Part shown: positions 1 to 20,657 of the stretch, one piece after another
Layout: each line of letters starts with the position of its first letter
Numbering within the stretch: position 1 is the stretch's first letter
Position numbers and translations under genes: made by a program
The notes under the pieces: generated by a model
Seen by the model: the letters and a program-made list of their open reading frames with translations, nothing else
The model's database searches: none
Told to the model about the DNA's origin: nothing
Source of the DNA: Candidatus Undinarchaeales archaeon
GTDB taxonomy: Archaea; SpSt-1190; JASMDC01
Assembly: GCA_030753015.1 (NCBI GenBank)
Contig: JASMDC010000050.1
Location: 1-20,657, forward strand
Reading direction: 5' to 3'
DNA: 20,657 nt

Positions 1-60
1 TTCCTGTGCTCCTTCTACCTTTCGGCTCCATCACCTCCCTTTCGGAAGGGGACTTCCCGC

Positions 61-81
61 CGAAGTAAAAAAAGTTATATC
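61..81 (+). promoter_or_regulatory. Putative archaeal BRE/TATA promoter of the 107..475 gene
   Basis: A-rich run followed by GTTATAT (74-80), about 27 nt upstream of GTG 107, in a GC-rich background. Confidence 0.55.
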
Positions 82-106
82 AGGATGTGACCCCCCGGCG
101 GGAGTA

Positions 107-475
107 GTGTGGCGGGATCGGGGCGCCTCCGGGGAACATGTGGGTGACGTGCTCGGTCTGTCCGAGCCCGCGAAAGGCGAGGACCTCAGGGCGTGCCTGG
201 AGCGCGTGATACGCACGGGTGATGCGGCCGAGAGCTTCGAGCGCGTCATGCGCCTCTACAACGAGCTTCGTGGCGTGTTCATCGTGTCAGGGGCTCGGCT
301 GAATCCCGACGGATCCCAGGATGCCGACTCGTCCCGTGTCTATTCCGGCTTCACCGACCGACACCGTCTCGCATCGTACCTCAAGGAGGGCGATCCGATA
401 GTGGAAATGGCAAGGCTCTACCGCCAGAGCGCTCTCGTCAGCGTTGCCGTTGACCTGTGGCTCGAGGAGCGCTGA
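107..475 (+). CDS. Hypothetical protein (122 aa)
   Basis: ORF with GC3-rich coding-like codons, placed directly after a TATA-like element; no recognisable motif. Confidence 0.6.
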   Translation: MWRDRGASGEHVGDVLGLSEPAKGEDLRACLERVIRTGDAAESFERVMRLYNELRGVFIVSGARLNPDGSQDADSSRVYSGFTDRHRLASYLKEGDPIVEMARLYRQSALVSVAVDLWLEER

Positions 476-540
476 GCACGCCGGGGCGACCATGCTCTGT
501 ATGTCAAGGTAAACGATACCTTCCTGTTCCTCCTCATGAC

Positions 541-578
541 TCATCGCTTACGATGACACGTCGATCCTTCGCTCGACG
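541..578. terminator. Two short hairpins between convergent genes (possible terminator structures)
   Basis: TCATCG-ctta-CGATGA (541-556) and CGTCGA-N8-TCGACG (559-578), between the stops at 475 (+) and 595 (-). Confidence 0.3.
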
Positions 579-594
579 CTATAGGGGCGAACAC

Positions 595-1647
595 CTAGAA
601 ACAGTCCCAGTGCTCGGCCAGATGGCCACGAAGCCGGTCAAGCACGCGTGCGAACATCGGGTCCTCGCCCTCTTGGTCCCCGGGCAGCTCAACGCGCTCC
701 TCCGGGTAGTCTACGGGGATGTCCACACCGGTGACGCCGCGGATGAGGGCGGCCCAGCTCTGGGGGACATGGTCGCCGTACCCGCTGATCGTGAGGTCCA
801 CCAGCCGGCCGCAGCTCGTATCGGACAGCTCGCGCACCATCGCCCCAACCGCCTCGAGCCCGGCCATGTCCAGCGCCAGCTCGGTGAGCTCGTCGCCCAC
901 GTAGGGATCACTGCCGCCGTTGCGGATGATGACGTCGGGACTGAACGAGCGGGTGAGCGGGGTGACGACCTCGTCGAAGGCACGACGGAACCGGGGCAGG
1001 CCGGAATACGGAGGGAGTGGGATGTTCACCGTATAGCCGAGACCGGTGCCCGCACCCAGCTCGGAGAGGAATCCGCGGCCTGGGTAGAGGGTGCGTGGAT
1101 CCTGGTGGAGAGAGACGAACAATACCTTGCGGTCATCGTAGAATATGTCCTGGGTACCATTGCCGTGGTGGGCGTCGGTGTCGATGATCATCACCCGTTC
1201 TACATCGGGCCCGTCCAGTAGTGTCCGGGCGGCCACTGCAACGTCGTTGAAGAGGCAGAACCCACCGCCATCGTCGCGGGCGGCATGGTGGAATCCACCG
1301 AACGCGCATGCCACCGGCGCCCCGTCCATGACGCTCCGGGTCGCTGTCAGGGCTCCGCCCACAATGAGCCGGGCCGCGTCCACCATCCCGGGGAGCACAG
1401 GGGTGTCGAGGGTGAGCATCCCGCCAACCCGCTCCAGGGCCGCGATCCGATCCAAATAGGAAGGAGCATGGACCCGCTCCAAGACCTCCCGGGAGGCCGG
1501 TTCGGGTTCCACCAGCTCGAAAGAGGATGCAGCATCGCTGGCCTCCAGTAGCTCGATGAACGCACGGAACCGCGCGCCGTTGAAGGGATGCCCCTCCCCC
1601 AGGTCGTAGTCCCCATACTTGGAGGAGTACACCAGCGGGACTGCCAT
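595..1647 (-). CDS. Histone deacetylase / AcuC-family Zn-dependent deacetylase (350 aa)
   Basis: Motifs GHPF, GGFHHA, GFCLFNDVA, DTDAHHGNGTQDIFY, SLHQ..LYPG, VNIPL, GGSD and SGY (catalytic Tyr). Confidence 0.95.
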   Translation of the reverse strand: MAVPLVYSSKYGDYDLGEGHPFNGARFRAFIELLEASDAASSFELVEPEPASREVLERVHAPSYLDRIAALERVGGMLTLDTPVLPGMVDAARLIVGGALTATRSVMDGAPVACAFGGFHHAARDDGGGFCLFNDVAVAARTLLDGPDVERVMIIDTDAHHGNGTQDIFYDDRKVLFVSLHQDPRTLYPGRGFLSELGAGTGLGYTVNIPLPPYSGLPRFRRAFDEVVTPLTRSFSPDVIIRNGGSDPYVGDELTELALDMAGLEAVGAMVRELSDTSCGRLVDLTISGYGDHVPQSWAALIRGVTGVDIPVDYPEERVELPGDQEGEDPMFARVLDRLRGHLAEHWDCF

Positions 1648-1665
1648 GGCCCGTCAGAACGCCAA

Positions 1666-1830
1666 GCTTTTATCAATGTACCATCCCGTTGTACGAACCT
1701 TACCCATCTAGAACAATTCGAGACGGTGTTCGATTCCCGCTTCATCAGGGGTAGTTTCACCGCCGCAGTAACGCGACGGCCAGCGCTTTCCCTTCTCACG
1801 GGCGTTTAAGCTCTCCGTGCAACTCACGGC
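1666..1830 (-). ncRNA. Predicted TnpB omega/reRNA: scaffold overlaps the tnpB 3' end, guide comes from flanking DNA
   Basis: The tnpB tail AVSCTESLNA...DEAGIEH and minus-strand ...GATGAAGCGGGAATCGAACA...GGGTAAGGTTCGTACAACGG resemble IS607-type right ends. It is established that TnpB RNAs overlap the ORF end and extend into the flank. Boundaries are approximate. Confidence 0.6.
1667..1685 (-). promoter_or_regulatory. Putative TATA-like promoter for a leaderless deacetylase transcript
   Basis: Minus strand reads GATGGTACA-TTGATAAAAG, centred about 26 nt upstream of ATG 1647. Confidence 0.45.
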
Positions 1831-2960
1831 GAGCTTTTCGAGATTGTGACTCGCGTTCAGGTCGCGGTCGATGCGAAGGCCACACTTCCCGCACATGAAC
1901 GTACGTTCAGAGAGCCTCAGCCTCCTCTTCACATGACCGCACCTTGAACACCTCTTGCTTGACGGGAAGAACCTGTCGGCGACCACGAGCCGCGACCCGC
2001 ACCACTCGGTCTTGTAATCGAGTTGCTGTCGGAACTCATTGAACCCGACATCTGACACGGCTTTGCTAAGATGCTTGTTATTCATCATCCCGGAAACGTT
2101 CAGGTCCTCGACCACCACGACCGACTTGGTTCTCGCCAGCCATGAGGTGGCCTTGTGGATTGCATCCCTGCGAATGTTGCCGATTCGGGCGTGGACCCGC
2201 TGTATTCGATGCACGGTCTTCTTACGGTTCTTGCTCCCTTTCCTCTTCCGAGCGAGCGATCTTTGCATCCTCCTGAGCTTCCGCTCGTAGCGTGAGAATG
2301 ACCTGGGATTCTTGAACACCGTCCCGTCGGACACGGTGGCCAACCGTTCGATGCCGAGGTCGACTCCCGCAGACGGTCCGCCATTTATGGGGACATCGAT
2401 CTCCTCCTCGACCAAGACGGACACGTACCACCGCCCGGCACGCTCCGACACGGTGGCCGAGAGTATATGGACGTCGGTCGGGAGGTACCCGCGCTCCTTG
2501 AGCCTAAGCCTCCCGAGCCTAGGCAGCTGGATGGCGTTCTCGAAGACCTTGATGGTTCCCGTCAGCCTGAACGAGCTAGCACCTCGCTTCCTCGACCTGG
2601 ACCTCGGGTACCTTGCCCTGCCGGTGAAGAAGTTCTTGAACGCGGTGTCGAGGTCACGCAAGGCCTCCTGCGCTGCGCACTTGGACACCTCGTACATCCA
2701 CGGATAGACCTTCACCTTGAGCCGGTTGAGCTCGCGGTGAAGCTCGATGCTGTTGGTCGACCGCTTTTCTTTCTCATACAGCTCGATCCTCCGTGCAAGA
2801 CCCCAGTTGTAGGTGAACCTCGCCGTACCAGCATGCTTCAGGCAGGTGGTGCGCTGCGTGTTATTGAGCTTCAGCTCGGTCTTGTAGCCACGATGGACGA
2901 TCATTCCTGTTCCGCCTCACGGCCTTTCCTGTTCGGTCCCGTGCAAGCAAGGCTCGGCCG
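1686..2960 (-). mobile_element. Non-autonomous IS607/IS605-family element carrying only tnpB
   Basis: Full tnpB with no intact tnpA. Right end inferred at ...CAACGG (1686). Left end not defined (somewhere in 2905-3160). Confidence 0.65.
1708..2904 (-). CDS. tnpB: RNA-guided endonuclease TnpB (398 aa)
   Basis: N-terminal YKTELKLNNTQR..HAGTARFTYNWGL; RuvC-I GVDLG; RuvC-II VVVEDL; Zn ribbon CSRC..CGKC; RuvC-III DRDLNAS. Confidence 0.96.
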   Translation of the reverse strand: MIVHRGYKTELKLNNTQRTTCLKHAGTARFTYNWGLARRIELYEKEKRSTNSIELHRELNRLKVKVYPWMYEVSKCAAQEALRDLDTAFKNFFTGRARYPRSRSRKRGASSFRLTGTIKVFENAIQLPRLGRLRLKERGYLPTDVHILSATVSERAGRWYVSVLVEEEIDVPINGGPSAGVDLGIERLATVSDGTVFKNPRSFSRYERKLRRMQRSLARKRKGSKNRKKTVHRIQRVHARIGNIRRDAIHKATSWLARTKSVVVVEDLNVSGMMNNKHLSKAVSDVGFNEFRQQLDYKTEWCGSRLVVADRFFPSSKRCSRCGHVKRRLRLSERTFMCGKCGLRIDRDLNASHNLEKLAVSCTESLNAREKGKRWPSRYCGGETTPDEAGIEHRLELF

Positions 2961-3170
2961 ATTCACGTCACGCCTCGTAATACTATTTTGGCATCCATCC
3001 AGTATAGGATTATGGGGAGGGCGATGCCGGTAATATGAAGAGGGAAACTCATGCACAGAGAGCGTTCCTGTAGAGCGCTGCTCTGTTAGGCGGGGAGGTG
3101 CATCCCGCCATTGAACAGTCGATAGGCCGTTGTCAAGTCCAATCCGTTCTTCCTCGCCCATCAGAGAGTT

Positions 3171-3190
3171 GGTAATAAATTATTATAGTC
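3171..3190. promoter_or_regulatory. AT-rich palindromic TATA region upstream of the metallophosphoesterase, possibly bidirectional
   Basis: TAATAA-A-TTATTA palindrome (3173-3185) overlapping TTATTATA, about 30 nt before ATG 3216. Confidence 0.5.
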
Positions 3191-3215
3191 TAAATCCTCC
3201 CCTTGAGGAACTGTT

Positions 3216-4166
3216 ATGGTGTCGCTACGGATCGGTGTCATCACGGACTCACATGCGACCGGCCACGAGCGAGAGGCAGCTTTAGCCCTGGACGACCGCG
3301 ACTGCGACGTCCTCGCGTACCTGGGCGACCTCCCGGGGCACATGGGCGGGTCCGAGGCTGTCCAGCACCGGCAGATCCTGGATGGTCTGGAGAACCTCAG
3401 CGCGTTCCCGGGTACGGTGTTCGTCATCCCCGGCAACTACGAGGAGTACGCGCCCTACAAGGCCGCGTTCGCCGAGGCCCTGAGAGAGCATTCGAACCTC
3501 TGCGATGCCAGCACCTTCGACCGGACGTTCACAGCGAAGGGCATCGAACTGGCGTTCCTTCCAGGCTCGAAGTACTACGCGAGCGGATTCAGGGTGCGTG
3601 CGGGGACCGGGACGGGGCTCTATCAGGGCGGCGACCGACGCTTCTGGGTCTCCGATCCCGCCGATCTCAAGAACCTGGTCAAGAACCCACGGCGTGCCGT
3701 CGTCATGGTCCACAACCCGCCGCAGCTCCCCGGGGTCCATGCCATCGACGTGGCGCTGCGGGCTGTGTGCACCGAGGACGTCGAGGTGGAGGGCCACATC
3801 TTCCACGCAGGCACCAAGGTGGTGGGCCCGCTGGCAGAGACCCTTGTCCGCCGGTGGCTCGCAAAACCGCTCCTTGAGCACACGGGGAACCCCGAGCTCG
3901 CCCACGTGCTGTTCGACCTCGGTATCAAGCAGGTCGTGGCCGGAGATATCCACGAGGCGGCCGGGTGCGTCGACTGGTCGGGCTCTGACCTCTCCACGGG
4001 CCGATGGCTCCGCGAGTTCCACTTCAATCCCGGACCGGTGTCAGCGGGCGACTACGGGCTGGTGACCGTGCGTGGCGACGGGTTCGGAAAGGTCGAGCGG
4101 TTCAACCTCTCCGGAAGTGCGCCCCGGGACTATCTGGACCCTTACATCCACTGGACCGACAGGTGA
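3216..4166 (+). CDS. Calcineurin-like metallophosphoesterase, Icc-related (316 aa)
   Basis: Motifs ITDSH, LGDL, PGNYE, VHNPP, GDIHE and FNPG in canonical order. Confidence 0.85.
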   Translation: MVSLRIGVITDSHATGHEREAALALDDRDCDVLAYLGDLPGHMGGSEAVQHRQILDGLENLSAFPGTVFVIPGNYEEYAPYKAAFAEALREHSNLCDASTFDRTFTAKGIELAFLPGSKYYASGFRVRAGTGTGLYQGGDRRFWVSDPADLKNLVKNPRRAVVMVHNPPQLPGVHAIDVALRAVCTEDVEVEGHIFHAGTKVVGPLAETLVRRWLAKPLLEHTGNPELAHVLFDLGIKQVVAGDIHEAAGCVDWSGSDLSTGRWLREFHFNPGPVSAGDYGLVTVRGDGFGKVERFNLSGSAPRDYLDPYIHWTDR

Positions 4167-4355
4167 TGGTCCGGGGGCAGGGGGGTCGTCCACACGACGT
4201 CTTATCAACGAGTAGCTGGAGCCGTACGATGACGTGGAGGTCTTATCTACATATCCCTGCTCATGTGGACGGGATCCTGAAGTCTAATCTAAAGGTCCCG
4301 TCGAACGTCCCCGATCCCCCCTTGAGGTCAACAGCGACCCACGCTCGCGCCAGGT

Positions 4356-4370
4356 CGAAACACCTTTAAA
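4356..4370 (+). promoter_or_regulatory. BRE/TATA promoter of the multi-thioredoxin gene
   Basis: CGAAA-cacc-TTTAAA, 33-47 nt upstream of ATG 4403. Confidence 0.6.
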
Positions 4371-4402
4371 CCTTCGTCATCGACCCGGCCACGGGAACGC
4401 TC

Positions 4403-6688
4403 ATGCCTACAAAGAAGCTCACCAAGAAAGAGATCGCTGAGATCGAGGAGGAGCTCGTCGCCGTCGAGGAGAGGCTCGACGACATGAACGAGGTGATCAC
4501 TCAACGGGAGTCGGCCACCGATCCGTGGATGATCACATCCCTATTGCTCGCTTTCATCCTTGTCATCGGTGTAATGGGATTCAGGGGCGAAGGATTCGCC
4601 TTCCAGCCCGGCACCAGCGGTGGAGGCATCACCCTCCAGCAGGTGCAGAACCTCGCCATCGACATGCGAGCTCGTGGTCTCTCCGAGACCGAGGTGGCCG
4701 AGGGACTGGGCATCCTCGGCATCGACGTCTCGACCATCGCTTCCATCGTGGAGGCACCAAAGGCGACACCTCCGACCGCTACCGTCACTCCGACCGCTAG
4801 ACCGGAACCTACGAAGGTCGCCCCCACGCCCGCCCCCGAGGTGGATGAAGGGACGGCCGTGGTGACCATCATCGAGTTCTCCGATTTCGAGTGCCCCTTC
4901 TGCGGAAGGGCCCATCCCACGATCGAGCAGATCAAGAAGGAGTACGGGAGCAAGCTCAAGCATATCTTCAAGCACTTCCCGCTCAGCTTCCATCCATTCG
5001 CACAGAAGGCCGCCGAAGCGGCCGAGTGCGCCCGTGACCAGGGCAAGTTCTGGGAGATGTACAACACCCTCTTCGACAATTCCAAGGCGCTCGGGGAGAG
5101 CGATATCAAGGGGTACGCCGCCGAGCTGGGATTCGACATGGACGAGTTCAACGAGTGCTACGACAGCGGTATCAAGGATAAGATCGTGTTGGAGGACTTC
5201 ACGGAGGGCCAGTCCCGCGGCGTCTCCGGCACCCCCGCCTTCTTCATCCAGGGCACGACCGAGGACGGCAGCATCATAGAGGAGTCCATCCAGGGCGCGC
5301 AGCCCATCGAGGTCTTCAGGGACACCATCGACATGATGATCGGAGGTCAACGGCCCACGGACGAGGACCCTGCCATGGAGATCGTGGTCGTGAACGACAA
5401 GGAATGCGACTCGTGCGACCCGACCCAGATCCTGACCATCCTCAAGACGCAGCTCTTCCCCAAGGCGACCAGCCGGATCATCGACATCTCGTCCGACGAG
5501 GGCGCCGCCTTGGTGAAAGACCTCAAGCTCAAGGTGGTCCCGTCCTACCTCTTCCCCAAGGACGTGCTCACTGCCAGCCATAACTACATCAAGCTCCAGG
5601 ACATGCTCGAGGACAAGGGCGAGTGGCTCACCATCGTGCCCGGTGCCACCGGTGCCGGCCGGTACCTCGAACCGCCGTCGGTGGACGATGATCCGAGCAA
5701 GGGTCCTGCGGACGCGCCCGTCACCATCATCGAGTTCACGGACTTCCAGTGCCCGTTCTGCAAGCGTGGTACCGACATCGTCTATCAGATCATCGACACG
5801 TACGGTGACCAGGTACGGGTAGTGATTCGCGACTTCCCGCTCGCTGCTCTCCATCCCGATGCGCCCCTGGCCCACGAGGCGGCCGAGTGCGCCGACGAGC
5901 AGGGCAAGTTCTGGGAGATCCATGACAAGATATTCGCCAACCAGGCCGACGTCTCCATCGCCACGTTGAAGGGCTATGCCAATGACCTGGGCCTCGACAT
6001 GGACCGGTTCAACGCCTGCCTCGACGGCGGCGCCATGAAGGCCGAGATCGACGCTGACATGGCCGCCGGGAGGGAGTACGGCGTGTCCGGGACGCCCGCG
6101 TTCTTCATCAACGGCCTGATGCTGGCCGGCGCGCAACCGTTCGAGAACTTCGCCTCGATCATTGACGCCCAGCTAGAGAAGGCCGGTGCGGCCCCGGCAG
6201 CGCCCGCGGAGCCCACTGCGACACCCGCTCCAGCCGAGCCGTCAGAGGGAGAGGCCACTCCCGCTCCCGAGGCGACGCCCGAGCCCACCCCGGTGCCAAC
6301 AGGCCGGGCGGCGGACCTGGCAGCAGCGGCCTACGTCGGTAACACCGCGGCCGACAGCGCGCTTGCTGAAGCGTGCAAGAGCTGGATGTACAGCGACTGG
6401 GAGACGCTGCCCGAGACAGAGCACCCCCTGGGCGTGCTCGCCACGCGCATCGTCATGCCTGGTGACACTCGCGTGCTCACCGAGGACGAGTACCTCGCCG
6501 AGAAGGACCTCACCAAGTGCGACTGCATGGTGTTCCTCAAGAACAGGGGCGGTATCTCCGATTCCGAGGTCCGCGCGCCCTTCGCTGCCGAGACCGACTG
6601 CTCCGCATGGGGCCACGCGCGAGGGTGCGAGCTGCTCTGCTACGGTGACGGCGAGGACGAGTGCAAGGCTGCCCACGGGTGCGCCTAG
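4403..6688 (+). CDS. Membrane-anchored DsbA-family protein: two DsbA domains, a central thioredoxin-like CxxC domain and a Cys-rich C-terminus (761 aa)
   Basis: TM helix WMITSLLLAFILVIGVMGF; IIEFSDFECPFC...HFPL...AAECA..QGKFW...GVSGTP; central NDKECDSC...LKVVPSYLF; second IIEFTDFQCPFC...DFPL...GVSGTP; P/T/A linkers; 8 Cys in the last ~105 aa. Confidence 0.92.
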   Translation: MPTKKLTKKEIAEIEEELVAVEERLDDMNEVITQRESATDPWMITSLLLAFILVIGVMGFRGEGFAFQPGTSGGGITLQQVQNLAIDMRARGLSETEVAEGLGILGIDVSTIASIVEAPKATPPTATVTPTARPEPTKVAPTPAPEVDEGTAVVTIIEFSDFECPFCGRAHPTIEQIKKEYGSKLKHIFKHFPLSFHPFAQKAAEAAECARDQGKFWEMYNTLFDNSKALGESDIKGYAAELGFDMDEFNECYDSGIKDKIVLEDFTEGQSRGVSGTPAFFIQGTTEDGSIIEESIQGAQPIEVFRDTIDMMIGGQRPTDEDPAMEIVVVNDKECDSCDPTQILTILKTQLFPKATSRIIDISSDEGAALVKDLKLKVVPSYLFPKDVLTASHNYIKLQDMLEDKGEWLTIVPGATGAGRYLEPPSVDDDPSKGPADAPVTIIEFTDFQCPFCKRGTDIVYQIIDTYGDQVRVVIRDFPLAALHPDAPLAHEAAECADEQGKFWEIHDKIFANQADVSIATLKGYANDLGLDMDRFNACLDGGAMKAEIDADMAAGREYGVSGTPAFFINGLMLAGAQPFENFASIIDAQLEKAGAAPAAPAEPTATPAPAEPSEGEATPAPEATPEPTPVPTGRAADLAAAAYVGNTAADSALAEACKSWMYSDWETLPETEHPLGVLATRIVMPGDTRVLTEDEYLAEKDLTKCDCMVFLKNRGGISDSEVRAPFAAETDCSAWGHARGCELLCYGDGEDECKAAHGCA

Positions 6689-6695
6689 CGCCACC

Positions 6696-7550
6696 ATGAC
6701 ACACCAGCGACCGCCCAAGGTACGCGAGGACATCCTGCCCGAGAGCTCCAGCGCCGCTCCGGCGTACATCGATAATCTCGAGGTCGTGCTCGTTCGGCCC
6801 CGGGAGAGCGGCAATGTGGGTTCCTGCGCTCGCGCCCTGGGGAACTTCGGGGCACGCCACCTCACTGTCGTTGGCATGGACTGGTTCGACCGGAGCAAGG
6901 CCGAGAAGCGCGCGGTGGGTGCCTCCTGGCTCCTGGACCGGGTGAGGTTCGTCGACACGCTGGATGAGGCGATCGCTGACTGTACCTTCGTGTACGGAAC
7001 GGCAGGACGCGCACACCGCCACCGACGGACCATCACCGCCCGCAGCTTCACCGATGATGCGACGGGGCAGTTGGTCTCCAATCGCGTCGCCCTGCTGTTC
7101 GGATGCGAGCGGACGGGCCTCACCGAGACGGAGACCGACGCATGCCATGCCGTGGTCGCCATCCCGACGGACCCTGCCTTCCATTCCCTTAATCTCTCCC
7201 ATGCCGTCGTCGTGATGCTCTACGAGCTCTGGTGCGGATCGGTCACGACGGACCGTGACAAGGTCCCGAAATATGTTCCAGCCGCCGACCAGAATCGGTT
7301 GATGGACCTGGGCCGGCGCACCCTCTACCGCATCGGATTCCTCCGCCCGGAGAACGAGCCCCGCATCCTTCGCACGCTGATGAACCTCTCGGGGAGGACC
7401 GGGCTCACCCGGCGCGAGTTCCAGACGCTTGAGGGCGTGCTCCACCGGATGTACCGGATCGCCGACGAACAGGGGACCATCGGGCGGGATCCGGACACGT
7501 CTGCAGCACAAGGCAAGGTAGAAAAGGACCGGCGCGAAAAACAGGATTGA
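6696..7550 (+). CDS. trmJ: SPOUT RNA methyltransferase, TrmJ/LasT family (tRNA C32/U32 2'-O-methyltransferase-like, 284 aa)
   Basis: VVLVRP..SGNVGSCARALGNFG, ALLFGCERTGLT, IPT.P.FHSLNLSHAV. ATG 6696 chosen because it lies just after the upstream stop at 6688. Confidence 0.88.
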   Translation: MTHQRPPKVREDILPESSSAAPAYIDNLEVVLVRPRESGNVGSCARALGNFGARHLTVVGMDWFDRSKAEKRAVGASWLLDRVRFVDTLDEAIADCTFVYGTAGRAHRHRRTITARSFTDDATGQLVSNRVALLFGCERTGLTETETDACHAVVAIPTDPAFHSLNLSHAVVVMLYELWCGSVTTDRDKVPKYVPAADQNRLMDLGRRTLYRIGFLRPENEPRILRTLMNLSGRTGLTRREFQTLEGVLHRMYRIADEQGTIGRDPDTSAAQGKVEKDRREKQD

Positions 7551-7555
7551 TCGAG

Positions 7556-7972
7556 ATGTCCGAGGTCATTGTAGAACAAAAGGAGGACGGGCTGATGGAG
7601 GCTCGGGCCGGAGAGCATGTCGTGCTCATGGACCTGCCGCGGGCCTGGGGTGGAGATGAACGAGCCATGCGACCCCCCACCTTGTTCGTTGCGTCGCTCG
7701 GTGGCTGTGTCGCTGCTTTCGTCAAGAACTACTGTACCAACGCAGGGATCGATACCACTGGTATGAAGGTCACCGTGAGCTACGGCAAGAAGGAGTCGCC
7801 CAACAAGGGGGGGTACATGCTCACGGACATCAAGGCAACCATCGCCATGCCCCCCGGTGTGGAGCTGGGTAAGCGTGAGCGTGCCGTGCTACGGACCGCC
7901 GAGAGCTGTGTCCTCCATAAGACGCTCGAGAACTTCGAAGGGATACGGACCGAGCTCGCGGACAGCGAGTGA
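7556..7972 (+). CDS. OsmC/YhfA-like family protein
   Basis: MDLP..WGG...MRPPTLFVASLGGC and C-terminal AESCVLHKTL (both conserved Cys). Alternative TTG start at 7547 overlaps the trmJ stop. Confidence 0.88.
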   Translation: MSEVIVEQKEDGLMEARAGEHVVLMDLPRAWGGDERAMRPPTLFVASLGGCVAAFVKNYCTNAGIDTTGMKVTVSYGKKESPNKGGYMLTDIKATIAMPPGVELGKRERAVLRTAESCVLHKTLENFEGIRTELADSE

Positions 7973-7981
7973 TCCGCCGCA

Positions 7982-8512
7982 TCACAGCTCGGTATATGGC
8001 GAGATAGGGCAACTCTCCCTTTCGCGACAATGCAGGCAGCTGAGCTGGAGCCGTGCCCGTGACCACGCGAACTGAAGGAGCAGGAACGTGGCCATGAACG
8101 CGGCCCGCCGATCGGAGAACTCGTCCACCACAAGGTAGAGAAGGGCGAAGGCCGGGAACACCTGGAACCAAACCGTCCAATGGAGGGCTGCGAGCATGTC
8201 GCCCGAACCATGATCACCTGTTTTGGGAGAGAAGAACTTCGACGCGAGCCATCCACGCCCGCTGCTACAGCGCGAGCCGAAGTAGGAGCAGCGACGGCAG
8301 CGTAGTATTGGGGCGAGGACAAGATAGTCGAAGATGAACACGGCCAGATAGACATCGGCCACCAGGCCATCGGCCATTGGTTGCATCCCGACGTAGGCGA
8401 CACCCACGACGATGAACGTGAGGAGGTTCGTGATAAGGACGTTCCCGAGAGGATAGGAGTCCCAGACCTCATCATCCACATCCGGGACGTCGTCCGCGGC
8501 GGGCGGGGTCAC
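7982..8512 (-). CDS. Hypothetical integral membrane protein with two Cys clusters
   Basis: About four hydrophobic segments; CRRCSYFGSRCSSG and SCLHCRERESCP motifs; start uncertain. Confidence 0.8.
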   Translation of the reverse strand: MTPPAADDVPDVDDEVWDSYPLGNVLITNLLTFIVVGVAYVGMQPMADGLVADVYLAVFIFDYLVLAPILRCRRCSYFGSRCSSGRGWLASKFFSPKTGDHGSGDMLAALHWTVWFQVFPAFALLYLVVDEFSDRRAAFMATFLLLQFAWSRARLQLSCLHCRERESCPISPYTEL

Positions 8513-8562
8513 AGTCGTCTCACGGTCGTCCGTGTCCAGGGATGCCGACCTCCGATATATCC

Positions 8563-9888
8563 TTACTCCGGTCCCGGTGCATCGGGCCCCGCGACAGGGG
8601 ACTCGGCAGCGACCTCTTCACCGGCAGGGGGCGGTGTCACGTCCTCACCGGCTTCAGAGGGTTCGGTCTTCTCCTCTTCAGGGGGCCCTGCTTTATCGGT
8701 CGATCCATCCTTTTCGGGAGTATCGGCCTTCTCGGCCTCCTTGGGACGTCCTGGCCATCGTGGCCTTCGCCGCCAGCTGTCCGATCCCAGGTCCGACGGG
8801 GGCTCGACCGCGGGGAGTGCTCCTGTGAGGTTCTCACGGAACACGTCCATCGCACTTGCAGGTATCCGGGCATGGGCAGCCTCGGGGTGTCCCGATGCGT
8901 CGGCTCCCTCGATGCCCTTGATGGCGGCAGTGGCCAGATCACGAAGGTTCATCCCCTCCCTGCCCGTGCGCAGCTCTATAAGAGCAGCGTCATCCTCGAG
9001 CTCGGTGTTCACGACCGTGCACACCCACTCTGGGCGCCTGGCCCTGATGATGCCGGCCAGGTAGTTCTGGATGTAGAGCGTGGACTCGATGGGATAGTAG
9101 ATGAGGGCCTTGTCAGGGACGAAGGTGGCCTTCTCGTCGTGGATGTCCACGAGGTTGCGGACCACCCGGTTCGTGCTCAGCCGGTAGTGGAATAGATCGG
9201 CGGCGCCCGGGGGGCCCGAGACGACCATCTCTGGCGACTCGTTCTTTCCGGCATCGTTGAGCACCTCCACTGCCAGCGTCGCGCCCTTGCCACCGGCATA
9301 GGCACGCCCGCATGCGATGATCCCGATGAGGAAGCGCACCATGGCGAAGTCGCCGTACGAGGGACCTCCCTTGAGGTTCGGGAACCGATTGAAGGTCTCT
9401 TCCACGAGCTCGGGGAACCGGTCCTGTTCCTTGTCGCCAGCGACGCCCAGCAGGCAGATCCAGCAGAAGCGCTCGTACTCGCCCAGCTCGTTGATCATCT
9501 CGTAGACCAGATAGGCCACCGGGGCCTTCCGTCCCTCGGTGATGGTGGGATTGTAGTACACGATGTCAGGGACGTCGAACGGTTCGTTGTCCAGATGATG
9601 GTCGATGACGACCACCTTGGTCACCTTCGCCAGATCCTCATAGACGTCACGTGGACGGTGGGCGATATCGAGTACCACGGTGTAGTCGTAGTCGCGGGCC
9701 ATCTCCACAAGTGATGGCAGAATGCGGGGATCGCCGTTCTCCGGTGTGTAGAGCGTATAGGCCGTGCCGACGCTCTCGAGGAACAAGCTGAAGAGCGAGG
9801 CAGAAGAACAGCCGTCGGCATCGCCGTGGAACACGACGAGCACGCGGTCTGCCGGATGTATCGAGCTCAGAACATCTATTAGACTCAT
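8563..9888 (-). CDS. DHH/DHHA1 phosphoesterase, RecJ/NrnA-like (441 aa)
   Basis: HGDADG, VLDI, VIDHH, GVAGD; DHHA1-like ELRT...SGHPEAA; RBS GAGGTGA upstream; acidic/Pro-rich tail. Confidence 0.9.
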   Translation of the reverse strand: MSLIDVLSSIHPADRVLVVFHGDADGCSSASLFSLFLESVGTAYTLYTPENGDPRILPSLVEMARDYDYTVVLDIAHRPRDVYEDLAKVTKVVVIDHHLDNEPFDVPDIVYYNPTITEGRKAPVAYLVYEMINELGEYERFCWICLLGVAGDKEQDRFPELVEETFNRFPNLKGGPSYGDFAMVRFLIGIIACGRAYAGGKGATLAVEVLNDAGKNESPEMVVSGPPGAADLFHYRLSTNRVVRNLVDIHDEKATFVPDKALIYYPIESTLYIQNYLAGIIRARRPEWVCTVVNTELEDDAALIELRTGREGMNLRDLATAAIKGIEGADASGHPEAAHARIPASAMDVFRENLTGALPAVEPPSDLGSDSWRRRPRWPGRPKEAEKADTPEKDGSTDKAGPPEEEKTEPSEAGEDVTPPPAGEEVAAESPVAGPDAPGPE

Positions 9889-9992
9889 CTTGGGTTCACC
9901 TCAGGAGCATACAGGATGTGATGGATGATGCCGTAGAGATACGGTGTGGTTTGATGCGATGGAGCACCGCTCGGAGCGGCGCCTGTGAGCAT
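9885..9992 (-). CDS. Candidate 35-aa upstream ORF (MLTGAAPSGAPSHQTTPYLYGIIHHILYAPEVNPR)
   Basis: ATG lies about 26 nt from the minus-strand TATA, so it would be leaderless; its TGA overlaps the DHH ATG (ATGA). Confidence 0.35.
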   Translation of the reverse strand: MLTGAAPSGAPSHQTTPYLYGIIHHILYAPEVNPR

Positions 9993-10014
9993 GACTGTCA
10001 CGCCCACCGGGGCG

Positions 10015-10051
10015 TATATTAAATGTTTTTGCGTCAACAAAATTATAAATA
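10015..10051. promoter_or_regulatory. Back-to-back divergent BRE/TATA promoters (DHH side and pilus locus)
   Basis: Minus strand CGCAAAAACA-TTTAATATA (10033-10015); plus strand CAACAAAA-TTATAAATA (10035-10051). Confidence 0.65.
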
Positions 10052-10102
10052 CTACGAACCCCTAGTCTTCAACTAAGAGGGTAGACCGGAAACGTGATTG
10101 TC

Positions 10103-10609
10103 ATGGCCGATCAAGCTGAATACGAGCTCATCCCATTAACTCCCATCCGCAGGATGGAAAAGGAGATCGCGGACCTTAAGAAGAACAAGGAAGGCGGCTC
10201 CACAGCGTTCCTCGTCAACGAGATCGTGGACATCCTCAAGATGAACCAGAAGATCGTCGATGACATGGTCCGCCTCCACGGTGATCTTGTGAGCAAGCTC
10301 TCACGCACCACCGACCGCATCGACCGGCTAGTGACCTCCATGGACAAGCTCGTCGAGATCCTGGGCGAAGCCACCGAGGCCGAACTGGCCGGTGAGAGCG
10401 GCGGCTACCGTGGCGGTGGCGGCGGCGGTGGTGGCGGCGGCGTAGCCGATGAGAAGATGGACAAGGTCATCGAGCAGAACGCGGCCCTCATCAACAGCCT
10501 CAAGGTCATCTCGGGTGAACTGGGCAAGCTCGGTGAGGTCGAGAAGGGACTCCAGAAGCTAGAGAACCTGGAGAAGGAATCACAAAGGGCCGGTCGACGA
10601 GGGAGGTAG
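10103..10609 (+). CDS. Coiled-coil protein with a poly-Gly linker, first gene of the pilus locus
   Basis: YELIPLTPIRRMEKEI N-terminus, heptad-like helices, Gly9 tract. ATG 10103 follows GTGAT; alternative GTG at 10094. Confidence 0.85.
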   Translation: MADQAEYELIPLTPIRRMEKEIADLKKNKEGGSTAFLVNEIVDILKMNQKIVDDMVRLHGDLVSKLSRTTDRIDRLVTSMDKLVEILGEATEAELAGESGGYRGGGGGGGGGGVADEKMDKVIEQNAALINSLKVISGELGKLGEVEKGLQKLENLEKESQRAGRRGR

Positions 10610-10614
10610 GTTCC

Positions 10615-11706
10615 ATGACACGGTGGACGCGGGGTCAAGTCAACATCATGTCGGCAGTGCTCATCACGGGCATCCTGCTGGCCGCCGTGGCAGGTACCTA
10701 TATTTGGGCACAGCCCATCATGCAGAAAGCGACAGACCAGCGTCGCATCGAGTACGCCAAGGAGATGCTCTCGTCGATCAATGACGGCGTGGAGAACGCC
10801 GCCATGCAGAAGCAGCAGAAGGTCGTACCGGTCGAGTACGACCGCGGCGTCCTAAAGCTCATAACCGAGGCGGGTACCGGCGAGTACGTGCTCCAGTACG
10901 AGATCGAGACCAACATCCCCATGCTCGCGTCAACTGCATGGGTCCCACTTACGGGGACCGAACTGCCGTTGCAGGAGAACGCGAAGTTCGTGACCGCCTG
11001 GTGCTACAACATGGGGCATCAGGGCGATGATCAGAAGAAGTCCTCGCGTGACGCACAGTGCAAGAACATGGACTCCTGGGAGTTCTGGAAGGCCTTCGAC
11101 CTTACCGGGAACGGCGATTACGTCCCCTACTTCACTAGCTGCAAGGAGCTTGGAGGCCCCAGCTACTTCGGTGTCTCGGACAACATCATCACCATCGAGT
11201 CGAACGAGTACCGCGCGCTCGTGTGCGACACGGGCCGACAGTCCTATTCCTGCTTGGTGCCGTGGAAGAACGGCGAACTCGAAGTGAACGAGAACGGCTG
11301 CCAGGGCGCTTGGAAGACCAAGAACGACCGCGTCACGATCGGGGACAGCAAGTGGCAGGTGGCCGAACTGAATACCGGCGACATGGTCGCCATCGGCCTG
11401 CGTCTCCTCTCAGGGTACGTGGACAAGATGGGTATGAAGGGCAAGAGCTCGCCCTGTGTCATCATCGCCCGCTCGCTGAGCCCCTCGCAGAACCGGCGCG
11501 CGATCATCCGTATCAAGTGCCGGCCAATCTACGACTCACAGGACAACATCGCCTACGACATCAAGCTCAAGCCCGGACAGATCACGCTCGCACCGGCGGG
11601 ATCGCATACGATCACGATCCGTTACCGGTTCGACAAAACCCTGCCACCAAAGCCAGGGGAGCAATGGACGACCAAGGAGATTACTGTCGAGGTGTCCCTG
11701 GACTAG
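10615..11706 (+). CDS. Large type IV prepilin-like protein with a class III signal peptide (363 aa)
   Basis: TRG|QVNIMSAVLITGILLAAVAGTYIWAQP: basic leader, G|Q cleavage site and hydrophobic helix; RBS GGAGGT; 8 Cys in the globular part. Confidence 0.8.
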   Translation: MTRWTRGQVNIMSAVLITGILLAAVAGTYIWAQPIMQKATDQRRIEYAKEMLSSINDGVENAAMQKQQKVVPVEYDRGVLKLITEAGTGEYVLQYEIETNIPMLASTAWVPLTGTELPLQENAKFVTAWCYNMGHQGDDQKKSSRDAQCKNMDSWEFWKAFDLTGNGDYVPYFTSCKELGGPSYFGVSDNIITIESNEYRALVCDTGRQSYSCLVPWKNGELEVNENGCQGAWKTKNDRVTIGDSKWQVAELNTGDMVAIGLRLLSGYVDKMGMKGKSSPCVIIARSLSPSQNRRAIIRIKCRPIYDSQDNIAYDIKLKPGQITLAPAGSHTITIRYRFDKTLPPKPGEQWTTKEITVEVSLD

Positions 11707-11715
11707 GTCCCAGCG

Positions 11716-12339
11716 ATGGCGAACCGCCGACGCTCCACTTGCCGACCACAAGGGCCGCGCTCCCGAATACTCACGCACGAGCGTGGACAGCAGCTGATCA
11801 TCGAGGCAGTCCTGACCTTCGGCGCCGGCGTCATGGTGCTTGGGATGGTGGCGACTGTGTTCTCATTCACGAACGAGAAGGTCGTCACGATCCTTATCGA
11901 GCGGTACATCGAAGAGATCGCGGACTACACGGCCTCGGCGATCCTCATCGTGTACGAATCGGGCAAACACTTGAAATCGCCGACACCGGATCCCATCGCT
12001 GTCTCGGAGCTCCGTCTCGACATCCCCGAGATGCTGGCGAACGAGCCCTACCTCATGCACGTGTCCCACGACCGGCGAAAGAAGGCAATCGTGGTGTCCG
12101 TCAAGATCCCGGGTAAGGCGCGCAAGGACGTGCTCGTCACCGGTCTTGAGGACGTTAACGTCTCCTGCTGCAATTGTAAGAGCTGGAAGGAGGAATCTTC
12201 GACGAGCGAGTTCTATGGTGAGATATTCCCCATTGCTTTCCCCAGCGGAAGACAGATGGTAGTGCGTCTCTTCAAGCCGTATCGCATGATCGGGTCCGAT
12301 AAAGTATATAACGCATTATGTATTGAAGAGTTACAGTAG
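11716..12339 (+). CDS. Type IV prepilin-like (minor pilin) protein (207 aa)
   Basis: ERG|QQLIIEAVLTFGAGVMVLGMVATVFSF after an Arg-rich leader; LDIPEMLANEPY segment; CCNC cluster. Confidence 0.78.
   Translation: MANRRRSTCRPQGPRSRILTHERGQQLIIEAVLTFGAGVMVLGMVATVFSFTNEKVVTILIERYIEEIADYTASAILIVYESGKHLKSPTPDPIAVSELRLDIPEMLANEPYLMHVSHDRRKKAIVVSVKIPGKARKDVLVTGLEDVNVSCCNCKSWKEESSTSEFYGEIFPIAFPSGRQMVVRLFKPYRMIGSDKVYNALCIEELQ
12297..12311 (+). promoter_or_regulatory. Possible internal promoter upstream of the ATPase
   Basis: CGATAAAG-TATATAA in an AT-rich patch at the 3' end of the pilin gene. Confidence 0.35.
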
Positions 12340-12377
12340 CCACGCGGTTCTCGCTGGCTACGAGGGCTGATGCGGCC

Positions 12378-14378
12378 GTGAAAAAGAAGAAGCGCATCGT
12401 TGATGGCATCGTCAAGGGTAAGCTCTCTCTCATTAGACGGAAGACCCACCGCGACAGGAAGCGCATCATCCGTGCATCGATCAATCCCGTGAACGTCGAT
12501 GTCGCACCGGCACCGGTCATCGTGACCGGCGGCGGAGGTGGCGGGGTATCGAGCCCCGCTGTCGAGGCAGCCATCCTCAAGATCCTCCAGCGCATGGACT
12601 CCATGCCCGCACCCGCACCGAGGAGCAGCGCAAGCGATGACGGGCTCATCGAGGAGTTCGGCTTCCAGCAGGAAGCGCTACTCGAAGAGATGCGCGCCAT
12701 GCGCCAGCAATCGGGTGGTGGAGGTGGCGGGAGCGAGGTGAAGATCGCGTCCAAGAAGAGATCAGGAACCCATGGCAAGAATCAGGAGGGCATCAAGCTC
12801 CTCACCCTGGAAGAGATGGCCGAGCTCGGGCTGGAGGACCGATTCGAAGAGATCCAGCGGGCGAAAATCGAGGAGTCCCAGGAGCTCAGGAACGTCAACC
12901 AGACGTACCCGCTCATGCAGAGCCCGCTGAACACGGAGCGCACCCTGACGTGGGCCAACATCCGCTACAACCAGCAGACCAAGTCACTGGTCTATACGGT
13001 CATCGAACCGCAGATGTCCGAAGAGGAGGAACAGGTCTTCAAGGAGATTCAAGTGAAGCTCCAGGAGCGCATGGACGTCAACTTCGAGGGCGGGGGCGCG
13101 TTCCAGCAGGAGTTCCTCGTCAACAAGGTGTACGAGTTCCTAAACTACTTCGGCTACGTCCTCTCCCCAGACCAGCTGGAGAAGGTCATCTATTTCGTGG
13201 TCCGCGACTTCATCGGGCTCAACAACCTCGAGCCGCTGCTCCATGATCCCGCTATTGAGGACATCTCGTGCGACGGCTTCAGCATCCCGGTCTTCATTGC
13301 TCACAACAATCCCCTCTTCGGAGAGATCGCCACGACAGTGGTGTTCGAGGACAAGGAACTACTGGACAACTTCGTCATGAAGCTCTCTCAGCGGTGTGGT
13401 AGGGCCATCTCAGTGGCCGACCCCCTCCTCGACGGAGCACTGCCTGACGGGAGCCGTGTCCAGGCGACCTTCGGTACCGACATATCCAAGCGCGGTTCCA
13501 ACTTCACCATCCGTAAGTTCTCCAAGGAGCCGGTCACGCCTATCAAGATGGTGCGGTCCGGCACTGTCACTCCCGAGGTGCTTGCCTATCTATGGCTCGC
13601 GGTCGAGGCTGGCAAGTCGGTCCTCGTGTCCGGAGCGACCGCCACAGGGAAGACGACCATGCTCAACGCCATCTCCCTCTTCATCAAGCCAGAGCAGAAG
13701 ATCGTCTCTATCGAGGACACGGCGGAGCTGCGTCTGCCCCACCCCAACTGGCTGCCCCAGGTGGCACGGGCCGCTGCTGGCTCGCATGGTGTGGGTGGCG
13801 TATCGATGTTCGACCTGCTCAAGGCCGCACTGCGCCAGCGCCCTGATTACCTCCTAGTGGGGGAGGTGCGTGGCGACGAGGCAGCCATCATGTTCCAGGC
13901 CATGTCAACAGGCCACGCGGGGATGAGCACCATCCACGCAGAGAACATGGAGAAGCTCATCAATCGTCTCACCACAAAGCCGATCAGCCTTCCTGCGGTG
14001 CTCCTCGAGAGCCTTGACATCGTCTTGTTCCTCATCCGTGCACGGCTGGGCAAGCATTACGTGCGCCGCGTCAACCAGCTCGTGGAGATCGCGGGAGTGG
14101 ACGGGGACACCAAGGAGGTCCAGACCCGGTTCGTGTTCGAGTGGGATCCCACCGAAGACACCATCGCTGCGCTCGAGGAGAGCGTGGTCATGGAGAAGGT
14201 CAGGGTCAACCGGGGTATCTCCAAAGAGGAGATCCTCGCCGAGCTCTACAGGCGTGCGAAGCTCCTGGAATGGCTCAACGACAACAACATCGTGGACTTC
14301 GAGCGAGTATCGAAGTTCATCGAGACCTACTACGTGGACCCCGAGAGGATCAGGCAGTGGACTCGCGGTGAGGTCTAA
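12378..14378 (+). CDS. Type II/IV secretion (pilus assembly) ATPase, FlaI/TadA/VirB11 family, with a long N-terminal extension (666 aa)
   Basis: LLHDPAIEDISCDG, LPDGSRVQAT, FTIRKF; Walker A GATATGKTT; IEDTAEL; LRQRPD with Walker B LLVGEVRG; His box TGHAGMSTIHA; start uncertain. Confidence 0.95.
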   Translation: MKKKKRIVDGIVKGKLSLIRRKTHRDRKRIIRASINPVNVDVAPAPVIVTGGGGGGVSSPAVEAAILKILQRMDSMPAPAPRSSASDDGLIEEFGFQQEALLEEMRAMRQQSGGGGGGSEVKIASKKRSGTHGKNQEGIKLLTLEEMAELGLEDRFEEIQRAKIEESQELRNVNQTYPLMQSPLNTERTLTWANIRYNQQTKSLVYTVIEPQMSEEEEQVFKEIQVKLQERMDVNFEGGGAFQQEFLVNKVYEFLNYFGYVLSPDQLEKVIYFVVRDFIGLNNLEPLLHDPAIEDISCDGFSIPVFIAHNNPLFGEIATTVVFEDKELLDNFVMKLSQRCGRAISVADPLLDGALPDGSRVQATFGTDISKRGSNFTIRKFSKEPVTPIKMVRSGTVTPEVLAYLWLAVEAGKSVLVSGATATGKTTMLNAISLFIKPEQKIVSIEDTAELRLPHPNWLPQVARAAAGSHGVGGVSMFDLLKAALRQRPDYLLVGEVRGDEAAIMFQAMSTGHAGMSTIHAENMEKLINRLTTKPISLPAVLLESLDIVLFLIRARLGKHYVRRVNQLVEIAGVDGDTKEVQTRFVFEWDPTEDTIAALEESVVMEKVRVNRGISKEEILAELYRRAKLLEWLNDNNIVDFERVSKFIETYYVDPERIRQWTRGEV

Positions 14379-15337
14379 TGAGCTTTGCAGAAGAATACCT
14401 TCGCTTCTCTTACTCGTTGTTCGGCAGCCTCGTCGAGTCGTACGGTTCGTCGCTTGCCGACATCCGCAACGACCTGCGTAAGGCGAGCATCCGCCTGACG
14501 GCCGAGGAGTACGTGTCCGCTGCCATCATGAGCTCTCTGATCCTGCCCATCCTCCTTCTGGTACCCACTGGCGTGCTGATGATCCTCCTTGATCCCTTCG
14601 CACCCAACACCATTATCATCGTCGCGTTCGGCGCGGTGTTCGGCTGGACGTTCATGTTCGTGGCGGTGCTGACGATGTTCTATATCTACCCTGCGATCAT
14701 CGTCTCGGGGAAGAAGAAGTCCATCGACAACATCCTGCCGTTCGCAACGACGTACCTGGCCACCATGGCCGGATCGGGGATGCCGCCGCAGAACATCTTC
14801 AAGATCATGTCGAAGTTCGACCAGTACGGGGACGTGAGCCAGGAGGCAAAGCTCATCACCCGTGACATCGAGATCTTCGGTATGGACGTGCCCACCGCCC
14901 TCGAGCGGGCCTCGGGACGCCAGGCATCCGAACAGTTCAAGGACCTGCTGTGGGACATCAAGGACACCATCACCACGGGCGGTGACCTCAAGATCCTCCT
15001 CCACGAGAAGTCACGAGAGTACATGAACGTATACCGGCGATCACTGGACTCCTACGTGGAGCAGCTGTCGATGTTGGTGGAGATGTACATCACTGTCGTC
15101 ATCGTAGGATCTGTGTTCTTCGTGGTCATGTCGGCGGTCATGACGGTCATGGGCGGGGGGGACATCATGCCGCTACTACAGAAGGGCATGTTGATAATGC
15201 TGCCGCTGGCGGCTGACGGATTCATCGTCATGGTCATGACCATGTCGCCCGTGGCAAAGGCAGACAGCACATACGAGATACTCATTCTGGGTGCGCTCAC
15301 CTTCGTCGTCATCATCTACGTGGTGGTGTCCACATGA
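14378..15337 (+). CDS. Type II secretion F-domain platform protein (TadB/TadC/FlaJ-like) 1 (319 aa)
   Basis: TAATG overlap with the ATPase; LRKASI, IDNILPFA..YLATMAGSG, YGDVS.E, FGMD..TAL, TGGDL; several TM helices. Confidence 0.92.
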   Translation: MSFAEEYLRFSYSLFGSLVESYGSSLADIRNDLRKASIRLTAEEYVSAAIMSSLILPILLLVPTGVLMILLDPFAPNTIIIVAFGAVFGWTFMFVAVLTMFYIYPAIIVSGKKKSIDNILPFATTYLATMAGSGMPPQNIFKIMSKFDQYGDVSQEAKLITRDIEIFGMDVPTALERASGRQASEQFKDLLWDIKDTITTGGDLKILLHEKSREYMNVYRRSLDSYVEQLSMLVEMYITVVIVGSVFFVVMSAVMTVMGGGDIMPLLQKGMLIMLPLAADGFIVMVMTMSPVAKADSTYEILILGALTFVVIIYVVVST

Positions 15338-15349
15338 CTACTGCCGGAA

Positions 15350-15364
15350 CGATGGTTTTTTATT
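15350..15364 (+). promoter_or_regulatory. CGATGGTTTTTTATT element, copy 1 (BRE/TATA-like promoter or oligo-T terminator)
   Basis: Identical 15-mer also at 16686-16700; each copy lies just after a platform-gene stop. Confidence 0.45.
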
Positions 15365-15425
15365 CTCGCGACGCGTATAATCTACATAGGGACACTTTTA
15401 TGCGACCACGTCAGGAGGATTGCCT

Positions 15426-16670
15426 GTGAGCCTACGCCAGAAGCTTCTTGAGCTGCGCGAGGACAAGAAGATGCTGACTGTCATCTTCGGCGCCTTCATC
15501 GGACTCAGCATCATCATGTACGGCGTGTTCATGAAGTTCACGGACCCCGACATGGGGTCCGAGTCGTTCGCATCGATCATCATCGTAGGGGTGATCTCCA
15601 TGGGCGGTCCCTATGCCTTCGTCCAGTACCAGGAGTTCTCCCGTATCCAGAAGATGGAGGAGGCCCTCCCCAACTTCCTGCGATACATCGCAGAAGCGCG
15701 TCGGTCCGGTATGACCATCCCGCATGGTCTGTCCAACGCCGCCAAGACCGATTACGGACCGCTCTCGCCCGAGATCCGGATGATGGCGTCCCAGCTCTCC
15801 TGGGGTATCCCGTTCCCCCATGTCATCGAGATGTTCATCGACCGGAACGACAAGTCGTCGTTCATCCAGCAGTCGATGGGTATCATCATCGAGGCATACC
15901 GCTCGGGAGGAGATGTGGCCGAGACCATGGAATCGGTGGCGCAGGACGCACGACTCGTCAAGGACCTGGAGGCCGAGCAGAAGGCCAAGATGTCGGCACA
16001 GGTCATGATCATGTACGTCATCCATATCATCTTCCTCGTCATCATCTACGCTCTAACCACCATCCTCAAGCCCCTGCTCGTGATGCAGAAGTCCTCGGGT
16101 CTGTCGTCCATGTTCGGTTCATCGGGCGGTAAGTCGCTCACCACCGGCAGCTACCGCACCCTGTTCATGAACATGTGCTACATCGAGGGGATCTACAATG
16201 GCCTCATCGCCGGTGAGATCGGTGACGGCTCGGTGATCGCCGGGTTCAAGCACTCGATGATCATGCTCACGATGTCGATCCTGATGTTCGCCGTGGTCAT
16301 CAAGCCTCAGCCCATGTCCATGACACCACTGGTCGTCTCGTCGTACTTCTACCCCGACGAGCCCATCGTGATGGAGGGCTCGGTGTCCAAGCCCGACGGC
16401 TCGCCGGTGAAACACGCATCCGTTGGCGCGGTCCTCCTGTGCATCACGTCCGAGATGGGGGAGAGCGGGTGTCGTAAAGGTGATATCGTGTGCGAGGTGG
16501 ATTCCAGGTGCGGTATGTGCAAGTGCGTGCGTACCGACAACTGGGGCGTGTACAAGCTGTCGCTCAAGTCACCTGTCGAGGCCGGCGATTACCAGATAAA
16601 GGTGGTCGTCGTCGACGACAAGGTCACCAAGACACGTATCACCGAGTCCTCGGACTTCACCGTCGGTTAG
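15426..16670 (+). CDS. Type II secretion F-domain platform protein 2 with a C-terminal Cys-rich Ig-like extension
   Basis: GGAGG RBS 7 nt before GTG 15426; MEEALPNFLR...RSGMT, DYGPLSPEI, LSWG.PF, AYRSGG.V, GLIAGEIGDG..AGFKH; then a ~120-aa beta-rich tail with 6 Cys. Confidence 0.92.
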   Translation: MSLRQKLLELREDKKMLTVIFGAFIGLSIIMYGVFMKFTDPDMGSESFASIIIVGVISMGGPYAFVQYQEFSRIQKMEEALPNFLRYIAEARRSGMTIPHGLSNAAKTDYGPLSPEIRMMASQLSWGIPFPHVIEMFIDRNDKSSFIQQSMGIIIEAYRSGGDVAETMESVAQDARLVKDLEAEQKAKMSAQVMIMYVIHIIFLVIIYALTTILKPLLVMQKSSGLSSMFGSSGGKSLTTGSYRTLFMNMCYIEGIYNGLIAGEIGDGSVIAGFKHSMIMLTMSILMFAVVIKPQPMSMTPLVVSSYFYPDEPIVMEGSVSKPDGSPVKHASVGAVLLCITSEMGESGCRKGDIVCEVDSRCGMCKCVRTDNWGVYKLSLKSPVEAGDYQIKVVVVDDKVTKTRITESSDFTVG

Positions 16671-16672
16671 AC

Positions 16673-16700
16673 ACCCTTCCGGGTGCGATGGTTTTTTATT
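16673..16700 (+). terminator. Hairpin plus oligo-T after the pilus locus, including copy 2 of the 15-mer
   Basis: CACCC-ttcc-GGGTG (16673-16685 region) followed by CGATGGTTTTTTATT; could equally be the promoter of the next gene. Confidence 0.4.
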
Positions 16701-16787
16701 GATAGCAGACGTAGGTGCGGCGTGGGAACCGTCATGGAGCTCCGGGAACGGGACCAGAAGCTGCACAAGCTCCAGGTGGGATGACAC

Positions 16788-17330
16788 GTGGCCGATGAGC
16801 TCCCCAAACCCCAGGCGCTCGCTCTCACCATCATGGCCGCAGCGGCTGCCGTCATCCTCTCCATCGTCGTCTTCGGTATGAACAGCGCTAATCCCATCAA
16901 ATGGCTCGTTGGCCTGACCGCGATCCCTGGAATACCGTACGCATATGTCAAGGTTACCATGAGGTCACTGGGCGTCCGACCGGGCGATATGAGCGGTGCA
17001 GGACGGATGTGGTTCGCCCACCTTCTATTGATCGTCTTCTCGCTCCTGCTCATCGCCTATCTCGATGATCTCCCGGCACTACAGACGCTCTGGAACCTGG
17101 GTGAGGGTCCTGGGTTGGGGAGGCTTCTGACAAGGGCCGAGCTCGTGGGCGTGCTCGAGCTGCTCTGCTGCTTTGCCGCCGTGTTCAACGGTCTCGCCCT
17201 TGGACAGTGGCGCATCGTGCACTGGTTCTTCACCGGCGAGAGCGAGGATGATGCCTTCAACCGGACAGCGCGGTATGGTGGAAAAATGTTCATGTTAACT
17301 ATGGTCCTGTTCGAAGAGTTCCTCAAGTAG
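16788..17330 (+). CDS. Hypothetical integral membrane protein (180 aa)
   Basis: Four to five hydrophobic segments, coding-like codon use; AGGTGG about 10 nt upstream of GTG. Confidence 0.75.
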   Translation: MADELPKPQALALTIMAAAAAVILSIVVFGMNSANPIKWLVGLTAIPGIPYAYVKVTMRSLGVRPGDMSGAGRMWFAHLLLIVFSLLLIAYLDDLPALQTLWNLGEGPGLGRLLTRAELVGVLELLCCFAAVFNGLALGQWRIVHWFFTGESEDDAFNRTARYGGKMFMLTMVLFEEFLK

Positions 17331-17332
17331 GC

Positions 17333-17758
17333 TCATGCCTGCGATATTATATAGACCCCGGTCAGGATTAGCCCGCCACCACCAGCCAGGAAAGCGTAGT
17401 TCACTTCCTCGTTGAGTACGACCAGCGCTGTGAGCACGGCGAAGAGCGGGTACGTCGATGAGATGAAGGCGACCTTGGAGGAGTCCTCGATCTCCAGAGC
17501 GCTGAAGTAGAACCAGAAGCCCAGGAACGAGCCGACGATGGCGGTGTACATTAGCGGGGTCCAGGCTGCACGGGGCACGATTAACTGCCGTTCTCCCGAG
17601 GACGCCATCAGCCACACCATGAAGCAAACGCTCCCGATGAGGTGCTTGAGGCAGGCGAGCGTCCGGATGTCGACGTCGAGGTCGACGATGACCTTCTCTG
17701 CCACGACGGTCGTCCCCCAAAAGAACGATGCGAGGAGCGATAGCATGACTGCGTCCAT
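17333..17758 (-). CDS. EamA/DMT-family small transporter, single domain (141 aa)
   Basis: LLASFFWG...EK, FYFSAL..EDSSKV..I.STYPLFA.L.A.VVLNE, G..LI..GV; TATA CTTTTAAG about 27 nt upstream (leaderless). Confidence 0.9.
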   Translation of the reverse strand: MDAVMLSLLASFFWGTTVVAEKVIVDLDVDIRTLACLKHLIGSVCFMVWLMASSGERQLIVPRAAWTPLMYTAIVGSFLGFWFYFSALEIEDSSKVAFISSTYPLFAVLTALVVLNEEVNYAFLAGGGGLILTGVYIISQA

Positions 17759-17810
17759 GGGCTGCCGCTGGTACGGGCATCCTTAAAAGGGTGATGGTGG
17801 CCGGGCGCGC

Positions 17811-18314
17811 TCAAACGATCGTGATGCTCCTCACGCCCTCGATCCGGCGCAGCCGCTTGACCAGCCCGTCCGGGAGCTCCTTGTCGAGCACGAGGAGGAG
17901 GGAGGGCTCCTCGTTAAATGAAGGATCCTCGGCGATGGCCTGATGGATGCCCACGTCGAACTCGGCGATCGCTGTCGAGATGCGTGAGAGCAGACCCCGC
18001 TTCGCTGCGTCGTCCGGGGCGATGCGAAGGGCCACCAGCCCAAGGTGTGAAGCAACGTCCCGCAGCGCCGGCTGGGGGCGCAGGTTCGTGAAGACAGCGC
18101 TGAGGATGGTATCGTCGAGGATGGTGCGGCAGGTCTGGTCCACCACTCTTCGATCGACACCGATGGTACGGGCCAGTCCGGCATGGGATACCGGGACGCC
18201 GCTCGTGTGGACCCGGCCCTCATCGTTCACGGCCAGTCCTCGGGCGTAGAGAGCACGCGCCACTCTGAGCTGCGCTCGTCGTCCGCCGAACCGGTCACTT
18301 ACTGCCGACCACAT
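17811..18314 (-). CDS. trpY: TrpY-like ACT-domain transcriptional regulator (COG2150, 167 aa)
   Basis: MW..V...F, GL.V...GRV, LAR.IGVDRRVV..T..TIL.D..L..VF, C-terminal ACT (GLLSRISTAIA..DVGIHQAIAEDP...P.L...IEGVRSITI) match archaeal TrpY as recalled; divergent from a trpB2 fragment with TRP boxes between. Confidence 0.85.
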   Translation of the reverse strand: MWSAVSDRFGGRRAQLRVARALYARGLAVNDEGRVHTSGVPVSHAGLARTIGVDRRVVDQTCRTILDDTILSAVFTNLRPQPALRDVASHLGLVALRIAPDDAAKRGLLSRISTAIAEFDVGIHQAIAEDPSFNEEPSLLLVLDKELPDGLVKRLRRIEGVRSITIV

Positions 18315-18328
18315 AGAATGAAAATGTG

Positions 18329-18344
18329 CGAAAAAGTTTATATT
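18329..18344. promoter_or_regulatory. Overlapping divergent TATA region for trpY and the former trpB2
   Basis: Plus strand CGAAAAAG-TTTATAT; minus strand AATATAAAC centred about 26 nt upstream of trpY ATG 18314. Confidence 0.65.
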
Positions 18345-18360
18345 TGTTCACATATGTACA
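18345..18360. promoter_or_regulatory. Tandem TRP boxes (TrpY operator)
   Basis: TGTTCA-cata-TGTACA, matching the TGTACA TRP-box pair with 4-bp spacing described for Methanothermobacter TrpY. Confidence 0.7.
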
Positions 18361-18380
18361 TTTTACAGCGAGTAATAAGA

Positions 18381-18575
18381 GTCTTCTTCGCAGGGGACAT
18401 CTTCGCCAAGAGCGAGGGTATCATCATCGCCCCGGAGAACGCTCACGCGGTGGCCGCTGCCATCCGCGAGGCCAAGGAAGCGAACGAGGAACGGATCATC
18501 GTGTTCAATCTCTCGGGTCACGGACTGCTGGACCGGGGCTGGTACGAGGCCTACCTGAACGGCAAACGGGAGTAA
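18381..18575 (+). pseudogene. trpB2: C-terminal fragment (~64 aa) of tryptophan synthase beta chain TrpB2
   Basis: IFAKSEGIIIAPENAHAVAAAIREA...IIVFNLSGHGLLD..WYEAYLNGK matches the TrpB2 C-terminus; no start codon after the promoter and no PLP-lysine region. Confidence 0.85.
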
Positions 18576-18631
18576 GGGGGACGGAACGACGTAAGTATGG
18601 ACGTGGGCGTGGCCCAGGAGGTCCAGTCCCG

Positions 18632-18644
18632 CTCCTTTTTTCTT
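18632..18644 (+). terminator. Oligo-T tract between convergent genes
   Basis: CTCCTTTTTTCTT downstream of the trpB2 fragment. Confidence 0.35.
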
Positions 18645-18650
18645 GGACGA

Positions 18651-20657
18651 CTAGAGCTTGGAGCCGCCGGTCTCGATCACGATGTCCACGATCTCGGATG
18701 ACAACCCCGTGATCATCTCCTCCTGCTCGCCATAGACCGTGATCGCGAGCTCGTAGGTATTGACATCATAGGAGAACTTCGTGCCGATGAAGTTCTTGGA
18801 GTATGCGCCGCGTGCCGAGAAGGCGACCAGATAGGTGTTCCCGTCGGGCGAGTAGGTCTCGCCCACCTTGTGCATCGCAGAGCACTTGCCCTGGAGCTTG
18901 TCGAACACCTCCTGGGGATCGACGGTGAGCTGCATCCGCGTCTTATTGCTCGGCAGGGCCTTGACCTTAGTCTTGAACCCATCGAGGTCCATCGGGACCT
19001 TCTCAAGGAAGGGACAGACCGAGCCCACAGTAACGGGCTGCACCTCGACCATCTTACGGTTGTTCTTGATGTCGTGGTAGATGACCGTGCCGGTGATGTT
19101 GCCGGAGACGCACCGGGTGGGCACGAGCTTGAAGATGGCGCTCTGGAACTCACCACGCTTGAGGGCACCGAGATCGACGCTGTTGCTCCCGCCACCTTCG
19201 ATGCGGAACGCCTTGGGTATGTCGAGGTGCACGGAGACGTCCACCAGTGGGAACGTGGAATTGTTCACTACCTTCACACCGATCTTGATGATGTTGCCCT
19301 CACGCGTGACCCCGCGCTTGACGCTGACCTTCTCTTCTCCGATGGTCTTCCTCTTGAGAACGTTGAGGTAGTAACCAAGCGCACTGATACCGCCGATGAT
19401 GGCGAATAGGAATTCCCAGTACGCGAGGAGGAAACCGACCGGGTTCTCCTGCAGGAGCTGGAGGGCCGGTTTCTCCACAGGCACCTCCTCTTCCTCTTCG
19501 GTGCAGTAGAAGCGATCGGTGTCGCAGTATTCGTCCACCATGCAATGCGCGTCCGATGTACAGCAGACGAATCCCTGGAGGCAACATACCTGGTTGCAGT
19601 TTGCCGAATCGCACTCGGCGTTCGCTGTACAAGCGATCCCAACGTCCTTCTTGACCGTCGCTAGTGCATTCTGGGCCTCGGACTGGGCCTCGAGCACAAG
19701 CTTGTAAGCCTTGGCCACGTCGCCTGCTTCCACGGCACGGGCGGCCTCCGTCAGGACGGTATCGATGGAGAGCGTGTCCAGTCCTTTCTCCTTTGCGCTC
19801 GCGATGAGTGTACGTGCCTTCTCGAGCTCAATAGATACATCAGACTCCGTGATCTGCTCCGTTGGTTTCTCAGTGGGTTCCGGCGACGCACCGATCTCGA
19901 CACAGAAAAAACGCTCCTTGTCGCACTGTTCGGTCTCAAGGCAGTCCGCGTTGGAGACACAGCAGGTCCTACCCTTGAGGCAGCACACCTGCCAGCAGTT
20001 GGCGGAGTGGCAATCGGAGTTCCTGTTGCAGACCTTGCCGTTCTCGAGTAGAACGACGGGCGTTGCCGATGGTGCCGAGGTCGGGACGATCGTCTGCACG
20101 GGCGTGGCAGAAGGTGAGGGTGGCTCCGTCGGTGCTTGGGACGGTACCGGTGTTGCCGTGGGAGTCTCGGTCGGGGAAGGCTCCGGGACCGGCGTGGCAT
20201 CAGGTGCTGCGCAGTAGAAGCGATCGCTGCACTCCTTTTCAGGCGGGCAGTCAGTGTCGGAGATACAACAGGTCTGACCGGCGACACAGCAAACACCGCT
20301 GCCGCAGTTTCCGCCAAGGCAGTCCTCGTCATCGGTGCAGGGGCCACCATTGGCACGCTTGGGGCGTTCGGTGGGTGCCTGAGTAGGGGCTTGCGTGGGC
20401 GCTTGGGTAGGACCTTGAGTGGGCGTTTGGGTCGGTGCTTGAGTGGGCGTTTGGGTAGGACCTTGAGTAGGTGCCTGAGTGGGCGCTTGCGTGGGTGCCG
20501 CGGTGGCAGTCTGCGCCACCTCTCCACATATCTGGACATTGGTCAAAGTGCCGTAAATAACTCCGAACACAGGCCATCCATCGGAATAACCATAGAGGAC
20601 AGTGACATCGTTCAAGCCGGACACGTCCACCTCGAGCTCGCAGTCCTTGGAAGCCTG
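18651..20657 (-). CDS. 5'-truncated single-pass surface protein: PTQx repeats, three 10-Cys modules, a helical spacer, a TM helix and a cytoplasmic beta-sandwich plus alpha/beta domain
   Basis: Frame is open to the window edge (QASKDCELEV precedes the listed GTG); TM FLLAYWEFLFAIIGGISALGYYL followed by KRK (positive-inside). Confidence 0.9.
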   Translation of the reverse strand, partial: QASKDCELEVDVSGLNDVTVLYGYSDGWPVFGVIYGTLTNVQICGEVAQTATAAPTQAPTQAPTQGPTQTPTQAPTQTPTQGPTQAPTQAPTQAPTERPKRANGGPCTDDEDCLGGNCGSGVCCVAGQTCCISDTDCPPEKECSDRFYCAAPDATPVPEPSPTETPTATPVPSQAPTEPPSPSATPVQTIVPTSAPSATPVVLLENGKVCNRNSDCHSANCWQVCCLKGRTCCVSNADCLETEQCDKERFFCVEIGASPEPTEKPTEQITESDVSIELEKARTLIASAKEKGLDTLSIDTVLTEAARAVEAGDVAKAYKLVLEAQSEAQNALATVKKDVGIACTANAECDSANCNQVCCLQGFVCCTSDAHCMVDEYCDTDRFYCTEEEEEVPVEKPALQLLQENPVGFLLAYWEFLFAIIGGISALGYYLNVLKRKTIGEEKVSVKRGVTREGNIIKIGVKVVNNSTFPLVDVSVHLDIPKAFRIEGGGSNSVDLGALKRGEFQSAIFKLVPTRCVSGNITGTVIYHDIKNNRKMVEVQPVTVGSVCPFLEKVPMDLDGFKTKVKALPSNKTRMQLTVDPQEVFDKLQGKCSAMHKVGETYSPDGNTYLVAFSARGAYSKNFIGTKFSYDVNTYELAITVYGEQEEMITGLSSEIVDIVIETGGSKL
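19503..20351 (-). repeat. Three copies of a ~47-aa 10-Cys module (20211-20351, 19902-20042, 19503-19643)
   Basis: Consensus G-x2-C-x5-C-x3-N-C-x3/4-CC-x2-G-x2-CC-x-S-x3-C-x3-E-x-C-x2/3-RF[YF]C in all three copies. Confidence 0.9.
20364..20495 (-). repeat. Degenerate 12-bp coding tandem repeat, 11 units (PTQ[A/G/T] x10, then PTER)
   Basis: Read directly in protein and DNA; synonymous variation between units. Confidence 0.92.

Follow-up and report, generated by a model that had tools for sequence, protein, structure and literature searches.

Organization of the locus and of the encoded protein

The window, i.e. the whole stretch of 20,657 nucleotides analysed here, is part of a contig of 23,617 bases and ends within a receptor-like reading frame, whose features are compiled in Table 1. 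This frame runs into a stretch of Ns just past the window end and crosses it, so that the N-terminus of the receptor and any signal peptide are missing. DNA contigs of three other studies cover the gene as contained in the window with an identity of at least 99%, and one DNA contig from an outside study extends 286 nt beyond the window end. Runs of 12 studies that carry the label marine or seawater metagenome also contain DNA of the window. The metatranscriptomes provided one contig of 195 nt, which covers positions 19158-19352 with eight differences and is too little to establish transcription of the gene. The remaining genes of the window encode an HDAC-like protein, an IS605 OrfB/TnpB, a DsbA-like double-thioredoxin protein, an EamA half-transporter, a type IV pilus locus (at about 10.1-16.7 kb) and a small protein with a sub-threshold HTH match; an evident partner of the receptor is not among them.

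From the N- to the C-terminus, the protein consists of the end of a domain without identity, an (APTQ)n linker, three ten-Cys modules, an acidic stretch, the transmembrane (TM) helix, the KRKTI motif and the tail. Each of the modules comprises 43 amino acids, and a helical stretch separates the second from the third. This ten-Cys module has no Pfam match and is present in 17 of 157 family proteins. The ectodomain of 407 amino acids contains 32 cysteines and 20% proline plus threonine, and the tail contains three cysteines. The sequence features listed in the preliminary description, namely a Cys-rich ectodomain followed by one TM helix, KRK and the tail, were all recovered at their positions.

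Table 1. Features of the receptor-like gene and its product
Feature	Position	Strand	Remarks
Receptor-like ORF	18651..20657	(-)	668 aa within the window, open at the window end
Pro/Thr-rich (APTQ)n linker	20367..20510	(-)	residues ~49-97, read from the translation
Ten-Cys ectodomain module 1	20211..20339	(-)	residues 107-149, regex on the translation
Ten-Cys ectodomain module 2	19902..20030	(-)	residues 210-252, regex on the translation
Ten-Cys ectodomain module 3	19503..19631	(-)	residues 343-385, just outside the membrane
Single TM helix	19356..19436	(-)	residues 408-434, sole hydrophobic segment, Kyte-Doolittle 19-residue maximum 1.85
Juxtamembrane KRKTI	19341..19355	(-)	start of the conserved K-R-K-T-[IL]-G-E-E motif
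Beta-sandwich (Ig-like, E-set) subdomain	19017..19328	(-)	tail residues 5-108
Junction C-P-F	19008..19016	(-)	tail residues 109-111; C109 conserved in at least 90% of 51 members
Platform (TBP-like alpha/beta) subdomain	18657..19007	(-)	tail residues 112-228

Predicted fold of the tail

The tail was modelled with AlphaFold2 without templates, based on an alignment of 51 family members (A2), which resulted in a mean pLDDT of 92.9 and a pTM of 0.62. The model is two-lobed and exhibits the N-terminal Ig-like beta-sandwich and the C-terminal TBP-like alpha/beta platform of an adaptin/COPI appendage, the resemblance that the preliminary description had proposed. Eight strands form the sandwich, in agreement with the beta pattern previously seen after KRK. 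They are followed by a CPFLE junction (109-113), a helix at 119-126 (DLDGFKTKV) and a second lobe of the composition beta-alpha-beta-alpha-beta4-alpha, and the terminal alpha/beta region closes, as had been anticipated, in a helix (207-223, EEMITGLSSEIVDIVIE).

A Foldseek search of the tail model against the PDB returned 58 matches at E<=1e-3. Ranks 1 to 14 are without exception appendages, i.e. COPI (9qpq_H, 5a1u_E), AP2 alpha, AP2 beta2 and gamma-COP, with E values from 3.4e-10 to 1.7e-7, 230 to 263 alignment columns and a TMq of 0.39-0.60. The best matches span the full length of the domain. The next match is TRAP-beta at about 1e-6, which covers the sandwich only. The strands of the tail align with the sandwich lobes of 1w80, 1e42 and 9qpq_H. 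The inter-lobe geometry is uncertain given the whole-length rmsd of 4.9-8.5 A between the model and the solved ears and the pTM mentioned above. A structure-free feature search in the ESM Atlas placed an archaeal hypothetical cluster first (0.93), followed by the eukaryotic clusters of Alpha_adaptin_C, Alpha_adaptinC2, B2-adapt-app_C and the coatomer appendage (0.85-0.92); it is regarded as supporting evidence, because the recognition value of the query (2058) is below the guide value of 2300.

Sequence-level searches

No Pfam family was detected for the window protein or its tail at E<=0.1, and NCBIfam yielded no match for the window protein. The same applies to four of the six other family proteins scanned against NCBIfam; of the other two, P0036 showed chance-level matches and P0142 matched ftsZ below its cutoff. 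The phmmer search of the tail against the PDB sequences retrieved nothing relevant (only 4wlq_A at E 0.39), and the family profile hit only Zn-ribbons in the same database, with E>=0.05. The similarity to the eukaryotic appendages is consequently a fold-level one. At the curated Pfam thresholds the window protein belongs neither to Alpha_adaptinC2, Alpha_adaptin_C and B2-adapt-app_C nor to the coatomer platform families, and its tail has no CARDB, DUF11 or TRAP-beta match.

The relatives exhibit weak matches, which fall on E-set Ig families. A Pfam scan (E<=1) of the 51 members of the alignment assigned DUF11 to 23 (best E 2.3e-4), NPCBM_assoc to 18, CARDB to seven, Alpha_adaptinC2 to six (sub-threshold, best E 0.0096) and Transglut_C to three of them; a platform family is not among the 25 families listed of the 155 found. 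The sandwich of the relatives thus matches prokaryotic E-set families more often than Alpha_adaptinC2, which counts against the reading as an ear. Alternatively, the resemblance may be generic or convergent, with a prokaryotic CARDB/DUF11-type Ig domain beside a common TBP-like or helix-grip domain. Such a tail would share neither ancestry nor action with the ears and would serve an unrelated role, for example in anchoring or spacing envelope proteins. We judge this explanation to be rather unlikely, albeit the best of the alternatives. A common ancestry of the tail and the eukaryotic ears is plausible, but it is not demonstrated since a sequence-level link is lacking.

Size and modularity of the tail family

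The comparison of the tail with cluster representatives (50% identity clusters) revealed 304 matches at E<=1e-3, 76 at E<=1e-10 and 21 at E<=1e-30. These numbers document that the domain is more than a chance similarity, and the family delimited by the tail comprises at least 304 sequence clusters and is absent from Pfam and NCBIfam. A search for related loci with the single tail retrieved one locus of a named genome (L019).

The tail is a constant module that occurs in combination with exchangeable outer regions. The tails of the 20 closest proteins are 46-70% identical, and their N-terminal parts belong to differing Pfam families (FG-GAP, PQQ and WD40 propellers, NPCBM_assoc, FGE-sulfatase) or to none. 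The pairwise comparison of 13 close members (78 pairs) showed a median identity of 69% for the tails (range 55-96) versus 9% for the ectodomains (range 2-47). The ectodomains of the family include WD40, PQQ, FG-GAP, beta-helix, FGE-sulfatase and Laminin_G_3 families.

Architectures were counted in 147 of the 150 listed representatives, omitting P0023 (a fragment identical to the query), P0132 (86 aa) and P0145. A TM-like segment is located within 70 residues upstream of the domain in 67 of them, and 73 contain a CxxC...CxxC motif downstream. The match extends through the platform in 87 and covers mainly the sandwich in 44 representatives. The Pfam tallies by class were restricted to representatives of up to 1300 aa. 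WD40 (6), ACSF4-type propellers (6), PQQ_2 (5) and beta-helix/NosD (3) were found in the 64 proteins of the TM class, and Zn_Ribbon_1 (8), TPR (5), DUF2341 (4), WD40 (3) and FGE-sulfatase (3) in the 74 other proteins. Neither tally shows Tubulin in its list of 25 families; the FtsZ fusion P0142 is the only Tubulin match among 26 proteins scanned individually.

Orientation in the membrane

The distribution of charges and cysteines fits an N-out, C-in orientation with a cytoplasmic tail domain. The 20 residues on the N-terminal side of the TM helix contain one K/R and six D/E, and the flank on the C-terminal side (KRKTIGEEKVSVKRGVTREG) has seven K/R and three D/E. This bias, in accordance with the positive-inside rule, and the ratio of 32 cysteines in the ectodomain to three in the tail are indicative of the proposed topology.

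Independent evidence comes from the relatives. In P0142 the complete tail domain is directly joined to an FtsZ GTPase (Tubulin 1.5e-40; TIGR00065 1.9e-77) with no intervening TM helix. Five proteins exhibit the reversed order: the tail domain is N-terminal, and a K/R-rich stretch followed by a TM helix connects it to an outer region, which is an FGE-sulfatase in P0137 and P0155. Together with the Zn-ribbons that are commonly located downstream of the domain, the fusion and the reversed proteins argue for a cytoplasmic localization of the tail. The opposite arrangement with a tail outside the cell was rejected based on the charge topology and the fusion evidence, and the assignment of the tail to the cytoplasmic side in the preliminary description was hence corroborated by three concordant lines of evidence.

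Genomic copies and their setting

The genome that harbors the window has a size of 3.85 Mb, a completeness of 98.9% and a contamination of 5%. The tail matches 11 places in this genome and ten in G006, the only other species of the genus, and no match was obtained in the other 15 genomes of the phylum (0.6-1.2 Mb). In all eight paralogues examined from the window's genome, the domain is preceded by a TM segment and a K-R-K-T-[IL]-G-E-E-like motif, in this order, and among the copies the tails are conserved and the ectodomains swapped. Deviant copies are located on three contigs: the copy on C35 ends right after the sandwich, the one on C60 looks like a soluble stand-alone domain and the short copy on C84 contains two hydrophobic segments.

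In a tree of 34 tails, five of the seven copies from the window's genome pair with an orthologue of G006 at starred support. This pairing documents that the tails had expanded before the two species diverged and that the copies have been maintained ever since. The window copy itself lacks a partner in G006 and is placed within metagenomic sequences with a support of 93/97.

The survey of gene neighbourhoods that had been suggested in the preliminary description did not identify a conserved neighbour. A recurring partner gene is absent within three to five genes on either side of the ten other copies (79 ORFs, paralogues included), which are surrounded by unrelated housekeeping genes such as glutamine synthetase, radical-SAM enzymes, FeoB, RFC and helicases. 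Genes for Vps4, ESCRT-III and SPFH proteins are found neither in the window nor in these neighbourhoods. Searches for Snf7, Vps4_C, MIT and PspA_IM30 had zero matches in the 98.9% complete genome; the same searches matched one, four, three and nine of the 14 control genomes, respectively. The genome encodes six tubulin/FtsZ-family genes and, with respect to SPFH, only a weak homologue (E 5e-8), which is separated from the nearest paralogue by about 14 kb.

Relationship to appendage proteins of archaeal ESCRT loci

Archaeal proteins with an Ig-like and a TBP-like appendage lobe are known as a kind since the study of Makarova et al. 2024 (10.1101/2024.02.06.579148), which describes 'Meth_adaptin' ESCRT loci in euryarchaea with Methanosalsum zhilinae as an example. 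Two of the proteins encoded there combine both lobes of the adaptin appendage (published examples WP_013898571.1 and WP_013898578.1), one of which has a Zn-ribbon and an additional N-terminal domain, whereas a TM linker connects the other to a GOLD domain. The loci also contain an SPFH protein with a Zn-ribbon, and the authors traced appendage domains back to the last common ancestor of the archaea. Adaptin C-terminal Pfam domains have moreover been reported in Asgard archaea (Eme et al. 2023, PMC10307638), and the platform was assigned to the TBP-domain superfamily (Brindefalk et al. 2013, PMC3597702).

A connection between the two sets of proteins is provided by P0036, a soluble family member with a Zn-ribbon that matches the window tail at E 4.6e-24. 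Its AlphaFold2 model (pLDDT 80.6) shows a long coiled coil, the sandwich, the platform and the Zn-ribbon, and its top 12 Foldseek matches are AP2/COPI appendages (E 4.4e-10 to 1e-6). In both metagenomic contigs long enough to show neighbours (2/2), the P0036-type gene is located two genes downstream of an SPFH gene with Zn-ribbon. The gene order is PQQ-propeller/Big_3_5, SPFH/Band_7 with Zn-ribbon, a helical protein of 275 aa (P0160) and the P0036-type gene; these contigs measure only 5 kb, so that a Vps4 gene could not be seen beside it. For P0160, neither a sequence match in the PDB nor a homologue in the genome of the window was obtained. The two genes that border the P0036-type neighbourhood were considered as family members and rejected (hhalign probability 0.1).

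The Zn-ribbon architecture, the appendage fold and the SPFH neighbour of P0036 suggest that the family of the window protein very probably includes the published Meth_adaptin-type proteins, the comparison with the latter being one by description. The window protein represents a receptor-type branch outside Meth_adaptin-type loci. The details that are new compared with the published description are the receptor-type, multi-copy and ESCRT-free setting and the range of fusions.

Proposed role and alternative explanations

The topology of the TM helix and the appendage-like model support the earlier proposal of a receptor-like protein that joins Cys-rich extracellular modules to a coat-adaptor-like cytoplasmic domain. 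We consider it probable, though by no means assured, that this type-I surface protein uses its ear-like tail as a membrane-proximal docking hub for one shared partner. The disulfide-rich, Pro/Thr-linked ectodomain faces outward, and the C-terminal 229 residues, which start five residues past the membrane, form the predicted cytoplasmic Ig-like sandwich plus TBP-like platform. The analysis demonstrates the similarity in fold, the cytoplasmic side, the modularity, the expansion of the paralogues and the lack of a conserved neighbour, and the function as a hub is inferred. In the course of evolution this constant module has been combined with many different, putatively ligand-binding ectodomains and, in soluble relatives, with coiled coils, TPR, WD40 and Zn-ribbons and in one case with FtsZ. 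Held against the inner face of the membrane, the tail would link receptors of different specificity to one common cytoplasmic partner, and an ESCRT machine would not be involved in this organism. Partners of a cytoskeletal or membrane-organising kind are suggested by the FtsZ fusion and by the SPFH and ESCRT settings of relatives, with FtsZ/CetZ-family or SPFH-type proteins as candidates.

Two further explanations concern the function of the tail. It may serve mainly in self-association, gathering the receptors in arrays close to the membrane, instead of acting as a hub for another partner. The constant five-residue tether, which holds the domain against the membrane in all eight receptor-type paralogues examined, the presence of about ten paralogues with one type of tail and the soluble copy on contig C60 are compatible with such a function. 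Eukaryotic appendages, however, act as monomeric hubs (Makarova et al. 2024; PMC3597702), and we deem self-association improbable. Least credible, and very improbable in our view, is a signalling receptor whose tail, as an output domain accompanied by a Zn-ribbon in relatives, changes its conformation or partners upon ligand binding outside: the variable sensor-like ectodomain, the constant inner domain and the Zn-ribbons after the domain in half of the representatives would suit it, but the window protein has no Zn-ribbon and no recurring kinase, HTH or nucleotide-cyclase partner is encoded beside any of the ten paralogues.

The docking hub also allows a more far-reaching scenario, which we regard as doubtful. 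The receptors might constitute an ESCRT-independent prokaryotic cargo-receptor system, in which many interchangeable ectodomains bind ligands outside the cell and one ear-like cytoplasmic hub couples them to membrane-shaping proteins of the FtsZ/CetZ family or SPFH type, and the ear of the coat adaptors might have begun as an archaeal receptor tail long before Asgard archaea and eukaryotes.

Appendage domains are interaction hubs of eukaryotic vesicle coats, and their origin bears on the rise of the endomembrane system. The tail family reaches beyond ESCRT loci to shuffled surface receptors, with about ten copies in a genome without detectable ESCRT components. The proteins of this family are tangible objects for studying the binding partners of an ear-like hub in a coat-less cell.

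Comparison with known systems

The appendages of AP2 alpha/beta2 and COPI beta/gamma (1w80, 1e42, 9qpq chain H, 1pzd/1r4x) are the best full-length structural matches of the tail. Both consist of an Ig-like sandwich followed by a TBP-like platform, comprise about 230 residues and are cytoplasmic, yet the window protein has no detectable sequence similarity to them and the angle between the lobes appears to differ. The eukaryotic ears sit on a long hinge behind the HEAT-repeat trunk of a coat adaptor subunit; the tail in contrast begins five residues past a TM helix with an ectodomain as the rest of the protein, and a hinge behind an alpha-solenoid trunk is absent from it. Eukaryotic appendages have conserved aromatic binding sites for peptide motifs on both platform and sandwich. 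The GAE plus platform modules of the BBSome (6vbu, 6xt9) match more weakly than those of AP/COPI and are parts of large propeller-containing subunits. The E-set Ig domains of TRAP-beta, CARDB, DUF11 and NPCBM_assoc, which are mostly extracytoplasmic, cover the first lobe only and lack a platform.

The closest published archaeal counterparts are the Meth_adaptin proteins as described by Makarova et al. 2024. They share with the family the Ig plus TBP region in non-Asgard archaea, the TM linker to an outer domain in the window protein, the Zn-ribbon motif of 73/147 relatives and, for P0036, the nearby SPFH gene with Zn-ribbon. Unlike them, the window gene and its ten paralogues are located outside ESCRT or SPFH loci, and the single GOLD outer domain of that description contrasts with Cys-rich modules and propellers in many copies per genome. 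A functional analogy, and one of function only, exists with the eukaryotic p24/GOLD cargo receptors (Makarova et al. 2024). They are likewise type-I membrane proteins, with an outer domain for the binding of cargo or ligand and a cytoplasmic end that contacts the coat machinery. The tail of p24 is a short coat-binding peptide, whereas the receptor of the window itself carries an ear-like domain.

Cysteine modules of the receptor and a DsbA-like protein

The ectodomain of the receptor contains a ten-Cys module with the pattern C-x6-C-x4-C-x3-5-CC-x6-CC-x6-C-x6-C-x6-C (see table), for which Pfam returned no match. The same pattern is present in 17 of the 157 stored family proteins, among them P0002, P0003, P0009, P0010 and P0013, and some of these carriers harbor the module directly outside the TM helix. 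The window also encodes a DsbA-like protein that is likely an extracytoplasmic disulfide oxidoreductase. The surface proteins of this genome are rich in Cys modules.

Features of the window, its contig (C63) and related loci (G000, genome of the window; G006, sole other species of the genus; L037, metagenomic locus)
Feature	Location	Strand	Evidence
IS605 OrfB/TnpB-type transposase-associated gene	window 1708-2904	-	OrfB_IS605 1e-26, Cas12f1-like TNB 6.6e-21
761-aa protein, two DsbA-like thioredoxin domains	window 4403-6688	+	Thioredoxin_4 9.8e-54, DSBA 8.8e-45
Archaeal type IV pilus locus	window 10094-16670	+	Pfam scan
T2SSE ATPase, PilB3-like	window 12378-14378	+	Pfam scan
T2SSF membrane protein, first	window 14378-15337	+	Pfam scan
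T2SSF membrane protein, second	window 15420-16670	+	Pfam scan
Short ORF between receptor gene and neighbouring gene	window 18183-18575	+	Pfam scan
Ten-Cys module, 43 residues, three copies in receptor protein	window 19503-20339	-	pattern search of translation
570-aa ORF beyond window end	C63 about 21526-23235	-	reading by eye
Paralogue, frame ending directly after sandwich lobe	G000:C35:30305-30634; G006:C23:3660-3980
P0160, all-helical 275-aa protein, hydrophobic C-terminus	L037:2134-2961	+

Genomic surroundings and phylum placement

The 5' end of the receptor gene is broken by a run of N just past the window end (C63, about 20658-20667), and the 570-aa ORF beyond it looked transposase-like by eye. 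The short ORF on the other side of the receptor gene had no Pfam match at E<=1e-4 and may be a gene remnant; its C-terminal half is similar to the C-terminal part of TrpB-like PLP enzymes. In the type IV pilus locus, the second T2SSF protein bears a Cys-rich C-terminal extension, and the small genes upstream include one with a weak match to DUF7289 (pilin-like).

Genomes of the window's genus measure 3.6-3.8 Mb, whereas the phylum's other 15 species genomes range from 0.6 to 1.2 Mb; the genus is either a large-genome lineage inside a small-genome phylum, or its placement is doubtful. L019, the sole named locus among those related, recovered with a single tail as query, bears the title Candidatus Undinarchaeota archaeon.

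Variants and relatives of the appendage-like tail

The sandwich-only paralogue, which terminates with TGA in the genome of the window and with TAG in its congener, may represent a conserved short tail or a decaying copy. Metagenomic P0142, which has no TM helix, joins a full FtsZ (Tubulin 1.5e-40, FtsZ_C; TIGR00065 1.9e-77) to a complete appendage-like domain. In L037, the P0160 gene is flanked by an SPFH+Zn-ribbon gene on one side and an appendage+Zn-ribbon gene on the other. Sequence searches of Pfam, NCBIfam and the PDB gave no match for P0160, which could be an ESCRT-III/PspA-like component.
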